Positions 1 through 64,000 of a stretch of DNA of 64,000 nucleotides are shown here, piece by piece (positions within the stretch are counted from its first letter, which is position 1; the number at the start of each line of letters is the position of its first letter). The position numbers and the translations under genes are program-made. This DNA is from Escherichia coli (lineage in GTDB: Bacteria; Pseudomonadota; Gammaproteobacteria; Enterobacterales; Enterobacteriaceae): assembly GCF_016026235.1 (NCBI RefSeq), contig NZ_CP065613.1; one strand, 5' to 3'. The notes beneath the pieces were generated by a model. It made no database searches. It saw nothing but the letters and a program-made list of their open reading frames with translations, and was not told the origin of the DNA.

Positions 1-1
1 G

Positions 2-292
2 CGTCAGCAAAAAGGCTTTGGCGCAATGTTGAGTTTTGAACTGGATGGCGATGAGCAGACGCTGCGTCGTTTCCTGGGCGGGCTGTCGTTGTTTACGCTG
101 GCGGAATCATTAGGGGGAGTGGAAAGTTTAATCTCTCACGCCGCAACCATGACACATGCAGGCATGGCACCAGAAGCGCGTGCTGCCGCCGGGATTTCCG
201 AGACGCTGCTGCGTATCTCCACCGGTATTGAAGATGGCGAAGATTTAATTGCCGACCTGGAAAATGGCTTCTGGGCTGCAAACAAGGGGTAA
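2..292 (+). CDS. metB: Cystathionine gamma-synthase, C-terminal fragment (5' end lies outside the window)
   Basis: ORF track 26..292; the reading frame is open to the window edge; C-terminal sequence and position immediately upstream of metL match my recall of K-12 metB. Confidence 0.8.
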   Translation, partial: RQQKGFGAMLSFELDGDEQTLRRFLGGLSLFTLAESLGGVESLISHAATMTHAGMAPEARAAAGISETLLRISTGIEDGEDLIADLENGFWAANKG

Positions 293-294
293 AA

Positions 295-2727
295 ATGAGT
301 GTGATTGCGCAGGCAGGGGCGAAAGGTCGTCAGCTGCATAAATTTGGTGGCAGTAGTCTGGCTGATGTGAAGTGTTATTTGCGTGTCGCGGGCATTATGG
401 CGGAGTACTCTCAGCCTGACGATATGATGGTGGTTTCTGCCGCCGGTAGCACCACTAACCAGTTGATTAACTGGTTGAAACTAAGCCAGACCGATCGTCT
501 CTCTGCGCATCAGGTTCAACAAACGCTGCGTCGCTATCAGTGCGATCTGATTAGCGGTCTGCTACCCGCTGAAGAAGCCGATAGCCTCATTAGCGCTTTT
601 GTCAGCGACCTTGAGCGCCTGGCGGCGCTGCTCGACAGCGGTATTAACGACGCAGTGTATGCGGAAGTGGTGGGCCACGGGGAAGTATGGTCGGCACGCC
701 TGATGTCTGCGGTACTTAATCAACAAGGGCTGCCAGCGGCCTGGCTTGATGCCCGCGAGTTTTTACGCGCTGAACGCGCCGCACAACCGCAGGTTGATGA
801 AGGGCTTTCTTACCCGTTGCTGCAACAGCTGCTGGTGCAACATCCGGGCAAACGTCTGGTGGTGACCGGATTTATCAGCCGCAACAACGCCGGTGAAACG
901 GTGCTGCTGGGGCGTAACGGTTCCGACTATTCCGCGACACAAATCGGTGCGCTGGCGGGTGTTTCTCGCGTAACCATCTGGAGCGACGTCGCCGGGGTAT
1001 ACAGTGCCGACCCGCGTAAAGTGAAAGATGCCTGCCTGCTGCCGTTGCTGCGTCTGGATGAGGCCAGCGAACTGGCGCGCCTGGCGGCTCCCGTTCTTCA
1101 CGCCCGTACTTTACAGCCGGTTTCTGGCAGCGAAATCGACCTGCAACTGCGCTGTAGCTACACGCCGGATCAAGGTTCCACGCGCATTGAACGCGTGCTG
1201 GCCTCCGGTACTGGTGCGCGTATTGTCACCAGCCACGATGATGTCTGTTTGATTGAGTTTCAGGTGCCCGCCAGTCAGGATTTCAAACTGGCGCATAAAG
1301 AGATCGACCAAATCCTGAAACGCGCGCAGGTACGCCCGCTGGCGGTTGGCGTACATAACGATCGCCAGTTGCTGCAATTTTGCTACACCTCAGAAGTGGC
1401 CGACAGTGCGCTGAAAATCCTCGACGAAGCGGGATTACCTGGCGAACTGCGCCTGCGTCAGGGGCTGGCGCTGGTGGCGATGGTCGGTGCAGGCGTCACC
1501 CGTAACCCGCTGCATTGCCACCGCTTCTGGCAGCAACTGAAAGGCCAGCCGGTCGAATTTACCTGGCAGTCCGATGACGGCATCAGCCTGGTGGCAGTAC
1601 TGCGCACCGGCCCGACCGAAAGCCTGATTCAGGGGCTGCATCAGTCCGTCTTCCGCGCAGAAAAACGCATCGGCCTGGTATTGTTCGGTAAGGGCAATAT
1701 CGGTTCCCGTTGGCTGGAACTGTTCGCCCGTGAGCAGAGCACGCTTTCGGCACGTACCGGCTTTGAGTTTGTGCTGGCAGGTGTGGTGGACAGCCGCCGC
1801 AGCCTGTTGAGCTATGACGGGCTGGACGCCAGCCGCGCGTTAGCCTTCTTCAACGATGAAGCGGTTGAGCAGGATGAAGAGTCGTTGTTCCTGTGGATGC
1901 GCGCCCATCCGTATGATGATTTAGTGGTGCTGGACGTTACCGCCAGCCAGCAGCTTGCTGATCAGTATCTTGATTTCGCCAGCCACGGTTTCCACGTTAT
2001 CAGCGCCAACAAACTGGCGGGAGCCAGCGACAGCAATAAATATCGCCAGATCCACGACGCCTTCGAAAAAACCGGGCGTCACTGGCTGTACAATGCCACC
2101 GTCGGTGCGGGCTTGCCGATCAACCACACCGTGCGCGATCTGATCGACAGCGGCGATACTATTTTGTCGATCAGCGGGATCTTCTCCGGCACGCTCTCCT
2201 GGCTGTTCCTGCAATTCGACGGTAGCGTGCCGTTTACCGAGCTGGTGGATCAGGCGTGGCAGCAGGGCTTAACCGAGCCTGATCCGCGTGACGACCTCTC
2301 CGGCAAAGACGTAATGCGCAAGCTGGTAATTCTGGCGCGTGAAGCGGGTTACAACATTGAACCGGACCAGGTACGTGTGGAATCGCTGGTGCCTGCTCAT
2401 TGCGAAGGCGGCAGCATCGACCATTTCTTTGAAAATGGCGATGAACTTAACGAGCAGATGGTGCAACGGCTGGAAGCGGCCCGCGAAATGGGGCTGGTGC
2501 TGCGCTACGTGGCGCGTTTCGATGCCAACGGCAAAGCGCGTGTGGGCGTGGAGGCGGTGCGTGAAGACCATCCGCTGGCATCACTGCTGCCGTGCGATAA
2601 CGTCTTTGCCATCGAAAGCCGCTGGTATCGCGACAACCCGCTGGTGATCCGTGGGCCTGGCGCGGGGCGCGACGTCACCGCCGGGGCGATTCAGTCGGAT
2701 ATCAACCGGCTGGCACAGTTGTTGTAA
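295..2727 (+). CDS. metL: Bifunctional aspartokinase II / homoserine dehydrogenase II
   Basis: 810 aa ORF, same length as K-12 MetL; starts 3 nt after the metB stop (metBL operon arrangement). Confidence 0.95.
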   Translation: MSVIAQAGAKGRQLHKFGGSSLADVKCYLRVAGIMAEYSQPDDMMVVSAAGSTTNQLINWLKLSQTDRLSAHQVQQTLRRYQCDLISGLLPAEEADSLISAFVSDLERLAALLDSGINDAVYAEVVGHGEVWSARLMSAVLNQQGLPAAWLDAREFLRAERAAQPQVDEGLSYPLLQQLLVQHPGKRLVVTGFISRNNAGETVLLGRNGSDYSATQIGALAGVSRVTIWSDVAGVYSADPRKVKDACLLPLLRLDEASELARLAAPVLHARTLQPVSGSEIDLQLRCSYTPDQGSTRIERVLASGTGARIVTSHDDVCLIEFQVPASQDFKLAHKEIDQILKRAQVRPLAVGVHNDRQLLQFCYTSEVADSALKILDEAGLPGELRLRQGLALVAMVGAGVTRNPLHCHRFWQQLKGQPVEFTWQSDDGISLVAVLRTGPTESLIQGLHQSVFRAEKRIGLVLFGKGNIGSRWLELFAREQSTLSARTGFEFVLAGVVDSRRSLLSYDGLDASRALAFFNDEAVEQDEESLFLWMRAHPYDDLVVLDVTASQQLADQYLDFASHGFHVISANKLAGASDSNKYRQIHDAFEKTGRHWLYNATVGAGLPINHTVRDLIDSGDTILSISGIFSGTLSWLFLQFDGSVPFTELVDQAWQQGLTEPDPRDDLSGKDVMRKLVILAREAGYNIEPDQVRVESLVPAHCEGGSIDHFFENGDELNEQMVQRLEAAREMGLVLRYVARFDANGKARVGVEAVREDHPLASLLPCDNVFAIESRWYRDNPLVIRGPGAGRDVTAGAIQSDINRLAQLL

Positions 2728-3003
2728 TTTCAGAAATTTAATAATGCCCGGTACTCATGTTTTCGGGTTTATGGTTTCTAATGAAATATATTGAATTATC
2801 ATAGGATTAGGCCGGATTAAGCGTTTACGACGAATCCGGCAAGAAGCAATAAGTACATGGTTAGTTTATATTTGCAGTCCGGTTTGCTTTGCATACCGGA
2901 TTTTCTTTTTCTTACCATCCTGAAGTTTTTTCATCTTCCCTGATTTTTCCTCACCATCATTGGTCATTTTTCGGTTGACGCCCTTCGGCTTTTCCTTCAT
3001 CTT

Positions 3004-3040
3004 TACATCTGGACGTCTAAACGGATAGATGTGCACAACA
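3004..3040 (+). promoter_or_regulatory. Candidate MetJ operator (met boxes) upstream of metF
   Basis: Sequence acatctggacgtctaaacggatagatgtg contains AGACGTCT-like tandem 8-mers about 40-70 bp upstream of the metF start. Confidence 0.45.
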
Positions 3041-3072
3041 CAACATATAACTACAAGCGATTGATGAGGTAA

Positions 3073-3966
<894 letters not shown>

Positions 3967-4239
3967 ATAGTGTGGCTTTTGTGAAAATCACACAGTGATC
4001 ACAAATTTTAAACAGAGCACAAAATGCTGCCTCGAAATGAGGGCGGGAAAATAAGGTTATCAGCCTTGTTTTCTCCCTCATTACTTGAAGGATATGAACC
4101 TAAAACCCTTTTTTATAAAGCATTTGTCCGAATTCGGACATAATCAAAAAGCTTAATTACGATCAATTTGATCTACATCTCTTTAACCAACAATATGTAA
4201 GATCTCAACTATCGCATCCGTGGATTAATTCAATTATAA

Positions 4240-6474
<2,235 letters not shown>

Positions 6475-6483
6475 TCTGACCTT

Positions 6484-6526
6484 CTTCAGCGACTGCCTTT
6501 CAGGCAGTCGCTGAAGTTTCTTTACC
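6484..6526 (+). terminator. Rho-independent terminator after katG
   Basis: Perfect inverted repeat cagcgactgcc / ggcagtcgctg with a 4-nt loop followed by a T-rich run. Confidence 0.6.
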
Positions 6527-6567
6527 GGCGTATAGTGTCCACAGGAAAACTACACACTGGATCTCTC

Positions 6568-7473
6568 ATGTCTGCCGCAGGAAAGAGCAACCCACTGGCA
6601 ATCAGTGGCCTGGTTGTGCTCACACTTATCTGGAGTTATAGCTGGATTTTCATGAAGCAAGTCACCAGCTACATCGGTGCCTTCGACTTTACCGCCTTAC
6701 GCTGCATTTTCGGCGCTCTCGTTTTATTCATCGTCCTTTTATTACGTGGTCGCGGAATGCGCCCGACACCGTTTAAATACACCTTAGCCATTGCCCTGTT
6801 ACAAACCTGCGGGATGGTTGGCCTGGCGCAGTGGGCGCTGGTCAGCGGCGGAGCGGGGAAGGTGGCGATCCTAAGCTATACCATGCCGTTCTGGGTGGTG
6901 ATTTTCGCCGCGTTGTTTCTCGGTGAACGCCTGCGACGTGGGCAATATTTCGCGATACTGATTGCCGCTTTCGGCTTATTTTTGGTGTTGCAGCCGTGGC
7001 AACTCGATTTCTCTTCGATGAAAAGTGCCATGCTGGCAATCCTCTCCGGCGTCAGTTGGGGGGCGAGCGCGATTGTTGCTAAACGTCTGTATGCCCGTCA
7101 TCCGCGCGTGGATTTATTGTCGTTAACATCCTGGCAGATGCTCTATGCGGCGCTGGTGATGAGTGTGGTCGCTTTACTGGTGCCGCAACGTGAAATTGAC
7201 TGGCAGCCCACCGTGTTCTGGGCGCTGGCCTACAGTGCGATTCTGGCGACGGCACTGGCGTGGAGCTTATGGTTGTTTGTATTGAAAAACTTGCCTGCCA
7301 GTATTGCCAGCTTAAGCACACTGGCCGTTCCCGTTTGCGGCGTACTCTTTTCCTGGTGGCTGCTCGGCGAGAATCCGGGGGCCGTTGAAGGTAGCGGTAT
7401 TGTGCTGATTGTGATGGCACTGGCGCTGGTGAGCCGTAAGAAAAAAGAAGCCGTTAGTGTAAAAAGGATCTGA
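6568..7473 (+). CDS. yijE: EamA/DMT-family inner membrane transporter (cystine exporter YijE)
   Basis: ORF 6535..7473, trimmed to the ATG giving [11 protein letters not shown] and the 301 aa K-12 length; highly hydrophobic multi-TM protein. Confidence 0.85.
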
Positions 7474-7499
7474 ATTTTTTCTTCATGTGGGGCGATCGC

Positions 7500-8117
7500 T
7501 TATTTAACAAAATAACGATAATGCCCCACCATCCGCCAGCTAAACAGCACATCTTCTTCCTGCGCACCTGCGCCAATGTTATGTATCACCAGCGGCGTAC
7601 CGTCGCGGGCGAAGCCATCTGAAACCACCCCAATATGTGCCAGCCCGTTATCTAATCGCCAGGAGACAATATCGCCCGCTTGATAGTCACTGGGGTTCTT
7701 GCTGATGGGGCGTGTTTTATCGTGGCGGGTAAACCAGGTTTCCAGATTAGGCACCCGACGGTGATCGATGTTGCTGTCCGGGCGCTTTAACTGCCATTTT
7801 TGCGGGTACTCGGCAAAATTCTTCGCCATATCTTCGTGCACCAGTTTCTGCAAATCGACCTTCTGGCTGCGCAATGCACGGATCACCACATCGGAACATA
7901 CCCCGCGTTCTTGCGGGACATCACCGCCAGGATAGGTAAGCTGCATATACGCCGGATCGTAAAATAGCGTGCTGCCGATTTGCTGTCTGGCACCGTCTGC
8001 GATGGCAAGGTTGGTATTGGCCTGGATTTGTACCACGGTTGGTGGAACGGCGGGAGATTTTAAGGAGTGGCTGGTAAATGCCGTTAGCAGGCTGAGCAGC
8101 GCCAGTGAAGCTTTCAT
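7500..8117 (-). CDS. yijF: DUF1287 family protein YijF
   Basis: 205 aa ORF with N-terminal signal-like sequence; same length and position as K-12 yijF. Confidence 0.85.
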   Translation of the reverse strand: MKASLALLSLLTAFTSHSLKSPAVPPTVVQIQANTNLAIADGARQQIGSTLFYDPAYMQLTYPGGDVPQERGVCSDVVIRALRSQKVDLQKLVHEDMAKNFAEYPQKWQLKRPDSNIDHRRVPNLETWFTRHDKTRPISKNPSDYQAGDIVSWRLDNGLAHIGVVSDGFARDGTPLVIHNIGAGAQEEDVLFSWRMVGHYRYFVK

Positions 8118-8247
8118 CTGGTTCGTCCGTGAAAATAAGAGTCACAGATTCGACCTTCCGGGCTAACGATTGTTCTGTGGAGAAAATGTCCAGAAGCGGA
8201 TAAAAAACTCCTGAACAACGTGGGAGTTTCAGATTACTGGCACAGAG

Positions 8248-8348
8248 TGCCGGATGCGGAGTGAACGCCTTATCCGGCCTACAAAAGCACGCAAATTCAA
8301 TATATTGCAGAGATTGCGTAGGCCTGATAAGCGTAGCGCATCAGGCAA
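8248..8348. repeat. REP (repetitive extragenic palindromic) elements
   Basis: gccggatgcgg...cgccttatccggcctac and gtaggcctgataagcgtagcgcatcaggc motifs, typical E. coli REP units, in the yijF-gldA intergenic region. Confidence 0.7.
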
Positions 8349-8391
8349 TTTTGCGTTCAAACTCCCGGACAAGCCGGGAGTTTGGAGTAGG

Positions 8392-9495
8392 TTATTCCCA
8401 CTCTTGCAGGAAACGCTGACCGTACTGGTCAGCTACCAGCAGTGCGGCGTAAACCTGATCTGGCGTCGCGCCGCCAGGCATGTTGTGGATGGTTTCACCT
8501 TCTGCACAAGATGCTTTTGCAACAATGCGCATTTTCGCCGGGACATCTTCTTTAATATCCAGTTGAGCGAGAGTTATTGGCAAACCTACCGCATGGCTAA
8601 GTGCAGCTACGGTTTCGATTTCCTCCACCGGCGCGTTTTCCAGTACCAGCTGCGTCAGCGTACCAAATGCCACTTTTTCACCGTGATAATAGTGATGCGC
8701 GTCCGGGATAGCGGTCAGGCCGTTATGCACCGCGTGAGCCGCCGCCAGCCCGCCGCTTTCAAAACCAACGCCGCTCAAATAGGTGTTCGCTTCAATCACG
8801 CGCTCCAGCGCCGGGGTTACTACATGCTGTTCGGCGGCAAGCATCGCTTTTTCGCCTTCTTCCAGCAGGGTGTTGTAGCACAGTTCAGCCAGTGCCAGCG
8901 CCGCCTGGGTGCACTTGCCGCCCGCCATGGTGGTCGCGCCGCTACGAGAGCAAGCACGCGCTTCAAACCAGGTTGCCAGCGCATCGCCGATACCCGCTGC
9001 TAACAGACGTGCAGGTGCGCCCGCGACGATTTTGGTGTCGACAATGACCATATTCGGGTTATTTGGCAACAGCAGATAGCGGTCAAACTCACCCTCATCG
9101 GTGTAGATAACAGACAATGCGCTGCACGGTGCATCGGTAGAGGCGATAGTCGGTGCGATCGCTACCGGAACACCCATGAAATGTGCCAGTGCTTTGGCAG
9201 TATCGAGGGTTTTTCCGCCACCGATACCGAGAATTGCGCCACACTGCGCAGTCTCCGCGATGCCACGCAGACGGTCGATCTCATTTTGCGAACATTCACC
9301 GCCAAACGGCGCAATTTCTACTACCAGTCCAGCATCTTTAAAGCTTTTCTCGACAGTGGATTGAGCAAAACCTAAAACAAATTTGTCACCTACCACTAAC
9401 CAGCGTTCTGCCAGCGGCTTCAGGTATTCGCCCAGACGATTAATCACATCAGCGCCCTGGATGTATTTACCCGGTGATTGAATAATGCGGTCCAT
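8392..9495 (-). CDS. gldA: Glycerol dehydrogenase
   Basis: ORF 8392..9534, trimmed to the ATG giving [11 protein letters not shown] and the 367 aa K-12 length; iron-containing alcohol dehydrogenase family. Confidence 0.92.
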
Positions 9496-9505
9496 AATTG
9501 CTCCT

Positions 9506-10168
9506 TTAGAGATGAGTAGTGCCAAATGCGGCATTCCAGTCGTGTTCGAACTTCTCTATAGCTGACTCTACCGCAGGGGTGTTGAGCATTTGTTGCGCTA
9601 CATCTAAGGGCAGGGTGATGGATTCACATCCTGCCAGTAAACAGTCCAGCGCCTGACGCGGCGTTTTAAAGCTGGCTGCCAGCACCATGCTTTCTGGCGC
9701 GTGCATTTCTAACAGCGCTTGCAGCTCCTGAACCGTACGAATGCCGTCTCCGCCCTGGGCATCTACGCGGTTAACATACGGAGCAACGTATTTTGCCCCT
9801 GCCAGCGCGGCCAGTAACCCTTGTGCAGCACTGTACACTGCGGTGCCAAGCGTAGTAATACCCTCTTTTTTCAGCATCTTAATGGCGGCCAGACCTTCGG
9901 AAGTCACCGGGATTTTCACCACAATGCCCAGAATGGCATCACGCAGACGCTTCGCTTCTTCCACCATCCCCTGCGCGTCGCGGCTCATAGTCTGAGCAAA
10001 CAGAATGCCCTCATCACCAATCGTTTTTTGCAGACGCGGCAGCACTTCCCAGATGGACTCCTTGCTGGCAGCGATAATGCTCGGGTTAGTTGTCACCCCG
10101 GCAATCGGGAATATGCGTGCCAGACGTTCGACTTCTGCGACGTTAGCGGTGTCCAGATACAGTTCCAT
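9506..10168 (-). CDS. fsaB: Fructose-6-phosphate aldolase 2
   Basis: 220 aa ORF ([12 protein letters not shown]...), transaldolase-like; sits between gldA and ptsA as in K-12. Confidence 0.92.
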
Positions 10169-10179
10169 GATGTTTCCTT

Positions 10180-12681
10180 TTACAGTTCCAGTTCATGTTG
10201 CAGCAGGCTGGCGATAGCGTCGGCAGAGGCGGCGTTAACCAGCGCGTTACGGAATTCTTCGTGCATGATGCGACGAGCGAGGCGCGAGAAAATGCGCATA
10301 TGCTGATCGCCCGCAGCGTGTTTGTTCAGGGTTAACATAATGATGAATTGCGCTTCATCATCGCCCCAGCGCACTGGCGCTTGCAGGCGCGCTACACTGA
10401 TGGTGGATTGCTCAATGTGTTCTGATTTGCTGTGTGGAATGGCAAAACTAAAGCCCAGACCGGTAGAGAAAACGGCCTCGCGCGCCCACAAGTCGGCTTC
10501 CAGTTTACGCGGATAGCGGCAGCGCCCTGCCAGCAGCAGGTTATCGGTCATGCCTTTGAGCACTTCTTCTTTGCTGCGCCAGTCGCTTTCCAGCGTGATG
10601 CACTCGGCGGTGACCAGTGGTGCGTCCTGTTGGGTCATGCGGAATTGCGCCAGCAGGTGTTCCACTTCCAGCGAAGTACGGCAGGCCATTGCCTGGTTGA
10701 GCAACTTGCGGCACTCACGGCTATCAAGTTGCGCCATCCGCGCTTTCGCCGCCGGAATTGATGGTGCGCTCATGCTGAGTTCATCCAGCCCTAAGCCGAC
10801 CAGCAACGGCAGCACGGAACCTTTCGCTCCCAGCTCACCGCACAGACCAATCCATTTGCCTTGGCGATGCACCGCTTGCACGGCGTAATCGAGCGCCCGC
10901 AAGAATGCCGGATTCAGGCTGTTGTAGTGACGAGTAACCTTAGCGTTATCGCGATCCACTGCCAGCAGATATTGCGTCAGGTCATTACTACCAATACTAA
11001 AGAAATCAATCTCTTCGCAGCATTGATCGATGATGAACATCACCGACGGCACTTCCAGCATGATGCCGAGCTGGATCTTCTCATCAAACGGAATGTGTTC
11101 GTTACGTAGTTGCTGTTTGGCTTCCGCCAGTTTTTCTTTCACCCATAAGATCTCTTCCATTGAAGAGATCATCGGGATCATGATTTTCAGGCTGCCGTGA
11201 GCGGAGGCACGGAGGATCGACCGTAGTTGTGTGGTAAATAACGACGCGTACTCTTCATAAATACGCACAGCGCGATAACCGAGGAACGGGTTAGCTTCTG
11301 CCGGAATGTTCAGATAATCAACGGGTTTGTCGCCGCCAATGTCCATAGTGCGCACAATAATGCTGCGTCCGTTGGCAGACTCCAGCGCCTGACAAAAAAT
11401 GTTGTACAGCTCGCTTTCGCCCGGTGCACTGGTGCGATCCATATAGAGCATTTCAGTGCGGAACAAACCAACGCCTTCCGCACCGTTGCCGAATGCGGCC
11501 TGCGCTTCCACGGAGTGAGCGATGTTAGCGGCAATTTCAATGCGGATACCGTCAGCGGTACGGGCTTGTTGGGTCAGCCAGACACGCTGTTGCTCACGCA
11601 GGGCGTCCTGTACGCGGGCTTCTTGCTGATAATAACGAGCTACGGCTTCTCCTGGCTCAACCACAATCGCCCCGGCGTTGCCGTCGATATAAATCGTTTG
11701 ATGCTGCCACGGAGTAAGGGCATCAATATCTACACCAACCAGTGTCGGAATGTTGAACGAACGGGCAAGAATTACGGTATGTGAGGTGGTGCCGCCACTT
11801 TTCAGTAACAGACCTTTGAGGTGATTTTTATCCAGTTCGAGGAACTGGCTGGGGGTTAGTTCATCAGCCATACAAATGGCGGGCTGCGTCAGTTTGCCCG
11901 GTGCCGGGAAGCGTTGCTCACCGTAGATTTGCTGAAGCAGCTGGAAGCAGACATCGCGTACGTCCAGGGCACGTTCTTGCAGGTAGCTGCTGCTGGAACG
12001 GGAAAACTCTTCACAAAAGTGATTCGCACTGGCGACAATCGCTTCGGCGCAGCTTAATCCGGCGCTGACGCCTGCCAGTAAATGTTCGTGCAGGGAAGTA
12101 TCGCCAGCCAGGGATCGGTGCGCTTCCAGAATCGCGCTGGTGGCACCGTCGCTATCCAGCAGACGAAACTCAATGTTTTTCAGTACCAGCGTCAGGCCGT
12201 TTTCCAGTGCGGATTGCTCGGCGTCAACGTCTTTGGCTGCGGGAAGATTACCCAGCGCATTGAGATCTAAAGAAGAGATCGGCGTCAGAATGCCACCTGC
12301 GCTACCGCTGCACACGGTGCGGGCGCGAATAATGCGCGGATTCAAATTAGTGAGTGAAACCGGTAGCGGCTCCAGTTCGTCAGATTTTACTTCCGCCAGC
12401 GGTGCGTCGCAGTGGGGAAATTCATCGCGCAGCCATTGGCTTAAACGCTGGTGCGCTTCCTGTTCGTCGGCCCCGGAAATCAGTAACTGGCAGTTATCGC
12501 CCGCCAGCGTGTCGGTGCCAATCAGCGCAAGGGCGCTTTTGGCGTTGCCCTTGCGGTCAGTGCGCAGGTTATGCCACTCAATTTGTGATGAAAAAGTATT
12601 ACACAGCGTTTCAACGTGGCTTGCCGGACGTGCATGTACGCCGTTAGGTAGCTCACAAATAAATTCCACAATCAGGGCCAT
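10180..12681 (-). CDS. ptsA: Multiphosphoryl transfer protein (PTS enzyme I / HPr / IIA fusion) of the frw system
   Basis: 833 aa ORF, same length as K-12 PtsA (FrwA); PEP-utilising enzyme domain. Confidence 0.92.
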
Positions 12682-12989
12682 TGCCTCTCTCCCGGTACGG
12701 TTTTCTGTTTACAGGATAAGAGCGCACGGCAACGGCCTGCCATGTGACAAATCTGCCAAAAGCTGGACAAATGTAATGTAACCGTCAATTTGCGACGCGT
12801 CTCACAAGACGCCGTTTTGCGGCATGCTTCCGGATTATCGCAAGTTATGAGGCGGATCGCATTTTTGTACTGATATTACAAAAGTCCAGTAAATGGCCTT
12901 TTTATCCACTGTTTGCTCCGCCTGCGATTGCCTATTGTTTCCTCCATCAAAAATATGGACATGGGCTTTCGCAAGCCCGGGAGCAGCTT

Positions 12990-14069
12990 ATGAATGAGTT
13001 GGTGCAGATCCTGAAAAATACCCGTCAGCATTTAATGACGGGCGTTTCACACATGATTCCCTTCGTGGTATCGGGCGGTATTTTGCTGGCGGTTTCCGTC
13101 ATGTTGTATGGCAAAGGCGCAGTGCCGGATGCCGTCGCCGATCCGAATCTGAAAAAACTGTTTGATATCGGCGTTGCAGGTTTGACGCTGATGGTGCCTT
13201 TCCTCGCCGCTTACATCGGTTACTCCATTGCAGAGCGTTCTGCGCTGGCCCCGTGCGCTATCGGTGCCTGGGTTGGTAACAGCTTTGGTGCGGGCTTCTT
13301 TGGTGCGCTGATCGCCGGGATTATTGGCGGCATCGTGGTGCATTACCTGAAGAAAATTCCGGTGCATAAAGTTCTGCGCTCGGTGATGCCTATCTTCATC
13401 ATTCCTATCATCGGCACACTGATTACCGCAGGCATCATGATGTGGGGCTTGGGCGAGCCTGTAGGGGCGTTGACCAACAGCCTGACTCAGTGGCTTCAGG
13501 GGATGCAGCAGGGCAGCATTGTTATGCTGGCGGTGATCATGGGTCTGATGCTGGCGTTCGATATGGGCGGTCCGGTTAACAAAGTGGCCTATGCCTTCAT
13601 GCTGATTTGCGTTGCTCAGGGTGTTTATACCGTGGTGGCCATTGCTGCCGTGGGTATTTGTATCCCGCCGCTGGGGATGGGGCTGGCGACGCTGATTGGT
13701 CGTAAAAATTTCTCCGCAGAAGAGCGCGAAACCGGTAAAGCGGCGCTGGTGATGGGGTGCGTTGGGGTTACTGAAGGGGCGATTCCTTTCGCCGCTGCCG
13801 ATCCGTTACGTGTAATTCCTTCCATCATGGTTGGTTCAGTTTGTGGTGCAGTAACTGCGGCGCTGGTCGGTGCGCAGTGCTATGCAGGCTGGGGTGGTCT
13901 GATTGTGCTGCCGGTGGTTGAAGGTAAGTTGGGTTATATCGCAGCAGTGGCTGTCGGGGCGGTTGTGACGGCAGTCTGCGTGAACGTGCTGAAAAGTCTG
14001 GCGCGTAAAAATGGGTCTTCGACTGATGAGAAGGAAGACGACCTGGATCTGGATTTTGAAATTAATTAA
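12990..14069 (+). CDS. frwC: PTS fructose-like permease IIC component
   Basis: 359 aa hydrophobic ORF, same length as K-12 FrwC; divergent from ptsA. Confidence 0.9.
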   Translation: MNELVQILKNTRQHLMTGVSHMIPFVVSGGILLAVSVMLYGKGAVPDAVADPNLKKLFDIGVAGLTLMVPFLAAYIGYSIAERSALAPCAIGAWVGNSFGAGFFGALIAGIIGGIVVHYLKKIPVHKVLRSVMPIFIIPIIGTLITAGIMMWGLGEPVGALTNSLTQWLQGMQQGSIVMLAVIMGLMLAFDMGGPVNKVAYAFMLICVAQGVYTVVAIAAVGICIPPLGMGLATLIGRKNFSAEERETGKAALVMGCVGVTEGAIPFAAADPLRVIPSIMVGSVCGAVTAALVGAQCYAGWGGLIVLPVVEGKLGYIAAVAVGAVVTAVCVNVLKSLARKNGSSTDEKEDDLDLDFEIN

Positions 14070-14083
14070 TTGAGGAACGAGCC

Positions 14084-14404
14084 ATGACGAAAATTATTGC
14101 AGTAACCGCATGTCCATCTGGTGTTGCCCATACCTATATGGCGGCAGAGGCGCTGGAAAGTGCCGCAAAAGCGAAAGGCTGGGAAGTGGAAGTAGAAACC
14201 CAGGGCTCGATTGGTCTGGAAAACGAACTGACTGCGGAAGATGTGGCGAGCGCCGATATGGTGATTCTGACCAAAGATATCGGCATCAAGTTTGAAGAGC
14301 GTTTTGCTGGCAAGACCATTGTGCGCGTCAACATCAGCGACGCGGTAAAACGCGCTGACGCCATTATGAGCAAAATTGAAGCTCACCTGGCGCAAACCGC
14401 TTAA
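14084..14404 (+). CDS. frwB: PTS fructose-like IIB component
   Basis: 106 aa ORF with the conserved VTACPSGVAHTYMAAE phosphocysteine motif. Confidence 0.9.
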   Translation: MTKIIAVTACPSGVAHTYMAAEALESAAKAKGWEVEVETQGSIGLENELTAEDVASADMVILTKDIGIKFEERFAGKTIVRVNISDAVKRADAIMSKIEAHLAQTA

Positions 14405-14454
14405 GTTCTTCTCCCGCTCGCAAGGGCGGGTTCGCTTTCCCACAGGAGTTCCTC

Positions 14455-16306
14455 ATGACGAATCGTATCTCTCGCCTCAAAACTGCACTGTTTGCCAATA
14501 CCCGTGAAATCTCGCTGGAGCGGGCGCTGCTTTATACCGCCAGCCATCGGCAAACCGAAGGCGAACCGGTGATATTGCGCCGGGCGAAAGCAACAGCGTA
14601 TATCCTTGAACATGTTGAAATTTCGATTCGTGATGAAGAACTGATTGCCGGTAACCGCACCGTAAAACCGCGCGCCGGGATTATGTCGCCGGAAATGGAC
14701 CCTTACTGGCTGCTGAAAGAGCTGGATCAATTCCCGACGCGTCCGCAGGACCGCTTTGCTATCAGCGAAGAAGATAAACGTATCTACCGTGAAGAGTTGT
14801 TCCCGTACTGGGAAAAACGTTCGATGAAAGATTTCATCAACGGGCAGATGACAGATGAAGTAAAAGCCGCGACCAACACGCAGATTTTCAGCATCAACCA
14901 GACGGATAAAGGCCAGGGGCACATTATTATTGATTACCCACGCCTGTTGAATCACGGTCTGGGTGAGCTGGTGGCACAGATGCAGCAACATTGTCAGCAA
15001 CAGCCGGAGAATCACTTTTATCAGGCCGCGTTGTTACTGCTGGAAGCCTCGCAGAAACACATTTTGCGTTACGCCGAACTGGCGGAAACGATGGCGGCAA
15101 ACTGCACAGATGCCCAGCGTCGCGAAGAACTGCTGACTATTGCGGAGATCTCTCGCCATAACGCCGAACATAAGCCGCAGACGTTCTGGCAGGCGTGCCA
15201 GTTATTCTGGTACATGAACATCATTCTGCAATACGAATCCAACGCCAGTTCGCTATCGCTGGGGCGCTTCGACCAGTATATGTTGCCGTTCTATCAGGCA
15301 TCATTAACCCAGGGCGAAGATCCGGCGTTCCTGAAAGAACTGCTCGAATCTTTATGGGTGAAATGCAACGACATCGTGCTGTTGCGCTCCACCAGCAGCG
15401 CGCGTTATTTCGCAGGTTTCCCGACCGGCTATACCGCACTGCTCGGCGGGTTAACCGAGAACGGACGTAGCGCGGTGAACGTGCTTTCGTTCCTTTGCCT
15501 TGATTATCAGCGATTGTCTGGAAAAAGGTCGCGATATTACCGATGGCGGCGCGCGTTATAACTTCTCCGGCGTACAGGGGATCGGTATCGCCAACCTGAG
15601 CGATTCTCTCCATGCGTTGAAAGGGATGGTTTTTGAGCAACAGCGTTTAAGTTTTGACGAATTGCTGTCGGTATTAAAAGCCAACTTTGCAACGCCAGAA
15701 GGCGAAAAAGTCCGTGCTCGCTTAATTAACCGCTTCGAGAAATACGGTAACGATATCGACGAGGTGGATAACATCAGCGCCGAACTGTTACGCCACTACT
15801 GCAAAGAAGTGGAAAAATACCAGAACCCGCGCGGCGGTTACTTCACGCCGGGATCGTATACCGTTTCTGCTCACGTCCCGTTGGGATCGGTGGTTGGCGC
15901 GACGCCAGACGGTCGTTTTGCCGGGGAACAACTGGCAGACGGCGGCTTGTCACCTATGCTGGGCCAGGACGCACAAGGGCCAACAGCGGTACTGAAGTCA
16001 GTCAGTAAGCTCGATAATACGCTGCTGTCTAACGGTACGTTGCTGAACGTGAAATTCACTCCGGCGACCCTGGAAGGTGAAGCGGGATTACGCAAACTGG
16101 CCGACTTCTTACGGGCGTTTACCCAGCTTAAGTTGCAGCATATTCAGTTTAACGTGGTGAACGCCGACACGTTGCGGGAAGCGCAACAGCGCCCACAAGA
16201 TTATGCCGGGCTGGTGGTGCGCGTTGCCGGATACAGCGCCTTCTTTGTCGAACTGTCGAAGGAGATCCAGGATGACATCATCCGCCGGACAGCGCATCAG
16301 CTGTAA
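14455..16306 (+). pseudogene. pflD: Formate acetyltransferase 2 (glycyl radical enzyme), disrupted by an internal deletion and frameshift
   Basis: Two ORFs in different frames (14455..15561 and 15500..16306) together span 1852 nt; K-12 pflD is 765 aa (2298 nt) as I recall; the C-terminal ORF keeps the glycyl radical motif RVAGYSAFF; the junction is near 15500. Confidence 0.75.
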
Positions 16307-17150
16307 CGTTGTGGAAACGCGCCGCGATGATGTGGCGCGCATTTTCAACATTCAGCGTTATTCACTGAATGACGGCGAGGGCATTCGTACGGTGGTCTTT
16401 TTTAAAGGCTGTCCGCATCTTTGCCCGTGGTGTGCTAATCCGGAGTCGATCTCCGGCAAAATCCAGACGGTACGCAGAGAGGCGAAATGTCTGCACTGTG
16501 CGAAATGTTTGCGTGATGCGGATGAATGCCCCTCCGGGGCGTTTGAACGGATTGGTCGCGATATCAGCCTTGACGCGCTGGAACGGGAAGTGATGAAAGA
16601 TGACATTTTCTTTCGCACGTCCGGCGGCGGCGTCACGCTTTCTGGCGGCGAAGTGTTAATGCAGGCGGAGTTTGCTACCCGTTTTTTACAGCGACTGCGG
16701 CTGTGGGATGTCTCATGTGCCATTGAAACTGCCGGAGACGCACCAGCCAGCAAGCTGTTACCGCTGGCGAAATTGTGCGATGAAGTGTTGTTCGATTTAA
16801 AAATTATGGACGCGACTCAGGCGCGGGATGTGGTGAAGATGAACCTGCCACGCGTACTGGAGAACCTGCGTTTGCTGGTGAGTGAGGGTGTCAACGTGAT
16901 CCCGCGTTTGCCGCTGATCCCCGGTTTCACACTCAGCCGGGAGAATATGCAGCAGGCGCTGGACGTGCTGATCCCGCTGAATATCAGGCAGATCCATCTG
17001 TTGCCGTTTCATCAGTACGGCGAGCCGAAATACCGCCTGCTGGGGAAAACATGGTCGATGAAAGAGGTGCCTGCGCCGTCGTCAGCCGATGTGACAACGA
17101 TGCGCGAAATGGCAGAACGGGCCGGATTTCAGGTTACCGTGGGAGGTTAA
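16272..17150 (+). CDS. pflC: Glycyl radical enzyme activating protein (radical SAM)
   Basis: ORF 16203..17150, trimmed to the ATG giving MTSSAGQRIS and the 292 aa K-12 length; CPHLCPWC radical-SAM cysteine motif; overlaps the pflD 3' end. Confidence 0.88.
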   Translation: MTSSAGQRISCNVVETRRDDVARIFNIQRYSLNDGEGIRTVVFFKGCPHLCPWCANPESISGKIQTVRREAKCLHCAKCLRDADECPSGAFERIGRDISLDALEREVMKDDIFFRTSGGGVTLSGGEVLMQAEFATRFLQRLRLWDVSCAIETAGDAPASKLLPLAKLCDEVLFDLKIMDATQARDVVKMNLPRVLENLRLLVSEGVNVIPRLPLIPGFTLSRENMQQALDVLIPLNIRQIHLLPFHQYGEPKYRLLGKTWSMKEVPAPSSADVTTMREMAERAGFQVTVGG

Positions 17151-17151
17151 A

Positions 17152-17493
17152 ATGGCATACCTGGTGGCAGTAACCGCCTGCGTAAGCGGCGTGGCGCATA
17201 CTTATATGGCGGCGGAACGGCTGGAAAAGTTGTGCCAGTTAGAGAAGTGGGGCGTCAGCATTGAAACTCAGGGCGCGCTGGGAACGGAGAATCGTTTAGC
17301 GGACGAGGATATCCGTCGGGCGGATGTTGCTCTGTTGATTACGGATATCGAGCTTGCCGGTGCCGAGCGATTTGAACATTGCCGCTATGTGCAATGCAGC
17401 ATCTACGCATTCCTGCGTGAGCCGCAGCGGGTAATGAGCGCGGTGCGCAAAGTGCTTTCTGCGCCGCAGCAAACCCATCTTATTCTGGAGTAG
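17152..17493 (+). CDS. frwD: PTS fructose-like IIB component 2
   Basis: 113 aa ORF, paralogous to frwB (VTACVSGVAHTYMAAE). Confidence 0.9.
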   Translation: MAYLVAVTACVSGVAHTYMAAERLEKLCQLEKWGVSIETQGALGTENRLADEDIRRADVALLITDIELAGAERFEHCRYVQCSIYAFLREPQRVMSAVRKVLSAPQQTHLILE

Positions 17494-18331
17494 TCGGTTT
17501 TTCTGTCAGTTGGCTGTGGTACTGCCGGCGATATTCCGACGGCGAGCGTTCGGTGTTTTTACGAAACAGACGGCAGAAGTAGTTGCTGTCGACAAAGCCG
17601 CAGGCGTGCGCCACTTCTTTTACCTTCAGGTCATAGCCTTTCAATAACGTCTTAGCGTGCTCCAGTCGCGTGTGATTCAGGTATTCGTTAAAACCAATGG
17701 CCCCCGTTTTTTGAAACAGGTGCGAGAGATAGTTTGGTGAAATATAGAATGCCTGTGCGACAGATTCGCGGGTAAGCGCGGAGGCATAGCGTTCGTCGAT
17801 ATAATCGCGAATAGCTTCAAATAGTGCCTGGCTGCGTGAGGCGGTCTGGATTTGGCTGCCGAGCAAATCGCGGCAGTGGCTAATCAGGCTGGCTACGATA
17901 AGCCTTGCCGTTTGCTGCTCCTGCGGCTGCATTTGCATTTCATTGAGCGTTTGTAGCAGAAAAGAACCTATACGTGGGCCGCGTCGGGCGACGTGTTGCT
18001 TCGCCAGATTTTGATATTGTTTGCCATCCCATTGCACGACGCTGAAGCCGAGTTGCTGTTTGCCAAACAGCACGCTAAAGGTGGTAGCGGGTGTTTTCCA
18101 TTGTGGGAAATTCCAGCCACCAGCGGCAACGTACAGCACATCGCCGGGAACTAACGTTGCTCCAGCGCCGGTATCAACAAACTCACCTTCCAGCACAATT
18201 TCCAGCCGTGGAAAATCGACCTGATACGCAAGATCGGGCACCGGGCCGTTACTGCTGGCAAAGTAAATCTGGCGCAGGGACAGCGGGCCGTTGATCAGGC
18301 GGGAGAGCAGATAGCTGACGTCGTGATACAT
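17480..18331 (-). CDS. yijO: AraC-family transcriptional regulator
   Basis: 283 aa ORF with a C-terminal AraC-type HTH region; same length as K-12 YijO. Confidence 0.88.
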   Translation of the reverse strand: MYHDVSYLLSRLINGPLSLRQIYFASSNGPVPDLAYQVDFPRLEIVLEGEFVDTGAGATLVPGDVLYVAAGGWNFPQWKTPATTFSVLFGKQQLGFSVVQWDGKQYQNLAKQHVARRGPRIGSFLLQTLNEMQMQPQEQQTARLIVASLISHCRDLLGSQIQTASRSQALFEAIRDYIDERYASALTRESVAQAFYISPNYLSHLFQKTGAIGFNEYLNHTRLEHAKTLLKGYDLKVKEVAHACGFVDSNYFCRLFRKNTERSPSEYRRQYHSQLTEKPTTPE

Positions 18332-18375
18332 GTTATTCCCTTAGGTATGTAGACGGGAAAACAGTAACTGGCATT

Positions 18376-18408
18376 ATTAAAAAAGGCCACCTGAAAAGTG
18401 TGGCCTGA
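18376..18408 (-). terminator. Rho-independent terminator downstream of eptC
   Basis: On the minus strand: ggccacac-ttttc-aggtggcc hairpin followed by a T run. Confidence 0.5.
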
Positions 18409-18443
18409 GGGGAGTTCGATGTAAACATTGCGGCAGTTGTATT

Positions 18444-18532
18444 GCCGGATGTGGCGTAAACGCCTTATCCAGTCTACCGCCGCGATCTGTAGGCCGGATA
18501 AGACGCGTCAAGCGTCGCATCCGGCAAATAGC
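18444..18532. repeat. REP elements
   Basis: gccggatgtggcgtaaacgccttatcc and gtaggccggataagacgcgtcaagcgtcgcatccggc REP-type palindromes. Confidence 0.7.
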
Positions 18533-18545
18533 GCCTGGCTGATAA

Positions 18546-20279
18546 TTACTGATTACCTACCTGGTCGCCATACGGCAGTGTGTCGTAATCGATCAGCGCG
18601 TTTTTCTTGTACGGGTTACCAATCCAGCGGGTAGTTTCTTTGAACTGCGGATTCACCACTGAACGGGTTGGATCGTAACCGTCGTAAGATAAGCCTGCTA
18701 AATCTGACCAGGTGTGGATCAGTTCCGCAAGGCTGTATTTACGATCAACATCCTGCGAGAAATCACGCGGATGAGTCGCTTGCCATTTTTCTGACGTCCA
18801 CAGCAGGAACGGAATGGTGTACATATGACGCGTCGGGTTGTCCTCATTACGCCCCTGGGTTTTATGAGGCGGCGTGTCGTAAACCTCTTCACCGTGGTCA
18901 GAGAAGTAAACCAGGAAACCGTTCGGGTCTGCTGCTTTAAAGTCTTTAATCAGGCTGGCAACCACATGATCGTTATACAGGTTAGCGTTGTCATAATCGT
19001 TATATGACTCCAGCTCTTCCGCGTTTAATCCCGGCGGAACATGATCGGTATTGCCATCAAACTTGCCCTGATTTTCCGGGTAGCGGTATTTGTATTTGAT
19101 ATGCGTACCCAGCAGATGAACAATGATCAGTTTCTTCGGCGCAGGGTCCTTCAGCACTTCCTGGAACGGCTTCAGCACGTTAGTGTCGTATTCACGCGCA
19201 CTCTGCGTACGTTGCTGGTTCATGTAGTACTGCTTGTCGGTCTGGCGCGAAAATACCGTCAGCATGGTATTGCGGGCGGTCATCGTCTGCTGGTTGGTGA
19301 TCCAGAAGGTTTTATAACCCGCCTGTTTCATCATGTTCATCAGCGACGGCTGCGTCAGATACAGATCTGGGTTCTTTTCATTGGCAAAGGTCAGCGCCTG
19401 TTGCAGGATTTCAATGGTGTACGGACGAGACGTAACTACGTTATTAAACACGGTTAGATTCGGATCGGTTTTATGCAGCGCATCCAGCTCCGGCGTGGTT
19501 TCACGCGGATAACCGTACAGACTCATGCGTCCACGCTGGGTTGACTCGCCAATCACCAGCACTAAGGTGCGCGGTTCGTTACCCGATTCATCTTTGAAAT
19601 TAGCCAGCGGCGGCAAGGCATTATTTTCATTCAGTAGCTTTGTTAGCGAGTTTAGTTGCTGACGATACTGATAATAGCCGGTCAGGAATTGCCACGGTGC
19701 GGCAGGCTCCATACGCGAGGCCAGGTTATCCAACGTTTTCTCAAACGGCTTGTTTTTGATAAACGTATTCATGGCGATCGGATGCAGAATCAAGCCATAA
19801 AGCAGGGCAAAAGAGACAACATAACGCCACGGCTTTGGAATATAGACCGGGCGCAGGCGTGTCCACAGCAGAACTGCCACCGCCGTATAGGCCAGCGCGA
19901 TAAGCACAATTTTCAGGCTGAAATACTGGCTTAAATACTCGCTGGCTTCGTTGGTGTTGGTTTCGAACATCACAAACAGAACGCTCTGCGAGAACTCCTG
20001 ACCGTAGATGACGTAGTAGCACAGCGCCGCCAGAGAGGCCGCCCATAGCACCACGCCGATCACTGCGGCAATAATTTTGATCCGCTTCGGAAAGAGGAAT
20101 ACCGGAATTAACCACAGCGAGCTGAATAACAGCGAGTCGCGAATGCCGTTGGTGCCACTATAACCACTGATGTAAATAATGGCCTGTAGCAGAGTAGAGA
20201 AAAACCAAAAGTAGAGCAGTGCCCAACCCAGGGCTTTCCAGCTAAAAAGAGGTTTAGCCTGGACTTCTGTGGAATGCAT
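18546..20279 (-). CDS. eptC: Phosphoethanolamine transferase (LPS core modification)
   Basis: ORF 18546..20324, trimmed to the ATG giving MHSTEVQAKP and the 577 aa K-12 length; N-terminal TM helices plus sulfatase-like domain. Confidence 0.9.
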   Translation of the reverse strand: MHSTEVQAKPLFSWKALGWALLYFWFFSTLLQAIIYISGYSGTNGIRDSLLFSSLWLIPVFLFPKRIKIIAAVIGVVLWAASLAALCYYVIYGQEFSQSVLFVMFETNTNEASEYLSQYFSLKIVLIALAYTAVAVLLWTRLRPVYIPKPWRYVVSFALLYGLILHPIAMNTFIKNKPFEKTLDNLASRMEPAAPWQFLTGYYQYRQQLNSLTKLLNENNALPPLANFKDESGNEPRTLVLVIGESTQRGRMSLYGYPRETTPELDALHKTDPNLTVFNNVVTSRPYTIEILQQALTFANEKNPDLYLTQPSLMNMMKQAGYKTFWITNQQTMTARNTMLTVFSRQTDKQYYMNQQRTQSAREYDTNVLKPFQEVLKDPAPKKLIIVHLLGTHIKYKYRYPENQGKFDGNTDHVPPGLNAEELESYNDYDNANLYNDHVVASLIKDFKAADPNGFLVYFSDHGEEVYDTPPHKTQGRNEDNPTRHMYTIPFLLWTSEKWQATHPRDFSQDVDRKYSLAELIHTWSDLAGLSYDGYDPTRSVVNPQFKETTRWIGNPYKKNALIDYDTLPYGDQVGNQ

Positions 20280-20461
20280 AGTAAGAACCTGTCTTGAAAA
20301 AAATATCGCCGAATGTACCGACAATTCCTTAAGGATATCTGAAGGGATATCCAGAATTTGAATAAAATGCAGACAGAAATATATTGAAAACGAGGGTGTT
20401 AGAACAGAAGTATTTCAGAAAACCCTCGCGCAAAAGCACGAGGGTTTGCAGGAGAGGAAGA

Positions 20462-23113
20462 TTAGCCGGTATTACGCATACCTGCCGCAATCCCGGCAAT
20501 AGTGACCATTAACGCCTGCTCGACGCGAGGATCCGGTTCCTGGCCTTCTTTTTCTGCCTGGCGGGAGCGGTGCAGCAACTCGGCTTGCAATACGTTCAGC
20601 GGGTCGGTGTAAATATTCCGTAGCTGAATAGACTCTGCAATCCACGGCAGATCGGCCATCAGATGGGAATCGTTGGCAATCGCCAGCACCACTTTGATGT
20701 CTTCTTCTTGCAGATTGCGTAACTCTTTACCTAACGGCCACAGTGCTTTGTCTACCAGGCGTTGGTCATAGTATTCCGCCAGCCACAGGTCTGCTTTGGC
20801 GAAGACCATCTCCAGCATGCCGAGACGCGTCGAGAAGAATGGCCAATCGCGGCACATAGCCTCCAGCTCGCTCTGTTTGCCATCTTCGACCACTTTTTGC
20901 AGCGCCGTACCTGCACCCAGCCAGGCGGGGAGCATCAGACGGTTTTGCGTCCAGGCGAAGATCCACGGAATGGCGCGTAGTGACTCGACGCCGCCGGTTG
21001 GGCGACGTTTCGCCGGACGTGAACCCAACGGCAGTTTGCCCAGTTCTTGTTCCGGCGTAGCGGAGCGGAAGTAAGGCACAAAATCTTTGTTTTCACGTAC
21101 GTAGCCACGGTAGAGATCGCAGGAGATGACTGATAGTTCATCCATAATGCGACGCCAGCTCTCTTTCGGCTCAGGTGGTGGCAGCAGGTTGGCTTCCAGA
21201 ATCGCCCCGGTGTAAAGCGACAGGCTGCTGACGGTGATTTCTGGCAGACCATATTTAAAGCGGATCATCTCGCCCTGTTCAGTCACGCGCAGGCCACCTT
21301 TCAGGCTTCCTGGCGGTTGTGACAGCAGCGCCGCATGAGCAGGTGCGCCGCCGCGACCAATGGAACCGCCGCGACCGTGGAACAACGTCAGCTCAATACC
21401 CGCTTTTTCGCAGGTTTTGATTAATGCATCCTGTGCCTGATATTGCGCCCAGGAAGCTGCCATCACGCCCGCATCTTTTGCTGAGTCGGAATAGCCAATC
21501 ATCACCATCTGTTTGCCCTGAATCAGGCCGCGATACCAGTCGATATTGAGCAGCTGGGTCATGACATCGTTGGCGTTGTTCAGGTCATCGAGAGTTTCAA
21601 ACAGCGGAGCAACCGGCATCGCAAACCCGATACCCGCTTCTTTCAGCAGCAGGTGGACAGCCAGTACGTCGGACGGCGTTTTCGCCATCGAGATCACGTA
21701 GGCGGCAATGGAGCCTTGCGGCGCTTCGGCAATCACCTGGCAGGTATCGAGCACTTCGCGCGTTTCGGCGCTTGGTTGCCAGTTGCGCGGCAGAAGCGGA
21801 CGTTTGGAGTTCAGTTCGCGGATCAGGAACGCCTGTTTGTCGGCCTCTGACCAGCTTTCGTAGTCGCCGATACCGAGGTAGCGGGTCAGCTCGCCCAGCG
21901 CTTCGGTATGGCGGGTGCTCTCCTGACGGATATCAATACGGACCAGCGGTACGCCGAAACATTTCACGCGGCGCAGGGTGTCGAGCAGATCGCCGTTGGC
22001 GATAATACCCATGCCACACGCCTGAAGTGACTGGTAGCAAGCGTAGAGCGGTTCCCACAGTTCTTCGTTTTGTGTCAGCAGGCCTTCTGGTTTTGGCAGT
22101 TCTTCGCCTTTCAGGCGCGCTTCCAGCCATGCCTGTGTCGCCATCAGGCGAGAACGCAGGTTTTTCATCAGATAGCGATACGGTTCTGCGGCACCTTCTT
22201 CGCCAACCAGCGCCAGCAGTTCAGGGGTCGCTTCAACCATCGACAGTTCAGAAACCAGAACCTGAATATCTTTCAGGAACAGATCGGTGGCTTTCCAGCG
22301 GCTGAGCAGCAGGACGTGGCGGGTGATATCGGCAGTGACGTTCGGGTTGCCGTCGCGGTCACCGCCCATCCACGAGGTAAAACGTACCGGAACAAATTCG
22401 ACGGGCAGTTTGTAGCCGAGGTTCTCTTCCAGTTGTTCGTTCAGTTCGCGCAGGTAATTCGGTACGCCTTGCCACAGGCTGTTTTCTACTACGGCAAAGC
22501 CCCATTTGGCTTCATCTACCGGGCTTGGACGCAGCTTACGGATTTCATCGGTATGCCATGACTGGGCGATCAACTGGCGCAGGCGGCGCATCAGCTGGTT
22601 GTGTTCGTAGTCAGCGATATCTTTGTTATCGAGCTGTTTTAAGCAGGCGTTCACTTCCACCATTTTGTGGATCAGTGTACGACGGGTAATTTCGGTTGGG
22701 TGAGCCGTGAGGACCAGTTCCAGCGACAGCGATTCCACTGCTTTTTTGATGGTGTCTTCGCTCAGTTCCGGCTGGTTTTTCAGTTTACGCAGGGTGCGGG
22801 CGATCACTTCCGGGTTGCTGGCAGCTTCGCCTTTCGGCGAAATGCTGTGGTATTGCTCGGCGGTGTTGGCCAGGTTCAGGAACTGACTAAACGCACGCGC
22901 AACGGGCAGCAGCTCGTCGTTCGACAAATTTTGTAAGGTGGTGAGTAACTCCTGGCGGTTAGCATCATTGCCAGCGCGTGAAGATTTGGACAACTTACGG
23001 ATAGTTTCTACGCGTTCAAGAATGTGTTCTCCCAACGCATCCTTGATGGTTTCTCCCAGCACTTTGCCGAGCATACTGACATTACTACGCAATGCGGAAT
23101 ATTGTTCGTTCAT
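20462..23113 (-). CDS. ppc: Phosphoenolpyruvate carboxylase
   Basis: 883 aa ORF, same length as K-12 Ppc. Confidence 0.96.
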
Positions 23114-23361
23114 ATTACCCCAGACACCCCATCTTATCGTTTGATAGCCCTGTATCCTTCACGTCGCATTGGCGCGAATATGCTCGGGCTTTGCTTTTCA
23201 TCGTCTTTTATAAAGCCACGTAAAAGCGATGACGTCAAATGCTGCGAAATCGCTTCAGCAAACGAATAAATAGCAGGAATTTACGTCATTAAATTCACGA
23301 CGCTTTAAATAAGCGTAACTTATGGGAATGTTAAAAAATCGCCTCAAGTAACACCAAAGGT

Positions 23362-23463
23362 GTAGGTCGGATAAGATGCGCAAGTATCGCATCCGACATT
23401 ATTGCGGCACTGGAGTTTGGCAACAGTGCCGGATGCGGCGCAAGCGCCTTATTCGGCCTACGT
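23362..23463. repeat. REP elements
   Basis: gtaggtcggataagatgcgcaagtatcgcatccgac and gccggatgcggcgcaagcgccttattcggcctac palindromic units between ppc and argE. Confidence 0.7.
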
Positions 23464-23464
23464 T

Positions 23465-24616
23465 TTAATGCCAGCAAAAATGATGAATGACCTGGGTTAT
23501 CAGTTCGCGGGTGGGCTTGATAAACCGTGTTTCCAGATATTCATCAGGCTGATGAGCCTGATTAATTGAGCCAGGCCCCAGAACCAGCGTCGGGCATAAC
23601 GTTTGAATAAACGGCGCTTCGGTACAGTAATTCACCACTTCGGTCTTTGCTCCGAGCAATTTCTCAACCACTTCAACCAGTTGATGATTCGGTGGGCATT
23701 CATAGCCAGGGATCGGCGGATGCAGCTCGTCGACCGTCAGACGACCCGGCCAGCGTTCGCTCACCGGAGCCAATGCATCGTTGAGCAAACCATTAAGTTC
23801 ATTGAGTGTCATGCCAGGCAGCGGACGAATATCCATATGCAACTCACAGCAAGCGCAAATACGGTTAGAAGCGTCGCCACCGTGAATATGCCCGAGGTTG
23901 AGCGTAGGGTATGGCACGGTAAACGCGTCGTAGTGATAACGTTCTTTCAGGTTATCGCGCAATTGCAAAATATGCCCGATAGCGTCGTGCATTAGTTCGA
24001 TAGCGTTAACTCCGCGTGCTGGATCGCTGGAGTGCCCCGACTGGCCCTGAATACGGATGGCGTTAGAGATATGACCTTTATGTGCGCGTACCGGTTGTAG
24101 TGACGTCGGTTCGCCAATGATGGCGCAATCCGGGCGCAGGGCAGTAGTTTCGGCAAAATAACGCGCTCCGGCCATACTGGTTTCTTCATCAGCAGTCGCC
24201 AGAATGTAGAGCGGTTTTTTCAGTTTCGTGACGTCGACATCGCGTAGCGCATCAAGGATAAATGCAAAAAAGCCTTTCATGTCGGCGGTGCCTAAGCCGT
24301 AAAGCTTGCCGTCATGCTCCGTCAGTGTAAACGGATCGCGCGTCCAGCGACCGTCATCAAATGGCACCGTATCGGTATGCCCCGCCAGCAACAAGCCGCC
24401 AGCCCCTTGTCCGGTACTTGCCAGCATATTGAATTTGTTGCGAGTTCCTGGCACAGGCTGCACTTCCACATTGAAGCCTAAATCTTTAAACCAGTCCGCC
24501 AGCAGAGTGATTAAATCTGCATTGCTTTGATCGAGTGCCTCTTCCGTGGCGCTTATTGAAGGTGTGGCAATCAGAGCACGATAAATCTCGATAAATGGCG
24601 GTAATTTGTTTTTCAT
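23465..24616 (-). CDS. argE: Acetylornithine deacetylase
   Basis: ORF 23465..24655, trimmed to the ATG giving [10 protein letters not shown] and the 383 aa K-12 length; M20 peptidase family. Confidence 0.92.
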
Positions 24617-24639
24617 TGTTGACACACCTCTGGTCATGA

Positions 24640-24690
24640 TAGTATCAATATTCATGCAGTATTTATGAATAAAAATACACTAACGTTGAG
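24640..24690. promoter_or_regulatory. argE/argCBH divergent control region with ArgR operator (ARG boxes)
   Basis: aatattcatgcagtatttatgaataaaaatacact contains two adjacent TnTGAATwwwwATTCAnw-like ARG boxes between the divergent argE and argC starts. Confidence 0.55.
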
Positions 24691-24769
24691 CGTAATAAAA
24701 CCCACCAGCCGTAAGGTGAATGTTTTACGTTTAACCTGGCAACCAGACATAAGAAGGTGAATAGCCCCG

Positions 24770-25774
24770 ATGTTGAATACGCTGATTGTGGGTGCCAGCG
24801 GCTACGCTGGCGCAGAGCTAGTGACCTATGTAAATCGCCATCCGCATATGAACATAACCGCTTTGACTGTTTCAGCGCAAAGCAATGATGCGGGAAAGTT
24901 AATCTCCGATTTGCATCCGCAGCTAAAAGGCATCGTTGAGCTGCCGTTGCAGCCGATGTCGGATATCAGCGAGTTTAGCCCAGGGGTGGACGTAGTGTTT
25001 CTCGCCACCGCCCATGAAGTTAGCCACGATTTAGCGCCGCAGTTTCTTGAAGCGGGCTGCGTGGTGTTCGACCTTTCCGGCGCGTTTCGTGTTAACGACG
25101 CCACCTTCTATGAAAAATATTACGGCTTTACCCATCAATACCCGGAACTGCTGGAACAGGCAGCCTACGGTCTGGCGGAGTGGTGCGGTAATAAATTAAA
25201 AGAAGCGAATTTGATTGCGGTGCCAGGCTGTTATCCGACGGCGGCACAGCTGGCGCTGAAACCGTTGATTGATGCCGATCTTCTTGACCTCAATCAGTGG
25301 CCGGTGATCAACGCCACCAGCGGCGTGAGCGGTGCAGGACGTAAGGCAGCGATTTCAAATAGTTTTTGTGAAGTTAGCCTGCAACCGTATGGCGTCTTTA
25401 CTCATCGCCATCAACCAGAGATCGCCACACACCTCGGTGCTGACGTTATCTTCACCCCACATCTGGGCAATTTCCCGCGCGGCATTCTCGAAACCATTAC
25501 CTGCCGCCTGAAATCGGGTGTGACCCAGGCGCAAGTCGCGCAAGTGTTACAGCAGGCGTATGCCCATAAACCGCTGGTGCGGCTGTATGACAAAGGCGTT
25601 CCGGCGCTGAAAAATGTCGTTGGGCTGCCATTTTTCGATATCGGGTTTGCCGTTCAGGGCGAGCATCTGATTATTGTGGCGACCGAAGACAACTTACTGA
25701 AAGGCGCGGCGGCACAAGCGGTACAGTGCGCCAATATTCGTTTCGGCTATGCGGAAACGCAGTCTCTTATTTAA
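24770..25774 (+). CDS. argC: N-acetyl-gamma-glutamyl-phosphate reductase
   Basis: 334 aa ORF, same length as K-12 ArgC. Confidence 0.95.
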
Positions 25775-25781
25775 GGGTGCA

Positions 25782-26558
25782 ATGATGAATCCATTAATTA
25801 TCAAACTGGGCGGCGTACTGCTGGATAGTGAAGAGGCGCTGGAACGTCTGTTTAGCGCACTGGTGAATTATCGTGAGTCACATCAGCGTCCGCTGGTGAT
25901 TGTGCACGGCGGCGGTTGCGTGGTGGATGAGCTGATGAAAGGGCTGAATCTGCCGGTGAAAAAGAAAAACGGCCTGCGGGTGACGCCTGCTGATCAGATA
26001 GACATTATCACCGGAGCACTGGCGGGAACGGCAAATAAAACCCTGTTGGCATGGGCGAAGAAACATCAGATTGCGGCCGTAGGTTTGTTTCTCGGTGACG
26101 GCGACAGCGTCAAAGTGACCCAGCTTGATGAAGAGTTAGGTCATGTTGGACTGGCGCAGCCAGGTTCGCCTAAGCTTATCAACTCCTTGCTGGAGAACGG
26201 TTATCTGCCGGTGGTCAGCTCCATTGGCGTAACAGACGAAGGGCAACTGATGAACGTCAATGCCGACCAGGCGGCAACGGCGCTGGCGGCAACGCTGGGC
26301 GCGGATCTGATTTTGCTCTCCGACGTCAGCGGCATTCTCGACGGCAAAGGGCAACGCATTGCCGAAATGACCGCCGCGAAAGCAGAACAACTGATTGAGC
26401 AGGGCATTATTACTGACGGCATGATAGTGAAAGTGAACGCGGCGCTGGATGCGGCCCGCACGCTGGGCCGTCCGGTAGATATCGCCTCCTGGCGTCATGC
26501 GGAGCAGCTTCCGGCACTGTTTAACGGTATGCCGATGGGTACGCGGATTTTAGCTTAA
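25782..26558 (+). CDS. argB: Acetylglutamate kinase
   Basis: ORF 25749..26558, trimmed to the ATG giving [11 protein letters not shown] and the 258 aa K-12 length. Confidence 0.92.
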
Positions 26559-26618
26559 GTTTTGTTGGCCGGAGGCGCAGCTTTCCGGCATTGAATTTCA
26601 AAATAAGGAAACAGAGTT

Positions 26619-27992
26619 ATGGCACTTTGGGGCGGGCGTTTTACCCAGGCAGCAGATCAACGGTTCAAACAATTCAACGACTCACTGCGCTTTGATTACC
26701 GTCTGGCGGAGCAGGATATTGTTGGCTCTGTGGCCTGGTCCAAAGCCCTGGTCACGGTAGGCGTGTTAACCGCAGAAGAGCAGGCGCAACTGGAAGAGGC
26801 GCTGAACGTGCTGCTGGAAGATGTTCGCGCCAGGCCACAACAAATCCTTGAAAGCGACGCCGAAGATATCCATAGCTGGGTGGAAGGCAAACTGATCGAC
26901 AAAGTGGGCCAGTTAGGCAAAAAGCTGCATACCGGGCGTAGTCGTAACGATCAGGTAGCGACTGACCTGAAACTGTGGTGCAAAGATACCGTTAGCGAGT
27001 TACTGACGGCTAACCGACAGCTGCAATCGGCGCTGGTGGAAACCGCACAAAACAATCAGGACGCGGTCATGCCAGGTTACACTCACCTGCAACGCGCCCA
27101 GCCGGTGACGTTCGCGCACTGGTGCCTGGCCTATGTTGAGATGCTGGCGCGTGATGAAAGCCGTTTGCAGGATGCGCTTAAGCGTCTGGATGTCAGCCCA
27201 TTAGGCTGTGGCGCGCTGGCGGGAACGGCCTATGAAATCGACCGTGAACAGTTAGCGGGCTGGCTGGGATTTGCTTCAGCAACCCGTAACAGTCTCGACA
27301 GCGTTTCTGACCGTGACCACGTGCTGGAACTGCTTTCTGCTGCCGCTATCGGCATGGTGCATCTGTCGCGTTTTGCTGAAGATCTGATTTTCTTTAACAC
27401 CGGCGAAGCGGGGTTTGTGGAGCTTTCGGACCGCGTGACTTCCGGTTCATCATTAATGCCGCAGAAGAAAAACCCGGATGCGCTGGAGCTGATTCGCGGT
27501 AAATGCGGTCGGGTGCAGGGGGCGTTAACCGGCATGATGATGACGCTGAAAGGTTTGCCGCTGGCTTACAACAAAGATATGCAGGAAGACAAAGAAGGTC
27601 TGTTCGACGCGCTCGATACCTGGCTGGACTGCCTGCATATGGCGGCGCTGGTGCTGGACGGCATTCAGGTGAAACGTCCACGTTGCCAGGAAGCGGCTCA
27701 GCAGGGTTACGCCAACGCCACCGAACTGGCGGATTACCTGGTGGCGAAAGGCGTACCGTTCCGCGAGGCGCACCATATTGTTGGTGAAGCGGTGGTGGAA
27801 GCCATTCGTCAGGGCAAACCGCTGGAAGATCTGCCACTCAGTGAGTTGCAGAAATTCAGCCCGGTGATTGGCGAAGATGTCTATCCGATTCTGTCGCTGC
27901 AATCGTGCCTCGACAAGCGTGCGGCAAAAGGCGGCGTCTCACCGCAGCAGGTGGCGCAGGCGATTGCTTTTGCAAGGGCGCGGTTGGGGTAA
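26619..27992 (+). CDS. argH: Argininosuccinate lyase
   Basis: 457 aa ORF, same length as K-12 ArgH. Confidence 0.95.
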
Positions 27993-28046
27993 GAACATTT
28001 ATATGTACAAATTTGAGCCTGGCTTATCGCCGGGCTTTTTTATGGC

Positions 28047-28163
28047 AAAAAAAAGCGGATCCTGGAGATCCGCAAAAGTTCACGTTGGCTTTAGTTATTC
28101 GAGTTGAGAAACTCTCGAAACGGGCAGTGACTTCAAGGGTTAAAAGAGGTGCCGCTCCGTTTC
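28047..28163 (-). ncRNA. oxyS: OxyS small regulatory RNA (oxidative stress, OxyR-induced)
   Basis: Minus-strand sequence gaaacggagcggcacctcttttaaccc...gcggatctccaggatccgc followed by a U run matches my recall of oxyS; divergent from oxyR. Confidence 0.8.
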
Positions 28164-28258
28164 TGTGAGCAATTATCAGTCAGAATGCTTGATAGGGATA
28201 ATCGTTCATTGCTATTCTACCTATCGCCATGAACTATCGTGGAGATGGAGGATGGATA

Positions 28259-29176
28259 ATGAATATTCGTGATCTTGAGTACCTGGTGGCATTGGCTGAA
28301 CACCGCCATTTTCGGCGTGCGGCAGATTCCTGCCACGTTAGCCAGCCGACGCTTAGCGGGCAAATTCGTAAGCTGGAAGATGAGCTGGGCGTGATGTTGC
28401 TGGAGCGGACCAGCCGTAAAGTGTTGTTCACCCAGGCGGGAATGCTGCTGGTGGATCAGGCGCGTACCGTGCTGCGTGAGGTGAAAGTCCTTAAAGAGAT
28501 GGCAAGCCAGCAGGGCGAGACGATGTCCGGACCGCTGCATATTGGTTTGATTCCCACGGTTGGACCGTACCTGCTACCGCATATTATCCCGATGCTGCAC
28601 CAGACCTTTCCAAAGCTGGAAATGTATCTGCATGAAGCACAGACCCACCAGTTACTGGCGCAACTGGACAGCGGCAAACTCGATTGCGTGATCCTCGCGC
28701 TGGTGAAAGAGAGCGAAGCATTCATTGAAGTGCCGTTGTTTGATGAGCCAATGTTGCTGGCTATCTATGAAGACCACCCGTGGGCGAACCGCGAATGCGT
28801 ACCGATGGCCGATCTGGCTGGGGAAAAACTGCTGATGCTGGAAGATGGTCACTGTTTGCGCGATCAGGCAATGGGTTTCTGTTTTGAAGCCGGGGCGGAT
28901 GAAGATACACACTTCCGCGCGACCAGCCTGGAAACTCTGCGCAACATGGTGGCGGCAGGTAGCGGGATCACTTTACTGCCTGCGCTGGCTGTGCCGCCGG
29001 AGCGCAAACGCGATGGGGTTGTTTATCTGCCGTGCATTAAGCCGGAACCACGCCGCACTATTGGCCTGGTTTATCGTCCTGGCTCACCGCTGCGCAGCCG
29101 CTATGAGCAGCTGGCAGAGGCCATCCGCGCAAGAATGGATGGCCATTTCGATAAAGTGTTAAAACAGGCGGTTTAA
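28259..29176 (+). CDS. oxyR: LysR-family hydrogen peroxide-responsive regulator
   Basis: ORF 28229..29176, trimmed to the ATG giving [10 protein letters not shown] and the 305 aa K-12 length. Confidence 0.95.
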
Positions 29177-30559
29177 ACCGTTTAACGCAGCTACCCGATA
29201 GGCTTCCGCCATCGTCGGGTAGTTAAAGGTGGTGTTGACGAAGTACTCAATAGTGTTGCCGCCACCTTTCTGTTCCATAATCGCCTGACCGATATGAATA
29301 ATCTCGGCAGCGCGCTCGCCAAAGCAGTGAATGCCCAGAATCTCTTTTGTTTCCCGATGGAACAAAATTTTCAGCGTGCCCACGTTCATGCCGACGATTT
29401 GTGCACGTGCCAGATGTTTGAACTGGGCGCGGCCCACTTCATATGGCACTTTCATCGCGGTCAGCTGCTGTTCGGTTTTGCCCACAGAGCTGATTTCCGG
29501 GATGGTGTAAATGCCTGTAGGGATATCTTCAATCAGATGCGCGGTGGCTTCGCCTTTTACCAGCGCCTGCGCGGCAATGCGCCCCTGGTCATAGGCCGCT
29601 GATGCCAGGCTCGGATAACCAATCACGTCGCCCACCGCGTAAACGTGCGGCTGTGCGGTCTGATACATGCTGTTGACCTTCAGCTGTCCGCGACTGTCAG
29701 TTTCCAGCCCAATGTTCTGTAACGCCAGCGAATCGGTATTACCGGTACGACCGTTGGCATAGAGCAGGCAGTCAGCTTTCAGTTTTTTACCCGACTTCAG
29801 ATGCATGATCACACCGTCGTCACAGCCTTCGATCTTCTCGTACTCTTCGTTGTGACGAATCACTACGCCACTGTTCCAGAAGTGATAGGAGAGAGAATCT
29901 GACATCTCTTGATCGAGAAATGCCAGCAGGCGATCGCGGGTGTTGATCAGATCCACTTTTACATCCATACCGCGGAAGATCGACGCATATTCACAGCCGA
30001 TCACTCCAGCACCATAGATAAGTACATGGCGCGGTTCGTGGTGCATGCTGAGAATTGAGTCGCTGTCGTAAATGCGTGGATGGGTGAAATCAACATCTGT
30101 TGGATGATATGGACGAGAGCCGCAGGCAATAACAAATTTTTCAGCGGTTAGTGTTTCAACGCTGCCGTCCGGGCAATCCAGCGCCAACGTATGCTCGTCA
30201 ACAAAGCGAGCGTTCCCCTGCAATATTTCACAGTGATTACGTTCGTAAAATCCCTGACGCATGCGCGTTTGTTGATTAATCACGTTATCGGCATGGTTAA
30301 GGATATCGGCAAAAGAAGAGCGGAGCAGTCGGGAATGGTCGCTGTATAGTGGGTTTTGATTGAATTCTATAATGCGGCTGACGGCGTGACGGAGAGCTTT
30401 CGACGGGATGGTGCCCCAGTGGGTGCAACCGCCGCCAACATTTTGATAACGCTCGATAACTGCGACGCGCGCACCTTGCTTAACTAGGCCCATTGCAGCG
30501 CCTTCGCCGCCGGGGCCGGAACCTATTACTATGGCATCGTAATCGTAGGAATGTGGCAT
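29159..30559 (-). CDS. sthA: Soluble pyridine nucleotide transhydrogenase
   Basis: 466 aa ORF with FAD-binding GSGPGG motif; convergent with oxyR and overlapping its 3' end. Confidence 0.95.
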
Positions 30560-30888
30560 GGTAGGGCTTACCTGTTCTTATACATAAAAGCAACAGAATG
30601 GTAACATTTTATCGCGGGTAAGCCAATTGATCCCCGTCATTAATCTGGCTATAGCGTGAGCGGCCTTTGCTTTGTCTGCCTCCTTCTTAACCCATTTATT
30701 CACTATTAATCGCTTTTTATTATGGCTGATAGTTTTATCTTGCCGAAGCGTGCTTTTTTGTTATTGTCTTTATGAAATCTTCTTATAAAACAAACATATA
30801 AATATTTTATATTGATGGGTTATTTGTATTTATACCATCAATAAAATCCGTTAATTAGCCTGTTTATAAGTGAATAAAGGAATAGCCG

Positions 30889-32055
30889 ATGATCGAACAC
30901 TATATTCGAGGGTTTGAGGAAGAACTGCGTGAGATCCGCCATCAGATCCACGAAAACCCGGAGCTGGGATTACAAGAATTTAAAACCAGTGCTTTGGTTG
31001 CGGAAAAGCTGCGTCAGTGGGGCTATGAAGTAGAGCAAGGACTGGCGACGACGGGGATAGTGGCCACGTTAAAAGTGGGCGACGGAGAGAAAAGTATTGG
31101 CCTGCGGGCGGATATGGATGCGCTGCCGATTTATGAAAATAGTGGCAAGCCCTGGGCCAGTAAACATCCTGGTTTAATGCACGCCTGCGGGCATGACGGG
31201 CATACCACCATACTGCTGGGGGCCGCGCGTTATTTTGCCGAAACCCGCCGTTTTAACGGCACGTTACGTCTTATCTTCCAGCCTGCGGAAGAGATGATTA
31301 ATGGCGGTGAGATCATGGTTAAAGAGGGGCTTTTTGATCATTTCCCCTGCGATGTCATTTTCGGCATGCATAACATGCCCGGTCTGCCGGTGGGTAAGTT
31401 TTATTTCCAGCCAGGGGCACTGATGGCGTCAATGGATCAGTTCCATATTACAGTTCGTGGTTGTGGCGGACACGGTGCGATCCCGCACAAAGCCATCGAT
31501 CCGGTGCTAGTTGCCGCACATATCACCACCGCATTACAAAGCATTGTGTCACGCAATGTCGATCCGCTGGAAGCGGCGGTAATTACCGTCGGCAGCATTG
31601 TTGCGGGTGAGGCGGCTAACGTCATTCCTGACAGTGCTGAGATGAAAATCAGCGTCCGCTCTCTTAGCCGCGATACCCGACAACTTCTTCTGACCCGTAT
31701 TCCTGCTCTGGCACAAGCCCAGGCTGCCAGCTTTGGCGCTACGGCTGAGGTTACGCATGTTAACGGTACACCAGTATTAGTAAATGACGAGGAGATGGCG
31801 CGCTTCGCCTGGCAGGTGGCGTGTAAAACGTTTGGTGAAGATCGGGCCGAGTTTGGCATCAAGCCTCTGATGGGCAGTGAAGATTTCTCTTTCATGCTGG
31901 AAGCCCAACCCAAAGGCGGTTTCCTGTTATTCGGTAATGGCGATGTCGGGGAAGGTTCCTGCATGGTGCATAACCCGGGTTACGACTTCAACGATGCAAG
32001 TCTGGTCCCGGCAAGCAGCTACTGGGGCGCACTGGTAGAAGCCTGGCTGCAATAA
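30889..32055 (+). CDS. M20D-family amidohydrolase (hippurate hydrolase / N-acyl-amino acid amidohydrolase-like)
   Basis: 388 aa ORF with aggaa RBS; HACGHDGH metal-binding motif and overall layout typical of M20D aminoacylases; no gene sits here in K-12 as I recall. Confidence 0.85.
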   Translation: MIEHYIRGFEEELREIRHQIHENPELGLQEFKTSALVAEKLRQWGYEVEQGLATTGIVATLKVGDGEKSIGLRADMDALPIYENSGKPWASKHPGLMHACGHDGHTTILLGAARYFAETRRFNGTLRLIFQPAEEMINGGEIMVKEGLFDHFPCDVIFGMHNMPGLPVGKFYFQPGALMASMDQFHITVRGCGGHGAIPHKAIDPVLVAAHITTALQSIVSRNVDPLEAAVITVGSIVAGEAANVIPDSAEMKISVRSLSRDTRQLLLTRIPALAQAQAASFGATAEVTHVNGTPVLVNDEEMARFAWQVACKTFGEDRAEFGIKPLMGSEDFSFMLEAQPKGGFLLFGNGDVGEGSCMVHNPGYDFNDASLVPASSYWGALVEAWLQ

Positions 32056-32097
32056 ATAAAACAACACACAACAACACTTTTTGGCAAGGAACATGGA

Positions 32098-33414
32098 ATG
32101 ACGGCGATCGTAAATGAAACCGTGAGTGTGAAGAAAAAGCCCAGCGGCAGGCGGGTGATTTTTGCCTCGGCGTTTGGCAATGCGCTCGAATTTTTTGATT
32201 TTGGCGTTTACAACTTTTTTGTGGTCTATATCAGTACACTTTTCTTCCCACCCAGCGCTGATCACAATGTCGCGCTGTTACTGGCATTTGCAACGTTTGG
32301 CGTGAGTTTTTTTATGCGCCCGCTTGGTGGAATTATCGTCGGGGCCTGGGCCGATCGTTTCGGACGCAAACCCGCGATGGTGTTCACTATTGCCCTGATG
32401 AGCCTCGGCACGTTGATGATTGGCATTGCGCCGACGTATGCGACGGCGGGCTATTGGGGAACGGCAACTCTGGTACTTGCTCGTTTGATTCAGGGTGTTG
32501 CAGCAGGCGGTGAAGTTGGGGCTTCAATGTCGCTACTGGTGGAGTCAGCTCCGGCAAATCGTCGCGGTTTTTACAGCAGTTGGTCACTGGCGACTCAAGG
32601 CCTGGCAACAACTTTTGGAGGTGTTGTCGCTTTAGGTTTAAGTGCATGGCTGCCCTTTGCGACCGGTTCAGAAACCGTCATGGCTGAATGGGGCTGGCGT
32701 GTGCCGTTTTTTATTGGCGTGTTATTAGCGCCTGTCGGCTGTTGGTTGCGTTTGAGTCTGGAAAATGATGTTCCTGAGCCAGCACATAATAAGAAGGCCG
32801 CAGCCAGCGAAAGCGCCTTCTCCTTACTTATGCAACATAAAGCGACTATCGCTAACGGTATCTTGCTCGCTATTGGTAGCACGGTCGCAACCTATATCTC
32901 CCTCTTTTATTACGGTACATGGGCGGCGAAGTATTTAGGAATGAACCAAAACTATTCTCATGCAGCGATGTTACTGGCGGGCGTTATTACGTTTGTGGGT
33001 GCGCTGCTGGTGGGGATGTTGTGCGATTCGGTCGGGCGTAAAAAGCTGATTTTAATCTCCCGTGTGATGGTGCTGATCTGTAGCTGGCCGTCATTCTGGC
33101 TGTTGGTGAATTACCCAAGCCCTGGCATGTTGCTGACGGTGGTTTTCGTGATGGTCAGCTTTACCACGCTTGGCGGTGTGCCAGTGATGTTGTTGATCTC
33201 TGAACTGTTGCCGAAACGGATTCGGGCATTGGGTTTTGCGCTGGTTTATAGCATTGGTGTGGCAATCTTTGGCGGTTTTGCTCAATATTTCGCTACGCAA
33301 TCCATCGTGTTGCTGGATAGTTTGACGGCTCCGGCGTGGTATCTGGGTGGAGGCACGTTGCTGTCGATGTTGGCGTTGTTGTACGTAAAAGAACCGGCCA
33401 AAGAATTGCAGTAA
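32098..33414 (+). CDS. MFS transporter, metabolite:H+ symporter (MHS) family
   Basis: 438 aa hydrophobic ORF with the MHS signature [13 protein letters not shown] and ADRFGRK loop motif; 42 bp downstream of the amidohydrolase, same strand. Confidence 0.85.
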
Positions 33415-33463
33415 ATATGTTTTATTGCGTTACCGTTCATTCACAATACTGGAGCAATCCAGT

Positions 33464-34168
33464 ATGTTCATTCTCTGGTATAGTGCCAGCAGTACTTTTG
33501 GCAAGGATTCAGACATCGTGATGGGCGTAAGAGCGCAACAAAAAGAAAAAACCCGCCGTTCGCTGGTGGAAGCCGCATTTAGCCAATTAAGTGCTGAACG
33601 CAGCTTCGCCAGCCTGAGTTTGCGTGAAGTGGCGCGTGAAGCGGGCATTGCTCCCACCTCTTTTTATCGGCATTTCCGAGACGTAGACGAACTGGGTCTG
33701 ACCATGGTTGATGAGAGCGGTTTAATGCTACGCCAACTCATGCGCCAGGCGCGTCAGCGTATCGCCAAAGGCGGGAGTGTGATCCGCACCTCGGTCTCCA
33801 CATTTATGGAGTTCATCGGTAATAATCCTAACGCCTTCCGGTTATTATTGCGGGAACGCTCCGGCACCTCCGCTGCGTTTCGTGCCGCCGTTGCGCGTGA
33901 AATTCAGCACTTCATTGCGGAACTTGCGGACTATCTGGAACTCGAAAACCATATGCCGCGTGCGTTTACTGAAGCGCAAGCCGAAGCAATGGTGACAATT
34001 GTCTTCAGTGCGGGTGCCGAGGCGTTGGACGTCGGCGTTGAACAACGTCGGCAATTAGAAGAGCGACTGGTACTGCAACTGCGAATGATTTCGAAAGGGG
34101 CTTATTACTGGTATCGCCGTGAACAAGAGAAAACCGCAATTATTCCGGGAAATGTGAAGGACGAGTAA
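33464..34168 (+). CDS. fabR: TetR-family repressor of unsaturated fatty acid biosynthesis
   Basis: ORF 33425..34168; start set at the ATG giving MFILWYS (234 aa form); an alternative downstream start giving MGVRAQQ would make 215 aa. Confidence 0.88.
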
Positions 34169-34527
34169 TGAAACAAGCAAATCAAGATAGAGGTACGCTG
34201 CTGCTGGCGTTGGTTGCTGGCTTATCGATTAATGGTACTTTCGCAGCGCTGTTTAGCTCCATTGTGCCATTTTCTGTATTCCCGATTATTTCCCTGGTGC
34301 TGACGGTTTACTGCCTGCATCAACGTTATCTTAATCGCACTATGCCGGTAGGCTTGCCGGGTCTGGCAGCTGCCTGTTTTATTCTCGGCGTACTGCTGTA
34401 CAGCACGGTAGTTCGTGCGGAATATCCGGATATCGGCTCTAACTTCTTCCCGGCAGTACTGTCCGTCATTATGGTGTTCTGGATTGGCGCGAAGATGCGT
34501 AACCGTAAGCAGGAAGTTGCTGAGTAA
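34168..34527 (+). CDS. yijD: Inner membrane protein YijD
   Basis: 119 aa hydrophobic ORF; its ATG overlaps the fabR stop (taATGa). Confidence 0.88.
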
Positions 34528-34566
34528 TCGGTATCATGCCGGATGCTGGCGCATCCGGCATGGGTT

Positions 34567-35667
34567 TTACTTCGCGGTCAGTAATACGCCGCACTCCATA
34601 TGGTGCGTGTAGGGGAACTGATCAAACAGAGCCAGACGTTCGACCTTGTGCGTCTGGCTTAATGTTTCCAGATTCTTGCATAACGTTTCCGGATTGCAGG
34701 AGATATACAGAATACGTGGATACGCCTGCACCATTTTCTCGGTTTCACTGTCCAGACCGCTGCGCGGTGGGTCGACAAAAATGGTTTCGCACTGATAACT
34801 CTTTAAGTCGATCCCTTGCAGGCGGTTAAACTCGCGCACACCATTCATCGCCTGAGTAAATTCTTCTGCCGCCATACGAATAATTTGTACGTTATCAATA
34901 TGGTTAGCTGCGATGTTGTATTGCGCAGCAGCAACCGACGGCTTAGCGATTTCGGTGGCTAATACCCGATCAAAATTGCGCGCCAGCGCTAATGAAAAGT
35001 TACCGTTGCCGCAGTACAGCTCCAGTAAATCGCCTTTTGAGCCTTTGGTTACGTCCAGCGCCCATTCCAGCATCTGAATATTCATCGCCGCGTTCGGCTG
35101 GGTAAAGCTGTTTTCTACCTGACGGTAGATCATCTCTTTCCCTGCGACCGGCAGACGTTCATCGATGTAATCCTGATCCAGCTCGATTTTGGTTTTCGTT
35201 GCCCGACCAATCAGATGCACATTCAGATTCTGCGCGCGCAGTGCATCGCGCAGTGCTTCCGCTTCCTGACGCCACTCATCATCCAGCTTTTTATGGTACA
35301 GCAGGGAAACCACCGCCTGATTACTCAGCGTGGTGAGATAATCAATCTGGAACAACTTGTGGCGTAGAACGGGATTATTACGCACACCCGCAATCATCGC
35401 CGTCATCAACTGGTTGATGAGTTCACTGGCAGCGGGGAAGCTATCCACGCGGATACGGCTTTTGGTTTGTTGATCGAAAATGATGTGATACAGGTCATCG
35501 CCATCGTGCCAGATGCGGAACTCCGCACGCATCCGGTAATGACTGACCGGCGAGCGAAACACTTCCGGAACCAGGTCAGAAAACGGTGCCATCATACTTT
35601 GCAAACGTACCACTTTTTCGGCTAACTGCGCTTCATACTGTTCTGTTGGAAGGTGTTCGGGGGTCAT
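34567..35667 (-). CDS. trmA: tRNA (uracil54-C5)-methyltransferase
   Basis: 366 aa ORF, same length as K-12 TrmA. Confidence 0.93.
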
Positions 35668-35795
35668 GATGTATCCTGAAAAATTAAAGTACGCGGCGAT
35701 TGTAGGGATTGCTCATCAGATGTCCAGATCTTGATGAATTCCTATTTGTGAGCTACGTCTGGACAGTAACTTGTTACAACCTGTAGCATCCACTT

Positions 35796-35990
35796 GCCGG
35801 TCCTGTGAGTTAATAGGGAATCCAGTGCGAATCTGGAGCTGACGCGCAGCGGTAAGGAAAGGTGCGATGATTGCGTTATGCGGACACTGCCATTCGGTGG
35901 GAAGTCATCATCTCTTAGTATCTTAGATACCCCTCCAAGCCCGAAGACCTGCCGGCCAACGTCGCATCTGGTTCTCATCATCGCGTAATA
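35796..35990 (+). promoter_or_regulatory. Adenosylcobalamin riboswitch in the btuB leader
   Basis: Leader sequence gccggtcctgtgagttaatagggaatccagtgcgaatctggagctgacgcgcagcggtaaggaaaggtgcg...aagcccgaagacctgccggcc matches my recall of the btuB leader and B12 box. Confidence 0.8.
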
Positions 35991-36035
35991 TTGATGAAAC
36001 CTGCGGCATCCTTCTTCTATTGTGGATGCTTTACA

Positions 36036-37919
36036 ATGATTAAAAAAGCTTCGCTGCTGACGGCGTGTTCTGTCACAGCCTTTTCCGCTTGGGCACAGGA
36101 TACCAGCCCGGATACTCTCGTCGTTACTGCTAACCGTTTTCAGCAGCCAGTAAATACTGTCCTTGCACCTACTGATATTGTTACCCGTGAGGATATTCAA
36201 CGCTGGCAGTCGAAAGACCTCAACGATGTTATGAGTCATCTCCCCGGTGTAAATATCTCTCAAACTGGTGGAATGGGGACGAGTTCTTCTCTGTATGTTC
36301 GTGGCACTGAATCGCGCCATGTTTTAGTGTTGATTGACGGTGTGCCGATGGCTCGTGCCGGTATCGACAATGCAATTGATATTAGCCAGTTCCCGGTATC
36401 ACTTGTACAGCGTGTTGAATATATTCGTGGGCCGCGTTCTGCCGTTTATGGTTCTGGTGCCATCGGAGGTGTGGTGAACATTATTACAATGAGTAATGAT
36501 GAGAAAGCTCAGATCAACGCAGGAATGGGTACAAATGGTTATCAAGCCTATGATGGGGTAATAAATAAACGTTTTGGCGATACGATGGTAACAGCAGCAG
36601 GTGCTTACCAGACGACCAAAGGTTTTAACATTCAGCCTGGCTCACCATACAGTGGTGATAGCGATCGCGATGGATATCGCAACAAACTTTTCTGGGGGGG
36701 GCTGCAGCATAAGTTTAACGATAACTTCTCGGGGTTCTTCCGTGGTTACAGCTACACAGCTAATAATGATTACGACCAGGGCTCGATGTATGGTTCTGCT
36801 ACTGGCAACGAAGAAGCTCAGAATTACAACCAGTCCTGGGATACTGGCCTACGCTATAACTCCGGCATCTATTCGTCTCAGTTAATTGCTAACTATCAAC
36901 GACTCAAGAATTATAACTACACAAATAATCTTGGTCGTTATGCGGGAGATGCCACCCTGGATGACATGGAACAGCGTTATATTCAGTGGGGTAATAGCAT
37001 TGAGGTAGGGCATGGTGCAATTAGCGGCGGGATCGATTGGAAACAGGAAAAACTGACGTCCAGCAGCATTACAAAATCAGATGATTACGAACGCGATACC
37101 ACCGGGTTATACCTGACTGGACAGCAACAGATTTCCAATGTGACTTTGGAAGCTTCTGGCCGAGAAGATCATGATGAACAGTTTGGCTGGCATGGTACCT
37201 GGCAGACAGCTGCTGGCTGGGAGTTTATTGATGGCTACCAGGCAACACTTTCTTACGGTACCAGTTTTCTTTCGCCTTCTCTTGGACAGCAATACGGGGC
37301 TGCTCGCTTTGCTTCAATTTATGGTCCTGGTATTGCAGCCAACCCAAATTTGAAGCCAGAAGAATCTAAACAGTGGGAGATTGGAATTGAGGGGGTAACT
37401 GGGACTCTGGATTGGCGGCTCTCAGGATATCGTTATGAAATTCAAAACCTGATTGATTATAAAAGCATAAATAATGTCAACCAGTACATTAATGTGAAAT
37501 CAGCCACGATTAAAGGGCTGGAATGGACGGGAAATATTACAACCGGTCCTGTTGAACATCGCTTGACGTTACAATATGTTGACCCGCGCGATGATGAAAC
37601 AGATAAAGTGCTGTACCGTCGGGCAAAACAGCAGGTTAAGTACGAGTTGACTGGACAAGCTTATGGTTTCGAATGGGACGTTTCTTACCAATATATAGGT
37701 CAACGATACGACAACGCTTATGACGAGACCTCTGGCTCATCACATACAGTTAAATTAGGCGGTGTGAGCTTGTGGGATCTTGCGGTTGCATATCCGGTCA
37801 CCTCTCACCTGACAGTTCGTGGTAAAATAGCCAACCTGTTCGACAAAGATTATGAGACAGTCTATGGCTACCAAACTGCAGGACGGGAATACACCTTGTC
37901 TGGCAGCTACACCTTCTGA
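36036..37919 (+). CDS. btuB: TonB-dependent outer membrane vitamin B12 receptor; divergent mosaic allele
   Basis: ORF 35991..37919, trimmed to the ATG giving MIKKASLLTA; signal peptide, TonB box DTLVVTANR and the last 53 aa match my recall of K-12 BtuB, but the central region is strongly divergent and the protein is 627 aa against 614 aa. Confidence 0.85.
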   Translation: MIKKASLLTACSVTAFSAWAQDTSPDTLVVTANRFQQPVNTVLAPTDIVTREDIQRWQSKDLNDVMSHLPGVNISQTGGMGTSSSLYVRGTESRHVLVLIDGVPMARAGIDNAIDISQFPVSLVQRVEYIRGPRSAVYGSGAIGGVVNIITMSNDEKAQINAGMGTNGYQAYDGVINKRFGDTMVTAAGAYQTTKGFNIQPGSPYSGDSDRDGYRNKLFWGGLQHKFNDNFSGFFRGYSYTANNDYDQGSMYGSATGNEEAQNYNQSWDTGLRYNSGIYSSQLIANYQRLKNYNYTNNLGRYAGDATLDDMEQRYIQWGNSIEVGHGAISGGIDWKQEKLTSSSITKSDDYERDTTGLYLTGQQQISNVTLEASGREDHDEQFGWHGTWQTAAGWEFIDGYQATLSYGTSFLSPSLGQQYGAARFASIYGPGIAANPNLKPEESKQWEIGIEGVTGTLDWRLSGYRYEIQNLIDYKSINNVNQYINVKSATIKGLEWTGNITTGPVEHRLTLQYVDPRDDETDKVLYRRAKQQVKYELTGQAYGFEWDVSYQYIGQRYDNAYDETSGSSHTVKLGGVSLWDLAVAYPVTSHLTVRGKIANLFDKDYETVYGYQTAGREYTLSGSYTF

Positions 37920-38721
37920 ACCACGTCCCACCGTGCTGGTGTTTGACTCCGGCGTCGGTGGGTTGTCGGTCTATGACGAGATCCGGCATCTCTTACCGGA
38001 TCTCCATTACATTTATGCTTTCGATAACGTCGCTTTCCCGTATGGCGAAAAAAGCGAAGCGTTTATTGTTGAGCGAGTGGTGGCAATTGTCACCGCGGTG
38101 CAAGAACGTTATCCCCTTGCGCTGGCTGTGGTCGCTTGCAACACTGCCAGTACCGTTTCACTTCCTGCATTACGCGAAAAGTTCGACTTCCCGGTTGTTG
38201 GTGTCGTGCCGGCGATTAAACCTGCTGCACGTCTGACGGCAAATGGCATTGTCGGATTACTGGCAACCCGCGGAACAGTTAAACGTTCTTATACTCATGA
38301 GCTGATCGCGCGTTTCGCTAATGAATGCCAGATAGAAATGCTGGGCTCGGCAGAGATGGTTGAGTTGGCTGAAGCGAAGCTGCATGGCGAAGATGTTTCT
38401 CTGGATGCACTAAAACGTATCCTACGCCCGTGGTTAAGAATGAAAGAGCCGCCAGATACCGTTGTATTGGGTTGCACCCATTTCCCTCTACTACAAGAAG
38501 AACTGTTACAAGTGCTGCCAGAGGGAACCCGGCTGGTGGATTCTGGCGCAGCGATTGCTCGCCGAACGGCCTGGTTGTTAGAACATGAAGCCCCGGATGC
38601 AAAATCTGCCGATGCGAATATTGCCTTTTGTATGGCAATGACGCCAGAAGCTGAACAATTATTGCCCGTCTTACAGCGTTACGGCTTCGAAACGCTCGAA
38701 AAACTGGCAGTTTTAGGCTGA
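37864..38721 (+). CDS. murI: Glutamate racemase
   Basis: ORF 37852..38721, trimmed to the ATG giving MATKLQDGNT and the 285 aa K-12 length; overlaps the btuB 3' end. Confidence 0.92.
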   Translation: MATKLQDGNTPCLAATPSEPRPTVLVFDSGVGGLSVYDEIRHLLPDLHYIYAFDNVAFPYGEKSEAFIVERVVAIVTAVQERYPLALAVVACNTASTVSLPALREKFDFPVVGVVPAIKPAARLTANGIVGLLATRGTVKRSYTHELIARFANECQIEMLGSAEMVELAEAKLHGEDVSLDALKRILRPWLRMKEPPDTVVLGCTHFPLLQEELLQVLPEGTRLVDSGAAIARRTAWLLEHEAPDAKSADANIAFCMAMTPEAEQLLPVLQRYGFETLEKLAVLG

Positions 38722-38739
38722 TTTGGTTGAATGTTGCGC

Positions 38740-38915
38740 GGTCGGAAAATTATTTTAAATTTCCTCTTGTCAGGCCGGAATAACTCCCTATAATGCGCCA
38801 CCACTGACACGGAACAACGGCAAACACGCCGCCGGGTCAGCGGGGTTCTCCTGAGAATTCCGGCAGAGAAAGCAAAAATAAATGCTTGACTCTGTAGCGG
38901 GAAAGCGTATTATGC
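38740..38915 (+). promoter_or_regulatory. rrnB P1 and P2 promoters with upstream A/T-rich UP element
   Basis: P1 -35 ttgtca (38767..38772) and -10 tataat (38789..38794); P2 -35 ttgact (38886..38891) and -10 tattat (38908..38913); A/T tract aaaattattttaaatttcct upstream of P1. Confidence 0.75.
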
Positions 38916-39094
38916 ACACCCCGCGCCGCTGAGAAAAAGCGAAGCGGCACTGCTCTTTAACAATTTATCAGACAATCTGTGTGGGCACTCGAAGATACGG
39001 ATTCTTAACGTCGCAAGACGAAAAATGAATACCAAGTCTCAAGAGTGAACACGTAATTCATTACGAAGTTTAATTCTTTGAGCATCAAACTTTT

Positions 39095-40635
<1,541 letters not shown>

Positions 40636-40720
40636 CCTTAAAGAAGCGTACTTTGCAGTGCTCACACAGATTGTCTGATAGAAAGTGAAAAGCAAGGCGT
40701 CTTGCGAAGCAGACTGATAC

Positions 40721-40796
40721 GTCCCCTTCGTCTAGAGGCCCAGGACACCGCCCTTTCACGGCGGTAACAGGGGTTCGAATCCCCTAGGGGACGCCA
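40721..40796 (+). tRNA. gltT: tRNA-Glu (anticodon UUC) in the 16S-23S spacer
   Basis: gtccccttcgtctagaggcccaggacaccgccctttcacggcggtaacaggggttcgaatcccctaggggacgcca; cloverleaf with TTC anticodon and CCA end. Confidence 0.95.
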
Positions 40797-40989
40797 CTTG
40801 CTGGTTTGTGAGTGAAAGTCACCTGCCTTGATATCTCAAAACTCATCTTCGGGTGATGTTTGAGATATTTGCTCTTTAAAAATCTGGATCAAGCTGAAAA
40901 TTGAAACACTGAACAACGAGAGTTGTTCGTGAGTCTCTCAAATTTTCGCAACACGATGATGAATCGCAAGAAACATCTTCGGGTTGTGA

Positions 40990-43889
<2,900 letters not shown>

Positions 43890-43981
43890 ACAACGCCGAA
43901 GATGTTTTGGCGGATGAGAGAAGATTTTCAGCCTGATACAGATTAAATCAGAACGCAGAAGCGGTCTGATAAAACAGAATT

Positions 43982-44101
43982 TGCCTGGCGGCCTTAGCGC
44001 GGTGGTCCCACCTGACCCCATGCCGAACTCAGAAGTGAAACGCCGTAGCGCCGATGGTAGTGTGGGGTCTCCCCATGCGAGAGTAGGGAACTGCCAGGCA
44101 T
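43982..44101 (+). rRNA. rrfB: 5S ribosomal RNA
   Basis: tgcctggcggccttagcgcggtggtcccacctgacccc...gggaactgccaggcat, 120 nt. Confidence 0.95.
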
Positions 44102-44115
44102 CAAATTAAGCAGAA

Positions 44116-44145
44116 GGCCCGGTCGGAAGACTGGGCCTTTTTGCG
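44116..44145 (+). terminator. rrnB terminator (single hairpin)
   Basis: ggcccggtc-ggaa-gactgggcc hairpin (9 bp stem with one G-U pair, GNRA-type loop) followed by tttttgcgttt. Confidence 0.7.
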
Positions 44146-44235
44146 TTTCTACAAACTTTCCCTGTCGTCATAACTACAAGCCATCCCCCCACAGATACGG
44201 TAAACTAGCCTCGTTTTTGCATCAGGAAAGCAGCT

Positions 44236-45264
44236 ATGAACCACTCCTTAAAACCCTGGAACACATTTGGCATTGATCATAATGCTCAGCACATTGTATG
44301 TGCCGAAGACGAACAACAACTACTCAATGCCTGGCAGCATGCAACCGCAGAAGGGCAACCCGTTCTTATTCTGGGTGAAGGAAGTAATGTACTTTTTCTG
44401 GAAGACTATCGCGGCACGGTGATCATCAACCGGATCAAAGGTATCGAAATTCATGATGAACCTGATGCGTGGTATTTACATGTAGGAGCCGGAGAAAACT
44501 GGCATCGCCTGGTAAAATACACTTTGCAGGAAGGTATGCCTGGTCTGGAAAATCTGGCATTAATTCCTGGTTGTGTCGGCTCATCACCTATCCAGAATAT
44601 TGGTGCTTATGGCGTAGAATTACAGCGAGTTTGCGCTTATGTTGATTGTGTTGAACTGGCGACAGGCAAGCAAGTGCGCTTAACTGCCAAAGAGTGCCGT
44701 TTTGGCTATCGCGACAGTATTTTTAAACATGAATACCAGGACCGCTTCGCCATTGTAGCCGTAGGTCTGCGTCTGCCAAAAGAGTGGCAACCTGTACTAA
44801 CGTACGGTGACTTAACTCGTCTGGATCCTACAACAGTAACGCCACAGCAAGTATTTGATGCGGTGTGTCATATGCGCACCACCAAACTCCCTGATCCAAA
44901 AGTGAATGGCAATGCCGGTAGTTTCTTCAAAAACCCTGTTGTATCTGCCGAAACGGCTAAAGCATTACTGTCACAATTTCCAACAGCACCAAATTACCCC
45001 CAGGCGGATGGTTCAGTAAAACTGGCAGCAGGTTGGCTTATCGATCAGTGCCAGCTAAAAGGGATGCAAATGGGTGGGGCTGCGGTGCACCGTCAACAGG
45101 CGTTAGTTCTCATTAATGAAGACAATGCAAAAAGCGAAGATGTGGTGCAACTGGCACACCATGTAAGACAAAAAGTGGGTGAAAAATTTAATGTCTGGCT
45201 TGAGCCTGAAGTCCGCTTTATTGGTGCATCAGGTGAAGTGAGCGCAGTGGAGACAATTTCATGA
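44236..45264 (+). CDS. murB: UDP-N-acetylenolpyruvoylglucosamine reductase
   Basis: 342 aa ORF, same length as K-12 MurB. Confidence 0.95.
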
Positions 45265-46226
45265 AGGATAACACCGTGCCACTGAAATTGATTGCCCTGT
45301 TAGCGAACGGTGAATTTCACTCTGGCGAGCAGTTGGGTGAAACGCTGGGAATGAGCCGGGCGGCTATTAATAAACACATTCAGACACTGCGTGACTGGGG
45401 CGTTGATGTCTTTACCGTTCCGGGTAAAGGATACAGCCTGCCTGAGCCTATCCAGTTACTTAATGCTGAACAGATATTGGGTCAGCTGGATGGCGGTAGT
45501 GTAACTGTGCTGCCAGTGATTGACTCCACGAATCAGTACCTTCTTGATCGTATCGGAGAGCTTAAATCGGGCGATGCCTGCGTTGCAGAATACCAGCAGG
45601 CTGGCCGTGGTCGCCGGGGTCGGAAATGGTTTTCGCCTTTTGGCGCAAACTTATATTTGTCGATGTTCTGGCGTCTGGAACAAGGCCCGGCGGCGGCGAT
45701 TGGTTTAAGTCTGGTTATCGGTATCGTGATGGCGGAAGTATTACGCAAGCTGGGAGCAGATAAAGTTCGTGTCAAATGGCCTAATGACCTCTATCTGCAG
45801 GATCGCAAGCTGGCAGGCATTCTTGTGGAGCTGACTGGCAAAACCGGCGATGCGGCGCAAATAGTCATTGGAGCCGGGATCAACATGGCAATGCGTCGTG
45901 TTGAAGAGAGTGTCGTTAATCAGGGGTGGATCACGCTGCAGGAAGCGGGGATCAATCTCGATCGTAATACGTTGGCGGCCATGCTAATACGTGAATTACG
46001 CGCGGCGCTGGAACTCTTCGAACAAGAAGGATTGGCACCTTATCTTTCGCGCTGGGAAAAGCTGGATAATTTTATTAATCGCCCAGTGAAACTTATCATT
46101 GGTGATAAAGAAATATTTGGCATTTCACGCGGAATAGACAAACAAGGCGCTTTATTGCTTGAGCAGGACGGAATAATAAAACCCTGGATGGGCGGTGAAA
46201 TATCCCTGCGTAGTGCAGAAAAATAA
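45261..46226 (+). CDS. birA: Biotin-protein ligase / bio operon repressor
   Basis: 321 aa ORF; ATGA overlap with the murB stop. Confidence 0.95.
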
Positions 46227-46254
46227 GAAAGGGGAGCATTAGCTCCCCTGAAAA

Positions 46255-47205
46255 TTATTTGCGTAGTCTGACCTCTTCTACCGCATGATTAGCACTTTTC
46301 GTCAGGATTAAACTGGCGCGCTCGCGAGTAGGTAGAATATTTTGCTTTAAGTTCAGCCAGTTGATCTCTTTCCACAATGTCATGGCAGTCTTAATAGCTT
46401 CTTCTTTAGTTAATTTCGCGTAGTTATGAAAATAGGAATCCGGGTCTGTAAAAGCCCCTTCTCGGAATTTCAGAAAACGGTTGATATACCACGTCTGAAG
46501 TAAGTCTTCCGGTGCATCAACATATATCGAAAAATCGACAAAATCAGAAACAAATACATGATGTGGATCGTGTGGATAATCCATCCCGCTCTGTAAGACA
46601 TTTAATCCTTCAAGAATTAAAATATCAGGCTGAACAACAGTTTTATCTCCATCCGGGATCACATCATAAATAAGATGCGAGTAAACAGGGGCTGTAACGT
46701 TTGGCACGCCGGACTTGAGATCGGAAACAAACTTGACCAGGCGATGCATATCATACGATTCCGGGAAGCCTTTCTTCTTCATCAGACCACGTTCTTTCAG
46801 AACCTGATTAGGGTGAAGGAAGCCATCTGTAGTGATCAGTTCAACACGACGATGTTCCGGCCAACGGCTTAATAGCGCCTGCAATACACGGGCGGTTGTA
46901 CTTTTCCCCACCGCGACACTACCAGCAATACTGATAATGTAAGGAATGCGTTGCCCGTTGGTACCAAGAAACTGTTCCAGAACTGCCTGACGGCGCAGAT
47001 TCGAGCTTATATAGAAGTTCAGCAAACGTGACAGAGGTAAATAGATCTCGGCAACTTCTTCTAACGAGAGATCTTCATTAATACCTTTGAGACGGGCGAT
47101 CTCATCTTCCGATAACGTCATAGGTACGGAATCACGCAGAGCTGCCCACTGGTTGCGGTCAAACTGTAGGTAAGGCGTCATTAACGTTTGCTCTTTTATA
47201 CTCAT
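46255..47205 (-). CDS. coaA: Pantothenate kinase
   Basis: ORF 46255..47361, trimmed to the ATG giving [11 protein letters not shown] and the 316 aa K-12 length; P-loop GSVAVGKST. Confidence 0.9.
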
Positions 47206-47566
47206 AAGCATGTTTCTGGCGGTCATAGCTCTATCGGCAAAGCGATATTTGCCATGGCGCGTCACAGTTCTGTTGAATGGGTTAATGGGCAGGAGGGTAA
47301 CACCAGATGGGGAGGAATAATAAGAAAAAATCTCTCCCAGGAAGCTATCGTTGAAAAGCAATGTGACAGATATTCCATCTGATAAAAAGAATTATGGTTT
47401 AGCAGGAGCGCATTGTTGAGCACAATGATGTTGAAAAAGTGTGCTAATCTGCCCTCCATTCGGCTGTTTCTTCATCGTGTCGCATAAAATGTGACCAATA
47501 AAACAAATTATGCAATTTTTTAGTTGCATGAACTCGCATGTCTCCATAGAATGCGCGCTACTTGAT

Positions 47567-47642
<76 letters not shown>

Positions 47643-47650
47643 TCAAGTCC

Positions 47651-47735
<85 letters not shown>

Positions 47736-47851
47736 ATTTCGGCCACGCGATGGCGTAGCCCGAGACGATAAGTTCGCTTACCGGCTCGAATAAAGAGAGC
47801 TTCTCTCGATATTCAGTGCAGAATGAAAATCAGGTAGCCGAGTTCCAGGAT

Positions 47852-47926
<75 letters not shown>

Positions 47927-47932
47927 AGATGT

Positions 47933-48008
47933 GCTGATATAGCTCAGTTGGTAGAGCGCACCCTTGGTAAGGGTGAGGTCGGCAGTTCGAATCTGCCTAT
48001 CAGCACCA
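47933..48008 (+). tRNA. thrT: tRNA-Thr (anticodon GGU)
   Basis: gctgatatagctcagttggtagagcgcacccttggtaagggtgaggtcggcagttcgaatctgcctatcagcacca. Confidence 0.95.
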
Positions 48009-48086
48009 CTTCTTTTCTCCTCCCTGTTTTTTCCTTCTGTTTATTGCATTCAACAAGTCGGGCATGTTGCCTGGTTGATGTGGTGA

Positions 48087-49307
<1,221 letters not shown>

Positions 49308-49337
49308 TTGCCGATAACATTTGACGCAATGCGCACT

Positions 49338-49365
49338 AAAAGGGCATCATTTGATGCCCTTTTTG
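49338..49365 (+). terminator. Rho-independent terminator after tufB
   Basis: agggcatca-tt-tgatgccct hairpin followed by ttttt. Confidence 0.6.
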
Positions 49366-49536
49366 CACGCTTTCGTACCAGAACCTGGCTCATCAGTGAT
49401 TTTCTTTGTCATAATCATTGCTGAGACAGGCTCTGTTGAGGGCGTATAATCCGAAAAGCTAATACGCGTTTCGATTTGGTTTGCCTCGCGATCGCGGGGT
49501 GAAAATGTTTGTAGAAAACTTCTGACAGGTTGGTTT

Positions 49537-49920
49537 ATGAGTGCGAATACCGAAGCTCAAGGAAGCGGGCGCGGCCTGGAAGCGATGAAGTGGGTCGTTG
49601 TGGTGGCATTGCTCCTGGTGGCGATTGTCGGCAACTACCTTTATCGCGACATTATGCTGCCGCTGCGTGCGCTGGCCGTAGTAATTCTGATTGCTGCAGC
49701 GGGTGGTGTCGCGCTGTTAACGACAAAAGGTAAAGCTACCGTTGCTTTTGCCCGTGAAGCGCGTACCGAAGTCCGTAAGGTCATTTGGCCGACTCGCCAG
49801 GAAACATTGCACACCACGCTGATTGTGGCTGCGGTTACCGCAGTAATGTCACTGATCCTGTGGGGACTGGATGGTATTCTGGTTCGCCTGGTATCCTTTA
49901 TCACTGGCCTGAGGTTCTGA
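49537..49920 (+). CDS. secE: Preprotein translocase subunit SecE
   Basis: 127 aa ORF with three hydrophobic segments. Confidence 0.95.
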
Positions 49921-49921
49921 G

Positions 49922-50467
49922 ATGTCTGAAGCTCCTAAAAAGCGCTGGTACGTCGTTCAGGCGTTTTCCGGTTTTGAAGGCCGCGTAGCAACGTCGCTGC
50001 GTGAGCATATCAAATTACACAACATGGAAGATTTGTTTGGTGAAGTCATGGTACCAACCGAAGAAGTGGTTGAAATCCGTGGCGGTCAGCGTCGCAAAAG
50101 CGAACGTAAATTCTTCCCTGGCTACGTCCTCGTTCAGATGGTGATGAACGACGCGAGCTGGCACCTGGTGCGCAGCGTACCGCGTGTGATGGGCTTCATC
50201 GGCGGTACTTCCGATCGTCCTGCGCCAATCAGCGATAAAGAAGTCGATGCGATTATGAACCGCCTGCAGCAGGTTGGTGATAAGCCGCGTCCGAAAACGC
50301 TGTTTGAACCGGGTGAAATGGTCCGTGTTAATGATGGTCCGTTCGCTGACTTCAACGGTGTTGTTGAAGAAGTGGATTACGAGAAATCTCGTCTGAAAGT
50401 GTCTGTTTCTATCTTCGGTCGTGCGACCCCGGTAGAGCTGGACTTCAGCCAGGTTGAAAAAGCCTAA
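49922..50467 (+). CDS. nusG: Transcription termination/antitermination factor NusG
   Basis: 181 aa ORF starting 1 nt after the secE stop. Confidence 0.96.
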
Positions 50468-50562
50468 CCCAGCGATCAAAAAAGCGGCGATTTAATCGTT
50501 GCACAAGGCGCGAGATTGGAATACAATTTCGCGCCTTTTGTTTTTATGGGTCTTGCCCGTAA

Positions 50563-51762
<1,200 letters not shown>

Positions 51763-52174
51763 TGCCTTTACGTGGGCGGTGATTTTGTCTACAATCTTAC
51801 CCCCACGTATAATGCTTAATGCAGACGTATATCCGAGATATTCGGGTTGTGGCAAGGCGGCAACTGAGTGAGTCGCCAGGAGCATAGCTAACTATGTGAC
51901 TGGTGCGAACGAAGGAAGCCAACGCCGCCACAAGCTGAATAGCGACGGATAGAAAAGATTTGTTCGTTGGAGCCTGGCCTATCCAGGCCTCCGTCGAAGA
52001 CCGCAGGAGTTTCGCAAGAAACTTAATCCCCTGCGTAGACGGTGACAGAACGCTAAGATTATTCTTTTATATTCTGGCTTGTTTCTGCTCACCGTAATTA
52101 AGACGCTCTCTCCGTTTGGAGGAGTGAAGTGAGTTCCAGAGATTTTCTCTGGCAAACATCCAGGAGCAAAGCTA
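51763..52174 (+). promoter_or_regulatory. rplJL leader region (site of L10-L12 autogenous translational control)
   Basis: About 410-nt structured untranslated leader between rplA and rplJ; assignment rests on the known organisation of this operon. Confidence 0.55.
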
Positions 52175-52672
52175 ATGGCTTTAAATCTTCAAGACAAACA
52201 AGCGATTGTTGCTGAAGTCAGCGAAGTAGCCAAAGGCGCGCTGTCTGCAGTAGTTGCGGATTCCCGTGGCGTAACTGTAGATAAAATGACTGAACTGCGT
52301 AAAGCAGGTCGCGAAGCTGGCGTATACATGCGTGTTGTTCGTAACACCCTGCTGCGCCGTGCTGTTGAAGGTACTCCGTTCGAGTGCCTGAAAGACGCGT
52401 TTGTTGGTCCGACCCTGATTGCATACTCTATGGAACACCCGGGCGCTGCTGCTCGTCTGTTCAAAGAGTTCGCGAAAGCGAATGCAAAATTTGAGGTCAA
52501 AGCCGCTGCCTTTGAAGGTGAGCTGATCCCGGCGTCTCAGATCGACCGCCTGGCAACTCTGCCGACCTACGAAGAAGCAATTGCACGCCTGATGGCAACC
52601 ATGAAAGAAGCTTCGGCTGGCAAACTGGTTCGTACTCTGGCTGCTGTACGCGATGCGAAAGAAGCTGCTTAA
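52175..52672 (+). CDS. rplJ: 50S ribosomal protein L10
   Basis: 165 aa ORF. Confidence 0.97.
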
Positions 52673-52738
52673 TCGCAGTTATCTTTTTAACGCATTCGCT
52701 TACGTATAAACTTATTCTGATATTCAGGAACAATTTAA

Positions 52739-53104
<366 letters not shown>

Positions 53105-53143
53105 GCCAACCCTTCCGGTTGCAGCCTGAGAAATCAGGCTGAT

Positions 53144-53176
53144 GGCTGGTGACTTTTTAGTCACCAGCCTTTTTGC
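53144..53176 (+). terminator. rplL-rpoB intergenic attenuator (partial terminator)
   Basis: ggctggtgac-ttttta-gtcaccagcc hairpin followed by tttttg, about 250 nt upstream of rpoB. Confidence 0.65.
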
Positions 53177-53423
53177 GCTGTAAGGCGCCAGTAGCGTTTC
53201 ACACTGTTTGACTACTGCTGTGCCTTTCAATGCTTGTTTCTATCGACGACTTAATATACTGCGACAGGACGTCCGTTCTGTGTAAATCGCAATGAAATGG
53301 TTTAAGCGTGATAGCAACAGGCATTGCGGAAAGTGTTCCATTTTCCGGTCAACAAAATAGTGTTGCACAAACTGTCCGCTCAATGGACAGATGGGTCGAC
53401 TTGTCAGCGAGCTGAGGAACCCT

Positions 53424-56400
53424 ATGGTTTACTCCTATACCGAGAAAAAACGTATTCGTAAGGATTTTGGTAAACGTCCACAAGTTCTGGATGTACCTTA
53501 TCTCCTTTCTATCCAGCTTGACTCGTTTCAGAAATTTATCGAGCAAGATCCTGAAGGGCAGTATGGTCTGGAAGCTGCTTTCCGTTCCGTATTCCCGATT
53601 CAGAGCTACAGCGGTAATTCCGAGCTGCAATACGTCAGCTACCGCCTTGGCGAACCGGTGTTTGACGTCCAGGAATGTCAAATCCGTGGCGTGACCTATT
53701 CCGCACCGCTGCGCGTTAAACTGCGTCTGGTGATCTATGAGCGCGAAGCGCCGGAAGGCACCGTAAAAGACATTAAAGAACAAGAAGTCTACATGGGCGA
53801 AATTCCGCTCATGACAGACAACGGTACCTTTGTTATCAACGGTACTGAGCGTGTTATCGTTTCCCAGCTGCACCGTAGTCCGGGCGTCTTCTTTGACTCC
53901 GACAAAGGTAAAACCCACTCTTCGGGTAAAGTGCTGTATAACGCGCGCATCATCCCTTACCGTGGTTCCTGGCTGGACTTCGAATTCGATCCGAAGGACA
54001 ACCTGTTCGTACGTATCGACCGTCGCCGTAAACTGCCTGCGACCATCATTCTGCGTGCCCTGAACTACACCACAGAGCAGATCCTCGACCTGTTCTTTGA
54101 AAAAGTTATCTTTGAAATCCGTGATAACAAGCTGCAGATGGAACTGGTGCCGGAACGCCTGCGTGGTGAAACCGCATCTTTCGACATCGAAGCTAACGGT
54201 AAAGTGTACGTAGAAAAAGGCCGCCGTATCACTGCGCGCCACATTCGCCAGCTGGAAAAAGACGACGTCAAACTGATCGAAGTCCCGGTTGAGTACATCG
54301 CAGGTAAAGTGGTTGCTAAAGACTATATTGATGAGTCTACCGGCGAGCTGATCTGCGCAGCGAACATGGAGCTGAGCCTGGATCTGCTGGCTAAGCTGAG
54401 CCAGTCTGGTCACAAGCGTATCGAAACGCTGTTCACCAATGATCTGGATCACGGCCCATATATCTCTGAAACCTTACGTGTCGACCCAACTAACGACCGT
54501 CTGAGCGCACTGGTAGAAATCTACCGCATGATGCGCCCTGGCGAGCCGCCGACTCGTGAAGCAGCGGAAAGCCTGTTCGAGAACCTGTTCTTCTCCGAAG
54601 ACCGTTATGACCTGTCTGCGGTTGGTCGTATGAAGTTCAACCGTTCTCTGCTGCGCGAAGAAATCGAAGGTTCTGGTATCCTGAGCAAAGACGACATCAT
54701 TGATGTTATGAAAAAGCTCATCGATATCCGTAACGGTAAAGGCGAAGTCGATGATATCGACCACCTCGGCAACCGTCGTATCCGTTCCGTTGGCGAAATG
54801 GCGGAAAACCAGTTCCGCGTTGGCCTGGTACGTGTAGAGCGTGCGGTGAAAGAGCGTCTGTCTCTGGGCGATCTGGATACCCTGATGCCTCAGGATATGA
54901 TCAACGCCAAGCCGATTTCCGCAGCAGTGAAAGAGTTCTTCGGTTCCAGCCAGCTGTCTCAGTTTATGGACCAGAACAACCCGCTGTCTGAGATTACGCA
55001 CAAACGTCGTATCTCCGCACTCGGCCCAGGCGGTCTGACCCGTGAACGTGCAGGCTTCGAAGTTCGAGACGTACACCCGACTCACTACGGTCGCGTATGT
55101 CCAATCGAAACCCCTGAAGGTCCGAACATCGGTCTGATCAACTCTCTGTCCGTGTACGCACAGACTAACGAATACGGCTTCCTTGAGACTCCGTATCGTA
55201 AAGTGACCGACGGTGTTGTAACTGACGAAATTCACTACCTGTCTGCTATCGAAGAAGGCAACTACGTTATCGCCCAGGCGAACTCCAACCTGGATGAAGA
55301 AGGCCACTTCGTAGAAGACCTGGTAACTTGCCGTAGCAAAGGCGAATCCAGCTTGTTCAGCCGCGACCAGGTTGACTACATGGACGTATCCACCCAGCAG
55401 GTGGTATCCGTCGGTGCGTCCCTGATCCCGTTCCTGGAACACGATGACGCCAACCGTGCATTGATGGGTGCGAACATGCAACGTCAGGCCGTTCCGACTC
55501 TGCGCGCTGATAAGCCGCTGGTTGGTACTGGTATGGAACGTGCTGTTGCCGTTGACTCCGGTGTAACTGCGGTAGCTAAACGTGGTGGTGTCGTTCAGTA
55601 CGTGGATGCTTCCCGTATCGTTATCAAAGTTAACGAAGACGAGATGTATCCGGGTGAAGCAGGTATCGACATCTACAACCTGACCAAATACACCCGTTCT
55701 AACCAGAACACCTGTATCAACCAGATGCCGTGTGTGTCTCTGGGTGAACCGGTTGAACGTGGCGACGTGCTGGCAGACGGTCCGTCCACCGACCTCGGTG
55801 AACTGGCGCTTGGTCAGAACATGCGCGTAGCGTTCATGCCGTGGAATGGTTACAACTTCGAAGACTCCATCCTCGTATCCGAGCGTGTTGTTCAGGAAGA
55901 CCGTTTCACCACCATCCACATTCAGGAACTGGCGTGTGTGTCCCGTGACACCAAGCTGGGTCCGGAAGAGATCACCGCTGACATCCCGAACGTGGGTGAA
56001 GCTGCGCTCTCCAAACTGGATGAATCCGGTATCGTTTACATTGGTGCGGAAGTGACCGGTGGCGACATTCTGGTTGGTAAGGTAACGCCGAAAGGTGAAA
56101 CTCAGCTGACCCCAGAAGAAAAACTGCTGCGTGCGATCTTCGGTGAGAAAGCCTCTGACGTTAAAGACTCTTCTCTGCGCGTACCAAACGGTGTATCCGG
56201 TACGGTTATCGACGTTCAGGTCTTTACTCGCGATGGCGTAGAAAAAGACAAACGTGCGCTGGAAATCGAAGAAATGCAGCTCAAACAGGCGAAGAAAGAC
56301 CTGTCTGAAGAACTGCAGATCCTCGAAGCGGGTCTGTTCAGCCGTATCCGTGCTGTGCTGGTAGCCGGTGGCGTTGAAGCTGAGAAGCTCGACAAACTGC

Positions 56401-57452
56401 CGCGCGATCGCTGGCTGGAGCTGGGCCTGACAGACGAAGAGAAACAAAATCAGCTGGAACAGCTGGCTGAGCAGTATGACGAACTGAAACACGAGTTCGA
56501 GAAGAAACTCGAAGCGAAACGCCGCAAAATCACCCAGGGCGACGATCTGGCACCGGGCGTGCTGAAGATTGTTAAGGTATATCTGGCGGTTAAACGCCGT
56601 ATCCAGCCTGGTGACAAGATGGCAGGTCGTCACGGTAACAAGGGTGTAATTTCTAAGATCAACCCGATCGAAGATATGCCTTACGATGAAAACGGTACGC
56701 CGGTAGACATCGTACTGAACCCGCTGGGCGTACCGTCTCGTATGAACATCGGTCAGATCCTCGAAACCCACCTGGGTATGGCTGCGAAAGGTATCGGCGA
56801 CAAGATCAACGCCATGCTGAAACAGCAGCAAGAAGTCGCGAAACTGCGCGAATTCATCCAGCGTGCGTACGATCTGGGCGCTGACGTTCGTCAGAAAGTT
56901 GACCTGAGTACCTTCAGCGATGAAGAAGTTATGCGTCTGGCTGAAAACCTGCGCAAAGGTATGCCAATCGCAACGCCGGTGTTCGACGGTGCGAAAGAAG
57001 CAGAAATTAAAGAGCTGCTGAAACTTGGCGACCTGCCGACTTCCGGTCAGATCCGCCTGTACGATGGTCGCACTGGTGAACAGTTCGAGCGTCCGGTAAC
57101 CGTTGGTTACATGTACATGCTGAAACTGAACCACCTGGTCGACGACAAGATGCACGCGCGTTCCACCGGTTCTTACAGCCTGGTTACTCAGCAGCCGCTG
57201 GGTGGTAAGGCACAGTTCGGTGGTCAGCGTTTCGGGGAGATGGAAGTGTGGGCGCTGGAAGCATACGGCGCAGCATACACCCTGCAGGAAATGCTCACCG
57301 TTAAGTCTGATGACGTGAACGGTCGTACCAAGATGTATAAAAACATCGTGGACGGCAACCATCAGATGGAGCCGGGCATGCCAGAATCCTTCAACGTATT
57401 GTTGAAAGAGATTCGTTCGCTGGGTATCAACATCGAACTGGAAGACGAGTAA
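53424..57452 (+). CDS. rpoB: DNA-directed RNA polymerase beta subunit
   Basis: ORF 53391..57452, trimmed to the ATG giving [16 protein letters not shown] and the 1342 aa K-12 length. Confidence 0.97.
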
Positions 57453-57528
57453 TTCTCGCTCAAACAGGTCACTGCTGTCGGGGTAAAACCCGGCAGCGGA
57501 TTGTGCTAACTCCGACGGGAGCAAATCC

Positions 57529-60500
57529 GTGAAAGATTTATTAAAGTTTCTGAAAGCGCAGACTAAAACCGAAGAGTTTGATGCGATCAAAATTGCTCTG
57601 GCTTCGCCAGACATGATCCGTTCATGGTCTTTCGGTGAAGTTAAAAAGCCGGAAACCATCAACTACCGTACGTTCAAACCAGAACGTGACGGCCTTTTCT
57701 GCGCCCGTATCTTTGGGCCGGTAAAAGATTACGAGTGCCTGTGCGGTAAGTACAAGCGCCTGAAACACCGTGGCGTCATCTGTGAGAAGTGCGGCGTTGA
57801 AGTGACCCAGACTAAAGTACGCCGTGAGCGTATGGGCCACATCGAACTGGCTTCCCCGACTGCGCACATCTGGTTCCTGAAATCGCTGCCGTCCCGTATC
57901 GGTCTGCTGCTCGATATGCCGCTGCGCGATATCGAACGCGTACTGTACTTTGAATCCTATGTGGTTATCGAAGGCGGTATGACCAACCTGGAACGTCAGC
58001 AGATCCTGACTGAAGAGCAGTATCTGGACGCGCTGGAAGAGTTCGGTGACGAATTCGACGCGAAGATGGGTGCGGAAGCAATCCAGGCTCTGCTGAAGAG
58101 CATGGATCTGGAGCAAGAGTGCGAACAGCTGCGTGAAGAGCTGAACGAAACCAACTCCGAAACCAAGCGTAAAAAGCTGACCAAGCGTATCAAACTGCTG
58201 GAAGCGTTCGTTCAGTCTGGTAACAAACCAGAGTGGATGATCCTGACCGTTCTGCCGGTACTGCCGCCAGATCTGCGTCCGCTGGTTCCACTGGATGGTG
58301 GTCGTTTCGCGACTTCTGACCTGAACGATCTGTATCGTCGCGTCATTAACCGTAACAACCGTCTGAAACGTCTGCTGGATCTGGCTGCGCCGGACATCAT
58401 CGTACGTAACGAAAAACGTATGCTGCAGGAAGCGGTAGACGCCCTGCTGGATAACGGTCGTCGCGGTCGTGCGATCACCGGTTCTAACAAGCGTCCTCTG
58501 AAATCTTTGGCCGACATGATCAAAGGTAAACAGGGTCGTTTCCGTCAGAACCTGCTCGGTAAGCGTGTTGACTACTCCGGTCGTTCTGTAATCACCGTAG
58601 GTCCATACCTGCGTCTGCATCAGTGCGGTCTGCCGAAGAAAATGGCGCTGGAGCTGTTCAAACCGTTCATCTACGGCAAGCTGGAACTGCGTGGTCTTGC
58701 TACCACCATTAAAGCTGCGAAGAAAATGGTTGAGCGCGAAGAAGCTGTCGTTTGGGATATCCTGGACGAAGTTATCCGCGAACACCCGGTACTGCTGAAC
58801 CGTGCACCGACTCTGCACCGTCTGGGTATCCAGGCATTTGAACCGGTACTGATCGAAGGTAAAGCTATCCAGCTGCACCCGCTGGTTTGTGCGGCATATA
58901 ACGCCGACTTCGATGGTGACCAGATGGCTGTTCACGTACCGCTGACGCTGGAAGCCCAGCTGGAAGCGCGTGCGCTGATGATGTCTACCAACAACATCCT
59001 GTCCCCGGCGAACGGCGAACCAATCATCGTTCCGTCTCAGGACGTTGTTCTGGGTCTGTACTATATGACCCGTGACTGTGTTAACGCCAAAGGCGAAGGC
59101 ATGGTGCTGACTGGCCCGAAAGAAGCAGAACGTCTGTATCGCTCTGGTCTGGCTTCTCTGCATGCGCGCGTTAAAGTGCGTATCACCGAGTATGAAAAAG
59201 ATGCAAACGGTGAATTAGTAGCGAAAACCAGCCTGAAAGACACGACTGTTGGCCGTGCCATTCTGTGGATGATTGTACCGAAAGGTCTGCCTTACTCCAT
59301 CGTCAACCAGGCGCTGGGTAAAAAAGCAATCTCCAAAATGCTGAACACCTGCTACCGCATTCTCGGTCTGAAACCGACCGTTATTTTTGCGGACCAGATC
59401 ATGTACACCGGCTTCGCCTATGCAGCGCGTTCTGGTGCATCTGTTGGTATCGATGACATGGTCATCCCGGAGAAGAAACACGAAATCATCTCCGAGGCAG
59501 AAGCAGAAGTTGCTGAAATTCAGGAGCAGTTCCAGTCTGGTCTGGTAACTGCGGGCGAACGCTACAACAAAGTTATCGATATCTGGGCTGCGGCGAACGA
59601 TCGTGTATCCAAAGCGATGATGGATAACCTGCAAACTGAAACCGTGATTAACCGTGACGGTCAGGAAGAGAAGCAGGTTTCCTTCAACAGCATCTACATG
59701 ATGGCCGACTCCGGTGCGCGTGGTTCTGCGGCACAGATTCGTCAGCTTGCTGGTATGCGTGGTCTGATGGCGAAGCCGGATGGCTCCATCATCGAAACGC
59801 CAATCACCGCGAACTTCCGTGAAGGTCTGAACGTACTCCAGTACTTCATCTCCACCCACGGTGCTCGTAAAGGTCTGGCGGATACCGCACTGAAAACTGC
59901 GAACTCCGGTTACCTGACTCGTCGTCTGGTTGACGTGGCGCAGGACCTGGTGGTTACCGAAGACGATTGTGGTACCCATGAAGGTATCATGATGACTCCG
60001 GTTATCGAGGGTGGTGACGTTAAAGAGCCGCTGCGCGATCGCGTACTGGGTCGTGTAACTGCTGAAGACGTTCTGAAGCCGGGTACTGCTGATATCCTCG
60101 TTCCGCGCAACACGCTGCTGCACGAACAGTGGTGTGACCTGCTGGAAGAGAACTCTGTCGACGCGGTTAAAGTACGTTCTGTTGTATCTTGTGACACCGA
60201 CTTTGGTGTATGTGCGCACTGCTACGGTCGTGACCTGGCGCGTGGCCACATCATCAACAAGGGTGAAGCAATCGGTGTTATCGCGGCACAGTCCATCGGT
60301 GAACCGGGTACACAGCTGACCATGCGTACGTTCCACATCGGTGGTGCGGCATCTCGTGCGGCTGCTGAATCCAGCATCCAGGTGAAAAACAAAGGTAGCA
60401 TCAAGCTCAGCAACGTGAAGTCGGTTGTGAACTCCAGCGGTAAACTGGTTATCACTTCCCGTAATACTGAACTGAAACTGATCGACGAATTCGGTCGTAC

Positions 60501-61752
60501 CAAAGAAAGCTACAAAGTGCCTTACGGTGCGGTACTGGCGAAAGGCGATGGCGAACAGGTTGCTGGCGGCGAAACCGTTGCAAACTGGGACCCGCACACC
60601 ATGCCGGTTATCACCGAAGTAAGCGGTTTTGTACGCTTTACTGACATGATCGACGGTCAGACCATTACTCGTCAGACAGACGAATTGACCGGTCTGTCTT
60701 CGCTGGTGGTTCTGGATTCCGCAGAACGTACCGCAGGTGGTAAAGATCTGCGTCCGGCACTGAAAATCGTTGATGCTCAGGGTAACGACGTTCTGATCCC
60801 AGGTACCGATATGCCTGCGCAGTACTTCCTGCCGGGTAAAGCGATTGTTCAGCTGGAAGATGGCGTACAGATCAGCTCTGGTGACACCCTGGCGCGTATT
60901 CCGCAGGAATCCGGCGGTACCAAGGACATCACCGGTGGTCTGCCGCGCGTTGCGGACCTGTTCGAAGCACGTCGTCCGAAAGAGCCGGCAATCCTGGCTG
61001 AAATCAGCGGTATCGTTTCCTTCGGTAAAGAAACCAAAGGTAAACGTCGTCTGGTTATCACCCCGGTAGACGGTAGCGATCCGTACGAAGAGATGATTCC
61101 GAAATGGCGTCAGCTCAACGTGTTCGAAGGTGAACGTGTAGAACGTGGTGACGTAATTTCCGACGGTCCGGAAGCGCCGCACGACATTCTGCGTCTGCGT
61201 GGTGTTCATGCTGTGACTCGTTACATCGTTAACGAAGTACAGGACGTATACCGTCTGCAGGGCGTTAAGATTAACGATAAACACATCGAAGTTATCGTTC
61301 GTCAGATGCTGCGTAAAGCTACCATCGTTAACGCGGGCAGCTCCGACTTCCTGGAAGGCGAACAGGTTGAATACTCTCGCGTCAAGATCGCAAACCGCGA
61401 ACTGGAAGCGAACGGCAAAGTGGGTGCAACTTACTCCCGCGATCTGCTGGGTATCACCAAAGCGTCTCTGGCAACCGAGTCCTTCATCTCCGCGGCATCG
61501 TTCCAGGAGACCACTCGCGTGCTGACCGAAGCAGCCGTTGCGGGCAAACGCGACGAACTGCGCGGCCTGAAAGAGAACGTTATCGTGGGTCGTCTGATCC
61601 CGGCAGGTACCGGTTACGCGTACCACCAGGATCGTATGCGTCGCCGTGCTGCGGGTGAAGCTCCGGCTGCACCGCAGGTGACTGCAGAAGACGCATCTGC
61701 CAGCCTGGCAGAACTGCTGAACGCAGGTCTGGGCGGTTCTGATAACGAGTAA
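57529..61752 (+). CDS. rpoC: DNA-directed RNA polymerase beta-prime subunit
   Basis: 1407 aa ORF with GTG start (gtgaaagatttattaaag), NADFDGD active-site motif. Confidence 0.97.
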
Positions 61753-61773
61753 TCGTTAATCCGCAAATAACGT

Positions 61774-61801
61774 AAAAACCCGCTTCGGCGGGTTTTTTTA
61801 T
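61774..61801 (+). terminator. Rho-independent terminator after rpoC
   Basis: aacccgc-ttcg-gcgggtt hairpin followed by tttttttat. Confidence 0.7.
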
Positions 61802-61964
61802 GGGGGGAGTTTAGGGAAAGAGCATTTGTCAGAATATTTAAGGAATTTCTGAATACTCATAATCAATGTAGAGATGACTAATATCCTGAAACTGACTGAA
61901 CTAATTGAGTCAAACTCGGCAAGGATTCGATACTATTCCTGTGTAACTTTCTTAAGGAACGAGA

Positions 61965-62504
61965 ATGAAACAGGAAGTGGAAAAGTGGCGACCTTTTGGA
62001 CATCCGGATGGTGATATTCGTGATTTATCATTTCTTGATGCTCATCAGGCTGTCTACGTTCAGCATCATGAGGGCAAAGAGCCTTTAGAGTATCGCTTTT
62101 GGGTTACCTACTCTCTTCACTGCTTCACAAAAGATTATGAACATCAGACGAACGAAGAAAAACAATCGTTAATGTACCACGCGCCTAAAGAATCTCGTCC
62201 CTTCTGCCAGCACCGTTATAACTTAGCGCGCACACACTTAAAAAGAACTATTTTGGCGCTGCCAGAAAGCAACGTTATTCATGCCGGGTATGGTAGCTAT
62301 GCCGTGATTGAGGTGGACTTAGACGGAGGAGATAAGGCATTTTACTTTGTTGCGTTCAGGGCTTTCAGGGAAAAGAAAAAACTCCGTTTGCATGTAACTA
62401 GCGCTTATCCCATTTCTGAAAAACAGAAAGGTAAATCAGTGAAATTTTTCACCATTGCCTACAACTTATTGAGAAATAAGCAGCTTCCTCAGCCCTCAAA
62501 ATAA
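61965..62504 (+). CDS. yjaZ: Uncharacterised protein YjaZ (formerly HtrC)
   Basis: 179 aa ORF, same length and position as K-12 yjaZ. Confidence 0.85.
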   Translation: MKQEVEKWRPFGHPDGDIRDLSFLDAHQAVYVQHHEGKEPLEYRFWVTYSLHCFTKDYEHQTNEEKQSLMYHAPKESRPFCQHRYNLARTHLKRTILALPESNVIHAGYGSYAVIEVDLDGGDKAFYFVAFRAFREKKKLRLHVTSAYPISEKQKGKSVKFFTIAYNLLRNKQLPQPSK

Positions 62505-62913
62505 CAAAACCCACCTTAAGGTGGGTTTCGCCAGAGAATTATCTCTGGTATTCAGAACGCCATTACCGGACTTTGCCTTGACCTTGCGATAATCGCAGGT
62601 TGCGGGATGTCTGAATTTCTTCAGTCTGCTGCATCCTGGAAGATGAGAACATGTGTTCTTATTTTCGTCTCTATCATAGTTGAGTATTTACTCTCTTACA
62701 ATCAGATCTCTTTCATTGCTCAACAGGCGATGGCTTCAGACTTTGCATTACGGAATTTTTAAGAAAGGCAGGGCGAAACGAGGAAGAAGCTTTTCGCCCT
62801 GGACAACATTCCTGCTGACGGCACTACCATAAAAAAACAGAACGCTTTCAACAACCTTGCGTTTTTCATCTTCCGTAGCGGCTCGGAATAAATTTACGTT
62901 CTTACATTCCGTC

Positions 62914-64000
62914 TCATAGTCTTTGCGAGGCCCGTCCCAGATAGCTGTCCCAGTCTTTCCATACCGGCTGCAAACCCTGAGCGGTTAACGCGGCAGCAAC
63001 CGCTTCCGGTCTGCGATCGTCGTGCGGTGAGAACTGTTCCAACTCGGGGTGATTATCGGCATAGCCACCTGGCTGCGTTTTCGAGAAGGCGCTGACGTTA
63101 TTGATCGCCAGCGGAATAACGCGATCGCGAAACCACGGTGATTCCCGCGTGGAGAGTGACAGTTCAATCTCCGGTGCAAGCAGTCGGAAGGCGCAGATGG
63201 TTTGCACTAACTGGCGTTCATCCATAATCGACGCAGGCTCAATGCCGCCAGTACACGGGCGCAGGCGCGGAAAGGAGACAGAGTAACGGCTTTGCCAGTA
63301 ATGCTGTTGCAGCCATAGCAAATGTTCGGCAACCATATAGCAGTCAACGCGCCAGTTGTCGGAAAGGCCAATTAGCGCGCCGAGGCCTATCTTATCAATC
63401 CCCGCACGCCCCAGCCGATCCGGCGTTTCCAGCCGCCAGAAGAAGTCCTGTTTTTTGCCTTTCAGATGATGGCGGGCATAAGTCGCCTCGTGATATGTCT
63501 CCTGATAAACCATCACGCCATCCAGACCAAGCTGCTTTAACTCGGCGTATTCCGTCTCCGCCAGCGGTTGCACTTCCATTTGTAGTGAAGAGAACTGTTC
63601 ACGCAGGGCGGGGAGATGACGACGAAAGTAATCCATCCCCACTTTCGCCTGATGTTCACCAGTGACTAATAGCAGATGTTCAAAGCCCATCTCCCGTATA
63701 GCGGCGCTTTCCCTGGCAATATCCGCTTCATCCAGCGTTTTGCGCTTGATGCGATTACTCATGGAAAATCCGCAGTACGTGCAGTCGTTAGCGCAAAGAT
63801 TGGAAAGATAAAGCGGGACGTAGAAACTAACTGTGTTGCCAAATCGCTGACGGGTCAGACGCTGCGCCCGTTGGGCCAGTTGTTCCAGATAGCCACTGGC
63901 GGCTGGCGATAACAGCGCCATCATATCGTCGCGGGTGAATTGCGAGGCATTTAGCGCCCGCTCTACGTCAACAGCCGTTTTGCCGTTGATACGCAGGCGG
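62914..64000 (-). CDS. thiH: 2-iminoacetate synthase (thiamine biosynthesis, radical SAM), 5' end outside the window
   Basis: ORF 62914..63924 (MMALLSPAAS...) with radical-SAM CANDCTYCGF motif; K-12 ThiH is 377 aa as I recall, so the true start lies beyond position 64000. Confidence 0.85.
   Translation of the reverse strand, partial: RLRINGKTAVDVERALNASQFTRDDMMALLSPAASGYLEQLAQRAQRLTRQRFGNTVSFYVPLYLSNLCANDCTYCGFSMSNRIKRKTLDEADIARESAAIREMGFEHLLLVTGEHQAKVGMDYFRRHLPALREQFSSLQMEVQPLAETEYAELKQLGLDGVMVYQETYHEATYARHHLKGKKQDFFWRLETPDRLGRAGIDKIGLGALIGLSDNWRVDCYMVAEHLLWLQQHYWQSRYSVSFPRLRPCTGGIEPASIMDERQLVQTICAFRLLAPEIELSLSTRESPWFRDRVIPLAINNVSAFSKTQPGGYADNHPELEQFSPHDDRRPEAVAAALTAQGLQPVWKDWDSYLGRASQRL

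What the first reader, a model, noticed from the sequence alone, without database searches (positions are those of the whole stretch)
62505..62913. yjaZ-thiH convergent intergenic region of about 410 bp, a candidate small RNA locus
The gap between the convergent yjaZ and thiH genes is long for a pure terminator region and contains no ORF of convincing length. From memory, a small RNA (sroH) has been reported between these genes in K-12, but I cannot place its ends from sequence alone, so I did not list it as a feature.
Basis: established knowledge. Interest (0 to 1): 0.15.

Follow-up and report, generated by a model that had tools for sequence, protein, structure and literature searches.

The report
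SroH small RNA, partner of YjaZ
The gap holds the already annotated E. coli small RNA gene sroH, but other genomes show that this RNA is highly structured and travels with the neighbouring yjaZ gene on plasmids and chromosomes from enterobacteria to cyanobacteria, which gives a testable lead to a function unknown for twenty years.

Summary
The yjaZ/thiH gap (62505-62913, 409 nt) contains sroH at 62506-62666 on the minus strand: Rfam RF00372 at 201 bits, identical to K-12 b4691. It has its own sigma-70 promoter and a terminator that abuts the yjaZ stop codon. The remaining 62750-62913 is the thi operon's 3' region. As a locus this is already known.

The wider pattern appears unreported in the literature I could search. 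yjaZ plus sroH form a ~935-bp two-gene cassette that is absent from 31% of E. coli genomes. The same protein/RNA pair occurs on ColE1-type, IncF and P1-like plasmids and in chromosomes of Aeromonas, Pseudomonas, Vibrio, methanotrophs and many cyanobacteria. Every YjaZ homologue with sequence beyond its stop codon (about 60 loci) has the RNA next to it. A divergent protein subfamily carries a correspondingly divergent RNA.

The RNA has five covarying helices and a pseudoknot, none annotated in Rfam except the terminator. The protein gene is often lost or broken while the RNA is kept (O157:H7; about 15% of metagenomic copies). The reverse was not seen.

Best reading: SroH is the dedicated RNA partner of YjaZ, most likely neutralising it, like a type III toxin-antitoxin pair. 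This mechanism is inferred, not shown.

The parts
62506..62666 (-). sroH gene as annotated in K-12 (161 nt). The 5' 29 nt (62666-62638) are a leader specific to E. coli-type copies. The conserved core starts at about 62637.
   Evidence: Rfam RF00372, 201.1 bits. K-12 b4691. My covariance model R1 matches 62503-62642 at 129.8 bits. In most homologues the -10 box ends 8-9 nt before GGAUG, so they lack the leader.
62673..62701 (-). sroH promoter: -35 TTGTAA (62701-62696), 17-nt spacer, -10 TATGAT (62678-62673).
   Evidence: This is the only sigma-70-like site found in 62400-63000. It ends 6 nt upstream of the annotated 5' end at 62666.
62605..62636 (-). P1 (GGAUG 62636-62632 with CAUCC 62609-62605) encloses the invariant internal loop CAGCAGA (62631-62625) and hairpin P1.1 (62624-62611).
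   Evidence: P1 pairs covary (GC/AU and AU/GC). Four of five P1.1 pairs show compensatory changes. RNAalifold recovers both helices on an alignment that was not fitted to the structure.
62558..62604 (-). Three-way junction. Px (CGC 62604-62602 with GCG 62560-62558) closes P2 (62600-62581) and the mini-hairpin P3 (62577-62568). The invariant GGUAA lies at 62567-62563.
   Evidence: Px pair types are UA:25 CG:17 GC:1 and GC:36 AU:6. The P2 stem varies in length and sequence but always pairs. ACC could alternatively pair with the distal GGU.
62553..62556 (-). 3' strand (UCUG) of a pseudoknot with CAGA (62628-62625) in the P1 internal loop.
   Evidence: The pair A-U changes to C-G and to G-C in two sequences. 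All 17 type-2 RNAs change CAGA/UCUG to CAGG/CCUG.
62531..62548 (-). Hairpin P4 (CCAGAGA/UCUCUGG).
   Evidence: All seven pairs show compensatory changes.
62495..62528 (-). Terminator hairpin P5 (AAACCCACC UUAA GGUGGGUUU) followed by UUUUGUUAUUUU. The run overlaps the yjaZ stop codon (TAA, 62502-62504, on the plus strand).
   Evidence: Sequence. Five of six pairs covary. The stop codon sits 3-4 nt from the hairpin in all type-1 loci. A U-run follows the hairpin only in the sroH direction.
61965..62504 (+). yjaZ (formerly htrC): 179 aa, basic (pI 9.3). It is the protein half of the cassette.
   Evidence: ORF. NCBIfam NF007263. Pfam PF27200 'YjaZ'. AF2 model with pLDDT 89. pI.
61808..62745 (.). 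The yjaZ-sroH cassette (about 935 bp), present or absent as a unit between the rpoC terminator and the thi 3' region. Boundaries are good to about 10 nt.
   Evidence: Alignment with E. coli E1, which has about 45 bp here instead. sroH occurs in 3739 and yjaZ in 3737 of 5426 E. coli genomes.
62755..62803 (-). Probable thiCEFSGH terminator: a 10-bp stem (GGGCGAAA.../...UUUCGCCC, 62803-62769) followed by CCUUUCUUAAAAAUU. It is not part of the cassette.
   Evidence: Predicted hairpin. The region 62750-62913 is conserved in E. coli strains that lack yjaZ-sroH. The terminator scan missed it because the loop exceeds 8 nt.

Best explanation
The interval contains sroH, a known 161-nt RNA. It is transcribed from its own promoter toward yjaZ and ends at a hairpin that abuts the yjaZ stop codon (shown). 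SroH is not an isolated E. coli riboregulator. It is the RNA half of an autonomous, horizontally mobile two-gene cassette, yjaZ plus sroH. The cassette is conserved from Enterobacterales to cyanobacteria, and the RNA has a compact fold with several helices and a pseudoknot, with invariant loop and junction nucleotides (shown). From this I infer that SroH works with YjaZ itself. Most likely it binds YjaZ and keeps it inactive, as the RNA antitoxin does in a type III toxin-antitoxin or abortive-infection pair. A strong constitutive promoter would supply the RNA, and PAP I-dependent decay would make it short-lived, so that YjaZ is released when transcription of the cassette stops. YjaZ is a basic protein with a weak RelE/ParE-like structural resemblance. 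The 3'-end overlap with yjaZ may add antisense or transcription-interference control. My probabilities: identity as sroH 0.99; functional coupling to YjaZ 0.85; direct RNA-protein neutralisation about 0.4.
For: Identity: Rfam at 201 bits, the K-12 annotation and the promoter.

Linkage starting from the protein: sroH lies convergent to and directly after yjaZ on seven plasmids of five genera, including a 2462-bp ColE1-type plasmid whose only cargo is this pair. In 56 genome loci found through YjaZ, 44 carry a strong RNA match (91-135 bits), 11 a divergent full-length match, and 5 more a match once search filters are off. All are in the same position.

Co-divergence: the 26-37%-identical protein subfamily has an RNA with the same architecture but a different sequence.

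Structure: 98.3% of cells are paired, against 84.8% in shuffles. 21 of 35 pairs show compensatory change, 0 of 500 shuffles reach the observed values, and slid controls give 32-48%. RNAalifold agrees on an unfitted alignment.

Strand: 28 G.U cells against 3 A.C cells.

Promoter: TTGACA/TATAAT-like boxes end 8-9 nt before P1 in about 26 of 44 loci.

Asymmetric loss: 18 complete RNAs retain only the last yjaZ codons. The O55:H7/O157:H7 lineage deletes the most conserved YjaZ motif yet keeps sroH 100% identical. The one checked E. coli strain with a disrupted sroH (IS1) also has a frameshifted yjaZ. Within E. coli, sroH is at least 99% identical in 3733 of 3741 matching records, but yjaZ in only 2942 of 3737.

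Overlap is not obligatory: in Thiomargarita the RNA with its terminator lies upstream of yjaZ on the same strand.

Literature: the function of SroH is unknown, it is polyadenylated and accumulates in a pcnB mutant, and its deletion causes sensitivity to envelope stress (PMC5389530). It is not an established Hfq target (bioRxiv 10.1101/2020.06.29.178624).
Against: There is no direct evidence that SroH binds YjaZ or that YjaZ is toxic. The sroH deletion strain of K-12 is viable (reported in PMC5389530), which a potent toxin would not allow unless yjaZ is weakly expressed.

The RelE-like resemblance is weak. Foldseek's best hit is E = 0.11, hhalign against YoeB gives nothing, and a PDB profile search gives nothing. 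YjaZ has no PADLOC hit.

SroH has none of the tandem repeats of known type III antitoxins.

Asymmetric loss would also follow if the RNA were the useful part and the protein merely its helper. The covariation alignment was fitted to the model, although one search was not. The tandem arrangement rests on a single metagenome-assembled genome.
Confidence: 0.45

Rival explanations
1. SroH is a cis-antisense regulator of yjaZ, with the layout of type I systems that overlap at their 3' ends. yjaZ transcription would read through the hairpin, which has no U-run in that direction. The resulting 3' UTR would be complementary to all of SroH. Pairing, or collision of polymerases from the strong sroH promoter, would then lower yjaZ expression. 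No RNA-protein contact would be needed.
For: The convergent layout, with the RNA's 3' end 0-4 nt from the yjaZ stop codon, is kept in 43 of 44 type-1 loci and in all type-2 loci. After the hairpin the yjaZ strand reads UUUCGCC or CUUCGCC, which is a poor terminator.
Against: An antisense RNA does not need sequence conserved across phyla, invariant loops, a three-way junction or a pseudoknot. In Thiomargarita the RNA is not antisense to yjaZ at all. RNAs persist intact where yjaZ is deleted.
Confidence: 0.2
2. SroH is an ordinary trans-acting base-pairing sRNA of E. coli that regulates host mRNAs, for example kbl or envelope functions. Its position next to yjaZ would reflect only shared descent on one small island.
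For: In-vitro binding of SroH to kbl mRNA (PMC6172242). Enrichment in Hfq PAR-CLIP (bioRxiv 10.1101/2020.06.29.178624). Envelope-stress phenotype of the deletion (PMC5389530). Induction in stationary phase (bioRxiv 10.64898/2025.12.22.696124).
Against: The same RNA is conserved in cyanobacteria, methanotrophs and on small plasmids, where E. coli targets do not exist, and it is always beside yjaZ. The conserved 'single-stranded' stretches are engaged in a pseudoknot and junctions. Overexpression had no effect on biofilm, motility or fimbriae (PMC4606813). Hfq binding is not established.
Confidence: 0.1
3. The RNA is the effector: a ligand-sensing or catalytic RNA, or an RNA delivered to or acting on a cellular machine. 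YjaZ would be its helper, for processing, stabilising or loading, rather than a toxin.
For: The RNA is conserved more strongly than the protein within E. coli. RNA-only loci exist. The conservation of junction nucleotides resembles that of a riboswitch. Processed forms of SroH are reported (PMC5389530).
Against: No Rfam ribozyme or riboswitch family matches. No gene lies downstream in the same transcription unit for the RNA to regulate in cis. Nothing points to a ligand.
Confidence: 0.15

Closest known systems
SroH (Rfam RF00372; E. coli K-12 b4691)
   Same: It is this gene: same sequence, position and strand.
   Different: Rfam models only the terminator hairpin as structure (CS line). Its gathering score of 80 bits excludes most copies outside Enterobacterales, which score 54-83 bits. 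The link to YjaZ, the multi-helix pseudoknotted fold and the occurrence across phyla are not part of the family as described in the sources I could read.
Type III toxin-antitoxin / abortive-infection systems (ToxIN, CptIN, TenpIN)
   Same: A protein gene is paired with a dedicated, structured (pseudoknotted), constitutively made RNA. The two-gene unit is autonomous and found on plasmids and islands. Loss is asymmetric in favour of keeping the RNA. One locus has the RNA-terminator-protein order.
   Different: SroH has no tandem repeats. The usual layout is convergent rather than tandem. YjaZ is unrelated in sequence to ToxN, CptN or TenpN and has no PADLOC hit. Toxicity and binding are untested.
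Type I toxin-antitoxin loci with convergent genes overlapping at the 3' end (txpA/RatA and bsrG/SR4 of B. subtilis; par/fst of pAD1). Recalled from memory.
   Same: Convergent transcription of the protein gene and the RNA gene, with a shared hairpin at their 3' ends.
   Different: Those toxins are small hydrophobic peptides, whereas YjaZ is a 179-aa basic soluble protein. Those antisense RNAs are not conserved in sequence across phyla.
RelE/ParE superfamily toxins (for YjaZ)
   Different: YjaZ is twice their size. Foldseek is not significant. There is no profile similarity. Those toxins have protein antitoxins.
Bacterial Y RNA / Rsr (Ro60) modules. Recalled from memory.
   Same: A structured non-coding RNA is encoded next to the protein it binds, with a patchy, horizontally spread distribution.
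   Different: The protein family and RNA fold are unrelated. No Rfam Y RNA hit was found.

Membership tests
Rfam RF00372 sroH | Covariance-model score at or above the curated gathering score (80 bits) over the full model | tested here: met
   201.1 bits, model positions 1-161, E = 1.3e-50, at 62506-62666 on the minus strand.
Rfam RF00372 sroH | Same locus as K-12 b4691, between yjaZ and thiH on the thiH strand | tested here: met
   NC_000913.3 4190327-4190487 (minus strand) maps onto 62506-62666 with an offset of 4127821.
Rfam RF00372 sroH | A discrete transcript of about 160 nt | not testable with these tools
   Only literature is available: full-length and processed SroH were detected and the primary transcript is polyadenylated (PMC5389530), and a Northern blot signal rises in stationary phase (bioRxiv 10.64898/2025.12.22.696124).
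Type III toxin-antitoxin systems (ToxIN/CptIN/TenpIN) | The toxin belongs to the ToxN/AbiQ, CptN or TenpN families | tested here: not met
   YjaZ has no hit in the Pfam copy searched, no PADLOC hit and no PHROG hit. Its only matches are NCBIfam NF007263 and PF27200 'YjaZ'.
Type III toxin-antitoxin systems (ToxIN/CptIN/TenpIN) | The antitoxin is an array of short tandem repeats upstream of the toxin on the same strand, separated from it by a terminator | tested here: not met
   No tandem repeat in 61750-63000. The RNA is a single unit, convergent with yjaZ. Only L035 has the RNA-terminator-yjaZ order.
Type III toxin-antitoxin systems (ToxIN/CptIN/TenpIN) | The RNA binds the protein directly and neutralises it; the protein alone is toxic | not testable with these tools
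   Support is indirect only: strict co-occurrence, co-divergence and loss of the protein but not of the RNA.
Type I toxin-antitoxin systems (3'-overlapping class) | The toxin is a small hydrophobic membrane peptide | tested here: not met
   YjaZ is 179 aa with pI 9.3. Its model is a beta-sheet/helix globular fold with pLDDT 89.
Type I toxin-antitoxin systems (3'-overlapping class) | The RNA is antisense to the toxin mRNA | tested here: inconclusive
   The annotated genes overlap by only 0-4 nt at the stop codon. Read-through of the hairpin in the yjaZ direction is plausible because no U-run follows it, but this is unmeasured.
Hfq-dependent trans-acting base-pairing sRNAs | Established Hfq binding and a conserved accessible seed that pairs with target mRNAs | tested here: inconclusive
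   SroH is described as not an established Hfq target although enriched in PAR-CLIP (bioRxiv 10.1101/2020.06.29.178624). The conserved stretches take part in a pseudoknot and junctions. A motif shared with the yjaZ 5' region is not conserved.
RelE/ParE toxin superfamily (YjaZ protein) | Significant fold or profile similarity to RelE/ParE-type toxins | tested here: inconclusive
Cis-regulatory RNA (riboswitch or leader) | A regulated gene lies downstream in the same transcription unit | tested here: not met
   A terminator follows the RNA at once, and the next gene (yjaZ) is on the other strand.

The most novel reading that the evidence does not exclude
YjaZ-SroH is a previously unrecognised class of protein-RNA toxin-antitoxin or defence module. 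In it a single, non-repetitive, pseudoknotted RNA of about 125 nt directly neutralises (or gates) a RelE-like basic protein. The module is spread by plasmids, phage-plasmids and small islands across Proteobacteria and Cyanobacteria, and E. coli's orphan sRNA SroH is its antitoxin.
Probability: 0.35. Interest if true: 0.75.

Novelty: already known. Interest (0 to 1): 0.5.

Why it matters
As a locus it does not matter much, because sroH is annotated in K-12 and in Rfam. What matters is the context. SroH has had no function since its discovery. The data here show that it cannot be understood as an E. coli regulator on its own. It is a deeply conserved, structured RNA bound genetically to YjaZ, a protein whose earlier 'htrC' function was retracted (PMC11551758).

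That turns two 'unknowns' of the K-12 genome into one testable system: toxicity and rescue, RNA-protein binding, plasmid stabilisation, or phage defence. It adds a candidate new architecture to RNA-antitoxin biology. It also shows that the Rfam family's threshold and structure annotation miss most of the family.

Tried and rejected
1. A coding sroH. The 29-aa ORF (62652-62563) starts in the E. coli-specific leader. The ORF from the conserved ATG of GGAUGCAG is 1-51 aa long and often only 4 aa, so I rejected it.
2. A 51-aa hydrophobic ORF antisense to sroH (62607-62762, plus strand), considered as a type I toxin. It is kept only in E. coli chromosomal copies and is 2-20 aa elsewhere. Rejected as a conserved gene.
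3. SroH pairing with, or sharing a protein site with, the yjaZ 5' region through the 10-mer TTCTGAATAC found 119 nt upstream of yjaZ. The motif is absent even from E. coli E69 and from all other loci. Rejected.
4. sroH as a 3'-UTR product of thiH. It has its own promoter, and the cassette boundary and a thi terminator hairpin lie between the two. Rejected.
5. The element acting as DNA, or on the yjaZ strand. There are 28 G.U cells against 3 A.C cells, and the promoter and terminator polarity agree. Rejected.
6. A phage origin. There is no DNA or protein match in 50,697 phage records and no significant viral fold match. The module occurs only in phage-plasmids and five IMG/VR contigs.
7. Other weak Rfam hits in 61700-62604 (rsmX, Trp_leader, rnk_pseudo, Hammerhead_II). 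All are below gathering score and rest on terminator hairpins.
8. A YjaZ function from sequence. Pfam, PADLOC, PHROGs and a PDB profile search gave nothing. afdb50 was unavailable.
9. The single-sequence MFE fold of SroH disagrees with the covariation-supported fold in the centre, so I did not use it.

Full report
1. OBSERVATION

The window is E. coli K-12-like. rpoC occupies 57529-61752, yjaZ 61965-62504 on the plus strand, and thiH ends at 62914 on the minus strand. K-12 coordinates equal window coordinates plus 4127821. Its ORFs are 20-51 aa.

RF00372 sroH matches 62506-62666 on the minus strand at 201.1 bits, against a gathering score of 80, with E = 1.3e-50 over the full model. These are the coordinates of the K-12 ncRNA b4691.

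2. ANATOMY OF THE GAP

sroH lies on the thiH strand but is not a thiH 3' UTR. A TTGTAA-17-TATGAT promoter sits at 62701-62673 and ends 6 nt before the 5' end. It is the only such site in 62400-63000. The 3' end is the hairpin AAACCCACC-UUAA-GGUGGGUUU followed by UUUUGUUAUUUU. The reverse complement of that run contains the yjaZ stop codon.

The thiH-proximal 62750-62913 is present in all E. coli. It contains a 10-bp hairpin (62769-62803) followed by a U-rich stretch, which is probably the thi operon terminator.

3. THE CASSETTE

Only 3729 of 5420 matching E. coli genomes cover the whole 62400-63000 query. The others match only from about 62750 onward. In such a strain (E1), rpoC is followed directly by thiH, with about 45 bp in place of window ~61808-62745.

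sroH is present in 3739 and yjaZ in 3737 of 5426 genomes. So yjaZ, sroH and both promoters form a ~935-bp unit that is present or absent as a whole. The absence of sroH from phylogroups B2 and D was noted before and read as loss (PMC3318445).

4. THE SAME PAIR ELSEWHERE

A DNA search of plasmids found 103 records, from Serratia, Enterobacter, Escherichia, Klebsiella, Citrobacter and others. Their homology to the window always ends about 135 nt beyond the yjaZ stop codon.

In seven loci that I fetched, Rfam finds a full-length sroH (99-160 bits) directly after yjaZ and convergent with it. These loci are:
- P1-like phage-plasmids, where the pair sits between tail genes;
- an IncF plasmid;
- Edwardsiella and Serratia plasmids, next to a resolvase;
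- a 2462-bp ColE1-type plasmid whose only cargo is this pair. 'htrC' had already been listed as ColE1 cargo (PMC5864857).

YjaZ (PF27200, no known function) has homologues at 45-64% identity in Aeromonas, Pseudomonas, Ferrimonas, Psychrobacter, methanotrophs, Thiomargarita and many cyanobacteria. The cyanobacteria include isolate genomes: Planktothrix PCC7821, Calothrix NIES-2100, Nostoc linckia and Tychonema. The superfamily comprises 711 clusters at 50% identity, almost all stand-alone proteins of about 180 aa.

A plain nhmmer profile built from eight enterobacterial sroH copies finds the RNA beside yjaZ in 36 of these loci (E down to 1e-46; cyanobacteria 1e-14 to 1e-19). The Rfam model scores them at 54-83 bits, mostly below its threshold, and no other Rfam family covers them.

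My covariance model R1 finds 44 strong matches (91-135 bits). It also finds 11 weaker full-length matches, and 5 more once search filters are off, next to the distant (26-37% identical) YjaZ-like proteins of Pseudomonas, Pantoea, Erwinia, Enterobacter, Vibrio, Izhakiella and Thermosynechococcus. All are in the same position and orientation. These 'type-2' RNAs keep the architecture with a different sequence. Every protein-anchored locus that has sequence beyond the stop codon therefore has the RNA, although the match in L057 (Pseudoalteromonas) is only weak (E 0.3).

In cyanobacteria the pair is inserted among unrelated housekeeping genes, for example inside a che operon.

5. STRUCTURE

The 44 type-1 RNAs share these elements, in order:
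- P1 (GGAUG/CAUCC);
- an invariant internal loop, CAGCAGA;
- a variable hairpin, P1.1;
- Px (CGU/ACG), which closes a three-way junction with P2 (ACC...GGU, variable) and the mini-hairpin P3;
- invariant GGUAA;
- invariant UUCUGAAUA;
- hairpin P4;
- CGAAG;
- the terminator.

On the model-fitted alignment, 98.3% of cells pair, against 84.8% after shuffling. 21 of 35 pairs show changes on both sides, none of 500 shuffles reaches the observed values, and sliding the partners by 1-3 columns gives 32-48% pairing. RNAalifold on the unfitted MAFFT alignment recovers P1, P1.1, Px, P4 and the terminator. It pairs the invariant ACC with the distal GGU rather than the proximal one, so an alternative pairing cannot be excluded.

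A pseudoknot between CAGA in the P1 loop and UCUG is supported by A-U changing to C-G and to G-C in two sequences. It is also supported by CAGG/CCUG in all 17 type-2 RNAs.

G.U cells outnumber A.C cells 28 to 3, so the functional strand is the one opposite yjaZ.

In about 26 of 44 loci, a near-consensus -35/-10 pair ends 8-9 nt before P1, so the RNA normally starts at the foot of P1. The E. coli chromosomal copy has an extra 29-nt leader.

Rfam annotates only the terminator as structure.

6. WHICH PARTNER IS DISPENSABLE

I also searched from the RNA side, using the pattern GGATGCAGCAGAC N8-38 GACATCCC. It returned 5 viral and 120 metagenome loci, holding 126 RNA copies in total:
- 90 have a convergent yjaZ whose C-terminal end lies 119-292 nt (mode 135, all but three at most 186) from the GGAUG start of the RNA;
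- 12 lie too close to a contig end to tell;
- 18 are complete RNAs (93-135 bits; about nine distinct sequences) without an intact adjacent yjaZ.

Those 18 still carry, after the hairpin, the reverse complement of the last yjaZ codons. This shows that yjaZ was truncated while the RNA was kept.

In E. coli, the O55:H7/O157:H7 lineage has a 71-bp deletion that removes REKKKLRLHVTSAYPISEKQKGK, the most conserved motif, and shifts the reading frame. Its sroH is 100% identical. Only two genomes have a partial sroH. In the one I examined (strain MB15, where IS1 splits sroH at about 62580), yjaZ is itself frameshifted.

sroH is at least 99% identical in 3733 of 3741 matching records. yjaZ reaches that level in only 2942 of 3737.

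7. THE PROTEIN

YjaZ is basic, with pI 9.3 and a family median of 9.2. Nearly invariant residues include R78, R84, H106, E136, K138, R141, H143, S146 and Y148. I treat the RelE-like reading as a lead only.

8. MECHANISM

Shown:
- the identity of sroH;
- its own promoter and terminator;
- its cassette structure with yjaZ;
- cross-phylum co-occurrence and co-divergence;
- a conserved pseudoknotted fold;
- asymmetric loss.

Inferred: SroH acts on or with YjaZ. The most likely form (about 0.4) is direct binding that keeps YjaZ inactive, a type III-like toxin-antitoxin or abortive-infection logic. Several points fit this:
- the autonomous two-gene unit on plasmids, including one whose only cargo is the pair;
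- the strong constitutive promoter;
- PAP I-dependent turnover of SroH (PMC5389530);
- one Thiomargarita locus with the order RNA-terminator-yjaZ on one strand.

Against it, the K-12 sroH deletion is viable (PMC5389530), nothing shows that YjaZ is toxic, and every defining feature of the known type III families that could be tested is not met.

Rivals:
- control by antisense pairing or transcription interference through the 3' overlap (0.2);
- the RNA as effector with YjaZ as helper (0.15);
- a classical trans-acting sRNA, such as kbl binding in vitro (PMC6172242), merely linked to yjaZ (0.1).

9. NOVELTY AND VERDICT

In the literature I could search, SroH remains 'function unknown' (PMC5389530, PMC6172242, PMC11228462) and YjaZ is uncharacterised (PMC11551758). 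No paper I found links the two genes, reports the RNA outside enterobacteria, or describes its fold. One paper even calls sroH the least conserved sRNA between E. coli and Klebsiella (PMC3415461).

I therefore score the locus as already known. I give it a middling interest score because the comparative result turns two orphan K-12 genes into one testable system.

Noticed in passing
window 62365-62435 (yjaZ codons ~135-157); L192 2101-2544: E. coli O55:H7 and O157:H7 genomes carry a 71-bp in-frame-breaking deletion in yjaZ. It removes the family's most conserved motif (REKKKLRLHVTSAYP...), while sroH stays 100% identical. The gene is annotated there as 'hypothetical protein' or 'protein HtrC'.
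   Followed up: yes
L193 (E. coli MB15), corresponding to window ~62580: An IS1 element splits sroH inside hairpin P2. In the same strain yjaZ is annotated as frameshifted.
   Followed up: partly
window 62607-62762 (+): A 51-aa ORF antisense to the sroH 5' part and promoter has a hydrophobic centre (TCVLIFVSIIVEYLL). It is kept in E. coli chromosomal copies only and is 2-20 aa in other homologues. It is not annotated in K-12.
   Followed up: yes
L002 2970-2990 (E. coli E1, rpoC-thiH 'empty' site): The ~45 bp that replace the cassette contain TGTTATTCAGAGGGC. This matches the reverse complement of the sroH-end/yjaZ-stop junction (TGTTATTTTGAGGGC) at 13 of 15 positions. It could be a scar of an older, inverted copy, or it could be chance.
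   Followed up: partly
L035 2635-3525 (Thiomargarita MAG): This is the only locus where the RNA lies upstream of yjaZ on the same strand. It has its own terminator and a ~100-nt insertion in P1.1. No hairpin follows the yjaZ stop codon.
   Followed up: yes
L118 2303-2500 and L174 484-680 (metagenome): A complete SroH-like RNA with yjaZ reduced to a few codons is followed at once by an ORF that starts METQPKNLTVVDLFSGCGG. That looks like motif I of a C5 DNA methyltransferase, which may indicate a defence-island context.
   Followed up: no
L194 1608-1725, L195 2040-2108, L198 553-641: Next to very distant YjaZ-family proteins (profile E 1e-17 to 1e-25), the RNA model gives weak hits (E 0.012-0.37) exactly after the stop codon on the opposite strand. 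This may be a third, shorter RNA type. Three other distant loci (L196, L197, L199) gave nothing.
   Followed up: partly
L148 3361 and 5823 (6.9-kb metagenome contig, coverage ~3984): Two copies of the RNA 5' motif lie on one small, very high-coverage contig, probably a multicopy plasmid.
   Followed up: no
P0211 (1019 aa): A long protein has 17 stretches matching YjaZ positions 28-74, apparently a repeat of the N-terminal beta-hairpin region.
   Followed up: no
E. coli RefSeq genomes, rows: Apart from the curated K-12 record, the listed RefSeq (PGAP) genomes show no annotated feature under a 100%-identical sroH. Copies outside Enterobacterales score below Rfam's 80-bit gathering threshold.
   Followed up: partly
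window 61700-61801: The rpoC terminator region gives several Rfam hits below threshold (rsmX, Trp_leader, istR, STnc370). They rest only on the terminator hairpin AAAAACCCGCTTCGGCGGGTTTTTTT.
   Followed up: yes
window 62830-62880 (-): Between the thiH stop codon and the 62769-62803 hairpin lies a second weak hairpin (AACGC...GCGUU) followed by CUGUUUUUUU. It may be a tandem terminator for the thi operon.
   Followed up: partly
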